A DNA stretch of 64,000 nt, from the NCBI GenBank assembly GCA_036264085.1, contig DATARR010000012.1, positions 34,260 through 98,259 of the forward strand, written 5' to 3'. Shown here piece after piece: positions 1 through 64,000 of the stretch. The stretch's first letter is position 1; every line of letters begins with the position of its first letter. Source of the DNA: Thermoanaerobaculia bacterium. GTDB taxonomy: Bacteria > Acidobacteriota > Thermoanaerobaculia > Multivoradales > UBA5704. A program made the position numbers and the translations under genes. Below the pieces are notes generated by a model. That model did not search any database and was not told the origin of the DNA. It worked only from the letters and a program-made list of their open reading frames with translations.

Positions 1-604
1 ACTGGACGGCCGGCACGAAGATGGAGGCCGAGACGCCGAAGCTCTGGAGCCCGTCGGGCGCGACGCCGACCAGGAGGAGGGAACGGCCGTTGATCCGCAG
101 CGGCCGGCCGACGACGGCCGGGTCTCCCCCCAGAACCCCTTTCCAAAAGGGATAGCTGACCACGGCCACGGGCTCGGCGCCCGCCCGGTCGTCGCTGGCC
201 TGGAGCAGGCGTCCCACGGCGGGCCGGGCGCCGAAGAAGGAGAAGTAGTTGCCGCTGACCAGCTCCCCCCAGGCGAAGAGCGTCGTGCCGCCATGGCCCA
301 CTGTGGTCCCCATGGGGGAGAAGGCCGCGATTTCGGCGACGGCGCTCTGCTGGCGCCGGAGGTCGAGGTATTCGGGATAGGAGGCCGGGGCCTCCTTCTC
401 GTCGGCGCTGCCGGTGTAGACCCAGACGATACGCTCCGCCCCCGGCGCCTCGATCGTGGGCCAGAGGATGGAGGCGAGATAGGCGAAGAGGGCCGTGGCC
501 GCGCCGATGCCCAGCGCCAGCGTCAGCACCACGACCAACGGCAGCTCGGGCTGGCGGGCGAGCGACCGCACGATGGTCCAGAGATCCTTGACGAAGTCGC
601 GCAC
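1..604 (-). CDS. ABC transporter permease, MacB/FtsX-like (N-terminal part, continues beyond window start)
   Basis: Own minus-strand translation from GTG at 604: VRDFVKDLWTIVRSLARQPELPLVVVLTLALGIGAATALF (TM helix), then WGELVSGNYFSFFGARPAVGRLL, a typical MacB-type periplasmic domain signature. No stop before position 1. Absent from the ORF track because it is open at the window edge. Confidence 0.75.
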   Translation of the reverse strand, partial: MRDFVKDLWTIVRSLARQPELPLVVVLTLALGIGAATALFAYLASILWPTIEAPGAERIVWVYTGSADEKEAPASYPEYLDLRRQQSAVAEIAAFSPMGTTVGHGGTTLFAWGELVSGNYFSFFGARPAVGRLLQASDDRAGAEPVAVVSYPFWKGVLGGDPAVVGRPLRINGRSLLLVGVAPDGLQSFGVSASIFVPAVQ

Positions 605-659
605 CGCTGCCCTCCGCGAGTCCGATTGAGATCTTCTTACGTCGATCCCGAGGGATAGT

Positions 660-3323
660 TTACGGCTGAACCCCGGCGCGCCGCTCGAACCACTCCTGCG
701 GACGGATCAGCTTGAAGCTGCGCTGGCCGTCGAGCAGCTCGATGCCCGCCGAGAGGTGGCCATAACGGACGAGCAGGTCGCCCTGCTTGCGCTCCTTGGA
801 GAAGCTCATCCGGGAGCGGACCGTGAGATTGCCGCCGGTCGCCTGCAGAGAGTCGATGGCCACCGTGCCCCGTTCGATGCGCAGCGCGACTTGGGCGATG
901 ACGCCCTCGACGCTCAGCACGCTGTCGAACCACTTGACGGCCCGGCTGCGCTGGGCGAACAGTGCGATCAGGGGTCCCGAATCCCGCATCTCCACCTGGC
1001 CGGCGGCGCGCAGGGAGAGCGGCTGGCCCCAGACCACCGCGGCGTCGCCGAGCCGCGCCCGCGCCCACCAATCGGCAGGCGCGCTCGGAGCGGTGTCGCC
1101 GGCCTGGCGGTACGACACGCGGTCCAGCATCAGCCGGGCGCCGTCGAGGTCGAAGTGGCGGCCCTGGAGATCCGGGCTGGAAAAGGGAGCCTGGAGGGCC
1201 ACGCGCCCCTGGATCTCCAGGTCCTGGAAGCCGACGCGTGCCGCGTCGGAGATCAGGGAGGCCGTGCCCCGGGTCCTGCCGGTGGCAGTCGACAGCGAGA
1301 GCTGCAGCCCCGCCCGCCCCGTGCCGGAGAGGATGTAGAAGCCGGCGCCCGCGGGCAGCAGGGCGTCGTACACCGTCAGGTCCGGTACCTCGGCGTCAGT
1401 CAGAGAGAGGGACGCATCGAAGTCCGGAAGGGTTCCTCCGAGGTCGACGGGAGCGGCGGCGGTGGCGGCCATCCGCAGGTTGCGGCCCCGGAGGTAGTCG
1501 GGCCGGCCGGGTTGCAGCAGGTCGGCGAGGCCGAACCGGTCGAGATCGACGCGCAGGTCGGTCCGGCCGTGAGGATCGACGGCCACCGTCACCGTGCCCG
1601 CGCCGGAGGCGAGGCTGTCCAGCAGCCGGGCCCGCACCCGGGCCTGGCGGATGGCGAGGTGGCTCCCGGGCACGAGCCGGCCGGCGTCGAGGCGGACGGC
1701 GGCGTCCAGGTTCCCCTGGCCCTGGAGCTCGAGCCAGGGGACCTTGCGCAGGAAGGAGTTGAGGAAGCCCAGCGAGGAGATCCGGGCGCGCACGTCCGCC
1801 GCGCCCGAGACCTGGCGCAGGAAGGCGAGACCCGGAGCGGAGCCGAGCACCAGGGGAGAGACGCGGACCTCGGCCTTCACGCCGAGGCCCCGGGCGACCG
1901 GCTGGCCGGCGAGGAGGAGAGCCCCGGTGGGCAGGGACAACGCGGCCCGCTGCACGTCGAGGTTTCTCGCGGGGTCGTAGCTGAAGGTGGCTTCGAGCTG
2001 GGATGCGCCGGTCAGCCGGAACGGGTCGACGGCGATCTCCCGGATGCCGGCCAGCCGGGCGCCGGCCATGCGGACGCTCCAGGACGGCCGGCGCGGCGCT
2101 GAGGTCACAGGCTTGGTCTCGGTGAGGTCGAGCCGGGTGGAGACGCCCTCCGCCCGCAGGCCCTCGACGTCGACCTCGTGGCGCAGGAAAGCCGCAAGGT
2201 CGAGGCGGCCGGCGGCGTGGTCGACCGCCAGCCGCAGATTGGCGCGGGAGCCGGGGGCGTCGAGCCGCACCCCTTCGAGGCGCAGGTCTGCCCCGAGGGG
2301 CGGCGAGGCGGCGAGCTCGGCGGCGGTGCGCAGCTCCCGGGCGGTGACGAAGAGGCGGCGGAGCTGCACCACCGGGGTCTGAACGGTGCCGGCGATGGCG
2401 GCGCACTGGAAGACCGGCGGGCGGCCCGGAATCCGCCCCGCCTGGAGCCCCTGGGCCTGGAGGCCGAGACGGAGCCCGCTGGCTGGCGCTCCGGCCGCCA
2501 CGTCGGCGGTGAGCGTGAAGGCGGCGGGAGAGCCCACGGGTCCCCCGGCGACGAGCTCGGCGTGGCTCCCCGGCGTCAGGCGTCCGCGGTCCACCCGCAG
2601 GCCGGCCACCAGCCGGCCGGGTTTCCCGGCGTTCTGTAGCCCGGTCCTGGCGAGGAACGGCAGGCCCGGCACCCGCCCGCGGGCCGCGAGAGAGCCGGAG
2701 AGGAAATCCCACCCTTCCAGCCCCGGATGCTCGTGCGGCACGAAGGGGGAGAAGCTCACCGTTGCGTCGACGTCGAGGTCCTGGGCCAGGGCCTCCTGGT
2801 CCAGCCACAGCCGGCTGGCCGGCATGACCAGCCGCGAGCGGTCCATGCGGAACGCATTTCCGAACACGAGGGAGAAGCTCCCCGAAACCCGGCCCCGCCC
2901 GTCGCCCGTGAGGCGGAAATCGTTGTAGCCCACCTCGCGGACTCCCGTCAGCTCGATGCCTTCGAGCCGGAGCCTCCATGGCGACCGAGGTCTCTCGTCC
3001 GGCCTCTCCGACTGCGGCGGCGCGCCCTTGCCCTCGCCGCGCGACACCGAGGAGCGCACGCCCTCGCCGTGGAAACCGGTGACCACGAACCGCCGTCGGA
3101 GGAGGGCCGGCAGGTCGATCCAGCCGCGCCCCCGCTCCACCGTCACGGTCCAGGCGACATCATTTCGGGTCCACCCCCGGAGCGCGAGCCCGCGGACCTG
3201 CAAGGCGCCCGGCCACAGGCTCCAGGCCGCGGACCAGGAAGCCCGGAACCGCTCCGGCCGGCGGTTGATCGCCCGGGACCCAAGCGGCGTGTTGAGGAAG
3301 AGGTTGGCCGCCAGCAGGTACAC
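660..3323 (-). CDS. Large membrane-anchored hypothetical protein (possibly AsmA/TamB-like)
   Basis: 887-aa ORF with protein-like composition. The hydrophobic N-terminus continues in frame upstream of the called GTG (KRLLLALLALAAVYLLAANLF) back to a GGAGG box, so the true start is probably near 3390-3400. No catalytic motif recognised. Confidence 0.7.
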   Translation of the reverse strand: MYLLAANLFLNTPLGSRAINRRPERFRASWSAAWSLWPGALQVRGLALRGWTRNDVAWTVTVERGRGWIDLPALLRRRFVVTGFHGEGVRSSVSRGEGKGAPPQSERPDERPRSPWRLRLEGIELTGVREVGYNDFRLTGDGRGRVSGSFSLVFGNAFRMDRSRLVMPASRLWLDQEALAQDLDVDATVSFSPFVPHEHPGLEGWDFLSGSLAARGRVPGLPFLARTGLQNAGKPGRLVAGLRVDRGRLTPGSHAELVAGGPVGSPAAFTLTADVAAGAPASGLRLGLQAQGLQAGRIPGRPPVFQCAAIAGTVQTPVVQLRRLFVTARELRTAAELAASPPLGADLRLEGVRLDAPGSRANLRLAVDHAAGRLDLAAFLRHEVDVEGLRAEGVSTRLDLTETKPVTSAPRRPSWSVRMAGARLAGIREIAVDPFRLTGASQLEATFSYDPARNLDVQRAALSLPTGALLLAGQPVARGLGVKAEVRVSPLVLGSAPGLAFLRQVSGAADVRARISSLGFLNSFLRKVPWLELQGQGNLDAAVRLDAGRLVPGSHLAIRQARVRARLLDSLASGAGTVTVAVDPHGRTDLRVDLDRFGLADLLQPGRPDYLRGRNLRMAATAAAPVDLGGTLPDFDASLSLTDAEVPDLTVYDALLPAGAGFYILSGTGRAGLQLSLSTATGRTRGTASLISDAARVGFQDLEIQGRVALQAPFSSPDLQGRHFDLDGARLMLDRVSYRQAGDTAPSAPADWWARARLGDAAVVWGQPLSLRAAGQVEMRDSGPLIALFAQRSRAVKWFDSVLSVEGVIAQVALRIERGTVAIDSLQATGGNLTVRSRMSFSKERKQGDLLVRYGHLSAGIELLDGQRSFKLIRPQEWFERRAGVQP

Positions 3324-3519
3324 CGCGGCCAGGGCGAGGAGGGCGAGGAGGAGGCGCTTCAGCCAGAGGATGGGCTTCGCGGATTGTGCGTGGTTGATCA
3401 GCTCGCCTCCTTAGGCTCTGTATGTCCCCTGCCGCTCGTCACAGGCTCAGGTTAAGCAGGAGCCTTGCCATCGAGGGCAGCGACCCTGAGGGCGAACGAG
3501 GAGGTTGAACCGCTCCCAA

Positions 3520-3909
3520 TCAGAGGAGCTCGTGGCTGGACAAGTCGAGTGTGATCAGAAGCGCTCGTTCAAGTCGTTGCATGGCCTCTGGCGAAAGCGT
3601 GCCCCACTGTGATTGGAGTCGGGTCTTCGCGATCGCCCGGACCTGCTCGCCAAGGGCGATGGAATCGGCTCTCAGGCCGCCATCCGGGGCGCGGAGAACA
3701 ACTTGGCTGGGATAGATTCTCCGTTCCGGCTTCCAAGTCGTACACGGAACGACAACGACGACAGGGCTTGCTTCGTTGATGGCATCCCGACTGACCACGA
3801 CTACAGGCCGGACGCCCGCCTGCTCAGAGCCTTCCACCGGGTCGAGACGAGCCTCGAACACGTCGCCTCGTCTCAAGCGCTCCTCTCGGCGGCTCGCAGC
3901 GCCTCCCAA
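3520..3909 (-). CDS. mazF: MazF/PemK family endoribonuclease toxin
   Basis: RRGDVFEARLDPVEGSEQAGVRPVVVVSRDAINEASPVVVVVPCTT matches the PemK/MazF N-terminal signature (GD-V-LDP-GSEQ-G-RP-VV-S). Overlaps the upstream RHH gene. The start may lie downstream of the called ATG. Confidence 0.85.
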   Translation of the reverse strand: MGGAASRREERLRRGDVFEARLDPVEGSEQAGVRPVVVVSRDAINEASPVVVVVPCTTWKPERRIYPSQVVLRAPDGGLRADSIALGEQVRAIAKTRLQSQWGTLSPEAMQRLERALLITLDLSSHELL

Positions 3910-4154
3910 CTGGTCTCCGCGAGCTCGTCCTCAACCTGAACGGCTTCTTCCTGGTAGGTGCGATCGCTTGCCATGCGGGCAAATTCCGCATCGATCGCGG
4001 CACGGCGAGAGGCTGCGAGTTGCTTTCGTATGGCCCGTTCGAGAAAGTCGTTGCGGCTTTCGGCCTTTCCTTTTTCCACCACGGCATCCATCGCCTCGAG
4101 CAGGTCTGCTGAGAGAGCCACCGTAGTCCGAACTCTTCTTACCGTCATCTGCAT
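3873..4154 (-). CDS. Ribbon-helix-helix (CopG/MazE-like) antitoxin
   Basis: 93 aa. N-terminal RVRTTVALSADLLEAMDAVVEKGKAESRNDFLERAIRKQL has an RHH pattern and the C-terminus is acidic. Sits immediately upstream of and overlapping mazF. AGGAG RBS before the ATG. Confidence 0.8.
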   Translation of the reverse strand: MQMTVRRVRTTVALSADLLEAMDAVVEKGKAESRNDFLERAIRKQLAASRRAAIDAEFARMASDRTYQEEAVQVEDELAETSWEALRAAERSA

Positions 4155-4163
4155 CTCCTCTCA

Positions 4164-4181
4164 GGCATCAAGTATGATGCC
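4164..4181 (-). promoter_or_regulatory. Candidate operator palindrome of the mazEF module
   Basis: Perfect 7-bp inverted repeat GGCATCA-agta-TGATGCC, 10 nt upstream of the antitoxin start codon. RHH antitoxins typically autoregulate through such palindromes. Confidence 0.35.
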
Positions 4182-4382
4182 CTCTCGCGCATCACGCAAG
4201 GCACCAGCCTGTGGGCACTGAAGCGCTGGCCATCCCCGTCCGTCCCCCGCCAGGCGTTGAACCTGGCGGGGCCGTGGCGGGACTAACCTCTGAGCTGGCT
4301 CAGGAGGACTGAACCAGAGTATGATGTATTTGCTTCAGGGCTTTCCACGGTTCTCAACCGCAAACTACTCAGGAGGTGTGCA

Positions 4383-4931
4383 ATGAAGGTGAAAGTTCCG
4401 ATGCTCCTCGTCGTCCTGTCGTCGCTGGTGCTCGCGGGGGCTCTCCAGGCCCAGGAGGACGACCTGCAGGGGGCGGCCTCCCCGAACGTCCGGGGCACCG
4501 CGACCGCTCATCTGCAGTCATACCAGGAGGTGCCGGCGCTGTCGACGCCGGGCAGCGGCGACTTCGTCGCCACGATCAACGCGGCGGGCACCGAGATCAA
4601 CTACCAGCTTCGCTTCGCCAACCTGCAGGGGAAGGTCACCCAGTCGCACCTCCACTTCGCGCAGCCAGGGGTCAACGGCGCCATCATGATCTTCCTCTGC
4701 TCGAACCTGGGCAACGGCCCCGCCGGCACCCAGGCCTGCCCCACGGGCGGCGGCACCATCAGCGGCGTCATCCACGCCGCCGACGTCATCGGCAACACCC
4801 AGGGCATCGCTCCGGGCGAGCTGTTCGAGATCATCCAGGGGATCCGTGGCGGCGTGGTGTACGCCAACGTCCACAGCGATCTCTTCCCAGGCGGCGAGAT
4901 CCGCGGCCAGGTCCACTTCACGCATCACTAA
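4383..4931 (+). CDS. Secreted CHRD domain-containing protein
   Basis: Signal peptide MKVKVPMLLVVLSSLVLAGALQA. CHRD-like motifs LQSYQEVPALSTPGSG, SHLHFAQPGVNGAI and VYANVHSDLFPGGEIRGQV. Confidence 0.8.
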   Translation: MKVKVPMLLVVLSSLVLAGALQAQEDDLQGAASPNVRGTATAHLQSYQEVPALSTPGSGDFVATINAAGTEINYQLRFANLQGKVTQSHLHFAQPGVNGAIMIFLCSNLGNGPAGTQACPTGGGTISGVIHAADVIGNTQGIAPGELFEIIQGIRGGVVYANVHSDLFPGGEIRGQVHFTHH

Positions 4932-4957
4932 GAGCAGCTAGGACTTGGGGTGACGCC

Positions 4958-5359
4958 TCACCCCGGCAGCCGCCGCCAGCGGCGGACGCGGGCGATGCCG
5001 GGGGCGCGGAAGACCTCGGCTTCGACGGTTCGCGTGCGGCCGGCGTAGGTGGCCGTGGCCACCACGTCGAAGAGGCCGGGTCCCGGGGAGCTCACCTGCG
5101 TGCCGATCCTGCCGTGGCCGAAGTCGTGCGCCGGAGCGCCCGCGTAATCGGGGTTCCGGGCGAGGTTGGCCACCGCCTCGGCCACGGCGGCGTCGGCCAG
5201 GGCGGTGAGGACGACGGTCTGGGCGTCCTCGCGCACCAGGCGCATGCGGAGCTGGAGGGAGGCCGCGAGCAGGGCGAGCGCGATCGAAAGCAGGAAGATC
5301 ACCATCAGCGCCATCAGCAGACCGAAGCCGGCCTCGCCGCGGCGCCGGCGCTTCACCAC
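4958..5359 (-). CDS. Membrane-anchored pseudopilin-operon protein (GspK-like N-terminus)
   Basis: The track ORF 4958..5533 is over-extended. GTG at 5359 overlaps the stop of the upstream gene (GTGGTGAAG) and gives VVKRRRRGEAGFGLLMALMVIFLLSIALALLAA, a single N-terminal TM helix as in minor pseudopilins. Confidence 0.6.
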   Translation of the reverse strand: MVKRRRRGEAGFGLLMALMVIFLLSIALALLAASLQLRMRLVREDAQTVVLTALADAAVAEAVANLARNPDYAGAPAHDFGHGRIGTQVSSPGPGLFDVVATATYAGRTRTVEAEVFRAPGIARVRRWRRLPG

Positions 5360-5928
5360 GTGTCCCCCAGGCCGCCTCCCCGCGGGAGCAGGTACAGCCG
5401 CTGGGTCAGCTCCTCGGTGCGGGGACCCCGGTAGGCCGGCATCACCGCCAACGGCGTGTGGGGCACGGTGCGGCGGCGGTAGGTGACCTGCAGGTCCAGC
5501 AGACCCGTGCCCGGCACGAGCTGACAGCTCCACGCCGTCACGCCCCGCCAGAGGATTCTCGGCGGCGAGGGCGGATCGCCGTTCGCCGGCACGACCGAAC
5601 GGAAGAGGTCCGTGCCCTGCTTGACGTAGACCACCTGCCCCTCGGGCCCTCCGACCATCGTCACCGCCGCGAGCGAGCCGTCCGGCTGGAAGACGGGGGA
5701 GGCACCGGCCGCGCCCTGGACGTCGCCGCGGATGCGGGCGATCACCAGCGGCACCGGGGTGTCGATCGCCTCGCCGGAGATCTCCGCGAAGAGCTGCGAC
5801 GTCTCCATCAGGAGCTGCGCCGCGAGCAGCAGCCCCAGCATCAGCAGCAGGAGGGCGATCGAGAGCTCGATGAGCGTGAACCCGCCTTGCCCATCCGGAT
5901 CGACGAGGTCCTTTCGCGGCTGGCGCAT
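5353..5928 (-). CDS. Prepilin-type N-terminal cleavage/methylation domain protein (GspJ-like pseudopilin)
   Basis: GGFTLIELSIALLLLMLGLLLAAQLL is the canonical G-F-T-L-I-E prepilin motif. Confidence 0.8.
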   Translation of the reverse strand: MRQPRKDLVDPDGQGGFTLIELSIALLLLMLGLLLAAQLLMETSQLFAEISGEAIDTPVPLVIARIRGDVQGAAGASPVFQPDGSLAAVTMVGGPEGQVVYVKQGTDLFRSVVPANGDPPSPPRILWRGVTAWSCQLVPGTGLLDLQVTYRRRTVPHTPLAVMPAYRGPRTEELTQRLYLLPRGGGLGDTW

Positions 5929-5929
5929 C

Positions 5930-6355
5930 TCAGCCCTTGGGCGGGCTCCAGACCATCGTCTGGAGCTCCTTCTGGACTTTCCGCGCGTCCGCCGTGTAGC
6001 ACGCCCGGAGCGTCACATGGTAGAGGCCGGGAAGAGCGGTGAAATCGACCCGCATGGAGATCGCCAGGTCCTTGCGGGCGGGGCTGCCCACGGCGGTGGA
6101 AAAGCCGCCGAGTTCGGCGGTCCGGGGGGGTGGGAGGGGGAGGGGGATGACCCCGGCGCGCACCGCCTCCAGCGTCGACTCCATGGCGCGGAAGGCCTGC
6201 CGCTCGCCGTCCATCCGGCGCACCATCCGCGGATTCTGGAGGACCAGCTCCATGCCCAGCAGCAGCGCGACGCCCAGCAAGGCGAGGGCGACGAGGGCCT
6301 CGAGGAGGGTGAACCCGCTCTGGCCGGACTGGGATGGGCCGGGAGGAATGGCCAT
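5930..6355 (-). CDS. Prepilin-type N-terminal cleavage/methylation domain protein (GspI-like pseudopilin)
   Basis: SGFTLLEALVALALLGVALLLG prepilin motif. I prefer the ATG at 6355 (MAIPPGPSQSGQSGFTLLEAL) over the track start at 6409. Confidence 0.75.
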   Translation of the reverse strand: MAIPPGPSQSGQSGFTLLEALVALALLGVALLLGMELVLQNPRMVRRMDGERQAFRAMESTLEAVRAGVIPLPLPPPRTAELGGFSTAVGSPARKDLAISMRVDFTALPGLYHVTLRACYTADARKVQKELQTMVWSPPKG

Positions 6356-6427
6356 GGTGGTGAAGACCCGCGGGGAAGGATAGCACTTTGGCTCTAAGAT
6401 TGGCGACAACGCCTTGGAGCCCGGCCC

Positions 6428-6964
6428 TCACCGGACCGCCGGCTTCCGCTCGGCCACCAGCTTCTCGATCTTCTCCGCCAGCTCGGGGCTGCGCAGGCCT
6501 GCCGCCCTGGCCTGAGCCAACGCCGCCGCCGGCTTCCTCCCCTTCTCCAAGACCAGCCAGGCATACCACAGGGCGCCCGCCCGGCTGCCGGTGCTGCAAT
6601 GGAGGAGCACCGGCTTCTTGGCCTTCTTCATCGCGGCAAGGAAGCGGTCGAGGGTGGCCTGGTCCAGCGTCGCGGGGCTGACCGGGACGTTCACGTAGGC
6701 GAGGCCGTTCTGGCGAGCGGCCTCGACCTCGTCGAAGCCCCGCGGCTCCTCCGGCATCCGCAGGTCGAGAATGGTCTTGTAGCCGTCCTCGGCGAGGAGC
6801 TGAACCTGCTCGCCCGTGGGCTGGCCGGCCAACAAGACCCCGGGCTCGGGAACCGTGGCGTTGACGATGCCATAGGTCTCCGGCCCCCTGGCCCGGGCGG
6901 TGGTGAAAACGCAGATGGCCAGGAGGAAGGCCGCGATCAGGGCGTTTCTGCATCGGGAGCGCAT
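6428..6964 (-). CDS. Secreted DUF442/dual-specificity-phosphatase-like protein (CX5R motif)
   Basis: HCSTGSRAG is a CX5R phosphatase P-loop. Signal-like N-terminus MRSRCRNALIAAFLLAICVFTTARA from the ATG at 6964. Confidence 0.7.
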   Translation of the reverse strand: MRSRCRNALIAAFLLAICVFTTARARGPETYGIVNATVPEPGVLLAGQPTGEQVQLLAEDGYKTILDLRMPEEPRGFDEVEAARQNGLAYVNVPVSPATLDQATLDRFLAAMKKAKKPVLLHCSTGSRAGALWYAWLVLEKGRKPAAALAQARAAGLRSPELAEKIEKLVAERKPAVR

Positions 6965-7014
6965 GGCTCGAGCTCGCGGCGATCCTCTCACTTCGCCGGC
7001 CAGCAAACTCTCGG

Positions 7015-7203
7015 CTACCCGGTGACGACCGGCCAGGTCTCCGGACAGACGAAGCAGAGGCTCTGGCAGGTGCGATCCATGGAGCCGCCGCCCCCGATCT
7101 CCCTCTGCTGGGCCAGCCCCGCCGCAGCCCCCTTCAGGGTGGAGCCGTCGAGCAGGCGGAGGGTCTCTCGGGAGAGGGTCATCTTGCGGATTTTCTTGTG
7201 CAT
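7015..7203 (-). CDS. Small Cys-containing peptide with double-glycine-type leader (putative bacteriocin/RiPP precursor, copy P1)
   Basis: MHKKIRKMTLSRETLRLLDGSTLKGAAAG...IGGGG then MDRTCQSLCFVCPETWPVVTG. AAGGAG RBS 8 nt upstream. The leader is shared with the peptides at 39579 and 61008. Confidence 0.55.
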   Translation of the reverse strand: MHKKIRKMTLSRETLRLLDGSTLKGAAAGLAQQREIGGGGSMDRTCQSLCFVCPETWPVVTG

Positions 7204-7438
7204 GGGAAGTCTCCTTTGGCGTGCGCCAGAGTTGGCGTGACGCCCAAGCTTACCAAAGGTTCGCCGCCCCGTTGCGAAAGGTGGCTCGTGGCGGTAGGAT
7301 CCTCACTGGCTGAAGGGGCAGCCGCCAGTCCGCGGGAAGGGCCGAGCCCACCTCCGGTGACATCGATTCCGTGCGTCGTCACCTTCTTTCTGCCGAGGAG
7401 CAGCGGACGAATCGGCGCTTGCGAAAGGAGGTGGCTCC

Positions 7439-9013
7439 ATGCCCCTGTCCCTGCCCTCCCGTCCGAACCTCGATCAGCTCCGCAAACAGGCGAAGGACCT
7501 TCTCGCCGCGTGGCGGTCCGGCGACGCCGAAGCGCTGTCGTGGCTGCGCGAGCACCATCCTGAGTATGCGCAGGAGACCGTTCCCGCGGCGGATCTCCGG
7601 CTCGCCGACGCCCAACTGGTCACAGCGCGGCGATACGGGTTTGCGAGCTGGCCCCGGCTGAAGGAGGAGGTGGAGCTGGCGAGCCTGGTCTTCGCCGACC
7701 GGGTGAGGCACTTCGTACGGGCGGCGACGGAGGAGTCGTCGGGCCCTGTCGACGGCCCCTTCCTCCTGGCGAAGCGGATGCTGGCGCGCGACCCGGCCCT
7801 GGTACGGGCGGACGTCCATACCGCGCTGGTGCTGGGAGACGTCGCGGCGGTGAGCCGGCAGGTCGAGCGCGATCCGGACTGGGTGCGGCAGAAGGGCGGG
7901 CCGCGTGCGAACCGCGAGCCCCTGCTCTACGTGACCTACTCGAAATTCCACCGCGAGAGCCCGCGGATCGCCGAAGGGCTGCTGGCGACCGCCCGTCTGC
8001 TGCTCGACGCCGGCGCGGACCCGGACGCCTCGTTCATCAACGCTCAATGGCAGAGCCCGCTGGGCGCCCTCCTCGGCGCCTGCGGGGTGGCCAACTTCCC
8101 GGCCATGGCCGAGCTGCTGCTCGACCGCGGCGCGACGATCGACGACAACGAGTCGCTCTACCACGCGACGGAGCACGCGGATACCCGCTGCCTGGAGCTG
8201 CTGCTGACGCGCGGTGCGAATCCGCGGCGGACCAACGCCCTCAACCACGCCTTCGACGTCCGGGGTCTGGAGCGCATCCGGCTGCTGCTCGACCACGGAG
8301 CGGATCCGAACGAGGTGCTGGGCTGCAACGGCACGCCGCTCCACCTGGCGATCGAGAAGGGGCACGAGCGTGCGGTGCTGGAGCTGCTGGTGGCGCACGG
8401 CGCGGACGTCCAAGCCCGTCGATGGGACGGCCGGTCGCCGTACCAGGTGGCGATGCAGCACGGCCACCACGAGGCGGCGGCGTATCTCGCCGGGCTCGGC
8501 GCGGCTACGGATGCGACGCCTTTCGAGCGCTTCGCCGATGCCTGCGGGCGAGGCGACCTCGTCACGGCGCGGCGGGTGATCGGCGACCATCCGCGGTTGC
8601 TCGAAAAACTTTCGGGAGAGGACCGCCGCGCTTTCGTGCAGCTCGGCGCACAGGGAAAGACGGCGACGATCGCGGCCATGATCGACTGCGGCTTGCCGGT
8701 GAGCACGCGGGGAGGGCACGGTCAGACGGCGCTGCACTGGGCAGCCTGGCACGGCTGGCGGGATACGGCGGCGGCGCTGCTGTCGCGAGGCGCCGCCCTG
8801 GAGGCCGTGGAGGACGAGTTCGGCGCCACGCCCCTCGGTTGGGCGGTGCACGGCTGCGACAACTATCCGAACCCGGAAGGCGATTATCCTGGCGTGGTCC
8901 GCCTGCTGCTGGACGCGGGCGCGGACGCATCCGTGATCCAGGAGCTGCCGGACGCCGTGGCCGTCGCCGACCTGCTGCGCGCGTCCGGGGTGAAAGACCC
9001 GTCGGAGGAGTGA
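7439..9013 (+). CDS. Ankyrin repeat protein
   Basis: Repeated LLLDAGADPDA, LLLDRGATIDD, LLLTRGANPRR, LLLDHGADPNE, TPLHLAIEKGHERAVLELLVAHGADV, TALHWAAWHGWRDTAAALLSRGAAL. Confidence 0.9.
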   Translation: MPLSLPSRPNLDQLRKQAKDLLAAWRSGDAEALSWLREHHPEYAQETVPAADLRLADAQLVTARRYGFASWPRLKEEVELASLVFADRVRHFVRAATEESSGPVDGPFLLAKRMLARDPALVRADVHTALVLGDVAAVSRQVERDPDWVRQKGGPRANREPLLYVTYSKFHRESPRIAEGLLATARLLLDAGADPDASFINAQWQSPLGALLGACGVANFPAMAELLLDRGATIDDNESLYHATEHADTRCLELLLTRGANPRRTNALNHAFDVRGLERIRLLLDHGADPNEVLGCNGTPLHLAIEKGHERAVLELLVAHGADVQARRWDGRSPYQVAMQHGHHEAAAYLAGLGAATDATPFERFADACGRGDLVTARRVIGDHPRLLEKLSGEDRRAFVQLGAQGKTATIAAMIDCGLPVSTRGGHGQTALHWAAWHGWRDTAAALLSRGAALEAVEDEFGATPLGWAVHGCDNYPNPEGDYPGVVRLLLDAGADASVIQELPDAVAVADLLRASGVKDPSEE

Positions 9014-9016
9014 GCG

Positions 9017-9646
9017 ATGACGGAACGCCAAGACCCTGATTTTTCCCTCCCCGCCGGGCTGGACAGTCCGGCGGCCATCCAGTCTTTCCTGGACGACGTT
9101 CCCTACAGCGCGGACCCGTTCTACCGCTGCCCGGCGAGCGTGGTCCGCGATCGCAAGGCGCACTGCTTCGACGGCGCGGTCTTCGCGGCGGCGGCGCTGC
9201 GCCGGCTGGGCTTTCCGCCCCTCATCGTGGACATGCTCGCCGAGCGCGACGACGACCACGTGCTGGCGATCTATAAGATCGACGGCCACTGGGGCGCTAT
9301 CGCCAAGTCCAACTTCGTGGGCATCCGTTTCCGCGAAGCGGTCTACGCCAGCCTGCGCGAGTTGGTGATGTCCTACTTCGAATTCTTTTACAATGTCGCT
9401 CGCGAGAAGACGTTGCGCGGCTACACCGTCCCCCTGAGCCTGAAACCTTTCGATCGCCGGCGCTGGACGACCCGCGACGAGACCATGGAAGCGATCGCCG
9501 CGCGTCTCGACGAGATCCGCAAGGTGTCCGTGGTGACCCCGCGGATGGTGGCGAGGCTCTCGCCGATGGATCCCCGATCGTATGAGACCGGGTTGATGGG
9601 GGCGGTGGTCGAGGGGCTGTACAAGCCGGGTGGAACCGCGAGTTGA
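9017..9646 (+). CDS. Transglutaminase-like cysteine-peptidase-fold protein (putative)
   Basis: Starts 4 nt after the ankyrin gene. Candidate Cys/His pair in KAHCFDGAVFAAAALRRLGFP and DDDHVLAIYKIDGHWGAI. Assignment by motif only. Confidence 0.6.
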   Translation: MTERQDPDFSLPAGLDSPAAIQSFLDDVPYSADPFYRCPASVVRDRKAHCFDGAVFAAAALRRLGFPPLIVDMLAERDDDHVLAIYKIDGHWGAIAKSNFVGIRFREAVYASLRELVMSYFEFFYNVAREKTLRGYTVPLSLKPFDRRRWTTRDETMEAIAARLDEIRKVSVVTPRMVARLSPMDPRSYETGLMGAVVEGLYKPGGTAS

Positions 9647-9714
9647 CCGGCCGGGCGTATACTCCTCCTCTACTTGCCGGGGGAGCTGCCCCCGGAAACC
9701 TACGGAGGACACCC

Positions 9715-10821
9715 ATGATCAGGTCCGTTGCTTGTTGCGGCATCGTCGCAGGTCTCCTGTTCGCCTCGGCGGGCGTCCCGCAGGGCGCGATGCCGGAGAA
9801 GTCGGAGAAGAAGGCTGCCCCGGCGAAGCCTGCTCCGGAGAAGGCCCCAGCCGCGAAGTCGGGTTATCACGTCGCCAAGGAGATTCCGATCGGCGGGGAG
9901 GGGGGCTGGGACTACCTCACCGTGGACGCCGCGGCGCGGCGGCTCTACGTCTCGCATGCGACGAAGGTGGTGGTGGTCGACGTCGACAGCGACAAGGTCG
10001 TCGGCGAGGTCGGGAACCTCTCGGGAGTGCACGGCATCGCCGTGGCCCCGGAGCTGGGCCGCGGCTTCATCAGCAACGGCCGCAGCTCGATGATCACCAT
10101 CTTCGACTTGAAGACGCTCGCCACCCTGAGCGAGGTCAAGTCCTCGGGCGAGAACCCGGACGCCATCCTCTACGACCCCTTCTCGTCCCAGGTCTTCGCG
10201 TTCAACGGCCGCTCCAAGAACGCCACGGTCCTCGACGCGAAGACGGGCAAGGTCGCGGGCACCATCGAGCTCGGGGGCAAGCCCGAGTTCGCCACCTCGG
10301 ACCTCAAGGGCAACGTCTTCGTCAACATCGAGGACACGAGCGAGGTCGCGGAGCTCGGCGCCAAGGACCTGAAAGTGAAGGCGCGCTGGCCGCTCAAGCC
10401 TTGCGAGGAGCCGTCCGGCATGGCCATCGACCGCAAGCACCACCGGCTCCTCATCGGCTGCTCCAACAAGCTGGCGGCCGTCGTGGACACCGAGAGCGGC
10501 AAGGTGGTCACCACGGTGCCCATCGGCGATGGGGTCGACGCCAATGCCTTCGATCCCGGGACGGGCCTCGGGTTCAGCTCGAACGGCGGCGGCGAGGGTA
10601 CGCTGACGGTGATCAAGGAGGAGACGCCGGACAAGTTCACGGTCGCCGAGGACGTGCCCACACGCCGCGGCGCGCGGACCATGGCCCTGGACGAGAAGAC
10701 GCACAACGTCTACCTGGCCACCGCCAAGTTCGGCCCGCCGCCCGCGCCCACCGCGGAGCAGCCGCGCCCGCGCCCGACGATCCTGCCGGACTCGTTCGTG
10801 ATCCTGGTCGTCAGCCGGTAG
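9715..10821 (+). CDS. Secreted YncE/YVTN-type beta-propeller protein
   Basis: ATG at 9715 preceded by GGAGGA. Signal peptide MIRSVACCGIVAGLLFASAG. Repeated propeller blades (GGWDYLTVD..RLYVSH, VHGIAVAPELGRGFISN, NPDAILYDPFSSQVFAFN, SGMAIDRKHHRLLIGC). Confidence 0.8.
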   Translation: MIRSVACCGIVAGLLFASAGVPQGAMPEKSEKKAAPAKPAPEKAPAAKSGYHVAKEIPIGGEGGWDYLTVDAAARRLYVSHATKVVVVDVDSDKVVGEVGNLSGVHGIAVAPELGRGFISNGRSSMITIFDLKTLATLSEVKSSGENPDAILYDPFSSQVFAFNGRSKNATVLDAKTGKVAGTIELGGKPEFATSDLKGNVFVNIEDTSEVAELGAKDLKVKARWPLKPCEEPSGMAIDRKHHRLLIGCSNKLAAVVDTESGKVVTTVPIGDGVDANAFDPGTGLGFSSNGGGEGTLTVIKEETPDKFTVAEDVPTRRGARTMALDEKTHNVYLATAKFGPPPAPTAEQPRPRPTILPDSFVILVVSR

Positions 10822-10869
10822 CGGCGCCGGAAACCGGGGAGGAGCGGGGCAGGGTGGTATAAAGCGAGC

Positions 10870-12606
10870 ATGGAAAGCTCGCTGCCACCGCCCTCCCTCG
10901 ACTCCTTCCAGGCCTTGGGCTTGAGCGAGCCGCTCCTGCAATCGATCGCCGAGGTCGGTTACGAGGCCCCGACCCCCATCCAGTCCGCCGCCATCCCGCC
11001 GCTGCTCGCCGGGCGCGACCTGATCGGCCAGGCGCAGACCGGCACCGGCAAGACGGCGGCGTTCGGCCTGCCGCTGCTCCAGGCGATCGACCCGGCCCAG
11101 CGGTCGATCCAGGCGCTCGTGCTCACGCCCACCCGCGAGCTCGCCATCCAGGTGGCGGAGGCGCTCCACACCTATGGCAAGAACCTCCAGGGCCTGGTGG
11201 TGCTGCCGGTCTACGGCGGCCATTCGCTCGAAGACCAGCAACGGCGGCTGCAGCGCGGCGTGCACGTCGTCGTCGGCACCCCGGGAAGGATCATGGACCA
11301 CCTGCGCCGCGGCACACTGCGGCTCGACCGCCTGCGCATGGTGGTGCTGGACGAGGCGGACGAGATGCTGCGCATGGGGTTCATCGAGGACGTGGAGTGG
11401 ATCCTCGCCCAGGCGCCCCCCTCGTCGGCGGGGCGGCAGACGGCGCTCTTCTCGGCCACCATGCCGCCGGAGATCCGGCGCGTGGCCCAGCGCCACCTGC
11501 AGGATCCGGCCACCCTGGAGCTGGCGCACAAGGCCCTCACCCTGCCGGCCATCGAGCAGCGCTACCTGCTGGTGGCCCAGCCGCAGAAGCTGGAGGCCCT
11601 CACCCGGCTGCTGGAGATCGAGCCGACGGAGGCCGTGCTCGTCTTCACCCGCACCAAGACCGCGGCGGCTCAGGTCGCCGAGCGGCTGGAGGCGCGCGGC
11701 TACTCGGTGGCGGCCCTGCACGGCGACATGGGGCAGCCGCTGCGCGAACGGGTGATCGACCGCCTGCGCTCCGGCAGCGTCGAGATCGTGGTGGCGACCG
11801 ACGTGGCGGCCCGCGGGCTCGACGTCGAGCGCATCAGCCACGTGGTGAACTACGACGTCCCCAACGATGTCGAGGCCTACGTCCACCGTATCGGCCGCAC
11901 GGGCCGCGCCGGCCGCGCCGGCATCGCCGTGCTGTTCGTCACCCCGCGCGAGCGGCGCATGCTCCAGGACATCGAGCGCTTCACCGGCCAGCGGGTGCAG
12001 CCGATGAAGATGCCCACCCCGGCCGACGTGGCGGCGCGGCGGTCGGAGCTGTTCAAGGAGAGCCTGCGCAAGGCCATCGGCGAGGGGGACCTGGAGCTCT
12101 ATCTCGCCCTGGTGGAGGAGCTGGTGGAAGAGGGTTTCGAGATCGCCGAGATCGCCGCCGCCGCCGCCTACCTCGCCCGCCGCGAGCGGCCGCTGGTGGA
12201 GGTGGCCGTCGAGCCGGAGCCGCGGGAGCTGCCGGGGACGGGCGACGGCATGGTGCGTCTGTTCCTCAACGCCGGCCGGCAGGCGGGCGTGCGGCCGGCG
12301 GACGTCGTGGGCGCCATCGCCAACGAGGCCGGCGTCCCCGGCCGCGAGATCGGCGCCATCGACATCTACGACCGCTTCTCGCTGGTCGAGGTGCCGGCCC
12401 GCTTCCAGCAGCAGGTCATCGACAAGATGTCCGGCGCCACGCTGCGCGGGCGCTCGCTGGAGATCAAGGTCGCCGGCCGGGACCAGGGGGAGCGTCCGCA
12501 TCGGACCGATCGGACCGATCGGACGGATCGGACCGATCGGTCGGATCGGGCGGATCGGTCGGATCGGGCGAGGCCCCGCGCGCCGTGGAAGAAGCGGCCG
12601 AGATGA
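10870..12606 (+). CDS. deaD: DEAD-box ATP-dependent RNA helicase (DeaD/CsdA-like with DbpA-type C-terminal RNA-binding domain)
   Basis: Q motif F..LGL...L..I...GYEAPTPIQ, AQTGTGKTAAF, VLDEADEML, SAT, HRIGRTGRAGRAG. C-terminal DbpA-like segment MVRLFLNAGRQAGVRPADVVGAIANEAG. Confidence 0.95.
   Translation: MESSLPPPSLDSFQALGLSEPLLQSIAEVGYEAPTPIQSAAIPPLLAGRDLIGQAQTGTGKTAAFGLPLLQAIDPAQRSIQALVLTPTRELAIQVAEALHTYGKNLQGLVVLPVYGGHSLEDQQRRLQRGVHVVVGTPGRIMDHLRRGTLRLDRLRMVVLDEADEMLRMGFIEDVEWILAQAPPSSAGRQTALFSATMPPEIRRVAQRHLQDPATLELAHKALTLPAIEQRYLLVAQPQKLEALTRLLEIEPTEAVLVFTRTKTAAAQVAERLEARGYSVAALHGDMGQPLRERVIDRLRSGSVEIVVATDVAARGLDVERISHVVNYDVPNDVEAYVHRIGRTGRAGRAGIAVLFVTPRERRMLQDIERFTGQRVQPMKMPTPADVAARRSELFKESLRKAIGEGDLELYLALVEELVEEGFEIAEIAAAAAYLARRERPLVEVAVEPEPRELPGTGDGMVRLFLNAGRQAGVRPADVVGAIANEAGVPGREIGAIDIYDRFSLVEVPARFQQQVIDKMSGATLRGRSLEIKVAGRDQGERPHRTDRTDRTDRTDRSDRADRSDRARPRAPWKKRPR
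12502..12567 (+). repeat. 9-bp tandem repeat (about 7 copies) encoding a (T/S/A)-D-R tail of the helicase
   Basis: cggaccgat cggaccgat cggacggat cggaccgat cggtcggat cgggcggat cggtcggat. Translates as RTDRTDRTDRTDRSDRADRSDR. Confidence 0.9.
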
Positions 12607-13406
12607 CGATCCTCGAAACCCGGGAGCTGACCAAGCGCTTCGGCGACGTCACGGCGGTCGACGACTTCACGATCACGGTCGAGGAGGGGGAGGCGTTCGG
12701 CCTGCTGGGACCCAACGGCGCGGGCAAGACGACGGTCATCCGCATGCTCACCACCCTGCTGCCGCCCACCGTGGGCAGCGCGCGCGTCGCCGGCTGCGAC
12801 GTGCAGCGCGAGGCGATGGGTGTGCGGCGGGCCATCGGCTACGTGCCCCAGGCCCTCTCCGTGGACGGCGCGCTCACCGCCTATGAAAACCTTTTGATCT
12901 TCGCCAAGCTGTACGACCTCCCCCGCCGGGAGCGCGCCGGCCGCATCGAGCACGCCCTGGCGCTGGTGGGGTTGACGGACGCCGCCGGCCGCATGGTGCG
13001 CGAATTCTCCGGCGGCATGATCCGGCGGCTGGAGATCGCGCAGTCCACCCTGCACCGGCCGCGGGTCCTGTTCCTCGACGAGCCGACCGTGGGGCTCGAC
13101 CCCCTGGCCCGCGAGGCGGTGTGGGAGCACATCAAGAAGCTCCATACCGAGCTCGGCACGACCCTCTTCCTCACCACGCACTACATGGAGGAGGCGGACG
13201 ACCTCTGCAACCGGCTCGCCATCCTGCATCGCGGCAGGCTGGCGACCGCCGGCACGCCGGCGGAGCTCAAAGCCTCGCTGGGGCGCCCGGGGGCGGAGGC
13301 GACGCTCAACGACGTGTTCCTCCATTATGCCGGCGACACCCTGGAATCGGGAGGGAGCTATCGTGAGACTTCAAGAGGCCGCCGGACCGCCCGCCGCCTC
13401 GGCTAG
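12603..13406 (+). CDS. ABC transporter ATP-binding protein (ABC-2/DrrA-like)
   Basis: ATG at 12603 overlaps the helicase stop (ATGA). Walker A GPNGAGKTT, signature FSGGMIRRL, Walker B VLFLDEPTVGLD, H-loop LTTHYMEEA. Confidence 0.92.
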   Translation: MTILETRELTKRFGDVTAVDDFTITVEEGEAFGLLGPNGAGKTTVIRMLTTLLPPTVGSARVAGCDVQREAMGVRRAIGYVPQALSVDGALTAYENLLIFAKLYDLPRRERAGRIEHALALVGLTDAAGRMVREFSGGMIRRLEIAQSTLHRPRVLFLDEPTVGLDPLAREAVWEHIKKLHTELGTTLFLTTHYMEEADDLCNRLAILHRGRLATAGTPAELKASLGRPGAEATLNDVFLHYAGDTLESGGSYRETSRGRRTARRLG

Positions 13407-14202
13407 ACCCGCGTCCGGCTTCGCGCCCGAATTCGTGCGCAAGACGTTGGTCATCGCCGAGCTCGAGGTCCGCAAGCTGCGGCACGACTACACCGAGGTG
13501 ATCACCCGCGGCGTGCAGCCGGTGCTCTGGCTGCTGCTCTTCGGCCAGGTCTTCTCGCACGCCCGGGCGATCCCCACCGGCGGCGTGCCCTATCTCGACT
13601 TCATGGCCCCGGGCATCCTCGCCCAGAGCGTGCTCTTCGTGGCCATCTTCTACGGCATCAGCGTCATCTGGGAGCGGGACCTCGGACTGATCAACAAGTT
13701 CCTGGTGAGCCCCACGCCCCGCTCGGCGCTGGTGCTGGGCAAGGCGCTGTCGGCGGGCGTGCGCGCGCTGCCGCAGATCGCGGTGATCTTCGGCCTCGCC
13801 GCCCTCCTCGGCGTCAAGGTGCAGTGGAATCCCGTGACGCTGCTGGGCCTGATCGCCGCCGCCGTGCTCGGCGCGGCGCTGTTCTCCACGTTTTCCCTGA
13901 TCATCGCCTGCCTGGTGAAGACGCGCGAGCGCTTCATGGGGATCGGTCAGGTGATGACGATGCCTCTCTTTTTCGCCAGCAATGCGATCTATCCCCTCTC
14001 CATGATGCCGCTCTGGCTGCAGTGGATCTCCAGGGCGAACCCGCTGACTTACGAGGTGGACGCGCTGCGCACCCTGATGATCGCCGGCGCGCCGAGCCAC
14101 TTCGGGCCCCTGGGCCTGGCCGTGGACTTCGGCGTCCTGCTGGCCTGGTGCGTGGCGCTCGTCGCCGTGGGCGCGAAGCTCTACCCGCGGGTGGTGACGT
14201 GA
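13327..14202 (+). CDS. ABC-2 type transporter permease
   Basis: Six predicted TM segments and an ABC-2-like pattern (FMAPGILAQSVLF, RERFMGIGQVMTMPLFFASNAIYP). Follows the ATPase. The exact start is uncertain because the called ATG overlaps the ATPase by 80 nt. Confidence 0.85.
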   Translation: MPATPWNREGAIVRLQEAAGPPAASARPASGFAPEFVRKTLVIAELEVRKLRHDYTEVITRGVQPVLWLLLFGQVFSHARAIPTGGVPYLDFMAPGILAQSVLFVAIFYGISVIWERDLGLINKFLVSPTPRSALVLGKALSAGVRALPQIAVIFGLAALLGVKVQWNPVTLLGLIAAAVLGAALFSTFSLIIACLVKTRERFMGIGQVMTMPLFFASNAIYPLSMMPLWLQWISRANPLTYEVDALRTLMIAGAPSHFGPLGLAVDFGVLLAWCVALVAVGAKLYPRVVT

Positions 14203-14205
14203 GGC

Positions 14206-15522
14206 TCACCCCTTGGCCGGCTGGATCAGGTCGCCGTACTTGAGGGGCTCTCCCTTCTCCCACGGCCGGTACTCATTGCAGAAATCGATGCGCTCGCCGA
14301 GCGGCGGGTGGTCGGAGCGCCAGAGCTTGTAGAGCAGGCTGGGACGGGGATTGCTCAGGTTCTGCTCCTGGAGCTTCACGAAGGCCGTGGCACAGTCGTG
14401 ATTGTCGCGTGTGATCTCCAGGCCGAAGCGGTCGGCCTCGTGCTCCGTGTGCCGGGTGAAGGCCAGGAGGGCGGGCGACAGCACGAAGGTCACCAGACCG
14501 AAGAGCAGCGCGATCAGGGGCAGGGAGGCGACGTCGGAGAGCTGGACGAAGCCGAAGCGGTCGCGGTAGCGCGCGATCAGCCCGCCGGCCGTGCGATGGA
14601 TCACCCACAAGCCGAAGAGGACGAGGAGCGAGGCCAGGGCGACGAGCTGGAACACGTGCCCCAGCACGTAATGCCCCATCTCGTGGCCCATGACGTACAG
14701 GACCTCGGGCTTGTCCAGGCGGCGAAGCGTGGTGTCCCAGAGGACGATCCGCTTGGTGCCGAAGACGCCGGTGACATAGGCGTTGACCGTCTTGGTGTCG
14801 ACGCTCTTGTTGACCTCGTAGACGCGGCTCCCTTCGATCCCCGCCCGGTCGGCCAGGGCGAGGATCTGGCTCTCCAGCGCCTTGTCCTTCATCGGCCCGA
14901 ACTGGTTGAAGCGGGGCTCGATCCAGATCGGGGTGACGATCAGCAGGACGACGATCAGCGGAATGGCCGCGAGCCCCGTGTACAGCCACCAGCGCCGGGG
15001 GCTCCAGCGCAGCAGCAGGTAGGGGAGCCAGAGGGTGAGGGCGGTCGCGATACAGGCGATGGCGAGCCTGGTGAAGGCGTCGCTCCACCACTTGGCCGCC
15101 GTCTGGTCGGACAGGCCGTAGGCGTGCTGGCGGACGAAGTCCGTGTACCAGTCCAAGGGCAGGCTGAGGATGAACGTTACCAGGGTGAAGAGGAGACCGT
15201 AGACGACGAGGGTGAAAAACCAGTTGCGGCCGACCTTGCGGGCGGCGTCCCGCATCCGGGCCGAGAAGCCGGTGAACAGCAGCAGGGCCGGCACGGCGAA
15301 CCCCCACAGCGTCTCGATCACCCAGAGCAGGTTGCCGCTGCGGTAGTACCGCATCGCCTTGTCGCCGGGCTGCGGCACGGGCACGGGCTGCGACAGCGGT
15401 CCGCTCGCGGCCACGGCGGCGCTGCCCGTGGCGGCCGGAGCGGCCGGCTGGGCGACGACGAGCGCCGGAGCGGCCACGAGGGCGAGGATCAGCAACAGGA
15501 CGGCAGGGATGGCATGGCGCAT
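14206..15522 (-). CDS. M48 family (Ste24/HtpX-like) zinc metalloprotease
   Basis: HEXXH motif in VMGHEMGHYVLGH, multiple TM helices, downstream E in TEHEADRFG. Confidence 0.9.
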   Translation of the reverse strand: MRHAIPAVLLLILALVAAPALVVAQPAAPAATGSAAVAASGPLSQPVPVPQPGDKAMRYYRSGNLLWVIETLWGFAVPALLLFTGFSARMRDAARKVGRNWFFTLVVYGLLFTLVTFILSLPLDWYTDFVRQHAYGLSDQTAAKWWSDAFTRLAIACIATALTLWLPYLLLRWSPRRWWLYTGLAAIPLIVVLLIVTPIWIEPRFNQFGPMKDKALESQILALADRAGIEGSRVYEVNKSVDTKTVNAYVTGVFGTKRIVLWDTTLRRLDKPEVLYVMGHEMGHYVLGHVFQLVALASLLVLFGLWVIHRTAGGLIARYRDRFGFVQLSDVASLPLIALLFGLVTFVLSPALLAFTRHTEHEADRFGLEITRDNHDCATAFVKLQEQNLSNPRPSLLYKLWRSDHPPLGERIDFCNEYRPWEKGEPLKYGDLIQPAKG

Positions 15523-15595
15523 CGGGTCTCTCCTGGGTCAGGCGTCGAGGCTCTGGCCAGAAGAGTACGCCGCAAGGGCCCGAGAGTTCTACCGG

Positions 15596-15817
15596 TCAGG
15601 CCTCGAAGACGAGCCCGGCGCTCTTCGAGCGCGCCTTGCGGGCGAGCAGATGGTCGAGGTGAAGGATCGTCTCCTCATGGATGACCACCGCCCCGCAGTC
15701 CGGGCAGACCTCCGCCGGCACGCCGTGGACGACGAGCGTCCGCTGGCGGTGGATCACGGAGTGGCTGATCGCCCTGGGCTCGTGCTCGCCGGTGCATCCT
15801 GGGGTCTGGCATTTCAT
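15596..15817 (-). CDS. YgiT-type zinc-finger protein (MqsA N-terminal domain-like)
   Basis: MKCQTPGCTG...VCPDCGAVV gives two CxxC pairs in the arrangement of the YgiT/MqsA zinc ribbon. No HTH domain and no adjacent MqsR-like gene. Confidence 0.6.
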   Translation of the reverse strand: MKCQTPGCTGEHEPRAISHSVIHRQRTLVVHGVPAEVCPDCGAVVIHEETILHLDHLLARKARSKSAGLVFEA

Positions 15818-15977
15818 GTCGGCTCCTCCTTCGAATTCTCTGTTCTGGTAACCACCCGTGGCGCCATCTCATTCCGCCGGAGCAAACAGCGCGCCAGGCG
15901 CTACACTACGGAGCAACTTTGCAGCCAGCCCACCGTATTACAGGATTCGAACGTCGACCCTTTGGAGGTTTCCCTTT

Positions 15978-18900
15978 ATGCGCCGTCTTGCTCTCATCCT
16001 GGTCTTCGCCCTGCTCGCCGCTGTGTCCTTGGAAGCCGCGGGGGCCGAGCCGCTGCTGCGCACCCCGGCCCTCAGCCGGACGCAGATCGCCTTCAGCTAC
16101 GCAGGAGACATCTGGCTCGTGGGACGTGAGGGGGGTGAGGCCCGCCGGCTGACCACCGGCGCCGGCGTCGAGACCGATCCGGCCTTCTCGCCCGACGGCC
16201 AGTGGCTCGCCTTCACCGGCCAGTACGACGGCAACTGGGACGTCTACCTCGTGCCGGTCGCCGGCGGCATCCCCCGCCGTCTGACCTGGCACCCCGGCAT
16301 CGACCGCGTGGTGGGCTGGACGCCGGACGGCAAGCGGGTGGTCTTCCGCTCGGGTCGCGACAACCCGTTCGCCAACCGGCTGTACACCATCGCCGTCGCG
16401 GGCGGCGGGCTGCCGGCAGCCCTGCCGCTGCCCACGGCCGAGGAGGGCACCTTCTCTCCCGATGGTACCCATCTCGCCTACGTGCCGCGCTGGAACCGCC
16501 GCAGCTCGCCGGGCACCTATGTGGCCTGGAAGCGCTACCGCGGCGGCCTGGCCTCGCCGATCTGGATCGCCCGCCTCGCCGACTCCGCCGTCGAGGAGGT
16601 CCCGCGCCAGGGCTCCAACGACTTCGATCCCATGTGGATCGGCGACCGCGTCTGGTTCCTCTCCGACCGCAACGGCCCCGCCACCCTGTTCGTCTACGAC
16701 CCGGCGACCAGGAAGGTGACGCAGGCCCTGGAGAACCCCGGGCCGGACGTCGCCTCGGCCTCGGCCGGCCCGGGGGCCATCGTCTACGACCAGCTCGGCA
16801 AGCTCCACCTCTACGACCTCGCCTCCGGCCGGTCGCGGGTCGTGGAGGTCAAGGTGAGCGGCGACCTGCCGGCCGTGCGCCCCCATTACGTCAAGGTGGC
16901 CGACCGCATCGACTTCGCCGGGCTGTCGCCCACGGGCATGCGGGCGGTGTTCGAGGCTCACGGCGAGATCCTCACCGTGCCGGCGGAGAAGGGGGACGTG
17001 CGCAACCTCACCCACACCCCCGGCGCCGCCGAGCGCTATCCCGCCTGGTCGCCGGACGGTCAGAAGCTCGCTTTCTTCTCCGATGAGTCCGGGGAGTACG
17101 CCCTCCACGTCGTCGACCAGACGGGCGCCGGGCCGGTGAAGAAGATCGACCTCGGGAATCCGCCGTCCTTCTTCTACGAGCCCAAGTGGTCGCCCGACGG
17201 CCGGAAGATCGCCTACAGCGACAAGCGCCTGAACCTCTGGTACGTCGACCTGGCCAGCCCCAAGCCCGTGCGGGTCGACGCCGACACCTATGACGCGCCC
17301 ACCCGCGGCCTCGACCCCTCCTGGTCCCCTGACAGCCGCTTCCTCGCCTACACCAAGGAGCTGCGCAACCACATGCGGGCCGTCTTCCTCCACTCGCTGG
17401 AGACGGGCAAGTCCACCCAGGTGACGGACGGCATGAGCGACGCGCGCTACGCGACCTTCGACAAGTCGGGCAAATACCTCTACTTCGCGGCTTCGACCGA
17501 CGTCGGGCCCACCACCGGCTGGCTCGACATGTCGAGCTTCCAGCACCCCGTCACCCGCAGCGTCTACGTGGCGGTGCTGGACAAGACCCTGCCGTCGCCG
17601 CTGGCGCCGCTGAGCGACGAGGAGAAGGACGCCGCGGCGAAGGAAGGCAAGGACGGCAAGGACGCGAAGGACGGGGACAAGGACGCGGACAAGGGCAAGG
17701 CCAAGGCCGCGGTGCCGGTGGTGAAGGTCGATTTCGACGGCATCGGCCAGCGCATCCTCTCCCTGCCCGTGCCGGCCCGCAACTACACCGGCCTCAGCGC
17801 CGGCAAGGAGGGGGTCGTCCTCCTCCTCGAGACCCCTCCCGCGGGCGGCGGCGCCAAGGGCAACATCGTCCACCGCTTCGCTCTCGACAAGCGCAAGACC
17901 GAGAAGCTCCTCGACGGCGTGCAGACGCTCGCCGTCTCTTACGACGGCGAGAAGATGCTCGTCCACGTGGGCGAGTCCTGGGCGATCGTGCCCACGGCTC
18001 CCGCGGCCGCGCCGCCCAAGCCGGGCGATGGCGCCCTGGCCCTCGACAGCCTGGAGGTCCTGGTCGATCCGCCGGCCGAGTGGCGCCAGATGTACCGCGA
18101 GGTCTGGCGCATGGAGCGGGACTTCTTCTATGACCCCGGCCTGCATGGGCTCGACCTCAAGGCGGCCATGGCGCGCTACCAGCCCTACGTCGACGGGATC
18201 GGCCACCGCAGCGACCTGAACGCCCTGTTCAACGAGATGCTCGGCGAGCTCACCGTCGGCCACATGTACGTCGCCGGCGGCGATGCTCCCGAGGTCCCGA
18301 AGGTGAAGGTGGGCCTGCTGGGCGCCGACTACGAGGTGGCGGACGGCCGCTACCGCTTCGCCCGCATCTACAGCGGCGAGAACTGGAACCCGGAGCTCCA
18401 GGCTCCCCTCACCCAACCGGGCGTCAACGTCAAGCCGGGTGAGTTCCTGCTGTCGGTGGGCGGCCGCGAGCTCAAAGGCACGGACGACGTCCACAGCTTC
18501 TTCGAGGCCACGGCCGGCAAGTCGGTGGTCCTCGAAGTGGGACCCCGCGCCGACGGCAAGGGTGCGCGCAAGGTGACCGTCGTCCCCGTCGACAGCGAGG
18601 ACCGGTTGCGGGGCCTGGCCTGGATGGAGGACAACCGCCGCAAGGTCGACGAGCTCTCCGGCGGCCGCCTCGCCTACGTCTATCTCCCCGACACGGGCGG
18701 CGGCGGCTACAGCAACTTCAACCGTTACTTCTTTGCTCAACTCGGCCGCGCAGGGGCGGTGATCGACGAGCGCTACAACGGCGGCGGCGCCGCGGCCGAC
18801 TACATCGTGGACTACCTGCGCCGGCCGCTCCTCAACTACTTCACCACCCGCGAGGGCGAGGACTTCACGACGCCGGTGGGCTCCATCTTCGGCCCCAAGG

Positions 18901-19307
18901 TGATGATCATCAACGAGGATGCCGGCTCGGGCGGCGACGCCCTCCCCTGGTACTTCCGCAAGCTGGAGATCGGCCCGCTGATCGGCACGCGCACCTGGGG
19001 CGGCCTGGTGGGCATCTACGACTACCCGTCGCTGATCGGCGGCGGCCGCGTCACCGCCCCGCGGGTGGCCTTCTGGAATCCCAACGGCACCTGGGACGTG
19101 GAGAACCACGGTGTGGCGCCCGACGTCGAGGTCGACCTCGACCCCAAGGCCTGGCGCCAGGGGCACGACCTGCAGCTCGAGAAGGCCGTCCAGACGGCCC
19201 TCGACCTGCTGGCGAAGAACCCGCTGCCGAAGTCGAAGCGGCCGGCGTATCCGAACTATCAGCAGAAAACGCAGAAGGCGGCGGCCGGGGCAGGCTCAGG
19301 CGGCTGA
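15978..19307 (+). CDS. Tricorn-like protease (TolB-type beta-propellers + PDZ + S41 peptidase)
   Basis: ATG at 15978 preceded by GGAGG. Signal peptide MRRLALILVFALLAAVSLEA. Repeated P.FSPDG..LAF/W.SPDG..IAY propeller motifs. C-terminal S41-like segment VMIINEDAGSGGDA. The track start at 15858 is an upstream extension. Confidence 0.9.
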   Translation: MRRLALILVFALLAAVSLEAAGAEPLLRTPALSRTQIAFSYAGDIWLVGREGGEARRLTTGAGVETDPAFSPDGQWLAFTGQYDGNWDVYLVPVAGGIPRRLTWHPGIDRVVGWTPDGKRVVFRSGRDNPFANRLYTIAVAGGGLPAALPLPTAEEGTFSPDGTHLAYVPRWNRRSSPGTYVAWKRYRGGLASPIWIARLADSAVEEVPRQGSNDFDPMWIGDRVWFLSDRNGPATLFVYDPATRKVTQALENPGPDVASASAGPGAIVYDQLGKLHLYDLASGRSRVVEVKVSGDLPAVRPHYVKVADRIDFAGLSPTGMRAVFEAHGEILTVPAEKGDVRNLTHTPGAAERYPAWSPDGQKLAFFSDESGEYALHVVDQTGAGPVKKIDLGNPPSFFYEPKWSPDGRKIAYSDKRLNLWYVDLASPKPVRVDADTYDAPTRGLDPSWSPDSRFLAYTKELRNHMRAVFLHSLETGKSTQVTDGMSDARYATFDKSGKYLYFAASTDVGPTTGWLDMSSFQHPVTRSVYVAVLDKTLPSPLAPLSDEEKDAAAKEGKDGKDAKDGDKDADKGKAKAAVPVVKVDFDGIGQRILSLPVPARNYTGLSAGKEGVVLLLETPPAGGGAKGNIVHRFALDKRKTEKLLDGVQTLAVSYDGEKMLVHVGESWAIVPTAPAAAPPKPGDGALALDSLEVLVDPPAEWRQMYREVWRMERDFFYDPGLHGLDLKAAMARYQPYVDGIGHRSDLNALFNEMLGELTVGHMYVAGGDAPEVPKVKVGLLGADYEVADGRYRFARIYSGENWNPELQAPLTQPGVNVKPGEFLLSVGGRELKGTDDVHSFFEATAGKSVVLEVGPRADGKGARKVTVVPVDSEDRLRGLAWMEDNRRKVDELSGGRLAYVYLPDTGGGGYSNFNRYFFAQLGRAGAVIDERYNGGGAAADYIVDYLRRPLLNYFTTREGEDFTTPVGSIFGPKVMIINEDAGSGGDALPWYFRKLEIGPLIGTRTWGGLVGIYDYPSLIGGGRVTAPRVAFWNPNGTWDVENHGVAPDVEVDLDPKAWRQGHDLQLEKAVQTALDLLAKNPLPKSKRPAYPNYQQKTQKAAAGAGSGG

Positions 19308-20945
19308 GGCCCGCTCCAGGATCGCTCCGAAGTCCGTCAATGGCGGCAGGGTGCCGAACGCCCGGCCGCCGTCGCCGGCGAGGCGGCTGGCGACGAAGGC
19401 GTCGGCCACGTCCGGCGGGGAATGGCGGATGAGGAGCGAGGCCTGGAGGGCGAGGGCCAGCCGCTCCACCAGCCGGCGGGCACGGACCTCGGCGTCCGCC
19501 GGATCGTCGAGCGACCGGCGGAGGTCCATCGCGAAGGTGTCCAGACGGTGATCGGCGCCCCGGGCCTCGCGGACCTCGGCGAAGAGGGCCGCGAGCGACT
19601 CGGGAGATTTCTGCAGCGCCCGCAGCACGTCCAGGCACTGGACGTTGCCTGACCCTTCCCAGATGCCGTTGAGCGGCGCCTCCCGGTACAGCCGGGCGAG
19701 CCCCCACTCCTCCACGTAGCCGTTGCCGCCCAGGCACTCCAGCGCTTCGGCGGCGTGGACGGGAGCCCGCTTGCAGACCCAGTACTTGAGCACCGCCGTG
19801 GCCAGCCGCCGGAACGGCGCATCGCCCTCTTTGGAGGAAAAATCGTAGGCGCGGGCGAGGCGCATCATGGCGACCGTCGCCGCCTCCGACTCCAGGGCGA
19901 GGTCGGCCAGCACGTTGCGCATCAGCGGCTGCTCGATCAGCGGCCGGCCGAAGGCGCTGCGATTCCGGGCGTGGTGGAGGGCCCGCGCCGTGCCCCAGCG
20001 CATCCCCGCCGCCGCGCCGATGACGCAGTCGAGCCGGGTGTGATTGACCATCTCCAGGATCGTGGGCACGCCCCGCCCCTCCTCGCCCACCCGCCGCGCC
20101 CAGGCGGCGGCGAGCTCGATCTCGCTCGAAGCGTTGGAGCGGTTGCCGAGCTTGTCCTTGAGCCGGTGGATGTGCAAGCGATTGCGCTCGCCGTCCGGCG
20201 TGATCCTGGGCAGGAGGAAGCAGGTGAGGCCGCCGGGCGCCTGCGCCAGCACCAGGAAGGCGTCGCACATCGGCGCCGAGCAGAACCATTTGTGGCCCGT
20301 CAGCTCGTACTCGCCACCCGGGCCGTCGCCGTTGACCGGCCGCGCCTGCGTGGTGTTGGCGCGCACGTCCGAGCCCCCCTGCTTCTCCGTCATCGCCATG
20401 CCGCACAGCGCTCCGGCCTTCTCCCCGGCGGGGATCAACCGCGGATCGTAAACGGTCGCGGTGAACCGGCTCTCCCACTCCGCCGCCAGCTCCGGCTGCT
20501 GGCGCAGTGCGGGCACCACGGAGTAGGTCATGGAGAGCGGGCATCCCACTCCCGCCTCCACCTGGGCGAGGAGCATGAACGTCGTCGCCCGGGCCACGTG
20601 CGCCCCCGGCCGCGGCTCCCGCCACGGCAATGAATGGAGCCCGTGCTCCACTCCCAGCGCCAGCAGCGCATGCCACGCGGGGTGATACTCCACCTCGTCG
20701 AGCCGCCGGCCCGCCCGGTCGAACGCCTTGAGCACCGGCGGATGCTCGTTGGCCTGGAACCCCCACGCGATCGTCTCCCGCCGGCCCACGACCTCCCCGA
20801 ACGCCCGCGCCCGCTCCTCCGCCCACTCCGCGCCCTCGCGCCGCAACGCCTCGGCGAGGGCAGCGTCGGTGGTGAACAGGTTCACGTCCTCGAACGGCGG
20901 CGGCTGATTGAAGACCGTGTGGGTGGAGCAGGGATCGGGGACCAT
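19296..20945 (-). CDS. aidB: AidB-like acyl-CoA dehydrogenase family protein
   Basis: Collinear with E. coli AidB as I recall it: THTVFNQPPPF, FHPAWH, GMAMTEKQGGSDVRANTT, LKDKLGNRSNASSEIE, YREAPLNGIWEGSGNVQCLDVLR. Confidence 0.9.
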   Translation of the reverse strand: MVPDPCSTHTVFNQPPPFEDVNLFTTDAALAEALRREGAEWAEERARAFGEVVGRRETIAWGFQANEHPPVLKAFDRAGRRLDEVEYHPAWHALLALGVEHGLHSLPWREPRPGAHVARATTFMLLAQVEAGVGCPLSMTYSVVPALRQQPELAAEWESRFTATVYDPRLIPAGEKAGALCGMAMTEKQGGSDVRANTTQARPVNGDGPGGEYELTGHKWFCSAPMCDAFLVLAQAPGGLTCFLLPRITPDGERNRLHIHRLKDKLGNRSNASSEIELAAAWARRVGEEGRGVPTILEMVNHTRLDCVIGAAAGMRWGTARALHHARNRSAFGRPLIEQPLMRNVLADLALESEAATVAMMRLARAYDFSSKEGDAPFRRLATAVLKYWVCKRAPVHAAEALECLGGNGYVEEWGLARLYREAPLNGIWEGSGNVQCLDVLRALQKSPESLAALFAEVREARGADHRLDTFAMDLRRSLDDPADAEVRARRLVERLALALQASLLIRHSPPDVADAFVASRLAGDGGRAFGTLPPLTDFGAILERASAA

Positions 20946-20969
20946 GCCGGGAGGATATCGCGGGGGTCC

Positions 20970-21002
20970 AAAAAAAGAAGGAGCGCGGTGCGCTCCTTTT
21001 TT
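20970..21002 (-). terminator. Rho-independent (bidirectional-looking) terminator downstream of uppP
   Basis: aaaaaaagaa-GGAGCGC-ggt-GCGCTCC-tttttt. A 7-bp GC stem flanked by an A-run and a T-run. On the minus strand the hairpin is followed by TTCTTTTTTT. Confidence 0.65.
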
Positions 21003-21088
21003 GGGAGGGATGAGAGGAGGATTTGCCTCCCCGCACCTCGAACCCTAGCCTAGTCATGCGCACTTGTCAATATGAATTCTCTATCTTC

Positions 21089-21919
21089 TTAGCGCGAAGC
21101 CAGCGCAGCCAGGATCACGGCCGCCAGCAGCACCCGGTAGACCACGAACACGGTCAGGCTGCGGCGGCGCAGCCAGTTGAGGAGCCAGGCGATCACCCCG
21201 TAGCCCACGAGGGCGGAGACCACGATGCCGATGCCCATCATGGCCAGGTCGTGGGAGGTCAGGGGGTGCGCCGCCGGGACCTTGGGCAGGAACAGCTTCT
21301 TCGCGTCGTGGGCGGCCACCAGGACGCCGATCGGCACGCTCAGGAGGAAGGTGAAGGTGGCGGCCGCCGGCCGGGTGAGGCCGAGGAGCAGGGCGGCGGT
21401 GATGGTGATGCCGGAGCGCGAGGTGCCGGGCACCAGCGCCAGGGCCTGCGCGATGCCGATGACGAGGGCGTCCCGCCACCAGAGGTCGCCCAAGGCCCGG
21501 TCCTTGCGGCCGATGCGGTCGGCGACGAAGAGGAGCAGGCCATAGAAGAGGGTCGTGCCGGCGATGAGCCGGGGGTTGCGCGCCTCGGTGGCGATCCAGT
21601 CGTGGAGGGCGAGGCCGGCGAGGCCGGCGGGGATGGTCCCCAGCACGAGGTTCCAGGCCATGGTGCGGGGCACGAATTCGCCGTCCCGCGAGCGCGGCGC
21701 GCCGGTGAAGAAGCCCGTGATCAGGTCCCGCAGGTCGCGATGGAAGTAGGCCACGATGGCGAGCAGCGTGCCGGTGTTGGTGGCGATGTCGAAGTCGAGC
21801 CCCTGGTCGGGCCAGCCCAGGAACCAGGGGACCAGGATCAGGTGACCCGAGGAGCTGACGGGCAGGAACTCGGTGATGCCCTGGACGATCGACAGGACGA
21901 CGGCCTGGATCGCCGTCAC
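21089..21919 (-). CDS. uppP: Undecaprenyl-diphosphate phosphatase
   Basis: MTAIQAVVLSIVQGITEFLPVSSSGHLIL and PGTSRSGITI are the conserved BacA/UppP motifs. About 8 TM helices. Confidence 0.95.
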   Translation of the reverse strand: MTAIQAVVLSIVQGITEFLPVSSSGHLILVPWFLGWPDQGLDFDIATNTGTLLAIVAYFHRDLRDLITGFFTGAPRSRDGEFVPRTMAWNLVLGTIPAGLAGLALHDWIATEARNPRLIAGTTLFYGLLLFVADRIGRKDRALGDLWWRDALVIGIAQALALVPGTSRSGITITAALLLGLTRPAAATFTFLLSVPIGVLVAAHDAKKLFLPKVPAAHPLTSHDLAMMGIGIVVSALVGYGVIAWLLNWLRRRSLTVFVVYRVLLAAVILAALASR

Positions 21920-22068
21920 GGCGCGAAGCCTCTGGACATGGGGGTGATCTCCTTGGTTGCAAGCCCGGCCGCCGGGCGGGCCGGCCGATTCTATGACGGA
22001 CGCGGCTCCCGGCGCGTATACCGCTATACTTCCCCGGCCGCGGCCGTACCCCGGGGCGGCTCAATTCC

Positions 22069-23157
22069 ATGGATACCCTCCTCGTCACCGGCGGCGCCGG
22101 GTTCATCGGCTGCAACTTCGTGAGGCTCGCCCTCGCCGAGACCGAGGCCCGCGTCGTCGTCCTCGACAAGCTCACCTACGCCGGCAGCCTGGAGAGCCTG
22201 GACGACGTGCTGGGAGATCCCCGCCTGCGCTTCGTCCGCGGCGACGTCGCGGAGCGGCCGGCGGTGCAGCGGGTCTTCCTGGAGCACCGGCCCGCCGCCG
22301 TGGTCAACTTCGCCGCCGAGAGCCACGTCGACCGTTCGATCGACGACGCCTCCGACTTCGTCCGCACCAACGTGGTGGGGGCCTTCGAGCTGCTGGAGGC
22401 GGCCCGCCTCCACCTCGCCGCGGCGCCGGCCGCCGAGCGCGAGCGCTTCCGTTTCCTGCACGTCTCCACCGACGAGGTCTACGGCAGCCTGGGGCCCACC
22501 GGCGCCTTCTCGGAGTCGACCCCCTACGCCCCCAACTCCCCCTACGCCGCCTCGAAGGCGGGGGCGGACCACCTGGTGCGCGCCTACCACGAGACCCACG
22601 GCCTGCCGGCGCTGCTCACCAACTGCTCGAACAACTACGGCCCCTTCCAGTTCCCCGAGAAGCTGATCCCGCTGATGATCCTCAACGCCCTCGAAGGCCG
22701 GCCGCTCCCCCTCTACGGCGACGGCGGCAACGTCCGCGACTGGCTGTACGTGGAGGACCACTGCCGGGGGCTCCTGACCGTGCTGCGCCACGGCCGGCCG
22801 GGGGAGAGGTACAACCTCGGGGGGAGGAGCGAGCGCACCAACCTGCAGATCGTGGACACGCTCTGCGACATCCTGGAGAGCGAGCGGCCGGCGGCGGCCA
22901 ACCCGGCGCTGGCCGGCCGCAGCTACCGGGACCTCAAGACCTTCGTCGCCGACCGTCCCGGGCACGACCGCCGCTACGCCATTGACGACGCCAGGATCCG
23001 CCGCGAGCTCGGCTGGGAGCCGCGGCACGACTTCGCCGCCGGCCTGCGCGCCACGGTGCGCTGGTACCTCGCGAACCGCGCCTGGTGCGAGGCCGTGCAG
23101 GCCGGCCGCTACGGGCGCGAACGCCTGGGCCTGGGGATCAGCCTGGGGAGGAGCTGA
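22069..23157 (+). CDS. rfbB: dTDP-glucose 4,6-dehydratase
   Basis: LLVTGGAGFIGCNFVR Rossmann motif, HVSTDEVYG, YAASKAGADHL (YxxxK), DGGNVRDWLYVEDH. Confidence 0.95.
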   Translation: MDTLLVTGGAGFIGCNFVRLALAETEARVVVLDKLTYAGSLESLDDVLGDPRLRFVRGDVAERPAVQRVFLEHRPAAVVNFAAESHVDRSIDDASDFVRTNVVGAFELLEAARLHLAAAPAAERERFRFLHVSTDEVYGSLGPTGAFSESTPYAPNSPYAASKAGADHLVRAYHETHGLPALLTNCSNNYGPFQFPEKLIPLMILNALEGRPLPLYGDGGNVRDWLYVEDHCRGLLTVLRHGRPGERYNLGGRSERTNLQIVDTLCDILESERPAAANPALAGRSYRDLKTFVADRPGHDRRYAIDDARIRRELGWEPRHDFAAGLRATVRWYLANRAWCEAVQAGRYGRERLGLGISLGRS

Positions 23158-23160
23158 AGA

Positions 23161-23724
23161 ATGGAATTCGTCCCGCTGGAGCTCGCTGGGATCGTCCTGG
23201 TCAAGCCCGACGTCCACGGCGACGCCCGCGGCTTCTTCCTCGAGACCTATCACGCGCGCAAGTACCGCGAAGGCGGCATCCCCGGCACCTTCGTCCAGGA
23301 CAACCACTCGTTCTCCGTGCAGGGCACGCTGCGCGGCCTCCACGCCCAGCTCCACCACCCCCAGGGCAAGCTGGTGCGGGCCATCGCCGGCGAGATCTAC
23401 GACGTGGCGGTGGACGCCCGGCCCCACTCTCCCACCTGCGGCCAGTGGGTGAGCGCCGTCCTCTCGTCGGAGAACCACCACCAGCTCTACGTCCCTCCCG
23501 GCTTCGTGCACGGCTTCGTGGTGCTGAGCGAGACGGCGCACGTGCAGTACAAGTGCACCGACTTCTACGACAAGGAGGACGAGTTCGGCGTCCTCTGGAA
23601 CGACCCGGACCTCGCCATCGACTGGCCGGTCCGGGAACCCCTCCTCAACGCCCGGGACCGCGGCTTCCCCCGGCTGGCGGAGATCCTGCATCGGCTGCAC
23701 GGACATGGGAAAAAAGACTCCTGA
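23161..23724 (+). CDS. rfbC: dTDP-4-dehydrorhamnose 3,5-epimerase
   Basis: GDARGFFLETY, QDNHSFS..GTLRGLH, GKLVRAIAGEIYDVAVD, YVPPGFVHGF. Confidence 0.95.
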   Translation: MEFVPLELAGIVLVKPDVHGDARGFFLETYHARKYREGGIPGTFVQDNHSFSVQGTLRGLHAQLHHPQGKLVRAIAGEIYDVAVDARPHSPTCGQWVSAVLSSENHHQLYVPPGFVHGFVVLSETAHVQYKCTDFYDKEDEFGVLWNDPDLAIDWPVREPLLNARDRGFPRLAEILHRLHGHGKKDS

Positions 23725-25348
23725 GATCACGACTCGCCATGGCTCCCTCTCCGCCGTGACCGCCCCGGACATGTACGAAGACCTCTTCACGCCGCGCGAC
23801 CTGCAGCAGATGGGGGCCATGGGCCTGTCGCCGCGCGAAGCGGCCCGCCAGGTGGAGCTGTTCCGCAACCCGCCGCCCTATACCCGCGTGCTGCGGCCCT
23901 GCCGGCTGGGCGACGGCATCCTGTCGCTGCCGGAATCGGCGCACGCGGCGCTGCTCGCCCGCTATGACGCCGCCGCCTGCCGCGGGCGCATCGGCAAGCT
24001 CGTCCCCGCCTCCGGCGCCGCCACCCGTATGTTCAAGGGTCTGCTGTCATTCCTGACCAGTCATCCCGGCACGCCCGGCGCTCTGGGGCCGCGCGAGCTG
24101 CCGGAGGAGGTCCGCACCTTCTTCGACAACCTGCCGCGCTTTCCCTTCCACGAAGAGCTGGCCGCGGCCCTGGGAGCCGACGGCATCGACCTCGACGACG
24201 CGGTGCGCCGGGGCGAGCACCGCCTGGTCCTCGGCTACCTGCTGGAGGGCTTCGGGCTCGGCTACGCCCATCTCCCCAAGGGCCTGCTCCCGTTCCACCG
24301 CTATCCACAGGGGACGCGCACGGCGTTCGAGGAGCACCTGGTGGAGGCGGCGGACATCGCCCGCGACGAGGACGGCCTCTGCCTCCTGCATTTCACCGTC
24401 TCACCCCACCATGAAGAGGGGTTCGAGCGGCTGCTCGCCCGGGTGCGGCCGGACCTCGAAGAGCGCTACGACTGCCGCTTCGAGGTCTCCTTCTCTTTCC
24501 AGCGGCCGGCGACCGACACCCTCGCCGTCGACCTCGAGAACCGCCCGTTCCGGCTGGAGGACGGCTCCCTCCTCTTCCGTCCCGGCGGCCACGGCGCCCT
24601 GATCGAGAATCTGCACGACCTCGGCCGCGACGGCTGGGACGTCGTCCTGCTCAAGAACGTCGACAACGTCGTGCCCGACGCTCGCAAGCCCGTCGTCCAT
24701 CACTGGAAGCGGCTGCTCGGGGGGTGCCTGCTGGAGGTGCGGGAGCGCATCTTCGGCCACCTGGACCGCCTGGAGGCGCTGGACGGCGTGCGGGGGGACG
24801 CGGCCGAGGCCGTGCTGCGCGACGCCGGCGAGCTCCTCGCCGGCGAGCTCTCCCGCCCTCTGCCCCCGGGGTTCCACACCGCCTCGCCGCAGGAGCGCAA
24901 GAGCTTCCTCATGGAGTCGCTGGACCGGCCGCTGCGCGTCTGCGGCGTGGTGCGCAACCAGGGCGAGCCCGGAGGCGGGCCGTTCTGGGTGGAGTCCCCG
25001 TCCGGCGGCATCTCGCCGCAGATCGTCGAGGCCTCGCAGATCGATCCCGCCGCGCCGGACCAGCAGGCCGCCCTCAGGGCCTCCAGCCACTTCAACCCGG
25101 TGGACCTCGCCTGCGGTCTGCGCGACCGCCACGGCCGCCCCTACGACCTGCAGCGCGCCATCGATCCCGCCACCGTCTTCATCTCCGAGAAGTCGCACGA
25201 AGGGCGCCCCTTGAAGGCCCTGGAGCGGCCCGGCCTGTGGAACGGCGCCATGGCCGGCTGGAACACCGTGTTCGTGGAAGTGCCCGACGTCACCTTCGCG
25301 CCGGTCAAGACGGTGCTGGACCTGCTGCGGCCCGAGCACCAGGTGTAG
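23705..25348 (+). CDS. Conserved hypothetical protein (DUF4301-like, nucleotidyltransferase-related)
   Basis: 547-aa ORF with good coding character. N-terminal [32 protein letters not shown] resembles DUF4301 proteins as I recall them. The start may be the ATG at 23771. Family assignment is tentative. Confidence 0.6.
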
Positions 25349-28300
25349 CCGTCAGCCGCGGCGTCCCGGCGAGGGCCGCCGCCGCCCGCTGCGCGAGCCC
25401 CTTGTGCCCCTGCTTCTCGGCGGCCCGCCGCACCTCTTCGAGAGTGGCGCGGCCGGCGGCCGTGCTCCCGGTCCCCAGCTCCAGCGAGCCGAGGGCGAGG
25501 CGGGCTTCGAGGCCGGCGGTGACGAATCCGAGCCGGTCCGCCTCGGCGACCGCGCCGCGCAGCCGGTCGAGGGCCGGTGCCGCCGCCGTCGTCGCGACAC
25601 CGGCCGGGGCCACCGCCGTGGTCACGAAGATCTGCAGCTCGGGGTTCTCGCTGGGCTGGGCCAGGGAGGTGGCGCGGCCGGCGGCCTCGCCCGCCGGCCC
25701 CGGCCGGCCCAGGGCCTGCAGGGCCTCGGCCAGGAGCGCCAGGGCTCGCGCCTGATCGCCGGCCAGCCCTCTCTCGCCGTACCACCGCGCCCCCTCGCCG
25801 GCGAGGCGCTCGGCCTCCGCCGCCTGCCCCGCCAGCAGAGCGAGGCGCGCGAGGTCCAGGCGGATCTCGGCGGCGAGCAGCGCCGCTCGCCGCTCGTCGG
25901 CCAGCCGCAGCGCGTCCGACAGGCGCTGGCGGCCGCCGGCCAGGTCGCCGGCCGCGGTCTGCACCCGCCCCTGCCGCTGCAGCGCCGCGGCACCCACCAG
26001 CACCGCCCGGATCTGCTGCGCGAGCTCCCACTGGTCGGATGCGAACCGCTGGGCGCCCGCGAGGTCCCCCCGCTCATACGCCAGGTCGGACAGCGTCCCC
26101 AGCAGTTGCGAGGCGCCCAGCTTGTCGCCCACCCGCCGCTTCTCCTCCAGGGCGTGGGTGAGCCGGCGCTCGGCCAGCGGGAGATCGCCCTGCAGGATCA
26201 GCGTCCTGCCGACCGCTCCCAGGTACGAGGCGGCCAGGAACGGGTCGCCATAGGAGCGGGCCACCGCGAACGCCTGCTCCTGGCGCAGCCGCGCCTCGGA
26301 CAGCGGGCCGGCGGAGGTCAGGATGCGGCCGATCCCGTTCAGCGCCCGGGCCTCTTCCACCCGGTTGCCGGACTGGCGCGCCTGGCTCAGCACCTCTTCG
26401 TAGCGCTGCCGGGCCCCCGCCGCGTCGCCCAGGTCCCAGAGGACCTCGGCGATCTTGAACAGGGTCCGGGTCTCATAGAGATGGTCCTCCAGCGCGACGA
26501 AGCGGGCATGGGTCTCCTCGATCAGCGTGCGCGAGCGTTCGAGGTCCCCCAGGTTCGCCGCCACGAAGGCGAGGCCCAGGGTCTGGGAGGCGACCAGCTC
26601 GCTCGAGCCGGTCTGCCGCGCGATGGCGAGCGCCTCCTGATACTGCTCCTCGGCGCCGGCGAAATCGCCGGTGTCCAGCAGCACCGCCCCCACGCGATTG
26701 AGCGTGCGCGCCACCGCGGCCTGATTGCCCGCCGCGGCGAACAGGCCGCGGGCCTCCCGGAAGCGGGCGATCGACTCCTGCGGCCGGCCCATGGTGTACA
26801 GGGCGTCCCCCTGGAGGAGCAGGGCCTCGCCGATGATCTGGCTCTGCGCCAGCCGCCGTCCCTTGGCGGCGGCGGCCGTGCCGGCGCGCAGCTCCTCTCC
26901 GGGATCGGCCATCCGGCGCGCGATCTGGGCCGCCGCGAGGTCGATGCGCGGGTCGTCGCGCAGCGGCGCCGGCAGGGCGCGCAGCGCGGCCACCGTGGCC
27001 AGGGCCTCGGTGCTGCGGCCGGCGATCGAGAAGCTGTTGGCCAGTTGCAGGCCGTACTCGAGGTTGTCGGGGAAGAAGGTCCACAGCGAGCGGTAGATCT
27101 CCGTCGCCTTGGCCCAATCGCGGCTGGCCTCGCGGAACCGCGCCTCGATCGCCCGCTGCTGCTCGTTGGGCAGCGAGCCCGCGAGGCTCACCGCCTGCCG
27201 TGCCTCCTCCAGGCCCTGCGCGTCGTAGCCGAGCCCCGTCCAGGCGCGCGACAGGGCGGAGTGGATCACCGCCGAATCGGGGTCCGCCTTGACCGCCCGC
27301 TGCAGGCGGTCGCGCGCCCCCAGCGCGTCATAGGCGTGCAGCTTGTCCAGCCCCTCGGCGTAGAGCCGCGCCGCCTCCGCGCTCCCCGGCTGCAGCGCCT
27401 GGGCCGCTCGGGCCTGCTCCGGCGACGGGTCGGCCCAGCCGAGGTCGTGCCGCATCTTCCCCCCCAGGAGCGACACCAGCTCGAAGAGGTTGTCCTCGGT
27501 CCCGGAGACGGCCAGCGAGGCCGCGGTGTCGCCGCCCGGCGCCTTGAGCACGCGCAGGTCGATGCGGATCCTGCCGTCGCCCCGGGCGCCGAGAGAGAGA
27601 TAGGAGCCCACGGCCACCTGGTCGGCGCCCAGGCTGCGGTGGATCTGCGCCAGGTCGTCCTCGCTCAGGTCTTCGAGCGCGCCCCCCGGGGACGTCTTCA
27701 GCGACTGCCGGACGCGCGCCACGTCCTCACCCGACACCAGCCGCACCCGCGAGCCGGCCGACAGCTCGGTGGTGAGCATCTCGGCGAGGGCGGTGGCCAG
27801 CCAGTCCTGATCGCGGATGCCGGAGAGGTTGCGGAAGCCCATCACCGCCAGCGTCGGCCGCACGTTGACGGCGGGCGCTGCGGGGGCCGGCGTCTCCGCC
27901 TTCGCATTCGCCGCCGGCTTCTGCCGCTGGCCATAGAGAAGGTAAAGGCCGGCCATCGCCGCCGCCAGCAGCAGTCCCAGGACGAGGCCGGCGAAGAGGA
28001 AGCGGCGCCGGCCGCGGGGGGCCAGGAAGGGCCGGGGCGGGGGCGGCTTCGACAGCACGAACGTGTCGGAGAGTGTCTCGTCCTCGTCCAGCGCCGGTCT
28101 GGCGGCGGCAGTGGGTGGCGGCAATGGCGAGGGGGGCGCGGGGGGCGCGGGGACGGCCGGCAGCGAGCCCGGCGGCGGGAAGAGCGCGGCGATCTGGAAT
28201 TCCCCCGTCGACTCCCGGGGGACCTCTCGGACCTGGGCCACGAAGCTGTATCCCCGCCCCGGCACCGTCACCACGTAGCGATGGTCGTTCGCCCGCTCGC

Positions 28301-28559
28301 CCAGGGCCTTGCGCAGGGAGGAGACGTTCTGGGTGAGGTTGGCCTCGGTGACGTAGGTGTCCGGCCAGACCTTCTGGATCAGGTCCTCTTTGTCCACCAC
28401 CCCGCCGCGCCTCTCCAGCAGGACGAGGAGGATCGAGAACGCCTTCGGCGTGAGGGGGACCTGCTCGCCGCCCCGGAGCAGGCGGCGCCGGACGGGGTCC
28501 ACCCGGAAGCCGTCGAACTCGTACAGGGATTTCTCGGTGCGCGTCTCTAGGCTGCTCAT
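25305..28559 (-). CDS. CadC/OmpR-type winged-helix transcriptional regulator with TM segment and long TPR region
   Basis: From the ATG at 28559: [85 protein letters not shown] is a trans_reg_C domain. TM helix [23 protein letters not shown]. The C-terminal ~700 aa has a TPR-like A/L-rich periodicity. Confidence 0.85.
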
Positions 28560-29057
28560 CGTCCTGAAGCTCGAAACCAGGGTTCCCCCGAGTCTCCCCG
28601 AGGGAGACAACGGAAGACCGCCTCGGATCTCCTCGGAGTGACCTCTCTCCAGCCCACCTCGTCCTCAAGGTGCACGAAGTTAACGGATTGTACATCAGGA
28701 CGCCTCAAGGCGGCTCTGAGACGGCTTTGATGTTTTTTGATGAAGCTTGAGCGAAACCATGAGGACTCTTGAGTGCTTCCGGCCGCATACTTCCTTCATC
28801 GCAGCACCCGAGGGGAGGAGAGGCGGAAACCGGAGGGAGGGGCCCGTCACTCACTTGAAGTTCTTTTTTGAAGGTCATTTGATGGGGAGGAGAGGAGCTC
28901 TTAGGTTCTGTTCTTTTGATTCAGTCCTGTATTAGGGGTGAGGCCCGGCGGAGCAATCCTGACCGGGCTCTTTTCTTTTTGGGGCGAGCTTCCCCGGGGG
29001 GCGCCGGGATTTGCCCGACCTGCTGTTGTCAGCGCCCCTCCGGGCTTCCGGGGCGGA

Positions 29058-29221
29058 CCCCTCACTCTCCCAACCCTCTCTCTCCCGGCCTCCCCCCCCG
29101 TCCGCCGGGAGAGAGAGGGCTTAAGACAGCCGCATTCCTTGCTTTTTCTTCAGACTAACCACTCCCTCTTCTCCCGGCGGACGGGGGGGAGGCCGGGAGA
29201 AGAGGGCCGGGGTGATGAGGG
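29058..29221. mobile_element. MITE-like interspersed hairpin element, copy A
   Basis: Two internal hairpins (ccctctctctcccggc...gccgggagagagaggg and ccctcttctcccggc...gccgggagaagaggg) with ends ccctcactc / ggtgatgaggg. About 85% identical to the copy at 44525. Confidence 0.8.
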
Positions 29222-29304
29222 CCAACGGCTCAGCCGGGCAATCTGGCGAAGCAGGACTACACCCCTACTCCAAAGACAAGCTGACGCGGGGAGCGCAGAG
29301 ACCT

Positions 29305-30375
29305 TCAGCGGAAAGAGCTGGCCGTCGGAGTGACCTGTCCCGGCACCGCGTGAGCTCCCGCCGGGGCCGGAGATCCGTTCCGGCTCAACAGGAACCAGCC
29401 GGTGGCCAGCACGAAGACCATCAGCAGGAGGGTGACCGCGAGCAGCAGGAGGGCTTGGCGGTGGTCCCGCTCGCCGGCGTCTCCGGCGTTGGAGCGGGTC
29501 CGGGCCGGCGCCGCGGCGACGGGCCGGGGAGCGCCGGGGAGGACCTCCAGCCGTCCTTCCGTGGGGAGCGGCTGGATCGTCCGGGGCCGGACCCCGGAGC
29601 TGTTGTCCGTGCGGGCCGCCTCGCGCAGGGCCTCCGCCATCTCCGCGGCGCTGGCGTAGCGGGCGGCGGGCTCCTGGCTGGTGGCGCGGGCCAGGACCCG
29701 GAAGAGCGGATCCCGCACCCCCAGGCCGCCCTGGCTCCGCAGCGAGCCGGCGAAGGTCAGGCGCCGCAGCAGCGAGCCCACGGCATAGAGGTCGCTCTGC
29801 ACCGTGTAGAGCTCCCCCGCGAGCTGTTCGGGGGGCAGGGTGAGCAGCGGATCGAAGACGAGCTGCGTCAAGCCGAAGCCGGTGAGCACCAGGTGCCCCT
29901 CCGGCGCGAGGATGACCTCGTCCTCGGCGATGTGGCGGTGCAGGATTCCCTCGGCATGGCCCTCGGCGAGGATCTCCAGGAGCTGGCTCCCCCAGTCGAT
30001 CAGCGTCGCCCGGTCCGGCCGCTCACCCTGAGCGAGCAGCTCGTGCAGGGAACGCCCCTCGGTCTCGGCGAAGGCCACCAGCAGCGAGCCGTCGTGCTCG
30101 GCGACCTCCAGCAGGGCGGGCAGACCGCGATGGTAGATTCGTCCCAGGGCCTCGGTCTCGGCGAGCAGGATTTCCCACGAGGCGGCCTCCTGCCAGGAGC
30201 CCGGCCGCGAGGCCGGAATCACCTTCAGGATCGACGTCCGGTCGCTGCGGGTGTCCGCCGCGAGATAGGCCGTACCGAACGGCGCCGGCCCCAGGTCCTC
30301 CAGGACCTGATAGGGACCGATCTCCCGCACTCCTCGGCTGACTGGTGTAGATAGCATCCCCATGGCTCGCTCCAT
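29305..30375 (-). CDS. Membrane-anchored Ser/Thr protein kinase-like protein (probable pseudokinase)
   Basis: ATG at 30375 (MERAMGML). Kinase fold motifs YQVLEDLGPAPFGTAY, ILKVI, ETEALGRIYH. HRD is replaced by HRH (ILHRHIAEDEV) and DFG by GFG (LTGFGLT). C-terminal TM helix ALLLLAVTLLLMVFVLATGWFLL. The track start at 30798 is a GC-driven extension. Confidence 0.75.
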   Translation of the reverse strand: MERAMGMLSTPVSRGVREIGPYQVLEDLGPAPFGTAYLAADTRSDRTSILKVIPASRPGSWQEAASWEILLAETEALGRIYHRGLPALLEVAEHDGSLLVAFAETEGRSLHELLAQGERPDRATLIDWGSQLLEILAEGHAEGILHRHIAEDEVILAPEGHLVLTGFGLTQLVFDPLLTLPPEQLAGELYTVQSDLYAVGSLLRRLTFAGSLRSQGGLGVRDPLFRVLARATSQEPAARYASAAEMAEALREAARTDNSSGVRPRTIQPLPTEGRLEVLPGAPRPVAAAPARTRSNAGDAGERDHRQALLLLAVTLLLMVFVLATGWFLLSRNGSPAPAGAHAVPGQVTPTASSFR

Positions 30376-30467
30376 GCGCTTCGGGTCGACCGCCAGACCT
30401 CTGGGGACCCGAAGCTGCAAGCTCCATGCAAGGCCGGCGGCGGGACGGCGCCTGATCGGAGACGATC

Positions 30468-31189
30468 TCAGGAGCCCTCGAGCCGATGTCTTTCGTCTAC
30501 TTCTGAAGTGCGTAGGGTGGGGTGAAGTGGGACAGTGCCGGCGCGTCCGTCGCCTGCGAGCAGATGCCGCTGCTCGCGATCCAGCTCGGCCCGCAGTACT
30601 TCCTCCGACGGCAGCACCAGCCGGTACTTGCTGGCGAAGAGCTGCTCGCTGCCGTGCAGGACGGCCTTGAGCGCGAAGAGCACGAAGCACTTGAGCAGAT
30701 AGTTGTAGAAAACGAGATCCAGATAGAAGTCCTTCGACTCGGTGCTGATGCGCTGCTGCCGGGCGACGAAGGCGAAGCCCTTGCCGAGCTCCTACCATTC
30801 CCGTGCCCTGGGGTCTTCCACCCGCAGCAGGGTTCGGTAGTGCGGCCAGCTCAATTCGTGACGCAGTGCGTCACACTTCGGGAAGGCCTGGTAGACAGCC
30901 TCATGTAGCGGAGGTTGGAGACGTCGAACCCTTTCCCATACTCCGTCGTCAGACGCTCCGCCAGTTGCGAGAGCAACCGCGCTCCATACGCGGCGCGATC
31001 TGCCCCGCCCTGTTCGAGCTCCACGATGTGCCGTCCCACCTCCCAGCAGGTCCGCACCTGCACCGCGTCGACCGCGCGCAGGGCCTGCTGCCGGGCCTCC
31101 TGAATCAGAGTGCGCAACTGCCCGAGCAACCCGTCGAAAGCGGGCGGAGCCGCCAGCGCCGAGGCCTCCCGTCTGACAGCCTTCTTCAT
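30468..31189 (-). pseudogene. Decayed YhcG/DUF1016 PD-(D/E)XK nuclease gene
   Basis: N-terminal part is intact (LIQEARQQALRAVDAVQVRTCWEVGRHIVELEQGGADRAAYGARLLSQLAERLTTEYGKGFDVSNLRYMR). It then shifts frame (YQAFPKCDALRHELSWPHYRTLLRVEDPRAREW) and lacks the middle of the family. The C-terminal pieces (ELGKGFAFVARQQRISTESKDFYLDLVFYNYLLKCFVL / EQLFASKYRLVLPSEEVLRAELDRE) are joined by an internal deletion. Confidence 0.75.
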
Positions 31190-31370
31190 AAGCCCTCACC
31201 TCGTCGCGGAAGGCGACGCTCATCTCGCGCCGGGGTGGCACAGAGTTGTGACACCGGAGTCTTCCCTGGCCGGCAATAGTAGCCAAGTTTGGGGACGGCA
31301 GGAAGCGCCCGTCATCGCAGAGCCGGTCCGTCCCCCCTCCGAGCCGGGCCAGCCCCTGCGCCGTTGACAC

Positions 31371-31750
31371 GCGGTCGCTATGCCATCGCGGAACCTCGCC
31401 CGCGGAACCTCGCCCGAGACGATCGAGCAGGAGACCGTGTCAACTCCGGCCGCAGCCTGGGGCTTCTTGAGGCCCAACGGGCCGCCCTCCCTCAGCCCGG
31501 GGCAACGCCCTGGGTCTCAGGGAGATCGGAAATCATCGATGCGGCCTGAAGGGCCGCGCTAAGCTGCGCCGCCGAGGCGCGGTCATGGCATCGCGGAAAC
31601 CGCCCGAGACAATCGCGCAGGGGATCGTGTCGGCTCCGGCCCCGACCTGAAGGATTCCTGAGGCCCAACGGGCGCCCTCCCTCAGCCCGGGGCAACGCCT
31701 GGGTCTCAGGGAGATCGGAAATCATCGATGCGGCCTAAAGGGCCGCGCTA
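31371..31750. repeat. Tandem direct duplication of a ~180-190-bp unit at the left edge of the low-GC island
   Basis: Copy 1 is 31371..31561 and copy 2 is 31577..31750. The last ~90 bp of each is nearly identical (ggcccaacggg(c)cgccctccctcagcccggggcaacgcc(c)tgggtctcagggagatcggaaatcatcgatgcggcct(g/a)aagggccgcgcta). Confidence 0.85.
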
Positions 31751-31803
31751 CGCCTTAGGGAGCCGGCTTGATCCACCGGCTCAATCCAACATACACTTCC
31801 CAC

Positions 31804-32043
31804 ATGAAGGCCGTACAGATTATGTTTGACGAAGATCTCCTCGCCGAATTGGATGAGACCGCCGACGTTCGTGAAAAGGGGCGGTCCGCGGTGCTGCGGC
31901 AACTCACCAGCGACTTCCTGCGCCAACGTCGCGAACGTGAGATCGATGCTCAGTACGAGCGCGCCAATGCGGGGGGCGAGGAGCCGCTCGGAAAGGACTT
32001 CGAGGGGTGGGAAGAAGTGCTGATGCTCTCTCGACAAACCTGA
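31804..32043 (+). CDS. Ribbon-helix-helix (CopG-family) protein, orphan antitoxin-like
   Basis: From the ATG at 31804: MKAVQIMFDEDLLAELDETADVREKGRSAVLRQLTSDFLRQ is a typical RHH beta-alpha-alpha region, with an acidic tail (GEEPLGKDFEGWEE). No intact toxin ORF in the following 170 nt. Confidence 0.65.
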   Translation: MKAVQIMFDEDLLAELDETADVREKGRSAVLRQLTSDFLRQRREREIDAQYERANAGGEEPLGKDFEGWEEVLMLSRQT

Positions 32044-32213
32044 GCGAAGGCGGCTCGGCAGCCCAACTTGCCGTAGCCAAGCATCTCGTTGGATTCCAGC
32101 GTGTCGAGATCGGCCAGGAACTGCAATTGCGGGCGGGTCTCGCATCATCCTCGGGAATCCCCGTAGGACCGAGCGAGGACCACATTTGCGGCTTTCGATA
32201 AGAGTTCCCTGGG

Positions 32214-34211
32214 TCAAATTAGCAGATTTGTCTGCTCAACATCCCTGACAGGCAAACGGACCCTCGCTCCATGCTCAATTGGGTGGACAAGGGTATGTCG
32301 GCGAACATCATCGAGTACTCCTGGTTTCGCGATACGCTTCAGGAGCCAACGGCCAGCCCACCAATTGATAAGATTCTGGCTGGACTGGTTGGGCGCCTTT
32401 AAGCTAAACAGATACTTTGGTCTGGATTCCTGTCCTAGGAGGTACTCTTTTAAATTTGACACCAGGTTCACTCCAAACATCGCCTTTTGTTGACCATGCC
32501 TTAGGAGGGCCTCCTCGTTAAAACCAAGAGCGGCTAGCCCATCTCGCAAAGCTCTCATTTTGGGATTGGCCCCCTCACCGAATATGTAGTTTACCCTCTG
32601 CCCATTCCGTGTAGACTTTAGAAAGCCGGTGATCGCTCTCATCGTCTCTTGGCTGAACTGGTATGTCCCCCAACCCACGGTGTTGTCGATGTATCGATAT
32701 TTAATGGGCTGCCCCAATTTTCCCCCAAGAGTCTGAGCAGGAATAGAAATACTACTGTATTGGCATGGTAACTCGCCGTACAAACTCGTTGTGCCGACAA
32801 AGACGAGATCAGCTGGCCTGACTATTGGACGCCCTGCCATTGATGATGCAATTACGCTCGGCGAATCGCAATATCGCGCCCGATTTGCCAAAATCGCCTC
32901 AGGACTTACTGCGAGCATAGCCACTAATTTGCCCACCACCAATGGATTATACGGGGGAATAGCGCCGCAAACTGTCAGATCAGCGATAGCAGTGCCAACG
33001 CGAACCGCTTTTGCTAGACGGACAAGGTCAGCTATAGCCTTTTTACCATCTGGGGCCGCGACTAATCTGCGGATGGCTTCCCGGTTTGCTCCCCCTCCAA
33101 GAAAGCTTCGAACGATTTTTCTTGCCCAGAGGAGGTTGGCGAGTTCCACCGCTCTCTTGCTGCGGAAGAGTGGAGTCATAGATTGTTTCACCCAATAGTC
33201 TGTAGTCAACGGGGATCTCTCGACAGCCTTATGGTCCTCTGGGTCCGTTACTCGGTGATGCTGAGTTCTTCGCTTACTAGCCTCCTCCCGAAGAGTTGCA
33301 ATGACGGCCTCTGTGGGATTCTCTAGGACCTTTGGAGTTATGAGTTCGTCTTCAATAAAGTCGACCTTGTAGATCTCTCCGAGCCTGTTCTCTATGACAG
33401 ATTCCAGCCAAGCATTGGTCCGCGTGGGTGAAATGTTCGGAAATTCTTGCAGAACCTTCTCAGCTTCCCAGCCTATGAAATCGTCTCTGTTACGTAACTT
33501 CACAGCGGAACTGCTAAGGCACCCAATCCCCATCACGGTATGCAAGGGTGTGGCGGCATCTCGAAGAAGAAAGGTCATCGAGCGGCCGGGTACGCTCTGA
33601 TAGGGATTCGTCCAGGTAAGTCGAAAGTATCTCCATATGTCTGAGAGAGGGATTCCTGTATACTCGCAAGTCGTGTCGCTCTCAACAAACTGAAGGTATG
33701 GTTTGATTACATCTTCAGCTTGAATCCGGCCAGACTGGACGCCCATCAAGGAATCTGCCAATTCTCGACCATCCCGCATCAGAGAAAAAATAGACACACG
33801 TCTTCCCTCAAACCAATGTGGTCTTTCCATTTTGCGAACAAATGATTGAACCGCAAGAGTGCGCAGTTGCTCTGTCCGCTGAGCGACGAGTTGAAGCCTT
33901 CTCAACTCTCTCTCGCCCATTCTAGTCTTGGCCGCCGTGGTGGCTTGGGATTCGAAGTTCCATCCTTGACGCAGGAGATCGGCTACAACATTCACAATCG
34001 CAACGCGTTTCAGGATTGCCTCTCGGGCGCTTTTGTTCGTCCGGCGGACATAAGCACGGCGTAAGCGCTCGATCTCGTCGTTCCACTCTGCAGAGCCGGG
34101 TGGTGCATTTGTTTTGGTCAGAACCTCGTAAAACTCCAATACCACTTCATGAGCGAGTTGATCGCTGTCGGAGTATTCAATTCCAATTGAAGAGAGGAAA
34201 TCCTTATCCAT
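32214..34211 (-). CDS. DUF4338/DruA-like protein (last gene of island operon)
   Basis: 665 aa, about 50% GC. DIWRYFRLTWTNPYQSVPGRSMTFLLRDAATPLHTVMGIGCLSSSAVKLRNRDDFIGW, CGAIPPYNPLVVGKLVAMLAVSP and LVFVGTTSLYG...TVGWGTYQFS parallel the DUF4338 pattern I recall (GSAAW..ARD.FIGW ... ETFVD..F.GT.Y.AANW..G.T.G). GAGGTG RBS. Starts 9 nt after the upstream gene. Confidence 0.7.
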   Translation of the reverse strand: MDKDFLSSIGIEYSDSDQLAHEVVLEFYEVLTKTNAPPGSAEWNDEIERLRRAYVRRTNKSAREAILKRVAIVNVVADLLRQGWNFESQATTAAKTRMGERELRRLQLVAQRTEQLRTLAVQSFVRKMERPHWFEGRRVSIFSLMRDGRELADSLMGVQSGRIQAEDVIKPYLQFVESDTTCEYTGIPLSDIWRYFRLTWTNPYQSVPGRSMTFLLRDAATPLHTVMGIGCLSSSAVKLRNRDDFIGWEAEKVLQEFPNISPTRTNAWLESVIENRLGEIYKVDFIEDELITPKVLENPTEAVIATLREEASKRRTQHHRVTDPEDHKAVERSPLTTDYWVKQSMTPLFRSKRAVELANLLWARKIVRSFLGGGANREAIRRLVAAPDGKKAIADLVRLAKAVRVGTAIADLTVCGAIPPYNPLVVGKLVAMLAVSPEAILANRARYCDSPSVIASSMAGRPIVRPADLVFVGTTSLYGELPCQYSSISIPAQTLGGKLGQPIKYRYIDNTVGWGTYQFSQETMRAITGFLKSTRNGQRVNYIFGEGANPKMRALRDGLAALGFNEEALLRHGQQKAMFGVNLVSNLKEYLLGQESRPKYLFSLKAPNQSSQNLINWWAGRWLLKRIAKPGVLDDVRRHTLVHPIEHGARVRLPVRDVEQTNLLI

Positions 34212-34220
34212 GTAGCACCT

Positions 34221-35945
34221 CTAGGGCTTTAATAGAACGTCAAGAACTTCGCTCCACTCGCGGCGAAAGTTCGCGATCACCTTGCGCTCGGCGGCTGAGG
34301 TGGCTGCAATCTCTGCCCGAACTGCTGACAGGAGAAGGAGTTGCATTGCAAGGAGAGTTTCCTCCGGCTTGCGGGAATCACCCTCTAGTAGAGGTCTGTA
34401 AACCTGCTTATAGAATCGGTGCTTCGGGTTGACTACGAGTGTGATACGACCATCATCAAATATTGGAAAAATGAAAGATGATTCTCCGAGATCATCCTCA
34501 ACGATCCTATAATCCCGGTTTCCCGCTGTGGGTGAGGTTTCGCGTAATGAGGCATGACGTCGACGGAGCCGTTGCGCCATCTGTTGGTGCTCCTCAGGTA
34601 AGGCTCTATGGCGTATTTCCCGGAGGTGATGATCCTTCCCCGCGGCCAAAGTTTCTGCAGATCTCGCTTGTACTCTTGTTTTAAGGGCGAGGTGAGTCTG
34701 CCTCACGCGCGCGTTCAGCGCGCGAGCCATGTCTCCCATGTCGGGCGAGAGCACCTCGATTAGGGACTCTTGAGGTCTGACTTGTTGTTTGGTGTGCGTG
34801 ATGCCAAAGAGTTCGTCTAGCTCTGGCTCGAACCTGATTTCCGCACGCCACCAATCATCATAATTCTCGCGTCGTTTATCAGCTAAAAAGAACCAACCAT
34901 AATCTATTTCGCGACCACCTCGGACTATGGATACGCCTGCGCCATTAGTAATGCCTAATCTGCGCTTCTCATCATTGGGAAGAGAGTGCCAATCCTCGAT
35001 CGGCAGTTCAGAAAAAGTAACAGTAACTATTCCAGTGCTTGCCTTGGCAGAAGGCACCGGTGCTCGCACTTCATATTCTAGGGGTTCTGCGAATACTTCC
35101 CCTCCGGCGGTCACTGAAGGTTGGCGAACATACAGTGGGTCGACAGGAATAATTTGGTCGCCGTTTACATCTATCTCGACTCCATCCCAGAGAAAATAGC
35201 GAAAGACACGGCCAAGGGCCAGTTTGAGCTTCTGCTCGAGGGTAGAGATACGGCGGTTCTCTAGGCGATCACATTGGCTCCAGACGACGAGCGTTCCGGA
35301 AGAGGTCTCCGTCGTCTGAGCCCAGAGAGGCAAGCGAGTTCGCCGAGGAGAAGGTACCCTAGAAGTTTCCCCAGAGACAATTTCTTCCAGATCTAGGTAA
35401 GTGAACAGAGTCTTCCCTGGCTCCAACCATGAGTAGACTTCAACACGCCGAGCTTGACTTAGGGAGGCATTGGGTAGTCCCATGCCATAACGACCCAGGC
35501 CCGAACGGTCATCAAAGCGGCTACTCCCGCCAAAGCGAAGCGACTGCCTTAGCGTATGAGCGTCCATCCCGTGGCCATTGTCTAGAACCGCGATGACAAT
35601 AGAGTGCTCGGTCTCTTCATCGCTGCGTCGGATGAAAATGGAGATGGTCCGTGCTAGTGCTTGAAGGGAGTTGTCTACCAATTCGCTAATAGCGCTCACA
35701 GTACCTTTGTAGCCGGAATCCCGAGTCGCCTGGATGAATTTGTCCAGGGCAATGACCGAGTACTCGCCCGTTGGTTTCACCTTGTGCCCCTCGCCTTCCT
35801 CAGAAAAAGGATGCGTCGGGTGCCCTGAACCGGCGTCCATGTCTGTTGGGTCGGAGAACCGGACCACCTCTCCCCCGAACTCGGTTAGGCCCGACTGCGG
35901 CAGAAGTATACCGAATGGCGTATCCATGAGAAGCCCCCCATGCAT
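34221..35945 (-). CDS. MORC-like GHKL ATPase (HATPase_c_3 type), paralog 2
   Basis: N-box AISELVDNSLQA, G1 VLDNGHGM, G2 GRYGMGLPNAS. Downstream DELFGITHTKQQV and NPKHRFYKQVYRP are shared with the upstream paralog. Confidence 0.85.
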   Translation of the reverse strand: MHGGLLMDTPFGILLPQSGLTEFGGEVVRFSDPTDMDAGSGHPTHPFSEEGEGHKVKPTGEYSVIALDKFIQATRDSGYKGTVSAISELVDNSLQALARTISIFIRRSDEETEHSIVIAVLDNGHGMDAHTLRQSLRFGGSSRFDDRSGLGRYGMGLPNASLSQARRVEVYSWLEPGKTLFTYLDLEEIVSGETSRVPSPRRTRLPLWAQTTETSSGTLVVWSQCDRLENRRISTLEQKLKLALGRVFRYFLWDGVEIDVNGDQIIPVDPLYVRQPSVTAGGEVFAEPLEYEVRAPVPSAKASTGIVTVTFSELPIEDWHSLPNDEKRRLGITNGAGVSIVRGGREIDYGWFFLADKRRENYDDWWRAEIRFEPELDELFGITHTKQQVRPQESLIEVLSPDMGDMARALNARVRQTHLALKTRVQARSAETLAAGKDHHLREIRHRALPEEHQQMAQRLRRRHASLRETSPTAGNRDYRIVEDDLGESSFIFPIFDDGRITLVVNPKHRFYKQVYRPLLEGDSRKPEETLLAMQLLLLSAVRAEIAATSAAERKVIANFRREWSEVLDVLLKP

Positions 35946-36084
35946 GCCCGTGGCTGTCGACTAGATCTTCGAGATAAGGCAAGATTCGCGCCAATCCTCC
36001 GCCCAGTAGGGGACTCTAGGGTCGCTAAGTTGGGTCGACCAGCCTAGAGTACCCTGGCCCCTACATCCCTAGCAGCGGGGTCTT

Positions 36085-37893
36085 CTAAGACTCGTCTGTA
36101 TACAGTGCCTCCGCCACGGCGTTGGCTTTGTCTGAGAGGGCTTGGTCGCTGACGAGTGCGTCCAAGGCATGGCGAAGGCGTTCGGACCACGACTGGCGAG
36201 CTGCTTTATAGAAAACTTCCGACGCGCCTTCTGCTTCGAGTTCGCCGTCGGCTAATACCAAAAGGAGCACCTCAAGGGCGGAGCGCACTTGAGGGTGGGG
36301 TTCGTATACCTTTTGATAAAAGGGATGATTCGTGTTTAGTACTACTCGCTTCTGCTCGCCAAGGCGCAGTGGACTGAAGAAAGGGCCTTCCTTAACTGCA
36401 TCGAACAAGATCCGCCAGCGGTGCTCCTTAGCCTCACCTTCCAACTGCTTTAGAACTTCGTCAGCCTGCCGGCCTGTTGCGGCAGCAATCTGCTGTGCCT
36501 CATTCTGGAGATTCTTGCGGCCTTCCTCCCTCTTCCGGACCGATTGTTCTCTTTTCCGGAGTTTGAACTTTTCGGCTTCTTCCATCGCCTGCTCGCTGGC
36601 CTTACGACCATCAATCGCTTTTGCTTCGCTGCGGACTGCTTCATCCTTCTCGATTAGCCGGTCGCGGGCGGCGCGGAGATCTTTGACGAGTTGTATTAGC
36701 GCTCCTCCTCCCTTGCCGTTGTGTAGTAGCTTTTCCCACATTGATTCTGCGATCGTTATCTGCTGCTTCGCGGTGGTAATTCCGAAGAATTCGTCGAGCG
36801 AAGCATCGAAGTCGATCTCCACTTTAATGTTGGCGTCGTAGGTTTGGAACTTGGTCCAGCGAGGTGGAACGGAGTCGATCTGGCGACCTTCCCGGCAGAT
36901 TAGAAGAGCGTTATACTCTCGCATAATTGGCCAGCGGCTGTTTGTGTTACTGCTGTCGGTGCGAAGTGGATCGACTCGCTGGAAAGTCGGCGGTAACAGT
37001 GAAGCCCGAATTCTTACGGCACCCACTCGGCCCTCTGCTGTAGAGACGTCGAACGTACGGGCCTCGAAGCGAATGGCGCGGTCGGACGTCTCGTCGAAAA
37101 GGCGGCCATGCTCCATGAGGAAGAGTGGATCTACAACCTGTGTCGGCGCACGGTCGACGAAGATACTTCTTTCGGGCATCCAGTGTCGATAGATTACCCC
37201 TAAATGTTGGTGAAGTTTGGTGGTGATCGACTTTCTGGTAACCCAACCTGGGAGCCTCTTCAGGCGATCGAGGTCCTCCAATACGATCACTGTTCCAGAA
37301 TCGATAGAGTGAAGGTCAATCGTCTCTGTTCCTTCTAAAATCCAGCGAGGGAGGGATTTCTTCTGAGGAGTCAATAGCTTCTCGATTTTCTCGGCACTAT
37401 CCGCAGAGCCTGCAATTTTGGAGATGTCTACTGAAACTGCGTGCCAGTTGCTGCCAGCGATTTTTGAGTATACCGTATAGCGGCATGCAAGGCTGACGGC
37501 TGACGTGGGAAGACCATATCCGTACCGACCGAACCCAGACCTGTCGTCTTCCCGGTCAGTGCCGCCCCATCGAACGGCGTAGCCAATCATGTCCGGAATC
37601 ATTCCGTTTCCGTCATCGACGATAGCGATCTGGTTGGGCTTACTTTCGGTGGTATTAGCTTCTTTGAATCCATAGCATATTTCAACGGTCGTCGCCGACG
37701 CTTGCATAGCATTGTCGACCAATTCGGCGATTGCCCAGGCGGGATTCTTATAGCCAATGTCGCGCATTCCTCGAAGGAACGCGTCGGCGAATACAATCCC
37801 CGCCCCGGGGGCCCTTCTCTTCATTGTCTCGACATAGTTCTTTTGGCGCTGCGTTGTATCCATAATAGTGGTGGACTCATGTGGGTTAGGCAT
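36085..37893 (-). CDS. MORC-like GHKL ATPase (HATPase_c_3 type), paralog 1
   Basis: N-box AIAELVDNAMQA, G1 IVDDGNGM, G2 GRYGYGLPTS, then DEFFGITTAKQQI, a charged coiled-coil-like stretch (KASEQAMEEAEKFKLRKREQSVRKREEGRKNLQNEAQQ) and NTNHPFYQKVYEP. RBS GAAAGGAAAG. Confidence 0.85.
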   Translation of the reverse strand: MPNPHESTTIMDTTQRQKNYVETMKRRAPGAGIVFADAFLRGMRDIGYKNPAWAIAELVDNAMQASATTVEICYGFKEANTTESKPNQIAIVDDGNGMIPDMIGYAVRWGGTDREDDRSGFGRYGYGLPTSAVSLACRYTVYSKIAGSNWHAVSVDISKIAGSADSAEKIEKLLTPQKKSLPRWILEGTETIDLHSIDSGTVIVLEDLDRLKRLPGWVTRKSITTKLHQHLGVIYRHWMPERSIFVDRAPTQVVDPLFLMEHGRLFDETSDRAIRFEARTFDVSTAEGRVGAVRIRASLLPPTFQRVDPLRTDSSNTNSRWPIMREYNALLICREGRQIDSVPPRWTKFQTYDANIKVEIDFDASLDEFFGITTAKQQITIAESMWEKLLHNGKGGGALIQLVKDLRAARDRLIEKDEAVRSEAKAIDGRKASEQAMEEAEKFKLRKREQSVRKREEGRKNLQNEAQQIAAATGRQADEVLKQLEGEAKEHRWRILFDAVKEGPFFSPLRLGEQKRVVLNTNHPFYQKVYEPHPQVRSALEVLLLVLADGELEAEGASEVFYKAARQSWSERLRHALDALVSDQALSDKANAVAEALYTDES

Positions 37894-37908
37894 TCTGCTT
37901 TCCTTTCG

Positions 37909-46162: not shown

Positions 46163-46771
46163 TCAGCGCAATGCCATCCGGCTGACATCCGAATCCTCTT
46201 CCTCTTCTGAAAGGGCCCTCTCGTAGACCTCCACGAGCGCCAGACGGCAACCGATCGAGGGCAGCTCGAGCGTCTGCGCCGGGTCGTCCAGCTCCACCAA
46301 CTGCCAGCCGCCATTCTCCTGTTTCCGAAGCTGCTCCACGTACACCCGCTCCTGGGACACGAGGACGTACTCAAGCAGGGAGGGTATCGACCGGTAGTGC
46401 GCCCACTTGGTGATCCGGTCGTAGTCTTCGGTCGAGGGAGAGAGGACCTCGATGATCAGCGCCGGGTTGAGGAGGGTGTTGAACTCGGCGTCGTCGAAGC
46501 TCGGCTTGTTGCAGACAGCGACCACGTCGGGATAGGTGAAGAGCCCGCTGGGAGTCCGGACCCGCAGGGTCTCCCTGTGGACTTCGCAGCGCCTCCCCCG
46601 AAACTGCGTCCAGATCTGCCCGAATAGATTGCCTGCGATGAGGCTATGGCGACGGGTGGGGTGGGACATGGCGAACATCTCGCCGTCGAGGTACTCGTGC
46701 CGTATCTCGCAGTCTCTCTCCAGAGCGAGATATTCCGGAATGGTGAGCCGCGGCCGGGGTTCCGAAGCCAT
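46163..46771 (-). CDS. Uma2 (DUF820) family endonuclease
   Basis: LTIPEYLALERDCEIRHEYLDGEMFAMSHPTRRHSLIAGNL...YPDVVAVC...PALIIEVLSPSTEDYDRITKWAHY matches the Uma2 PD-(D/E)XK pattern. Confidence 0.85.
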   Translation of the reverse strand: MASEPRPRLTIPEYLALERDCEIRHEYLDGEMFAMSHPTRRHSLIAGNLFGQIWTQFRGRRCEVHRETLRVRTPSGLFTYPDVVAVCNKPSFDDAEFNTLLNPALIIEVLSPSTEDYDRITKWAHYRSIPSLLEYVLVSQERVYVEQLRKQENGGWQLVELDDPAQTLELPSIGCRLALVEVYERALSEEEEDSDVSRMALR

Positions 46772-46775
46772 GAGG

Positions 46776-47690
46776 TTATCTTAGCACGGTCCCATCCGGC
46801 TGCCGCCTCCACCTCCGGTGCATCCACACCCACTGCTCGGGCCGGCGGCGGATCTGCTCTTCGATCTTCGCCGTCATCAGGGCCGTGGCCGCCGTGGGAT
46901 CGTCCGGCAGGTCGAGGGGCGGGTGGAGGGTGACGGCGTGGCGGCCGTCTGCGAGCCGCTCGATGAAAGCGGGGATCACGGCGGTGTTCTGGCGCAGGGC
47001 GATCTTGGCCGCGCCCACGGGGGTGAAGGCGGGGCGGCCGAAGAAGGGGACCCAGACGCCGTCGATCTTCGTGTCCTGATCGATCAACATGCCGAGCGCG
47101 CCGCCGCGCCGGAGGGTGGCGAGGAGCTGGCGCGCCGCGCCTTCGCTGCCGCGGGCGATCGAGGGCGTGCCGAAGCGCTCTCTCAAGCCCGTCAGCAGGC
47201 GCTGCTGCACGGGCTCGTCGAGCGGCCGGGCCACCACCGCCATCCCCAGGCCGCGGCAGTTGACGGCCGCGCCCAGCAGCTCCCAGTTGCCGCAGTGACC
47301 GGTGAAGAGGAGGAGGGCCCGTCCCGCCGCCCGCGCCTGCTCGATCTCCTCCCAGCCCCGCACCTCCGCCACTGACTGCACGAACGCGCAGTCACGGTGG
47401 AAGAGGTGGAGGCACTCCCCGAGGGTCGTGCCGTGGTGGCGGAAGCAGTCGCGGCCCAGGCGGCGGCGGTCCGCCTCCGGCATCTCGGGAAAGGCCAGGG
47501 CGAGGTGATCGAGGGTGCGGCGGCGGTCGCGGCGGGAGAGAATCCAGCCGAGGGCGCCGAGACTCCGGCCCACCCGCTGGGCGGCGGGCCAGGGGAGGCG
47601 GCCCAGGGTGGCGGTGAGGAGCCGCAGGCCGGCGTTGAGCAGCGCCGGCTCGAGGCGGGCTCGGAAACGGCTTTTCTTCCGGCGGGGCAT
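46776..47690 (-). CDS. Lipid A biosynthesis (Kdo2-lipid IVA) acyltransferase, LpxL/HtrB family
   Basis: FTGHCGNWELLG contains the HX4-type acyltransferase motif (H-C-G-N-W-E). Position in the Kdo operon supports the call. Confidence 0.8.
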   Translation of the reverse strand: MPRRKKSRFRARLEPALLNAGLRLLTATLGRLPWPAAQRVGRSLGALGWILSRRDRRRTLDHLALAFPEMPEADRRRLGRDCFRHHGTTLGECLHLFHRDCAFVQSVAEVRGWEEIEQARAAGRALLLFTGHCGNWELLGAAVNCRGLGMAVVARPLDEPVQQRLLTGLRERFGTPSIARGSEGAARQLLATLRRGGALGMLIDQDTKIDGVWVPFFGRPAFTPVGAAKIALRQNTAVIPAFIERLADGRHAVTLHPPLDLPDDPTAATALMTAKIEEQIRRRPEQWVWMHRRWRRQPDGTVLR

Positions 47691-47703
47691 CAGTGACCGC
47701 GGA

Positions 47704-48243
47704 TCACCAGTCCGCCAGGAGGTGGGCGACGGCTTTGTCCCAGTCCCCCCGGGCGCGGAGGATCAGCTCGCACATCTCCCGCACCACCGCCCGGCCGCCA
47801 GGCCGGGTGAGCACCCGGTGCACCCGCTCGCGCACCTCCAGCGCGGCGTCGGCCGGCGCGAAGGAGAGGCCGCAGCGGCGCAGCACCGGCAGGTCGAGGA
47901 TGTCGTCCCCCATGTAGGCCACCCGCTCGGGTGCGGCGCCGTGTTGGGCCAGGAATTCGGTGAAGGCGGCGTCCTTGTCGTGCCGCCCTTCGACGAGGGC
48001 GTCGAGGCCGAGCTCCCGCGACCGGGCCTCCAGAGCGTCGTTGCCGCGGCCGGAGAGGATGCCCACCTTGAGCCCCGCGTCGCGGGCGAGCTTCAGGCCC
48101 ACGCCGTCGTGGACGTGGAAGACCTTCCACTGCTCACCCTCGGGACCATAGACGAGGCGGCCGTCGGTCATCACGCCGTCCACGTCGAGCAGCAGCCACT
48201 CCAGGTCCCGGGCGCGCCGGGCGAGATCCTCGTCGGAGATCAT
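47704..48243 (-). CDS. kdsC: 3-deoxy-D-manno-octulosonate 8-phosphate phosphatase
   Basis: HAD motifs LLLDVDGVMTDG, GILSGR, YMGDDILDLPV. Operon context. Confidence 0.9.
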   Translation of the reverse strand: MISDEDLARRARDLEWLLLDVDGVMTDGRLVYGPEGEQWKVFHVHDGVGLKLARDAGLKVGILSGRGNDALEARSRELGLDALVEGRHDKDAAFTEFLAQHGAAPERVAYMGDDILDLPVLRRCGLSFAPADAALEVRERVHRVLTRPGGRAVVREMCELILRARGDWDKAVAHLLADW

Positions 48244-48250
48244 GAGCGGA

Positions 48251-49198
48251 TCAGAACAGCTCCAGGCCCCAGAGATCGTGGAGGTGGACGATGCCCTCCA
48301 GCCGTCCGGCCTCGGAGCAGACGAAAAGGGAGGTGATGCGATGGTCTTCCATGACCTTGAGGGCGGCGGCGGCCAACTCGCCGCTCGCGATGGTCCGCGG
48401 ATGGGGGGTCATGCGCTCGCCGGCCGTATGGCCGAGGATGGTGCCGTCGTCCTCCTGGAGGAGCCGGCGCAGATCGCCGTCGGAGATGCAGCCCACGAGA
48501 CGGTCGCCGTCCTCGACCACGGCGGTGATCCCCAGCCCCTTCTTCGACATCTCGTAGATGGCCTCGCGCATGGGGGTCGCGGTCGTGACCTTGGGCAGGG
48601 CGTCGCCGGCGTGCATGAGCTGCTCCACCTTGAGCAGCCGCTTGCCGAGCTGGCCCGCGGGGTGGAGGAGGGCGAAGTCCTCGCGGGTGAAGCCCCGGGC
48701 CTCCAGCAGCGCCATGGCCAGCGCATCGCCCAGGGCCAGGATGGCCGTGGTCGAAGCCGTGGGAGCGAGGTTCAGCGGACAGGCCTCGCGGTCGATGGCC
48801 ACCGGCAGATGGAGGTCCGCATGGCGGGCGAGCGGCGAGGTGGCGCTGGCCGTCATCACCACCAGGGGGATGCCGAGGCGCTTCAGGGTCTCGACCAGCC
48901 GCAGCAGCTCCTCCGTGGTGCCGGAGTACGATGCCGCGAGCACTGCGTCGCCCGGCACGATCATCCCCAGGTCGCCGTGCACCGCCTCGGCGGGGTGGAG
49001 GAAGAAGGCCGGCGTGCCCGTCGAAGCGAGGGTGGCGGCGATCTTCTTGAGGATCAGCCCGCTCTTGCCCATCCCCGTGCAGACCACGCGGCCGGTGCAC
49101 GCCCGCAGCAGGGCCACGGCGCGGTCGAAGCGCTCGTCGAGCTGGGGGAGGAGGCCGCGGATGGCCGCCGCCTCGGTCTCCAGGACCTCGCGGGCCAC
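48251..49198 (-). CDS. kdsD: Arabinose-5-phosphate isomerase (KpsF/GutQ/KdsD; SIS + tandem CBS)
   Basis: GRVVCTGMGKSGLILKKIAATLASTGTPAFFLHPAEAVHGDLG, SYSGTTEE, C-terminal CBS pair. I place the start at GTG 49198 because the track ORF (to 49435) reads through MITE copy C. Confidence 0.9.
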   Translation of the reverse strand: MAREVLETEAAAIRGLLPQLDERFDRAVALLRACTGRVVCTGMGKSGLILKKIAATLASTGTPAFFLHPAEAVHGDLGMIVPGDAVLAASYSGTTEELLRLVETLKRLGIPLVVMTASATSPLARHADLHLPVAIDREACPLNLAPTASTTAILALGDALAMALLEARGFTREDFALLHPAGQLGKRLLKVEQLMHAGDALPKVTTATPMREAIYEMSKKGLGITAVVEDGDRLVGCISDGDLRRLLQEDDGTILGHTAGERMTPHPRTIASGELAAAALKVMEDHRITSLFVCSEAGRLEGIVHLHDLWGLELF

Positions 49199-49225
49199 CT
49201 CGCAGGGGGATCTTCCACCACCCCT

Positions 49226-49376
49226 CCCAAGACCCTCATCACCCCGGCCCTCTTCTCCCGCCCCCCAACCCCCCTCACCGGGAGAAGAGGGAGAAAAGCA
49301 AACCGCTTCAACCGGGTTCCCCTCTCCCGGTGAGGGGGGTTGGGAGAGGGCGGGAGAGGGGCCAGGGGTGAGGGCC
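49226..49376. mobile_element. MITE-like interspersed hairpin element, copy C (inverted, diverged), between kdsA and kdsD
   Basis: Begins cccaagaccctcatcaccccggccctcttctccc, the reverse complement of the right end of copies A and B. Internal hairpin cccctcaccgggagaagaggg... / ...cccctctcccggtgagggg. Confidence 0.75.
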
Positions 49377-49431
49377 CTCGGGTGGGGGAGCTCTGAGGCT
49401 AAGTCGCCTGTAGAACCAGGGGGTGAGGGTT

Positions 49432-50250
49432 TCATGCCACCGCCTTCCGCACCGCCATCGCCGACCGCAACAGCCCCTCCGCCCGCGCCGGATCGAGCTG
49501 CACCGCGCTGTCGGAGAGGGCGTGATCCGGGTCCGGATGGACCTCCAGGAACAACCCGTCCGCGCCCGCGGCCACGGCCGCCCGGGCCAGGGGCTCGGCG
49601 AAGCGCTTGGCGCCGCCGCTCTCCTCGCCGCCGCCGGGGAGCTGGAGAGAGTGGGTGACGTCATAGATCACGGGGATCCCCGCGTCGTGGAGCATGGCGA
49701 AGCTGCGCATGTCCACCACCAGGTTGTGATAGCCGAAGGAGGCTCCCCGCTCGGTCACGGTGACCCGGTCGTTGCCCGTGGCGCGAGCCTTGTCCACGAT
49801 CCGGCGCATGTCGTCCGGAGCCATGAACTGACCCTTCTTGACGTTGACCGCGCGGCCCGTGCGGGCGGCGGCCACGACGAGGTCGGTCTGCCGGCAGAGG
49901 AAGGCGGGGATCTGGAGCACGTCGCAGACCTCGGCCGCGGGCGCGCACTGAGCGGACTCGTGGACGTCGGTGAGGACGGGCAATCCCGTCTCCGCCTTGA
50001 CCAGGGCGAGCACGCGCAGACCTTCTTCCAGACCTGGGCCGCGGAAGCTGCCGAGCGAGCTGCGATTGGCCTTGTCGAAGGACGACTTGAAGACGAGGGC
50101 GAGGCCCAGCCGCTCCGCCATGGCGGCGAGGGTGTGAGCCATGTCGATCGCCAGGTCCTCGTTTTCAATCACGCACGGGCCGGCGATGACAGGGAGGGAC
50201 TCCCCGCCGATCGTCACCCCCGGCGCCAGCTCCACCCGCTCGACCGTCAT
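49432..50250 (-). CDS. kdsA: 3-deoxy-8-phosphooctulonate synthase
   Basis: VIAGPCVIE, FKSSFDKANRSS, LQIPAFLCRQTDL, NVKKGQF, THSLQLPGG are classic KdsA motifs. Confidence 0.95.
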   Translation of the reverse strand: MTVERVELAPGVTIGGESLPVIAGPCVIENEDLAIDMAHTLAAMAERLGLALVFKSSFDKANRSSLGSFRGPGLEEGLRVLALVKAETGLPVLTDVHESAQCAPAAEVCDVLQIPAFLCRQTDLVVAAARTGRAVNVKKGQFMAPDDMRRIVDKARATGNDRVTVTERGASFGYHNLVVDMRSFAMLHDAGIPVIYDVTHSLQLPGGGEESGGAKRFAEPLARAAVAAGADGLFLEVHPDPDHALSDSAVQLDPARAEGLLRSAMAVRKAVA

Positions 50251-50251
50251 C

Positions 50252-52018
<1,767 letters not shown>

Positions 52019-52795
52019 TCAGGCCTTGAAAGAAGCTTGCAGGATGCTCTCCACCCGCTCCAGGTCCTCCGCCGTGTCCACCCCGAACGACCCTCGGTCA
52101 ACAACCAGGACGCGGATGGGAATTCCGTTCTCCAGGGCCCGGAGCTGCTCCAGCGACTCGCTGCGTTCGAGCGGCGTGGGCGCGAGCGCGGCGAGCTGCT
52201 GCAGGGCCTGCCGCTGATAGCCGTAGAGTCCCAGGTGCTTGAGCGGCGCGAACCCCCCCTCCTGGCGAGGATAGGGGATCGGCGCGCGGCTGAAGTAGAG
52301 GGCCGAGCCGTCGCGGGTGAGCACCACCTTGACGGCGTTCGGGTTCTCCATCTCCTCGCGCGTCGCCGGCGTCGCCAGGGTCACCACCGGGTCGTCCGGC
52401 ATCGCCGCCAGGTGCATCGCCACCTGGGAGACGGCCTCGGGATCGATCAGCGGCTCGTCCCCCTGGACGTTGATCACCGCCCGGGCGTCCCAGCGGCGGG
52501 CGGCCCAGGCGATGCGGTCGGTGCCGCTGGCGCAGTCGGCGGGGGTCATCTCCCACTCGCCGCCGAAGGCTTCCACGGCCCGGGCGATGCGTTCGTCGTC
52601 GGTCAGCACCACCACCCGGTCGAGCCCGCGGGCGCGCGCCACCCGGGTGTAGACGTGCTCGATCATCGGCCTGCCGGCGATCGCGAGCAGCGGCTTTCCT
52701 GGCAGGCGAGTCGACCCGTAGCGGGCCGGAATGGCGCCCACGATACCCGTGCCGCCGGTGACGGTGGGAGGGGCAGGGGACGCGTTGGGGTGCAC
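52019..52795 (-). CDS. kdsB: 3-deoxy-manno-octulosonate cytidylyltransferase
   Basis: IPARYGSTRLPGKPL, VINVQGDEPL, HLGLYGY. The start may be downstream of the called ATG. Confidence 0.92.
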   Translation of the reverse strand: MHPNASPAPPTVTGGTGIVGAIPARYGSTRLPGKPLLAIAGRPMIEHVYTRVARARGLDRVVVLTDDERIARAVEAFGGEWEMTPADCASGTDRIAWAARRWDARAVINVQGDEPLIDPEAVSQVAMHLAAMPDDPVVTLATPATREEMENPNAVKVVLTRDGSALYFSRAPIPYPRQEGGFAPLKHLGLYGYQRQALQQLAALAPTPLERSESLEQLRALENGIPIRVLVVDRGSFGVDTAEDLERVESILQASFKA

Positions 52796-52927
52796 GGCCT
52801 AATCTAAAGCGAAGGGCGGGGAGGTGTCAACGGCGAGGAGGCCGCGGCGCGACCGGGGGGATTCCCGGATTCGGAGCCCAAGGACAACCAGAGACTCGCC
52901 GGGACGCGGGAATCCCCGGCATATTTC

Positions 52928-53590
52928 TTGTATTCTCGCTACGGCATGCCGACCACGACGACCACGACCCACCCCTCCGCCTTCACCTTCATCCCCGAGA
53001 AGCCGACGCTGGCGAGCCTGACCCGCGCCGCCCAGGACTGCACGGCCTGCGACCTCTACAAGCAGGCGACCCAGGCGGTCGTCGGAGCGGGGCCGCGGGA
53101 GGCGGCCGTCTTCTTCATCGGCGAGCAGCCGGGGGACCAGGAGGACCTGGCCGGCAAGCCGTTCGTGGGTCCCGCCGGGAAGGTGCTGGACGAAGCTCTG
53201 ATCGCGGCGGGGATCCCGCGCGAGGAGGTCTACGTCACCAACGCCGTCAAGCACTTCAAGTGGGAGCCGCGGGGCAAGAAGCGCATCCACGCCAAGCCCA
53301 CCCTGGGCGAGGTGAAGGCCTGCCGCCCCTGGCTGGAGACGGAGCTCGCCCTGGTCAAGCCGCGGATCATCGTCTGCCTGGGCGCCACGGCGGCGCAGTC
53401 CCTGATGGGCTCGAAGTTCAAGGTCACCGTCGAGAGGGGCAGGTTCTTCAAGACCCCCTGGGCTCCCTGGCTCACCGCCACGATCCACCCCTCGGCCATC
53501 CTGAGGATGCCGGACGCCGACGCCCGGCGGGAGGCGCGGGCGCGCTTGGTGGAGGACCTGCGGGGGGTGGCGGCGAGGCTGCGGGGCTAG
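52928..53590 (+). CDS. UdgX-like family-4-type uracil-DNA glycosylase / uracil-DNA binding protein
   Basis: CTACDLY, FFIGEQPGDQED (motif A), FVGPAG, VTNAVKHFKWEPRGKKRIHAKP (insertion resembling the UdgX KRRIH loop), HPSAILR (motif B). Confidence 0.8.
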   Translation: MYSRYGMPTTTTTTHPSAFTFIPEKPTLASLTRAAQDCTACDLYKQATQAVVGAGPREAAVFFIGEQPGDQEDLAGKPFVGPAGKVLDEALIAAGIPREEVYVTNAVKHFKWEPRGKKRIHAKPTLGEVKACRPWLETELALVKPRIIVCLGATAAQSLMGSKFKVTVERGRFFKTPWAPWLTATIHPSAILRMPDADARREARARLVEDLRGVAARLRG

Positions 53591-53615
53591 GGTTGGCGCG
53601 TGAAGTTCTTCTCTG

Positions 53616-53912
53616 ATGGCTCCACAAGTTGCCCGATCTGGGTTGCTGGACACTCCGGACTATCCCGAGAAGCCGGCCTTGAAGAGCGCCTTCATGGTCC
53701 ATAGGATCGACCAACTCCTATTCCTTGCAGGTCTGAGGGAGAAGCTCAACAAGAACGAAGAGGTTGTCGCGAACTGGTCGGTCGTCCTACCCTGGGGACC
53801 GGAATTGAGATATGAGCCCCGGAGCCTTGCCCGGTCTGAGGCTCTGAACATTCTCAATGCCATCCGCAAGCCTGTCACGGGAGTTTTCTCATGGATCAAG
53901 AAATATTGGTAG
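53616..53912 (+). CDS. Hypothetical protein in lower-GC patch
   Basis: 98-aa ORF; an alternative start is the ATG at 53694. Local GC is about 50-55%. No motif I can name. Confidence 0.4.
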   Translation: MAPQVARSGLLDTPDYPEKPALKSAFMVHRIDQLLFLAGLREKLNKNEEVVANWSVVLPWGPELRYEPRSLARSEALNILNAIRKPVTGVFSWIKKYW

Positions 53913-54277
53913 AAGATTTTCAAAGAGTTTTCCGGGAGCTGAGCAAGCAGCGTGGACCGGTACTCCTGCTCATGTTGCTCGCTCCCGAGATCTCCTCGGA
54001 ACGGGACTGGAACGTCGTGGTCAGCGCAAAAGGTTTCGATGCAATGGACCGGGCGAGTGCGATTCGCGACGTGGTGAGGCTGCTGAAGCGTACTCTTAGT
54101 GACGAAAACTGGCGTCGGGTGCTGCGGGTAACGGTGTTGAAGACCGACGACGAATTCGTCCGAGCTTTGACCCGAACCCATCAAACCAAGGGCTCGGTCG
54201 TCAATCTCTATTCGGCCAACATCTCTGGAATCGACATTCCGAAGGCGATCATCTTGCAGTCCAAAGTCGCCGCGTGA
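53891..54277 (+). CDS. Hypothetical protein in lower-GC patch
   Basis: 128-aa ORF overlapping the previous one by 22 nt. Globular-looking composition. No motif recognised. Confidence 0.5.
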   Translation: MDQEILVEDFQRVFRELSKQRGPVLLLMLLAPEISSERDWNVVVSAKGFDAMDRASAIRDVVRLLKRTLSDENWRRVLRVTVLKTDDEFVRALTRTHQTKGSVVNLYSANISGIDIPKAIILQSKVAA

Positions 54278-54279
54278 GA

Positions 54280-54753
54280 CTACTCCTCCCGTATATCCAC
54301 GATCTCCCCGCCGGTCATCCGCACCAACTCCTCCGGCGTCGTCCGGAACACCGCGTTCGGCGTGCCGGCGGCGGCCCAGATTTCGGGATACTTGAGGAGG
54401 TCCCGGTCGATCAGCACCCGGAGAGGCGTGGCGTGGCCGACGGGGGCGACGCCACCGATGGGGAAGCCCGTGAGGCGCTTCACGGTGTCGGCGTCCGGCC
54501 GGAAGGCGAGCGTTCCCAGGTGGTCGGTCAGCTTCGACAGAGAGACCCGGTTGATCCCGGAGGCGATCACCAGGACCGGGTCTCCTCCCACCAGGAAGAC
54601 GAGGCTCTTCGCGATCTGCGCCACGGTGGTGCCGATGGCCTCGGCCGCCTCCTGGGCGGTACGGGTGCTGGCGGCCAGCTCGACGACCTGTCCGGAGCAG
54701 TCGCGCGCCCGAAGCTCTGCCTGGACTCTCTCTGCGTTGGGGTGCATGACCAA
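54280..54753 (-). CDS. YbaK/EbsC-type aminoacyl-tRNA editing domain protein
   Basis: AKSLVFLVGGDPVLVIASGINRVSLSKL...TGFPIGGVAPVGH matches the YbaK/ProRS-associated domain. Confidence 0.85.
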   Translation of the reverse strand: MVMHPNAERVQAELRARDCSGQVVELAASTRTAQEAAEAIGTTVAQIAKSLVFLVGGDPVLVIASGINRVSLSKLTDHLGTLAFRPDADTVKRLTGFPIGGVAPVGHATPLRVLIDRDLLKYPEIWAAAGTPNAVFRTTPEELVRMTGGEIVDIREE

Positions 54754-54805
54754 AGCCTATCAGCCCACGGTGCTAAGCTCTCCTGCATTCCATCAAGGAG
54801 GTGCC

Positions 54806-55585
54806 ATGCCGGCCCAGAACATCGACGACGTGCTGCAGATCCTCGACGGCATCATCGCCGACTGCAAGGCGAAGCGCGATCCGCTGGGATACTTTCCCGC
54901 GCTCTACCGGCAGGTCACGCTCACCGTCAAGAAGGGGATCGACACCGGGTATTTCGACGACGGCCCCCGCATGGACCGCTTCGACGCCCTGTTCGCCAAC
55001 CGCTACTTCGCGGCCTATGACGCCTTCCGCTCCGGCGGCAAGCCCACCCAGAGCTGGCAGGTGGCCTTCGACTCCACCCAGTCGGGCCGGCTCATCATCC
55101 TCCAGGACCTGTTGGTGGGGATCAACGCCCACATCAACCTCGACCTCGGCGTGGTGACCGGCGAGACCTTCCAGGGCCTCGCCCTCGAGGGCTTCCACGA
55201 CGACTTCGACAAGATCAACACGATCCTCGCCGGCCTCCTGCCGGCCGTGGAGGCCACCGTCGGCGAGCTCTCGCCGCTGCTGGACGTGCTGGAGAAGATC
55301 GGCGGCGAGGACGCCGTCGAGGTCCTCAACTTCAGCCTGGACGCGGCCCGCGACGACGCCTGGCTGCATGCCCAGATCATCTCCCTTCAGCCGCCGTCCT
55401 CCTGGCCCCTCACCATCCAGGCGCTGGACGACAAGGTGAAGTTCCTGGGCCGGCTGATCGCCCAGCCCGTCGGGCTCGTGGCCTCGGCCGTCGCCCTCAT
55501 CCGCGACACGGAGAGCAAGGACGTCCCCGCCATCATCGACGCTCTCAACAGCATCGTGCCTGAGACCGGCGCGGCCCTGCCGTGA
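54806..55585 (+). CDS. Conserved hypothetical protein (possibly DUF5995 family)
   Basis: ATG at 54806 after AAGGAGG. 259 aa with good coding character (LGYFPALYRQVTLTV, LLVGINAHINLDLG). Family name is from memory only. The track start at 54362 is antisense overlap with the YbaK-type gene. Confidence 0.7.
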   Translation: MPAQNIDDVLQILDGIIADCKAKRDPLGYFPALYRQVTLTVKKGIDTGYFDDGPRMDRFDALFANRYFAAYDAFRSGGKPTQSWQVAFDSTQSGRLIILQDLLVGINAHINLDLGVVTGETFQGLALEGFHDDFDKINTILAGLLPAVEATVGELSPLLDVLEKIGGEDAVEVLNFSLDAARDDAWLHAQIISLQPPSSWPLTIQALDDKVKFLGRLIAQPVGLVASAVALIRDTESKDVPAIIDALNSIVPETGAALP

Positions 55586-55660
55586 AGGAGGCTCCGCCCC
55601 CTCTTATTGCTTCAGGGCGAGCTTCTGGTAATATGCCAAGAAACCATGAAGGAGCCTGGC

Positions 55661-56950
55661 ATGCGGACCTGGGGTTTCATCGGCCTTTTCCTCTCGTTGC
55701 TCTTCGTCCGCCAGGGCGCAGCCGTGGATTTCGTCCAGCAGGCTCGGCTCACGGCCTCCGACGCCGCCGCGGGAGATGGCTTCGGCGGTGAGGTGGCCCT
55801 GTCCGCGGATGGCACCATTGCGCTGATATCGGCCGCCGGTGCCGATTGCGGCGCAGGCCTCGATTGCGGGGCGGCCTACGTCTTCGTGAGGACGGAGGCC
55901 GGCTGGCACCAGCAGGTCAAGCTCACGGCGTCCGATCCCACGCCCGGGAGCCAGTTCGGCTTTGGCCTCGCGCTTTCGGGAGATGGCTCCACCGCTCTGG
56001 TGAGGGCGCGCTCGACCGACTGCCTGGATAGTCCGGATTGCGCGGTCGTCCATGTCTTTCGGCGGATCGCGGGCTCCTGGAGCCAGCAGGCCAGGCTGAG
56101 GACGTCGGGAGGCTTCTGGAGCCATGGCCTCGGTCTGATGGCTCTCGCCGGCGATGGCCGCACGGCCCTGGTGGGATCGCCGCTATCGTGTGAAGGGTCC
56201 AACTGCGGGATCGTCCATGTCTTCGTGCGCGAGGGTGAGAGTTGGAGCGAAGAGGCCCGTCTCAAGGGAAGCGCTACTTTTTTCTTTGGCAACTCCGTTG
56301 CCCTCTCGAAGGACGGTCTCATGGCTCTGGCGGGAGCGCTGGAGGGCCTTGACCCGACCACCGCGGTCTTCTCTTATGTCAAGAGAGGAGGGGTGTGGAC
56401 TCGGGAGCAGGAGCTGACGACGGGGTTCCAGAACCAGTCCGAATCTCAATTCGGCGCCGTGAGCTTGTCGGGTGACGGCGGCACGGCCCTGTTGAGCACA
56501 CCCGAGGACGGATGTACCCATGATCTCGAGAATCCCGACGAGAACAGCTTCTGTGGCTCGGTGCGAGTGTTCTCGCGCGCCGGCGGAGCTTGGACGCCGC
56601 GACAGGTGCTGAAAGTAACGCGCTCTCAGGGCTCTTCCTTTTTAGGGGGCAGGACAGCGATCTCCGGAAGTGGTGCCCTGGCCCTGGTGTTGGGCGTGAG
56701 GTCGGCCTTCTTCTTGCGCGGTGCCGGGACCTGGATCCTGGGGCAGCAGGTTGCCGGCGATACCTCGGCGTCGGTCTCGGAAGACGGCCACACCGTCCTG
56801 ACGGGGTGTGCCTGCGGCGTCGTCTACGTCTATACCTTGGCGCCGGCCCTCGCCGAGGTGCCGGCGCTGGGCGGACCGGGTCTGATCCTGCTCGCCCTGC
56901 TGCTCGCCGCGACCGGCGCGGTCGCCCTGCGGCGCCGTCTGGCGGCGTGA
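55661..56950 (+). CDS. Secreted FG-GAP-like repeat protein with C-terminal exosortase-type (PEP/IPTL-CTERM-like) anchor
   Basis: AAGGAG RBS before the ATG at 55661. Signal peptide MRTWGFIGLFLSLLFVRQGAA. Repeats of L.ASD...GD.FG..VALSGDG.TAL-type blades. C-terminus VPALGGPGLILLALLLAATGAVALRRRLAA. Confidence 0.8.
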   Translation: MRTWGFIGLFLSLLFVRQGAAVDFVQQARLTASDAAAGDGFGGEVALSADGTIALISAAGADCGAGLDCGAAYVFVRTEAGWHQQVKLTASDPTPGSQFGFGLALSGDGSTALVRARSTDCLDSPDCAVVHVFRRIAGSWSQQARLRTSGGFWSHGLGLMALAGDGRTALVGSPLSCEGSNCGIVHVFVREGESWSEEARLKGSATFFFGNSVALSKDGLMALAGALEGLDPTTAVFSYVKRGGVWTREQELTTGFQNQSESQFGAVSLSGDGGTALLSTPEDGCTHDLENPDENSFCGSVRVFSRAGGAWTPRQVLKVTRSQGSSFLGGRTAISGSGALALVLGVRSAFFLRGAGTWILGQQVAGDTSASVSEDGHTVLTGCACGVVYVYTLAPALAEVPALGGPGLILLALLLAATGAVALRRRLAA

Positions 56951-56968
56951 AACCACCTGAAAACGAAA

Positions 56969-56996
56969 GACCCCGGTCCCATTCGGGGCCGGGGTC
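56969..56996. terminator. Strong GC hairpin, bidirectional terminator candidate
   Basis: gaccccggtccc-attc-ggggccggggtc gives a 12-bp stem. On the minus strand it is followed by TTTCGTTTTC. On the plus strand it lies 19 nt after the FG-GAP gene stop. Confidence 0.6.
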
Positions 56997-57400
56997 TCAA
57001 GGGTCCTTGTTGGTGGCGTTGGGTTATCCCTCTCGGGCTAACCTCCCTGTGCCACGGACACGTGGAGGATTCCCCTTACGAGGACGCCACCTCCATGGAA
57101 CCGTGTTTACCTTCGATCACTGGACCACCTCCTTCCTGGGCGAATCCGTCATTGGCAGGTCCCAGCCCGCCCAGCTCCTTAAGCCGCCCAAGCTCATCGG
57201 AGCCGCCACGCCGCTCCTGGAAGGAGGTCGTGGACCCTTGGACTGGAGATATTGTTGGGTCTCCCGGAGGAAAAGTCAATGCCCTGGCCTATTTAAGTGG
57301 GGCCTCATCACCCCGGCCCTCTTCTCCTGGCTGTGCTACTGTTCGCCGGAGTTGTCTTGACGCTTCCGTTACCCCAGCCAGATCCGGAGGAATCGACCCC

Positions 57401-58498
57401 ATGAAGAAGATCGGAGTCCTTTTCGGCCAGGAGGACACCTTCCCCTATGCCTTCTGCGACCGCATCAACTCGAAGCGCGCCGGCGGGACCGACGGCATCA
57501 TCGCCGAGCCCGTCCGCATCGACAAGCTCGTCCAGGGCGAGCCCTCCGGCTACGCCGTGATCGTCGACCGCATCTCCCAGGACGTCCCCTTCTACCGCGC
57601 CTACCTGAAGAACGCGGCCCTGAACGGCACGGCGGTCGTCAACAACCCGTTCTGGTGGAGCGCCGACGAGAAGTTCTTCAACAACGCCCTCGCCACCAAG
57701 ATCGGCGTCGCCGTGCCGAAGACGGTCCTCCTCCCCTCGAAGGAGCACCCCACGGACACCGGCCCGAAGTCGTTCCGCAATCTGGCCTATCCCCTGGACT
57801 GGGAGGGGATCTTCGACTACATCGGCTTCCCGGCCTTCTTCAAGCCCTTCGCAGGCGGCGGCTGGAAGAACGTCTACCGGGTGACCAGCCGCGACGAATT
57901 CTTCAAGGCCTATGACGAGACCGGCCAGCTCGTCATGATGCTTCAGGAGGAGATCGTCTTCAAAGAGTACTTCCGCTGCTACTGCCTCGACTGCCAGGAC
58001 GTCCGCATCATGCAGTACGATCCGCGCCAGCCGCACCACCTGCGCTATGTGAAGGACGGCCCTCCGGTCGATCCGGCGCTGCTCCAGAAGGTGCACGACG
58101 ACGTGCTGGCCCTCAACCGCTGGCTGGGCTACGACTTCAACACCGTCGAGATGGCGGTGCGCGACGGCGTTCCCTATGCCATCGACTTCTGCAACCCGGC
58201 GCCGGACGCCGAGCTGAAGTCGATCGGCGAGGAAAACTTCGCCTGGGTGGTGGAGGCTGCGGCCACCATGGCCATCCGCAAGGCCGGGCTGCACCGCGAG
58301 GGCGGCGACAACCTGCGCTGGGGCGAGTACGTGCGGCGCGCCACGGCGCCGCCGGCCGACGCCGTCGGCGTGGAGACCGCCCCGGCCAAGGCCGTCGCTG
58401 CCGCCAATACCGCCGGCACCGCGACGGCTGCGACCACTGCGGTGTCCGCGGCGACCGGGGCGACTGCCCAAGCCGTGACCCCGAGGTCCAACGCATGA
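57401..58498 (+). CDS. ATP-grasp domain protein (RimK/glutathione synthetase-like ligase)
   Basis: ATG at 57401 after GGAGGA. NNPFWWSADEKFFNNALATKIGVAVPKTVLLP, GFPAFFKPFAGGGWKNVYRV, FNTVEMAVRDGVPYAIDFCNPAPD fit an ATP-grasp fold. Low-complexity Ala/Thr tail. Confidence 0.8.
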   Translation: MKKIGVLFGQEDTFPYAFCDRINSKRAGGTDGIIAEPVRIDKLVQGEPSGYAVIVDRISQDVPFYRAYLKNAALNGTAVVNNPFWWSADEKFFNNALATKIGVAVPKTVLLPSKEHPTDTGPKSFRNLAYPLDWEGIFDYIGFPAFFKPFAGGGWKNVYRVTSRDEFFKAYDETGQLVMMLQEEIVFKEYFRCYCLDCQDVRIMQYDPRQPHHLRYVKDGPPVDPALLQKVHDDVLALNRWLGYDFNTVEMAVRDGVPYAIDFCNPAPDAELKSIGEENFAWVVEAAATMAIRKAGLHREGGDNLRWGEYVRRATAPPADAVGVETAPAKAVAAANTAGTATAATTAVSAATGATAQAVTPRSNA

Positions 58499-59607
58499 GC
58501 GAAGCCGGGCTCTTCACGCTGGGCATCGAGGAGGAGTTCCAGATCATCGATCCGGCGACGGGAGACCTGCGCTCGCACGTCCAGCACCTGATCGAAGATG
58601 AGCACACCCTCCAGGACCAGTTGAAGCCCGAGCTTCACCAGTCGGTCATCGAGGTCGGCACCAACATCTGTCGCGACATCAGGGAGGCCCGCCGCGAGGT
58701 CGTGCGGCTGCGCAGCGACCTCGCCAAGCTGGCGCGCCGCAACGGCCTGACCATCGCCGCCGCGGGCACCCACCCCTTCGCCCACTGGAAGGACCAGGAG
58801 ATCACCCCCAACGAGCGCTACCAGGCGATCGTCGAGGACCTCCAGCAGGTGGCGCGGGCGAACCTGATCTTCGGCCTCCACGTCCACGTCGGCATCGCGG
58901 ACCGCGAGGTGGCGATCCACATCATGAACTCCGTGCGCTACTTCCTGCCGCACATCTTCGCCCTCTCCACCAACTCGCCGTTCTGGCAGGGGCGCAACAC
59001 GGGGCTCAAGTCGTTCCGCAGCAAGGTCTTCGACCGCTTCCCCCGCACCGGCATCCCGGACCATTTCCAGAGCCTGTCGGAGTACGAGAACTACGTCAAG
59101 CTGCTGATCAGGACGCGGTGCATCGACAATCCCAAGAGCATCTGGTGGGACATCCGCATGCACCCCTTCTTCGACACCCTGGAGTTCCGCATCTGCGACG
59201 TGCCCATGCGGGTGGACGAGACGATCGCGCTGGCGGCGCTGATCCAGGCCGTCACCGTCAAGCTGCACAAGCTGATCAAGCAGAACCTGGGCTTCCGCCT
59301 CTACCGCCGGCTGCTGCTCAACGAGAACAAGTGGCGCGCGGCGCGCCACGGCATCAAGGGCAAGCTGATCGACTTCGGCAAGCAGGAAGAGGTGCCCTGC
59401 GTCGACCTCATCCACGAGCTCCTCGCCTTCATCGACGACGTGGTGGACGAGCTGGGCAGCCGGGAGGAGATCGACTACATCCACGAAATCCTGCGTCACG
59501 GCACCGGCGCCGACCGCCAGCTCCAGGTCTGGGAGCAGACGCAGGACGTCCGCGCCGTGGTCGACTTCATCGTGCGGGAGACCCACCACGGCCTGGATCT
59601 TGCTTGA
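58495..59607 (+). CDS. ybdK: Carboxylate-amine ligase, YbdK/GCS2 family
   Basis: FTLGIEEEFQIIDP, ELHQSVIEVGT, HPFA, GLHVHVGI, SPFWQG.DTG-like (SPFWQGRNTGLKS), WWDIR.HP.F.TLEFRICD. Confidence 0.9.
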   Translation: MSEAGLFTLGIEEEFQIIDPATGDLRSHVQHLIEDEHTLQDQLKPELHQSVIEVGTNICRDIREARREVVRLRSDLAKLARRNGLTIAAAGTHPFAHWKDQEITPNERYQAIVEDLQQVARANLIFGLHVHVGIADREVAIHIMNSVRYFLPHIFALSTNSPFWQGRNTGLKSFRSKVFDRFPRTGIPDHFQSLSEYENYVKLLIRTRCIDNPKSIWWDIRMHPFFDTLEFRICDVPMRVDETIALAALIQAVTVKLHKLIKQNLGFRLYRRLLLNENKWRAARHGIKGKLIDFGKQEEVPCVDLIHELLAFIDDVVDELGSREEIDYIHEILRHGTGADRQLQVWEQTQDVRAVVDFIVRETHHGLDLA

Positions 59608-59618
59608 GGCCCTCACTC

Positions 59619-60635
59619 ATGAACCTCGAAACCATTCCCATCCCCCCGGAGTATCTGCCGGGAGCCCATAACGCCATCCACACCTGCCTGCGGCTCCAGC
59701 CTCAGGAGCGCATCACCCTGATCACCGACCGGGAGACGGCGGACATCGCCGCGGCCCTGGAGCGGGAGGTCGAAGAGCTGGGCGCGGAGCACAGCGTCTT
59801 CGTCCTCGAGGACTACGCGCCCCGGCCGCTGGCCGCCGGCATGCCGCGGGCCATCCTGGACGACCTCGAGCGCTCGCAGGTCTCCATCTTCGCCGCCCAG
59901 GCCCAGCAGGGCGAGCTCGGCTCGCGCATCGCCATGACCGAAGTGGTGAACCGCCGGGGGATCCGCCACGGCCACATGGTGAACATCGACCGCCAGATCA
60001 TGCAGGAGGGGATGCTGGCCGACTTCCTGGAAGTGGACCGCCTGAGCTCCTGGCTGATCGCCAAGGCGCGGCCGGCGCGGGAGATCCGGGTGACCTCGAA
60101 AGGTGGCACGGACATCCTCGCCACCTTCTCGCCCCGCCTCAAGTGGTTGAAGACCAGCGGCATCATCACCCCGGAGAAGTGGGGCAACCTCCCGGGCGGC
60201 GAGATCTTCACCGCCCCCGACAACGTCGAAGGCCGCTTCGTGGTGGACGGAGTCGTGGGCGACTATCTCTGCCGCAAATACGGCGACCTCAAGGCGACGC
60301 CGCTGACCATTGACATCCAACACAACCGCATCGCTCACCTCGCCTGTGCCAACGACGAGCTGCTCGACGAGTTCCAGCGCTACACCTCGACCGACGAGAA
60401 CAGCGGCCGGGTGGGCGAGTTCGCCATCGGCACCAACCTCGCTGTCAAGGACGTGCGGGGGAACATCCTTCAGGACGAGAAGATCCCCGGCTGCCACATC
60501 GCCTTTGGCCATCCCTACGCCGAGCACACCGGCCAGACCTGGAAATCCGCCACCCACATCGACTGCGTGGGCCGCGACTTCGACATCTGGATCGACGGCG
60601 AGCCGGTGATGGAGGCCGGGAAGTTCCTTTGCTAG
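59619..60635 (+). CDS. M29 family aminopeptidase (AmpS/PepS-like)
   Basis: NLPGGEIFTAP, GEFAIGTN, HIAFG...HID are thermophilic metalloaminopeptidase motifs. ATG at 59619. Confidence 0.8.
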   Translation: MNLETIPIPPEYLPGAHNAIHTCLRLQPQERITLITDRETADIAAALEREVEELGAEHSVFVLEDYAPRPLAAGMPRAILDDLERSQVSIFAAQAQQGELGSRIAMTEVVNRRGIRHGHMVNIDRQIMQEGMLADFLEVDRLSSWLIAKARPAREIRVTSKGGTDILATFSPRLKWLKTSGIITPEKWGNLPGGEIFTAPDNVEGRFVVDGVVGDYLCRKYGDLKATPLTIDIQHNRIAHLACANDELLDEFQRYTSTDENSGRVGEFAIGTNLAVKDVRGNILQDEKIPGCHIAFGHPYAEHTGQTWKSATHIDCVGRDFDIWIDGEPVMEAGKFLC

Positions 60636-60705
60636 ATTGAGACCCGGGCTCGCGAACCGCGGGGCCGGGCACCTCCCTTTTTGAACGACCATGGAGGATT
60701 CCGAC

Positions 60706-60963
60706 ATGCGCCACTCATCCGACAGTGCTTCATCCACTCCGCGCCGTGGCTCCCGCATCGTGCTGCTGGCCGTCCTCTGCGGCATCCTGGCCCTGGCCCA
60801 GCTTCTGCCAGCGGCGCCTCCCGCGCCCCGGCTCACCACCGGCGGCTGCACGAGCAGCTCCCAGTGCCTGCCCGGCCAGCTCTGCTGCCCGGCCTGCGGT
60901 CAGCCCGACTGTGGCAACCGCTGCTTCGTGGCTGTGAAGGGCCGTTGCCCGCTCTTCGTGTAA
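60706..60963 (+). CDS. Small secreted Cys-rich protein (8 Cys in about 38 aa)
   Basis: GGAGGA RBS 7 nt before the ATG at 60706. Signal-like RIVLLAVLCGILALAQLL. Mature part GGCTSSSQCLPGQLCCPACGQPDCGNRCFVAVKGRCPLFV. Confidence 0.55.
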   Translation: MRHSSDSASSTPRRGSRIVLLAVLCGILALAQLLPAAPPAPRLTTGGCTSSSQCLPGQLCCPACGQPDCGNRCFVAVKGRCPLFV

Positions 60964-61007
60964 ACGCCGCGGTCGTCGCTGCGCCGACGCCTTGAAAGGA
61001 GCCCCTG

Positions 61008-61202
61008 ATGAAGAAGAAGACGCTCAAGCTCATCCTCCACCGTGAGACCCTCGCCAACCTGTCCAACCACCAGATGGAAGCAGCGGTAGGAGGAGCGGCC
61101 ACGAACGACAAGTCCTGCCTGCTCTCCTGCTTCGCCGGCTGCAGCGCCGTCGGCTGCACCGATACGTGCCCGCGGACGATCGTGCGGACCTGCACCCGCT
61201 GA
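61008..61202 (+). CDS. Small Cys-rich peptide with double-glycine-type leader (putative bacteriocin/RiPP precursor, copy P3)
   Basis: MKKKTLKLILHRETLANLSNHQMEAAVGG then AATNDKSCLLSCFAGCSAVGCTDTCPRTIVRTCTR (7 Cys). AAGGAG RBS 7 nt upstream. Confidence 0.65.
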   Translation: MKKKTLKLILHRETLANLSNHQMEAAVGGAATNDKSCLLSCFAGCSAVGCTDTCPRTIVRTCTR

Positions 61203-61231
61203 GTGGGGGGGAGCCGGCGGGAGACCCGCCC

Positions 61232-61729
61232 TCAGCGTTTCCCCTTCATCAACTCCGGGCAGAGGAACCGGATCTCGACTCCGTGGCGATTCAGCGCCGC
61301 CCGGTGAACCCACCAGTCGGTATCCGAGGCATTGAGGATGGGCGGACGCTCTTCGCTGGCGAGCGCCACGGCGACGAACTTCCGGTCTGCGCGGTCGAAG
61401 CGTTCGAGGTCAGGGTCGTCTGGGAACTCTTCGAAACCTCGAGAGCCGTTCGCAGGCGTGATGGGGATCTGACGGCAATGGTCCTGATGGCCTTGGTTGT
61501 CCCAGAGCCACTTGAAGAATGCGTCCCCGGGGCCCGGTTGACCCGAGGGTGAGAGGCGCCGGCGATATTCGTCGAGGATCAATCCTTGGTCGTCAAGGAG
61601 CACCCGGCGATGGTCTCGCATCTCGATCAGCGTGGCGACACAGGTCTCCACGCACTTGTCGCCCGCCTGGGGTGTCCTGCCATTTGCGACGACGGCGACG
61701 TTGGTGTCCATCACCACGGCCGCCTTCAA
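61232..61729 (-). CDS. PIN-like domain protein (putative nuclease effector)
   Basis: Acidic residues spaced as in PIN folds: VVMDTNVAVVAN, LDEY, DRADRKFVAVALA, NASDTDW. The start ATG overlaps the stop of the upstream ATPase (ATGA). Confidence 0.6.
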   Translation of the reverse strand: MKAAVVMDTNVAVVANGRTPQAGDKCVETCVATLIEMRDHRRVLLDDQGLILDEYRRRLSPSGQPGPGDAFFKWLWDNQGHQDHCRQIPITPANGSRGFEEFPDDPDLERFDRADRKFVAVALASEERPPILNASDTDWWVHRAALNRHGVEIRFLCPELMKGKR

Positions 61730-63096
61730 CTGACCCCCTTCTTCTTTCGCTCCATGGCGGCCTGGCTCATGGCCGCGATCTCGCCGAACTCGTCGCCGAA
61801 AAAGTCCTTCGGCCAGTTCTTGATGTTTCCGAACGGATCGAGGTCCAGCGGCGTCAGATGGGATTCACCTGTTTCTGTGGAGGAGAAGTAGAGGGCCGCC
61901 TGCTCCGGAGCGATCGTTTCGTCGGCGACGCGGCGTTGCAGACGGCGCAGGAGATGCTCGCTGTGACTTTCCAGGATGATCTGGATGCCGCGGGTCTTCA
62001 TCGCATCGACGAGCACGTCCGCGAGCCCCGCCTGCACTTTCGGGTGGAGGTGGATTTCCGGCTGTTCGAGCAAAAGAGTTGAGCCTTCCGGAGCGTAGTA
62101 GCACAGGGTGATCACGGGGAGGATCTGCGAGACGCCGAAGCCCACGTCCGTGATCAACACTTCGGCCGCCTTGGGATCGCGCCGCACCCAGACCTGGAAG
62201 AGTCTCCCATCCTTCGTGATGGGACGCACGTGGAACGAGTCGATCAGTCCAAGCTCTTTGAGCCATTCGGCGACGCGCTCCTCGACCGTCTGGCGCTTCT
62301 TTCCTCTGCCGCGGGACAGCGTCACTCCGGATTCGCGGGACGCCAGCAGCGCATCCACGACTCGTTCGCCTCGCCGGCCCATGTCCGCGGGCTGCGCTCC
62401 TGCCCAGGAATACTGGCGTTTCGGATACTCCCGCAAGGGCCCGAGATAGAAGACGCGGGCGAACAGCTCCTCGAACTGCAGCTCGAGGTCCGAGAGAAAG
62501 CTCGCATTCTGATAGTAGGCCCGCACCTGGTCGGGGAAGCCGTAGCACTTTGCCGGCGGTGGCAGCTTCCAGGGTCGCCCCTGAGCACGGAGGAATTTGA
62601 AGCCGCTCTCGAGGTCATATTCCGATTTCTTGCCGCTCACCTGAGTCATGCCAAACGTCTCGTCGGAGAAGCGATACTTCATCTCCGTGACCACCGGCCT
62701 GCCCAACCCCGGCTCCCCGTTGGCTTGCCACTCGATGACGGTCGAGAACCCGATGGCGTCGTCTTTGAAGAGGATGCCGCTCTTGCGGGCCGGGTCCGCG
62801 ATCTCGAGGCTGCGAGGCCGGTTCCAGGCCAGGCTCACCGCCAGAGGGTTCGTGAGGTCATGACGGAACAGCACGTCCTGGAAGGTGCCCAGGTCGACCA
62901 GACTGCGATCATCCCCAAGGTTCAGCACCTGGGTCCGGTCGGGAGATTCGGCAGTCTGCTTGAGCAGGAGGAGCATCTGGAGGACGCTGGTCTTTCCCGA
63001 GCTGTTGCTGCCGAACAGCGCGGTGAGCGGCGCCAGGCGGATGTCCCCGGTATCCCGCCACGACTTGAAATTCTGGAATGCGAGCTGGGTGAGCAT
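61726..63096 (-). CDS. ABC/SMC-type AAA ATPase (AAA_15/AAA_21 with DUF3696-like C-terminus)
   Basis: ATG at 63096: MLTQLAFQNFKSWRD..LAPLTALFGSNSSGKTSVLQ (Walker A), GVSQILPVI (signature-like), STLLLEQPEIHLHP (Walker B/D-loop), ILESHSEHLL (H-loop). The track ORF to 63987 is an antisense GC-driven extension over the M20 gene. Confidence 0.85.
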   Translation of the reverse strand: MLTQLAFQNFKSWRDTGDIRLAPLTALFGSNSSGKTSVLQMLLLLKQTAESPDRTQVLNLGDDRSLVDLGTFQDVLFRHDLTNPLAVSLAWNRPRSLEIADPARKSGILFKDDAIGFSTVIEWQANGEPGLGRPVVTEMKYRFSDETFGMTQVSGKKSEYDLESGFKFLRAQGRPWKLPPPAKCYGFPDQVRAYYQNASFLSDLELQFEELFARVFYLGPLREYPKRQYSWAGAQPADMGRRGERVVDALLASRESGVTLSRGRGKKRQTVEERVAEWLKELGLIDSFHVRPITKDGRLFQVWVRRDPKAAEVLITDVGFGVSQILPVITLCYYAPEGSTLLLEQPEIHLHPKVQAGLADVLVDAMKTRGIQIILESHSEHLLRRLQRRVADETIAPEQAALYFSSTETGESHLTPLDLDPFGNIKNWPKDFFGDEFGEIAAMSQAAMERKKKGVS

Positions 63097-63219
63097 CAGA
63101 ACGGCTCCTCTTGCTCTGGCGCGAGGCTCAGGATCTCCGGCCGGCTTTGCACGAGGGCACATTGTAGGACAACGGCTGTATGATTCCCTCCTCAACCGTC
63201 TGCCCAAGGGGGAGCCCCG

Positions 63220-64000
63220 ATGATCCGCCGTCGATCCGCGTTCGTTCTCTGCGTCTGTCTCCTGGTCCTCCCGACCCTGCTTGGAGCGGCCCCACCGCCT
63301 GCTCCCAAGGCGGGGCCGAACAAGGAGGCTGCCGCCGCTTCGGTGGAGCGCCACCGGCCGGAGCTGGTGGATCTGGCGAACCAGGTCTGGGGGTTTGCGG
63401 AGACGGCGCTCAAGGAGAAGCGGTCGTCCAAGGTGCTGGCCGACTATGCCGAGGGTCAGGGCTTCAAGGTGGAGCGCGGGGTGGCGGGGTTGCCCACGGC
63501 TTTCGTCGCGAGCTATGGCGAGGGAAGGCCGGTCATCGCCATCCTCGGCGAGTACGACGCGCTGCCGGGGATCTCCCAGAAGGCGCAGCCGACCAAGGAG
63601 CCGGTGACCGCCGGCGCGCCGGGCCATGGGTGCGGACACAACCTGTTCGGCGCCGCGAGCCTGGGGGCGGCGGTGGCCGTCAAGGAGCTCATCGCCGCCG
63701 GCAAGCTCCACGGCACGGTGCGCTTCTATGGCACGCCGGCCGAGGAGGCCGTGGGCGGCAAGCTCTACATGGTCCGCGCCGGGCTGTTCAAGGACGTGGA
63801 CGTCGTCCTCGCCTGGCATCCGTCCGACGAGACCAAGGCCGACACCCAGAGCACGCAGGCGATGGTGGACTTCGTCGTCGAGTTCCACGGCAAGACGGCC
63901 CACGCCGCCTTCGATCCGTGGAACGGCCGCAGCGCGCTCGACGGCCTGGAGATCTTCACCCACTCGCTCAACATGATGCGTGAGCACGTGCAGCCCACGG
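63220..64000 (+). CDS. M20 family amidohydrolase (AbgB-like), N-terminal part, continues beyond window end
   Basis: Own translation from the ATG at 63220 (RBS AAGGGGGAG): MIRRRSAFVLCVCLLVLPTLLGA...LGEYDALPGISQ...PGHGCGHNLFGAASLGAAVAVKE...FYGTPAEEAVGGKLYM..GLFKDVDVVLAWHP...FHGKTAHAA..PWNGRSALDG. Open to position 64000. Confidence 0.85.
   Translation, partial: MIRRRSAFVLCVCLLVLPTLLGAAPPPAPKAGPNKEAAAASVERHRPELVDLANQVWGFAETALKEKRSSKVLADYAEGQGFKVERGVAGLPTAFVASYGEGRPVIAILGEYDALPGISQKAQPTKEPVTAGAPGHGCGHNLFGAASLGAAVAVKELIAAGKLHGTVRFYGTPAEEAVGGKLYMVRAGLFKDVDVVLAWHPSDETKADTQSTQAMVDFVVEFHGKTAHAAFDPWNGRSALDGLEIFTHSLNMMREHVQPT

Follow-up and report, generated by a model that had tools for sequence, protein, structure and literature searches.

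The three small genes P1, P2, and P3 lie scattered through the stretch of Thermoanaerobaculia DNA analyzed here (the window: 64,000 nucleotides, G000:C62:34260-98259, from an assembly of 7.1 Mb in 185 contigs with ~70% GC). Each appears to encode a peptide with a double-glycine leader and a cysteine-rich core, and this raises the question of whether they specify RiPP precursors and, if so, which enzymes would mature them and from where.

Three small genes and their surroundings

P1, P2, and P3 are intact open reading frames of 62 to 64 codons (Table 1), and in all three the AAGGAG lies 6 to 8 nt upstream of the ATG, in agreement with an earlier note on this DNA that had described small genes with AAGGAG-type ribosome-binding sites. 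The common leader proposed in the same note was recovered by a profile that we built from the copies in this genome, with E-values of 1e-11 (P1), 7e-12 (P2), and 1e-11 (P3) among ~102,000 six-frame pieces. Its cysteine counts of 3, 6, and 7 held for P1 and P2, whereas P3 has 6 rather than 7; Ser/Thr residues number 5, 7, and 9, respectively. The leader ends in AGG in P2 and in VGG in P3. In P1 it ends in AAAG and is followed by an 11-residue extension, itself ending in GGGG, before the core SMDRTCQSLCFVCPETWPVVTG with its 3 cysteines begins, and this extension makes the P1 cleavage site ambiguous between AAAG|L and GGGG|S. The C terminus of P3 reads ...RTCTR (codon at ~61200), with Arg in place of the terminal Cys found in five of eight orthologues (e.g., ...TCTC in G019).

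Consensus promoter and terminator scans around P1, P2, and P3 returned nothing usable at 70% GC. A scan for -10-like hexamers found TAAGCT further upstream of the P1 Shine-Dalgarno sequence, and a similar element precedes P2. The hairpin downstream of P2 has a predicted folding energy of -42.2 kcal/mol (z -3.66), with none of 200 shuffled sequences equally stable, and is terminator-like, though without a U tract.

TABLE 1 Positions of P1, P2, and P3 and of their sequence elements within the window
Feature	Positions	Strand	Sequence or content	Basis
P1	7015-7203	minus	62 aa, MHKKIRKMTLSRETLRLLDGSTLKGAAAGLAQQREIGGGGSMDRTCQSLCFVCPETWPVVTG	
P1 leader, residues 1-29	7117-7203	minus	MHKKIRKMTLSRETLRLLDGSTLKGAAAG	translation, own leader profile
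P1 Shine-Dalgarno	7211-7216 (plus-strand positions, complement)	minus	AAGGAG	sequence
P2	39579-39767	plus	62 aa, MKKRLQKKLELSRETLRSLAEASLPEAAGGFSYPPTCPAQCGSDANTVCFATCACTSPAFCE	
P2 -10-like hexamer	39550-39555	plus	TAGAGT	sequence
P2 ribosome-binding site	39564-39569	plus	AAGGAG	sequence
P2 leader, residues 1-30	39579-39668	plus	MKKRLQKKLELSRETLRSLAEASLPEAAGG	NF038153 and own profile
P2 core with stop codon	39669-39767	plus	FSYPPTCPAQCGSDANTVCFATCACTSPAFCE, 6 Cys, 7 Ser/Thr	
P2 GC-rich hairpin	39784-39817	plus	14-bp stem, 17 nt past the P2 stop	
P3	61008-61202	plus	64 aa, MKKKTLKLILHRETLANLSNHQMEAAVGGAATNDKSCLLSCFAGCSAVGCTDTCPRTIVRTCTR	
P3 Shine-Dalgarno	60996-61001	plus	AAGGAG	sequence
P3 leader, residues 1-29	61008-61094	plus	MKKKTLKLILHRETLANLSNHQMEAAVGG	NF038153, 31.8 bits
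P3 core with stop codon	61095-61202	plus	AATNDKSCLLSCFAGCSAVGCTDTCPRTIVRTCTR, 6 Cys, 9 Ser/Thr	

There was no RiPP enzyme among the neighbors of P1, P2, and P3 in the window, and all LanB, LanC, Peptidase_C39, and SPASM matches of the genome fall outside contig C62, in agreement with the earlier note, which saw no maturation genes close by. P1 is located upstream of genes for a PTP-like phosphatase and pilin-like proteins on the same strand and is divergent from an ankyrin-repeat gene. P2 is flanked by a low-GC island on one side and by CoxS/L/M-like genes on the other. The island (window positions 31750-38660, 52-54% GC versus 70%) encodes an ECF-sized sigma factor, two GHKL (HATPase_c_3, MORC-like) ATPases, and a DruA-like protein of 665 aa. 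Between the island and P2, directly upstream of the latter, is a tandem array of ~23 copies of a 21-bp unit (38976-39458; unit GGCTCATTGGACGTGTCCCGC, palindromic core GGAC..GTCC). Tandem Repeats Finder (TRF) listed 250 arrays genome-wide, 111 of them with a period of 21, 42, 63, or 84, and the palindrome-containing units are of many kinds. Three of the precursors have an array within 200 bp, which probably reflects a shared intergenic location only.

P3 has upstream of it a GCS2 gene and a 90-codon ORF for a Cys-rich secreted protein. The GCS2 gene was considered as a functional partner; its identity was confirmed, yet it is absent as a recurring neighbor at other family loci, and we therefore treat its adjacency to P3 as coincidental. 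The 90-codon ORF (60691-60963) ends 45 nt upstream of P3 and has a hydrophobic N terminus and a C-terminal part with 8 cysteines. Its linkage to P3 is kept in G019 and also in G006, where the two are found away from the conserved upstream gene, so that the two small genes may belong together. Downstream of P3 (61726-63987) are a 165-aa ORF and a gene for a 753-aa AAA_21/AAA_15 ATPase with a C-terminal DUF3696, possibly a defense-type ATPase.

A local enzyme shared by all family members was also considered and rejected. When the ORFs lying up to 8 kb from each precursor were clustered, only common families recurred, namely histidine kinases/sigma-54 activators, Ser/Thr kinases, MacB-type ABC transporter parts, and HlyD. 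Compared with random genome positions, these neighbor families showed no convincing enrichment; the best was the MacB permease, with 5 observed versus 2.0 expected (P = 0.047, uncorrected, in five tests).

A dispersed family with one leader and many cores

The genome-derived leader profile (E < 1e-3) gave 62 matches, which comprise 61 full-length copies and one 20-codon fragment. The description of the family as dispersed and unlinked, made from three genes, proved to apply on a larger scale: the 61 copies occupy 46 loci on 34 contigs, as 37 singletons, 3 pairs, and 6 triplets, in a MAG with an estimated contamination of 6%. P1, P2, and P3 are the only copies within the window, and a fourth on the same contig (C62:16539-16709) lies ~18 kb before the window start. 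An SD-like site precedes 57 of the 61 copies. Furthermore, a -10-like TAnnnT hexamer is present 18-75 nt upstream of 22 of 50 first-in-locus genes, against 11.7 +/- 2.8 in shuffled sequences, and none of 500 shuffles reached the observed count.

The leader follows the consensus M-K-K-x-x-K-K-L-x-L-x-R-E-T-L-R-x-L-(4)-L-x-x-A-A-G-G, in which the L, L, E, T, L, and G positions are conserved at 91-100%. The motif LxLxKx5L with K/R is present in 54 copies, or in 60 of 61 if position 5 is relaxed, and the leader ends in GG in 34 copies and in GA in 18 (52/61 together). Leaders are free of cysteine (0 in 1793 residues). The cores average 31.7 aa and contain 16% Cys and 24% Ser/Thr, with Ser plus Thr equaling or exceeding Cys in 60 of the 61. 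An odd number of cysteines is found in 33/61 cores, so there is none of the even-number bias that disulfide pairing would need. Core sequences are diverse, with a median pairwise identity of 0.32 and values above 60% in just 13 of 1830 pairs; the ~61 copies carry ~50 different core types. Neither of the lipid II-binding motifs searched for (nisin SxxxCTP[GS]C and mersacidin-like TxS/TxEC) occurs in any of the 61 cores.

To place the leader among known families, we compared it with NCBIfam models, inspecting matches up to an E-value of 10. NF038153 (lant_leader_L1a, class I lanthipeptide; cutoff 22 bits) matched P3 at 31.8 bits and P2 marginally at 22.7 bits, and genome-wide it found 28 copies above threshold. 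P1 gave no match to this model at E-values up to 10; it carries MxLxRx5L and fits the genome-derived profile only. Nif11/NHLP models were absent from the NCBIfam matches over the same E-value range, and Pfam gave for P1, P2, and P3 only a subthreshold match to DUF5837. The earlier note was right to see a double-glycine RiPP leader, but its likening of the leader to TIGR04149 did not survive the profile search. TIGR04149 (GG_sam_targ_CFB) describes radical SAM-modified GG-leader peptides of Bacteroidetes, which likewise have a KKLxLxKETIxxL-like N-terminal leader and a GG end; P3, however, scored 16 bits against a cutoff of 25, P1 and P2 gave nothing, and no precursor locus has a radical SAM/SPASM partner. 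The three SPASM genes that the genome does contain are on contigs C134, C92, and C176, all without precursors, and a radical SAM route was therefore set aside. The best-supported leader family, as judged from these profile scores, is the class I lanthipeptide family NF038153 with its LxLxKx5L...GG pattern.

Class I LanAs of Bacteroidetes, including the pinensin-related group, have been reported to carry an LxLxKx5L...GG leader, and a C39 protease is often encoded close to those LanA clusters (Walker et al. 2020, PMC7268733). The Bacteroidetes LanAs share with the present family the leader motif, the GG end, and a core rich in Cys and Ser/Thr (PMC7268733). The differences are the host, here a member of the Acidobacteriota (Thermoanaerobaculia), and motif position 5, which is mostly Arg.

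In public data, P3 has 46 clusters of homologues (53-92% identity), nearly all of them full-length, and several of their NCBI records bear the name "class I lanthipeptide". The gene family is thus already catalogued, and P1, P2, and P3 are new members of it. Some homologues are labeled "predicted metal-binding protein" by JGI, and a few P3 homologues (P0015, P0016, and P0023) carry a precomputed match to Pfam PF28317.1.

Orthologues in other species of the genus were found for P1 in G015, for P2 in six genomes, and for P3 in eight. All cysteines in the conserved portion of each core are invariant, while the extreme C termini differ in length and in Cys. The conserved motif is TCQSxCxVCPETWPV in P1 (G015; core pN/pS 0.43) and (S/T)CPxxCGSxA..CxxTCxC in P2, whose core is identical in G019 despite two synonymous changes; the P3 orthologues have DKSCLLSCFAGCSAVGCTDTCP in common to all eight (pN/pS 0.43). 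Pooled pN/pS values were 0.30-0.59 for leaders and 0.43-0.70 for cores. This pattern of conservation indicates that P1, P2, and P3 are real genes.

Maturation genes elsewhere in the genome and in relatives

The earlier note had suggested that any maturation machinery would act in trans, and searches for PCAT, LanB, and LanC genes agree with this: the machinery is absent from C62 and present on other contigs, and the C5-type LanB and the C163-type PCAT covary with the precursors in relatives. Lant_dehydr_N occurs in two genes of the genome, a LanC domain in 16 ORFs, and Peptidase_C39 in three ABC transporters. Radical SAM/SPASM genes, which the note had named as another option, exist in the genome, as described above, although on none of the precursor-bearing contigs.

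The LanB gene on contig C5 (~16.0-19.4 kb) is stop-free, scores 573 bits against Lant_dehydr_N and 238 bits against Lant_dehydr_C, and is homologous to MibB (1e-56) and NisB (6e-29). The LanC gene beside it (C5:20333-21625, 147 bits) has intact zinc/catalytic motifs AHG, WCxG (WCYG), and CHG. There is no precursor at this locus, where LanC abuts the chorismate synthase gene (C5:20333-22000), leaving an empty slot. In G019 and G020, the orthologous locus has the order aroC, L1a-leader precursor, LanC, (MNT), LanB, with a single L1a-leader precursor directly upstream of LanC, and the LanB and LanC proteins are 93.7% and 92.7% identical to those of G000. This synteny suggests that the C5 LanB and LanC are the cognate enzymes of the NF038153-type leader. 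It also indicates that the C5 pair has lost its local substrate yet stays intact.

Four further class I-type LanC paralogues (two on C13, one each on C137 and C142) have 47-57% identity to the G019 LanC, and those on C13 and C137 directly adjoin family precursors. At these sites (C13:38030-41626 and C137:163537-170128) the LanC paralogues stand alone beside the precursors, with no LanB, and on C137 a 792-aa Pkinase-LanC fusion (class III/IV-like) is encoded 3 kb from the paralogue. Five other LanC-domain proteins of ~1100 aa are LanM-sized. Adjacency to such genes is the exception in the family, as only 5 of the 62 profile matches lie next to any LanC-domain gene (four beside stand-alone LanCs and one beside a LanM-sized gene on C7), none of these being the C5 pair, and 0/62 lie next to LanB.

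A PCAT-HlyD exporter is encoded at C163:14641-18862; the other two PCATs are on C84 and C137. The C163 PCAT is ~5 kb from a second LanB-type cluster, which has different precursors. In the second LanB (C163:5515-9973), the Lant_dehydr_C part precedes Lant_dehydr_N, and its own two precursors are Ser/Thr- and Cys-rich with an unrelated leader that lacks GG (MTQKPETKAKALNLEVDAVES... and ...KPKALELEVEELES...).

We compared the occurrence of these genes across 41 relatives, of which 25 have NF038153 matches. A high-scoring LanB type (>340 bits) was present in all 25 relatives with leaders and in 1 of the 16 without, although this phyletic correlation is not phylogenetically independent, and the four genus members from which all of this is absent might form one clade. 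In the genus itself, 20 of 25 genomes have 11-31 NF038153 matches each, an undercount given that NF038153 is a short model. An orthologue of the C163 PCAT, at 82-98% identity, is found in 19 of the 20 precursor-positive genus members, including four members without the second LanB type. It is missing from the four genus members without precursors (G004, G008, G009, and G010).

In G027, which belongs to another family of the same order, the leader occurs in canonical clusters with the orders HlyD-PCAT-(5-6 precursors)-LanB and HlyD-PCAT-precursor-LanC-LanB, and the C163 PCAT and HlyD are the best matches to the G027 proteins (55-57% and 41-42% identity). Among 80 public LanB loci from Thermoanaerobaculia, Holophagales, Myxococcota, Gemmatimonadota, Verrucomicrobiota, and Planctomycetota, 22 have an L1a-type leader within 10 kb, a proximity that within the genus is not rare by chance (~18%, at 60 copies per 7 Mb). 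Most close relatives of the C5 LanB, like C5 itself, have no such leader within 10 kb. In the closed, single-contig genomes G006 and G015, LanB, PCAT, and 17-29 precursors are scattered over one chromosome, and the dispersed layout is thus not an assembly or binning artifact. At the level of the class, leader matches occur in only 4 of 60 genera, and high copy number is confined to three of them: the genus studied here, one other in the same family, and one in a neighboring family.

Proposed pathway, alternatives, and significance

We consider it probable that P1, P2, and P3 are class I LanA genes whose products are matured in trans by the C5 LanB and LanC, possibly by the extra LanCs, and by the C163 PCAT-HlyD. 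For the chemistry we draw on what is established for NisB-type dehydratases, NisC-type cyclases, and C39 PCATs, while the modification itself and the pairing of enzymes with peptides, as well as the cleavage site and any biological activity, are predicted from sequence. Each precursor peptide would be translated from its own small gene, and the conserved leader would be recognized by the single class I dehydratase LanB encoded on C5. LanB would glutamylate Ser/Thr residues of the core by means of Glu-tRNA and then eliminate glutamate to give Dha/Dhb, to which the adjacent LanC would add the core Cys thiols, forming thioether rings. For some substrates, cyclization may be carried out instead by the LanC paralogues on C13, C137, and C142. 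Finally, the C39 ABC exporter with HlyD (C163) would cut after GG/GA and export the product. In this way one enzyme set would process dozens of dispersed precursors, much as ProcM processes the prochlorosins, but with class I chemistry.

Other explanations of the same genes have to be weighed against this pathway. It is possible that the peptides form disulfides only, or are unmodified bacteriocin-like or signaling peptides, which a PCAT cleaves at the double glycine and exports with no lanthionine being made. The GG/GA ends in 52/61 leaders, the three PCATs in the genome, the lack of adjoining enzymes at most copies, and the metal-binding labels from JGI would all fit such a scheme. Nevertheless, we regard it as quite unlikely, since the leader fits a lanthipeptide-specific model, cysteines are odd in number in 33/61 cores and matched or exceeded by Ser plus Thr in 60/61, LanB co-occurs strictly with the leaders, and relatives have the same leader inside their LanB/LanC clusters. 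That the ORFs are chance or decaying sequences with no function is very improbable indeed. Short ORFs in a 70% GC genome, rich as it is in spurious reading frames, invite that suspicion, but it does not sit well with SD sites at 57/61 copies, invariant cysteines and pN/pS below 1 across species, enriched upstream -10-like boxes, or the 46 clusters of P3 homologues from independent metagenomes.

Alternatively, the genes could encode RiPP precursors whose maturation depends not on the C5 pair but on LanM-sized proteins with a LanC domain, on the kinase-LanC fusion, or on an unrecognized or radical SAM enzyme. The genome offers candidates in its 16 LanC-domain ORFs, five of them LanM-sized, and in the Pkinase-LanC fusion; moreover, one copy is beside a LanM-sized gene on C7, four are beside stand-alone LanCs, and P3 has a weak match to TIGR04149. 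That match is below the cutoff, though, and the SPASM genes are on precursor-free contigs. As class I-type paralogues of the C5 LanC, the stand-alone LanCs would still require a dehydratase, and it is the LanB and PCAT whose phyletic profiles match those of the precursors. On balance, this explanation appears unlikely to us, and maturation by the C5 LanB and LanC with the C163 exporter is the reading that we retain.

Compared with known class I LanA systems, G000 has all of LanB, LanC, and a C39 PCAT, and clusters with the same leader are present in G027, G019, and G020; what differs is that the ~61 copies, at 46 loci, are separate from the one LanB/LanC locus, which has no precursor. The arrangement recalls the prochlorosins, class II lanthipeptides of Prochlorococcus/Synechococcus in which many dispersed ProcA genes are served by one promiscuous ProcM. 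Both systems have dozens of unlinked precursors with a conserved leader and diverse cores, and one or a few synthetases encoded elsewhere. However, the likeness is one of dispersed architecture only: G000 has separate LanB and LanC proteins rather than a fused LanM, the leader is of the LxLxKx5L type rather than Nif11/NHLP, and it covaries with LanB, not LanM. In addition, the G000 cores are diverse between paralogues but conserved between orthologues, unlike the strain-level hypervariability of prochlorosins.

We found no account of a dispersed class I system in Acidobacteriota or Thermoanaerobaculia in the literature searched, an absence that is not proof. The combination of ~60 dispersed class I precursors with a LanB/LanC locus devoid of substrate, an unlinked PCAT, and several accessory LanCs is, as far as we found, undescribed and unusual. 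The case that it amounts to a class I counterpart of the prochlorosins, in which one LanB and one PCAT-HlyD handle ~60 precursors, stand-alone LanC paralogues beside subsets of precursors provide alternative ring topologies, and each of ~50 core types is conserved between species, seems to us evenly poised. If it holds, the outcome would be a large, stable arsenal of distinct lanthipeptides from a decentralized gene set. For its hosts we propose a soil genus of Thermoanaerobaculia and a few neighboring genera, a proposal that might equally well prove right or wrong.

Mining tools for class I lanthipeptides scan the few genes around LanB/LanC for precursors. In the lineage of G000 they would report a LanB/LanC without substrate and miss ~60 substrates. 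If a single LanB/LanC set does handle many cores, peptide engineering would gain a class I enzyme pair that is promiscuous by nature. To our knowledge, one enzyme with many dispersed substrates has until now been a principle of the class II prochlorosins, and the present system, if true, would provide an independent second example. A further consequence would be that uncultured Acidobacteriota, abundant in soil, hold far more RiPP products than cluster counts imply.

Follow-up and report, generated by a model that had tools for sequence, protein, structure and literature searches.

A pair of MORC-type GHKL ATPases in a mobile four-gene cassette, a candidate helicase-free relative of Druantia type I

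A low-GC island carrying a four-gene module

The window analyzed here, a 64,000-nt stretch of a 7.1-Mb, 99% complete Thermoanaerobaculia genome, includes a 7-kb low-GC island, with GC content dropping from ~0.67 to 0.52 at its left edge. Inside this island lies a module of four genes, encoding a sigma-70-family protein, two GHKL ATPases (GHKL-A and GHKL-B), and a long-form DruA. These are organized as two units, the first composed of a putative promoter, a structured leader, the sigma gene, and GHKL-A, and the second of GHKL-B and long DruA. The features are as follows:

38737..38948, no strand: right island boundary, inverted repeat I1 with 64-nt arms that are Acido-Lenti-1-like copies
38624..38652, minus strand: promoter-like element, conserved TTATCA-17 nt-TATAAT, upstream of the sigma gene
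38500..38622, minus strand: structured leader of ~115 nt at the 5' end of the sigma/GHKL-A operon, candidate for a new cis-regulatory RNA
37909..38499, minus strand: sigma-70-family protein, 196 aa, predicted regions 2 and 4, GTG start and GGAGA Shine-Dalgarno
36085..37893, minus strand: GHKL-A, 602 aa, MORC-type ATPase (GHKL + S5-like) that also has a long, charged hairpin of helices and a C-terminal domain specific to the family
35946..36084, minus strand: 139-nt spacer between GHKL-A and GHKL-B, longer should Met36 be the start of GHKL-B
34221..35945, minus strand: GHKL-B, 574 aa as called, paralogous MORC-type ATPase, possibly 539 aa from the ATG at 35840
32214..34211, minus strand: long-form DruA (DUF4338), 665 aa, PADLOC DruA1, Pfam PF14236
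31768..32043, plus strand: small CopG-type RHH ORF (Pfam RHH_1, E 1.2e-4) at the edge of the island, convergent with DruA, a doubtful member of the module
31371..31753, no strand: left island boundary, ~190 bp tandem duplication (repeat families D2-D4) including an Acido-Lenti-1-like copy

Both boundaries match Rfam RF01687, at 31470-31514 on the left (32 bits, below the gathering score), and at 38751-38795 (38 bits, gathering score 37) and 38890-38934 (28.5 bits) on the right. The CopG-type ORF was not recurrent beside other loci with GHKL-A (A-type loci), and no recurrent fifth gene of the cassette was found across the compared loci. The start of GHKL-B is uncertain, since its orthologs begin 10-30 residues before a conserved FI..RD.GY block, and Met36 may be the true start.

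Two intact, anciently separated MORC-type ATPases

Both ATPase ORFs were found on the minus strand where the original prediction had placed them, and their translations contain every motif that it quoted. BLASTP aligned GHKL-A and GHKL-B at 30% identity over 514 columns (E 3e-45), from the N-terminal strap through NTNHPFYQKVYEP / NPKHRFYKQVYRP, as expected of the diverged paralogs they had been proposed to be. Both proteins matched Pfam HATPase_c_3 (PF13589) above the cut-off (E 1e-17 and 2e-21) and carry all four nucleotide-binding motifs of the GHKL superfamily (N-box, G1, G2, and ATP-lid glycines). Across 13 A and 13 B orthologs, the N-box (E..DN), G1 (D.G.GM), and G2 (GR.G.GLP) were at least 90% kept in each lineage, as were the LDE.F.IT..KQ, N..H.FY, and WS...L blocks. 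Similarly, a 70-sequence alignment spanning both lineages revealed invariant GHKL residues (E57, D60, N61, D93, G95, G97, G122, G125, and G127), along with other invariant positions (K376, Q377, N520, H523, and F525). This conservation across orthologs of both lineages indicates that both ATP sites are intact and that neither copy is a decaying duplicate. The A and B clades each received 100% support, and their sub-clades were congruent between trees. GHKL-A and GHKL-B are two anciently separated lineages of intact MORC-type GHKL + transducer proteins. A total of 745 GHKL-A homologs were identified, the best 120 of which are 54-61% identical over their full length.

Downstream of the ATPase core, residues 388-602 of GHKL-A matched only 256 clusters among 1.84 billion representatives. 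Since all full-length matches (~580-700 aa) bear this region at the same C-terminal position, it is specific to the family, and the shared blocks, kept in A and B orthologs alike, are indeed family features as first suggested. The charged insert described as exclusive to GHKL-A proved to be a difference of degree: the A linker, whose helices span residues 399-490 in the predicted model, is ~20-30 residues longer, but GHKL-B also has a helical linker at this position. Neither ATPase includes a recognizable nuclease, TIR, or transmembrane effector domain, in agreement with the earlier reading.

The likeness to MORC proteins extends from sequence to fold, with MORC2/3/4 as the best PDB matches by sequence and MORC2 (9cdh, E 9e-14) by fold. 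In Foldseek searches, the AlphaFold model of GHKL-A (pLDDT 86, pTM 0.71) best matched the ATPase modules of MORC2/4/3 over 420-490 columns (E 9e-14 to 7e-12), with SMCHD1 and Hsp90 also among the matches. In this model, the GHKL domain is followed by an alpha+beta domain (residues 243-380) that corresponds to an S5-fold transducer. Neither ATPase matched the Pfam MORC S5 model. The MORC-specific S5 motif, GhXhhpXXRhl (PMC2292703), has a counterpart in both proteins, G329-L-L-I-C-R334-E-G-R337-Q-I339 in GHKL-A and G-V-S-I-V-R-G-G-R-E-I in GHKL-B. When compared by eye to the published pattern, 10 of 11 positions fit, the exception being a Q/E after the Arg instead of a hydrophobic residue; R334 and R337 are invariant in the 70-sequence alignment, and G329 and I339 at least 90% conserved. 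In the MORC family, the S5 domain supplies a conserved basic residue to the ATP site (Iyer et al. 2008, PMC2292703). K376 of the IT..KQ block (K386 in GHKL-B) is invariant in both lineages and located, in the model, in the loop ending the transducer domain.

GHKL-B and long DruA form a near-invariant pair with interchangeable partners

The gene downstream of GHKL-B encodes a full-length DruA, matching PADLOC DruA1 (PDLC00001) over positions 28-668 of 675 (E 2.9e-163) and Pfam PF14236 with 94 bits (E 1.1e-26, cut-off 27). More than 1,700 homologs were retrieved, some of them labeled DruA by NCBI. DUF4338 (DruA) has been annotated as GNAT-like by Aravind and colleagues (PMC10853773). A Foldseek search with the whole DruA model (pLDDT 87.7, pTM 0.88) yielded no significant match (best E 0.6; MYST acetyltransferases only at E ~4), and a stretch resembling motif A, the acyl-CoA pyrophosphate-binding motif sought, was recognized by eye only (CGAIPPYNPLVVGKLVA), within which C415, G416, P420, Y421, and K428 are invariant. 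Short DruA, which is found in systems without GHKL, aligns to the long form only at residues 169-251 and 409-634.

Long DruA was found directly downstream of GHKL-B in 87 of the 89 loci with upstream sequence. In the window, 9 nt separate the stop of GHKL-B from the start of DruA, and the two genes overlap or are at most 3 nt apart in L001, L003, and L005. This pair is associated with X969-DruD-DruE (Druantia type I) in most loci, with sigma/GHKL-A in a minority including the window, and with a third arm, an X-like protein and an SNF2 helicase, at some others. Among 22 well-flanked DruA-centered loci, 14 carry DruD/DruE and 3 carry GHKL-A. Of the 14, 13 have no GHKL besides GHKL-B, and the remaining one has a distant A-like GHKL in addition. 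The Druantia-I-type operons headed by this same pair encode unambiguous DruD1 (E 1.8e-115) and DruE1 (1709 bits). GHKL-B with long DruA is a near-invariant gene pair that bona fide Druantia type I operons also carry. In the DruA tree, well-supported branches force at least seven changes of partner type, with interleaved labels, and the DruA from the window is sister to a Druantia-type DruA (L020). The pair has thus been repeatedly swapped between helicase, X-like/SNF2-helicase, and sigma/GHKL-A arms. GHKL-A does not always stand in for the helicase arm, since GHKL-A or an A-like paralog coexists with DruE in L029, L045, and L105.

The genome of the window has the sigma/GHKL-A arm only. No DruE was detected in the 64-kb window, and the only MZB helicase match of the genome, on another contig (C121), showed no tblastn similarity to DruE1 of L006. 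The DruD1 ortholog from L020, used as query, found nothing in the genome, no island protein matched PADLOC DruB, DruC, or DruD, and X969, the protein at the DruB-C position, is absent from the window. The four-gene synteny itself was observed in Myxococcota, Acidobacteriota, Methylomirabilota, Gemmatimonadota, Planctomycetota, and Beta/Gammaproteobacteria.

These distributions bear directly on the original prediction, in which the two ATPases formed a self-contained module, with an obligate heterodimeric MORC-like clamp of unspecified output as its functional unit. GHKL ATPases act as ATP-driven dimers, and this reading is consistent with two intact paralogs, with MORC2/3/4 structures as best fold matches, with shared sub-clades between the A and B trees, and with the presence of GHKL-B and DruA in all GHKL-A-centered loci having enough flank. 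However, most long-DruA loci, and genuine Druantia I operons as well, have GHKL-B but no GHKL-A, hence GHKL-B must work without GHKL-A and cannot be an obligate heterodimer partner. The relative layout of the two genes also varies (collinear, divergent, or convergent), terminator-like hairpins in the A-B spacers of other collinear loci indicate two separate transcription units, and the tight coupling of GHKL-B is to DruA instead of GHKL-A. We consequently consider an obligate heterodimer unlikely, and the pair is better described as part of a four-gene cassette with sigma and DruA than as a module of its own. A facultative A:B hetero-complex in A-type loci is possible, given the association of GHKL-A with GHKL-B and DruA in every GHKL-A-centered locus with sufficient flank and the sub-clades common to both trees.

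A sigma-70-family gene and a conserved leader upstream of GHKL-A

The ORF upstream of GHKL-A scored 66.2 bits against NCBIfam TIGR02937 (cut-off 42.9), matched Pfam Sigma70_r2 above (E 7.6e-8) and Sigma70_r4 just below the cut-off (E 2.6e-4), and also matched FliA/WhiG and SigB/F/G subfamilies. Based on these profiles, it is assigned to the sigma-70 family, with predicted regions 2 and 4. An orthologous ORF lies directly 5' of GHKL-A in nearly all A-type loci, with a nearly invariant region 4.2 helix, SQPRV(A/S)QLH. Scanning 2.8 Mb of loci with a strict promoter pattern (TTATC[AG]A-N14-17-NATA..) yielded 20 matches, 11 of them exactly at the sigma leader and the other 9 scattered (7 clearly within genes and 2 in unannotated flank). 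The TTATCA-17 nt-TATAAT element likely acts as a promoter, and both this element and the putative -35-reading helix of the sigma factor are conserved across phyla. Upstream of GHKL-B/DruA, the compared loci showed no conserved promoter of the sigma type.

With nhmmer, the leader was recovered in the window (E 2.7e-30) and in 24 other distinct loci (E as low as 1e-47). Each A-type locus had a single copy, invariably just 5' of the sigma gene, and DruD/E-type loci had none. Both the leader and the promoter-like element are confined to the sigma/GHKL-A arm. Its predicted structure includes three helices (P1/P2/P3) in which 95% of cells are paired, compared to 40-62% when slid, with covariation exceeding that of all 500 shuffles and double changes at 4 pairs. 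No Rfam 15 family matched positions 38500-38622 at E ≤ 1, and the sole match of covariance model R1 in the 7.1-Mb genome was 38530-38622 (70 bits). An alternative anti-SD:SD helix found no support in the alignment used. The leader and GHKL-A are both kept in L027, from which the sigma ORF is absent, A-like paralogs in L085, L104, and L105 also lack one, and the ORF upstream in L022 is sigma-like at just 24 bits. Based on L027, L085, L104, and L105, the ATPase seems more fundamental than the sigma factor.

The association of a sigma factor with a GHKL-fold protein could also be read with sigma as the output of the system. SpoIIAB and RsbW are GHKL-fold anti-sigma kinases, single-domain and ~150 aa long, and by analogy only, the cassette likewise places a GHKL-fold protein beside, and co-transcribed with, a SigB/F/G-FliA-type sigma. 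GHKL-A would hold sigma inactive and release it upon a signal from GHKL-B/DruA, redirecting RNA polymerase for a transcriptional takeover or shut-off. The nearly invariant sigma to GHKL-A order would fit such a role, as would the scores with the SigB/F/G and FliA/WhiG subfamilies, which are under anti-sigma control, the weak sigma-like ORF adjoining another, distinct GHKL class in 3 of its 8 loci (L050, L051, and L088), and a putative elaborate leader control of sigma translation, consistent with a potentially toxic product. Yet GHKL-A is a ~600-aa MORC-type ATPase with a transducer rather than a SpoIIAB-type kinase, an anti-anti-sigma (STAS) partner is absent, GHKL-A or A-like paralogs persist in the loci without sigma listed above, and no target promoter other than that of sigma itself was found in the 2.8 Mb of loci. 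Taken together, this makes sigma quite improbable as the output.

A probable defense module and its possible mechanism

GHKL-A was found in only 1 of 401 genomes of the host phylum, a sporadic distribution, and the neighbors of the cassette or its core in other loci include AbiJ, AbiEii, SIR2, PIN, PemK, integrases, and transposases, i.e., defense, toxin-antitoxin, and mobile-element genes. From gene content and context, we propose with moderate confidence that the two ATPases belong to a conserved, horizontally mobile module of four genes in two units, which would represent an anti-phage or anti-mobile-element system and a helicase-free relative of Druantia I. The island could instead be a decaying remnant, i.e., an orphaned GHKL-B/DruA head of a Druantia I operon that lost X969-DruD-DruE and happens to adjoin an unrelated sigma/GHKL pair, as might be suggested by the sister relationship to a Druantia-type DruA and the absence of DruD from the genome. 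We regard this as very unlikely because all four ORFs are intact with conserved motifs, the four-gene architecture and its specific leader recur in at least 24 distinct loci from at least 6 phyla, GHKL-A is not seen away from GHKL-B/DruA, and GHKL-A and GHKL-B co-diverge. A role outside of defense, either as a selfish or regulatory mobile-element module or as a chromatin-organizing accessory (a MORC-like compaction factor with its own sigma), would fit the repeat-bounded low-GC island, the sporadic distribution, and the lack of a nuclease or other obvious toxic effector in Pfam and PADLOC searches, but is highly improbable given an island without integrase, replication, or transfer genes, a core pair embedded in validated Druantia I-type operons, and neighbors elsewhere that are typical of defense islands.

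In the proposed defense module, GHKL-B would be a MORC-like dimeric clamp, gated by ATP and bound stoichiometrically to DruA, described as a GNAT-like enzyme by Aravind and colleagues, and the two could form a conserved DNA-engaging core for sensing or marking. Docking would likely involve the N-terminal region and the helical insertion that only long-form DruA has. GHKL-A would fill the place held by DNA helicases in sister systems, as a second DNA-dependent ATPase converting recognition into an output; for instance, invader DNA might be clamped, compacted, or silenced, or growth arrested. GHKL-A might act by hetero-association with GHKL-B through the dimer interface common to GHKL proteins. 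The most probable role of the sigma factor is dedicated regulation of the operon that encodes it, through auto-activation, with the structured leader potentially gating sigma translation so that a burst of GHKL-A would occur only upon a trigger.

Comparison with known systems

Among defense libraries, the best match of both ATPases was MzaB (NCBIfam NF041932, PADLOC PDLC02204), through the N-terminal GHKL domain. MzaB reportedly belongs to the Mza defense system described in 2020 by Gao and colleagues. The scores of 54.9 and 77.8 bits are below the equivalog cut-off (850) and correspond to the N-terminal 190-216 of 480-500 profile positions, and MzaA/C/D/E genes are absent; an identity as Mza was thus rejected on the full-length MzaB equivalog criterion. 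PADLOC at E ≤ 0.01 gave only this partial MzaB for both ATPases, with Tiamat and other GHKL defense models unmatched.

Eukaryotic MORC2, MORC3, and MORC4 (9cdh, 5of9, 5ix1, 7k7t) are the best matches by sequence (family profile E 6e-11) and by fold (Foldseek E 9e-14, ~440 aligned columns), and MORC2 likewise has a charged coiled-coil projecting from its ATPase module. However, identity is only 12-15%, homology at the sequence level does not extend beyond the Bergerat core (profile positions 51-145), the C-terminal domain differs, and both ATPases are without a CW zinc finger or chromatin-reader domains. Prokaryotic MORC and paraMORC proteins (PMC2292703) share the GHKL domain with all four motifs, the S5-like transducer and what is, by eye, a near-match to the S5 motif, a sporadic and laterally mobile distribution, and sister architectures in which the ATPase is paired with SF2 helicases; like the two ATPases here, paraMORC1 has a family-specific extension beyond S5, and its co-occurrence with MORC is a precedent for two different GHKL genes in one neighborhood (PMC2292703). 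In contrast to paraMORC restriction-modification-like operons (PMC2292703), the cassette lacks a methyltransferase/nuclease partner and associates instead with DruA (DUF4338) and a sigma factor. Neither is reported as a partner by Iyer, Abhiman & Aravind 2008 (PMC2292703), where sigma and acetyltransferase have 0 mentions in the text.

Of the four proteins, only DruA connects the cassette to a validated defense system. Druantia type I, reportedly defined by Doron and colleagues in 2018 as DruA-DruB-DruC-DruD-DruE, is an experimentally validated system in which the roles of DruA-D are unknown. The signature gene of all Druantia types, the large YprA/DUF1998-MZB helicase DruE, is missing from the cassette, and two MORC-type ATPases, a sigma factor, and a structured leader are found here but not in the published Druantia I. 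No mention of DruA together with GHKL was found in the literature searched. Nevertheless, the cassette shares with Druantia type I a full-length DruA (PADLOC DruA1), the GHKL-B/long-DruA core at the head of its operons, and a defense-island context, which suggests that it represents an undescribed, helicase-free relative or variant of a Druantia-I-related defense system.

A low-GC island with four genes on one strand

The window has a GC content of ~70%, which falls to only 52-54% between 32 and 39 kb, where four intact ORFs follow one another on the minus strand, preceded by a promoter-like element and a leader:

38652-38624, minus strand: promoter-like element TTATC(A/G)A-N~17-TATA(T/C)(A/T), here TTATCA-17-TATAAT, 5' of the sigma gene
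about 38622-38500, minus strand: leader RNA of ~115 nt, 5' of the sigma gene
37909-38499, minus strand: sigma-70-family ORF, 196 aa
36085-37893, minus strand: GHKL-A, 602 aa
34221-35945, minus strand: GHKL-B, 574 aa
32214-34211, minus strand: long DruA, 665 aa

The 196-aa product is a sigma-70-family protein with both regions 2 and 4 (TIGR02937, 66 bits against a cut-off of 42.9), and the 665-aa product is a full-length DruA (PADLOC DruA1, E 2.9e-163; Pfam DruA match). GHKL-A was present in 1 of 401 sampled genomes of the host phylum, so the island is rare there.

The left edge of the island is a ~190 bp tandem duplication and the right edge an inverted repeat with 64-nt arms, both made of Acido-Lenti-1-like elements; a repeat search found no direct repeats flanking the island on both sides. 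Matches to RF01687 (Acido-Lenti-1, gathering score 37) lie within the right inverted repeat at 38751-38795 (minus, 38 bits) and, below the gathering score, at 38890-38934 (plus, 28.5 bits), as well as within the left tandem duplication at 31470-31514 (minus, 32 bits, also below it). These copies behave like an interspersed repeat that marks insertion hot-spots. Just outside the right edge, a 21-bp tandem array (38976-39541) alternates two sub-types in a 42-bp super-unit, has a palindromic GGACRTGTCC-like core and gives rise to spurious ORFs on either strand (38819-39767). Just beyond the left edge, where the GC content is host-like, lie a fragment encoding the N-terminal part of a DUF1016 (YhcG-type) nuclease (30851-31189, minus) and a Ser/Thr protein kinase gene (29305-30798, minus).

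Two ancient MORC-type paralogs

The original prediction, made from the sequence, was of two adjacent MORC-like ATPase paralogs, and this observation is correct: all the motifs it quoted were found in the translations, both proteins match HATPase_c_3, and the two align far beyond chance (30% identity over 514 columns, E 3e-45) in a stretch that starts at the N-terminus and includes the NTNHPFYQKVYEP / NPKHRFYKQVYRP block. For GHKL-A, 745 homologs are detectable; the top 120 are all full length, 54-61% identical and named "ATP-binding protein" at most. Neither copy is a decaying duplicate: across 13 A and 13 B orthologs drawn from distinct loci, the N-box (E..DN), G1 (D.G.GM) and G2 (GR.G.GLP) are kept at 90% or above in each lineage, as are the shared blocks LDE.F.IT..KQ, N..H.FY and WS...L. 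A 70-sequence alignment of A and B has 38 invariant columns, and in a tree of 66 GHKL sequences A and B fall into separate clades, both supported at 100%. Since both clades show the same locus sub-groupings, A and B were co-inherited. The duplication is old, with orthologs 39-58% identical and A/B paralogs always sharing ~27-30%.

In sequence comparisons, the closest solved structures are the ATPase modules of MORC2, MORC3 and MORC4, then MutL and SMCHD1, with the matches limited to the Bergerat core. In the AlphaFold model of GHKL-A (pLDDT 86, pTM 0.71), the GHKL domain is followed by an alpha+beta transducer (residues 243-380) and a long hairpin of charged helices (399-490), after which come a small beta unit and a C-terminal domain made of helices; the model's best Foldseek match is MORC2 with DNA (9cdh, E 9e-14), followed by MORC4, MORC3, SMCHD1 and Hsp90. 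The charged segment had been described as an insert of A only; A is indeed longer there, by roughly 20-30 residues, but B also has a helical linker at this place. Among the MORC features defined by Iyer et al. (2008), the four GHKL motifs are present, the S5-type domain is present by fold, and the S5 motif GhXhhpXXRhl, compared by eye, fits at 10 of 11 positions in GLLICREGRQI (A) and GVSIVRGGREI (B). Prokaryotic MORC/paraMORC ATPases are known as predicted parts of restriction-modification-like systems, beside helicases, nucleases and methylases.

Within the "IT..KQ" block, K376 is invariant and a good candidate for the S5-donated basic residue at the ATP site; in a comparison with the phosphate-sensing lysine of MORC proteins, the family profile could be aligned with MORC2 over the Bergerat core only. 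If K376 is the S5-donated residue, the block would be part of the ATPase engine itself. GHKL-A residues 388-602, after this block, are truly family-specific: they match only 256 clusters among 1.84 billion, and full-length matches (about 580-700 aa) all have the region at the same C-terminal position.

GHKL-B and long DruA form a core with exchangeable arms

The context of these genes was assessed in 80 metagenome loci sampled via DruA, not via the ATPase, and scored by tblastn. GHKL-B lies directly 5' of long DruA in 87 of the 89 loci having upstream sequence. Of the 22 DruA-centred loci flanked by 6 kb or more on each side, 14 encode DruD, DruE and X969, a ~970-aa protein at the DruB/C position in Druantia type I operons; 13 of these have no second GHKL and one has a distant A-like GHKL. 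GHKL-A itself is found in 3/22, a more distant second GHKL in 3/22, and none of these partners in the other 2/22. These counts cover contig flanks of up to 10 kb, and B without A was seen within an 8-10 kb flank. In a third arm, an X969-related protein (E 2e-28 across its first 290 residues) is joined by an SNF2-type helicase. GHKL-B and long DruA are thus shown to be a stable core that exchanges arms: a DruE helicase, an SNF2 helicase, or a second MORC paralog with a sigma factor. The adjacent paralogs had been read as an obligate heterodimeric clamp, a reading that we disfavour because B mostly lives without A.

Exchange is also visible in the DruA tree, where partner labels are interleaved, strongly supported branches force at least 7 changes, and the sister of the window's DruA belongs to the Druantia-type locus L020 (partners DruD1, E 1.8e-115, and DruE1, 1709 bits). 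Both arms occur together in two loci (L029 and L045), and another (L105) has an A-like paralog with DruD-DruE. In the window's own genome (99% complete), no DruD homolog was found, and the single MZB-domain helicase, on another contig, shows no likeness to DruE1. On a Nitrosococcus plasmid, a Druantia I of canonical style has no GHKL, and its DruA is short (410 aa). Of the long form, only residues 169-251 and 409-634 can be aligned with short DruA; since the GHKL is missing along with the additional N-terminal part and the inserted helical segment, presence of the ATPase partner correlates with these two parts of long DruA. DruA has been called GNAT-like (PMC10853773); a Foldseek search of the whole DruA model against the PDB gave no significant match, which neither confirms nor excludes this likeness.

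Several further arrangements were observed around the core. Third-arm loci, exemplified by L040:2235-7948 (minus) and L046:11558-17595 (plus), lack DruD and DruE and encode a ~950-1000 aa relative of the X969/DruB-C-position protein (31% identity over 290 aa) followed by a ~1015-aa SNF2-family helicase. Another class of second GHKL (650-705 aa, sharing about 25-32% identity with A or B) accompanies GHKL-B/DruA in L026, L034, L035, L041, L050 (6838-9595), L051, L075 and L088; in L050, L051 and L088 it precedes a weak sigma-like ORF (~200-230 aa), the reverse of the order in the window, where sigma precedes GHKL-A. In many GHKL-B/DruA operons that stand alone, whether of the GHKL-A or the Druantia type, the first gene is a small MerR/excisionase-like HTH gene (...RQTLWRWR..GKIP.GRRYR...) within the 150-250 nt before GHKL-B (e.g., L037, L045, L033, L050, L052 and L084); this gene is absent from the window.

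The four-gene set recurs across phyla

GHKL-A homologs looked up on long contigs and in named genomes revealed the same four genes in Polyangiaceae, Archangiaceae, Bryobacteraceae and other Acidobacteriota, Methylomirabilia, Gemmatimonadota, Planctomycetaceae, Betaproteobacteria and Gammaproteobacteria. The set comprises two sub-operons, [sigma, A] and [B, DruA], which are collinear in the window, divergent in L001, convergent in L005, L008, L011 and L017, and ordered B-DruA-sigma-A in L015. The A-B gap of collinear loci holds terminator-like hairpins, and the B and DruA genes overlap or lie a few bases apart.

No recurrent fifth gene was found in loci with the sigma/GHKL-A arm. In a Bryobacteraceae locus (L003:15559-18479), the gene for a TIR_2-domain protein (470 aa) lies downstream of DruA and overlaps that for an uncharacterised 503-aa protein; this pair does not recur in other such loci. 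Neighbours in other genomes (AbiJ, AbiEii, SIR2 with a DUF87 ATPase, PIN, PemK, RHH, integrases and transposases) are typical of defence islands and mobile elements. A SIR2_2 and DUF87/FtsK-like ATPase pair and an AbiEii gene likewise adjoin the Druantia-type locus L020 (641-4301), a defence-island context. A phage origin was rejected, with relatives on only 6 viral-collection contigs and in the same architectures as in hosts.

A conserved promoter-like element and a structured leader precede the sigma gene

Upstream of every sigma ORF, nucleotide conservation is far above that of the sigma protein (29-36% identity), and the promoter-like element and leader are conserved at the nucleotide level over at least 6 phyla. 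nhmmer searches detected one leader per locus with the sigma/GHKL-A arm (24 distinct loci plus the window), and never before GHKL-B or in DruD/E-type loci. The leader folds into three helices: P1, which is long-range; P2, a hairpin whose loop is rich in A; and P3. In this fold 95% of cells are paired, compared to 40-62% in slid controls; covariation exceeds that of all 500 shuffles, with double changes in 4 pairs. No Rfam family matches it. A covariance model found a single copy in the window's 7.1-Mb genome and a weak copy 5' of sigma in the divergent locus L021, and in L027 the leader directly precedes GHKL-A, with the sigma ORF absent. An alternative helix, in which the C-rich 3' strand of P1 would pair with the GGAGG Shine-Dalgarno of sigma, was not supported by an alignment (A3) whose 3' part is poor: its pairing of 60% did not exceed that of shuffled or slid controls. 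We consider the leader a candidate new cis-regulatory RNA.

The strict promoter pattern had 11 matches at the leader and 9 scattered elsewhere in the loci. A search upstream of GHKL-B/DruA found no sigma-specific promoter shared among loci; apart from the scattered matches, the TTATCRA-TATA pattern is confined to the sigma leader. Region 4.2 of the sigma factor includes a near-invariant helix, and its own promoter is the only conserved one; on these two grounds, auto-activation is the likely mode of control. The recurrence of the four genes and leader, intact, over phyla also leads us to disfavour a decayed Druantia remnant as the source of this locus.

Proposed function and relation to Druantia

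The locus is best described as a new, helicase-free and sigma-controlled relative with two MORC ATPases, whose base is the DruA core of Druantia I. Taken together, these results make it fairly probable that the module is a defence-type system. GHKL-B would act as an ATP-gated clamp complexed with DruA, the pair forming a conserved recognition or marking core, while GHKL-A, in place of the DNA helicases of sister systems, would be a second DNA-dependent ATPase giving the output, and possibly hetero-associate with B. Sigma and leader would make A inducible. Any one output, be it compaction, silencing or growth arrest, is much less probable than this overall scheme.

A more specific model, which we consider unlikely, is a helicase- and nuclease-free immune or silencing system combining a B-DruA clamp with leader- and sigma-released A, and with it a MORC core in Druantia I. 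A constitutive B clamp would carry the DruA enzyme and mark or read DNA; a riboswitch-like leader would free translation of a self-amplifying sigma factor, yielding a burst of A, whose clamp would compact or silence invading DNA. Bacterial MORC ATPases are the presumed ancestors of eukaryotic MORC silencers, and this model, if true, would give bacteria an equivalent of the transposon silencing that MORC proteins carry out in eukaryotes. It would also mean that a core subunit of long-DruA Druantia type I, a MORC-type ATPase, has been overlooked.

Druantia type I is validated and among the broadest-acting anti-phage systems, no roles have been assigned to DruA-D since 2018, and recent mechanistic work concerns DruH-DruE of type III only. 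One preprint reports an altered m6A signal for type I, though it has no methylase domain; under the same unlikely model, DruA chemistry (possibly DNA or protein acylation) would explain this modification signal. The present locus was not filed as Druantia because it has no DruE and so failed the defining test, and membership in Mza, Tiamat, DruB or DruC was ruled out on PADLOC and NCBIfam scores. Automatic annotation nonetheless tags such loci "Druantia DruA" despite the absent defining helicase. In the literature searched, DUF4338 is mentioned in four papers only, and DruA is not mentioned together with a GHKL protein. Our analysis shows that long DruA is nearly always paired with a MORC-type ATPase not mentioned in that literature, and that a natural minimal version exists without any helicase, carrying an unrecorded, phylum-spanning structured leader RNA. 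This version isolates the DruA/MORC function for study, and the four-gene cassette offers a compact entry to the biochemistry of both DruA and bacterial MORC ATPases.
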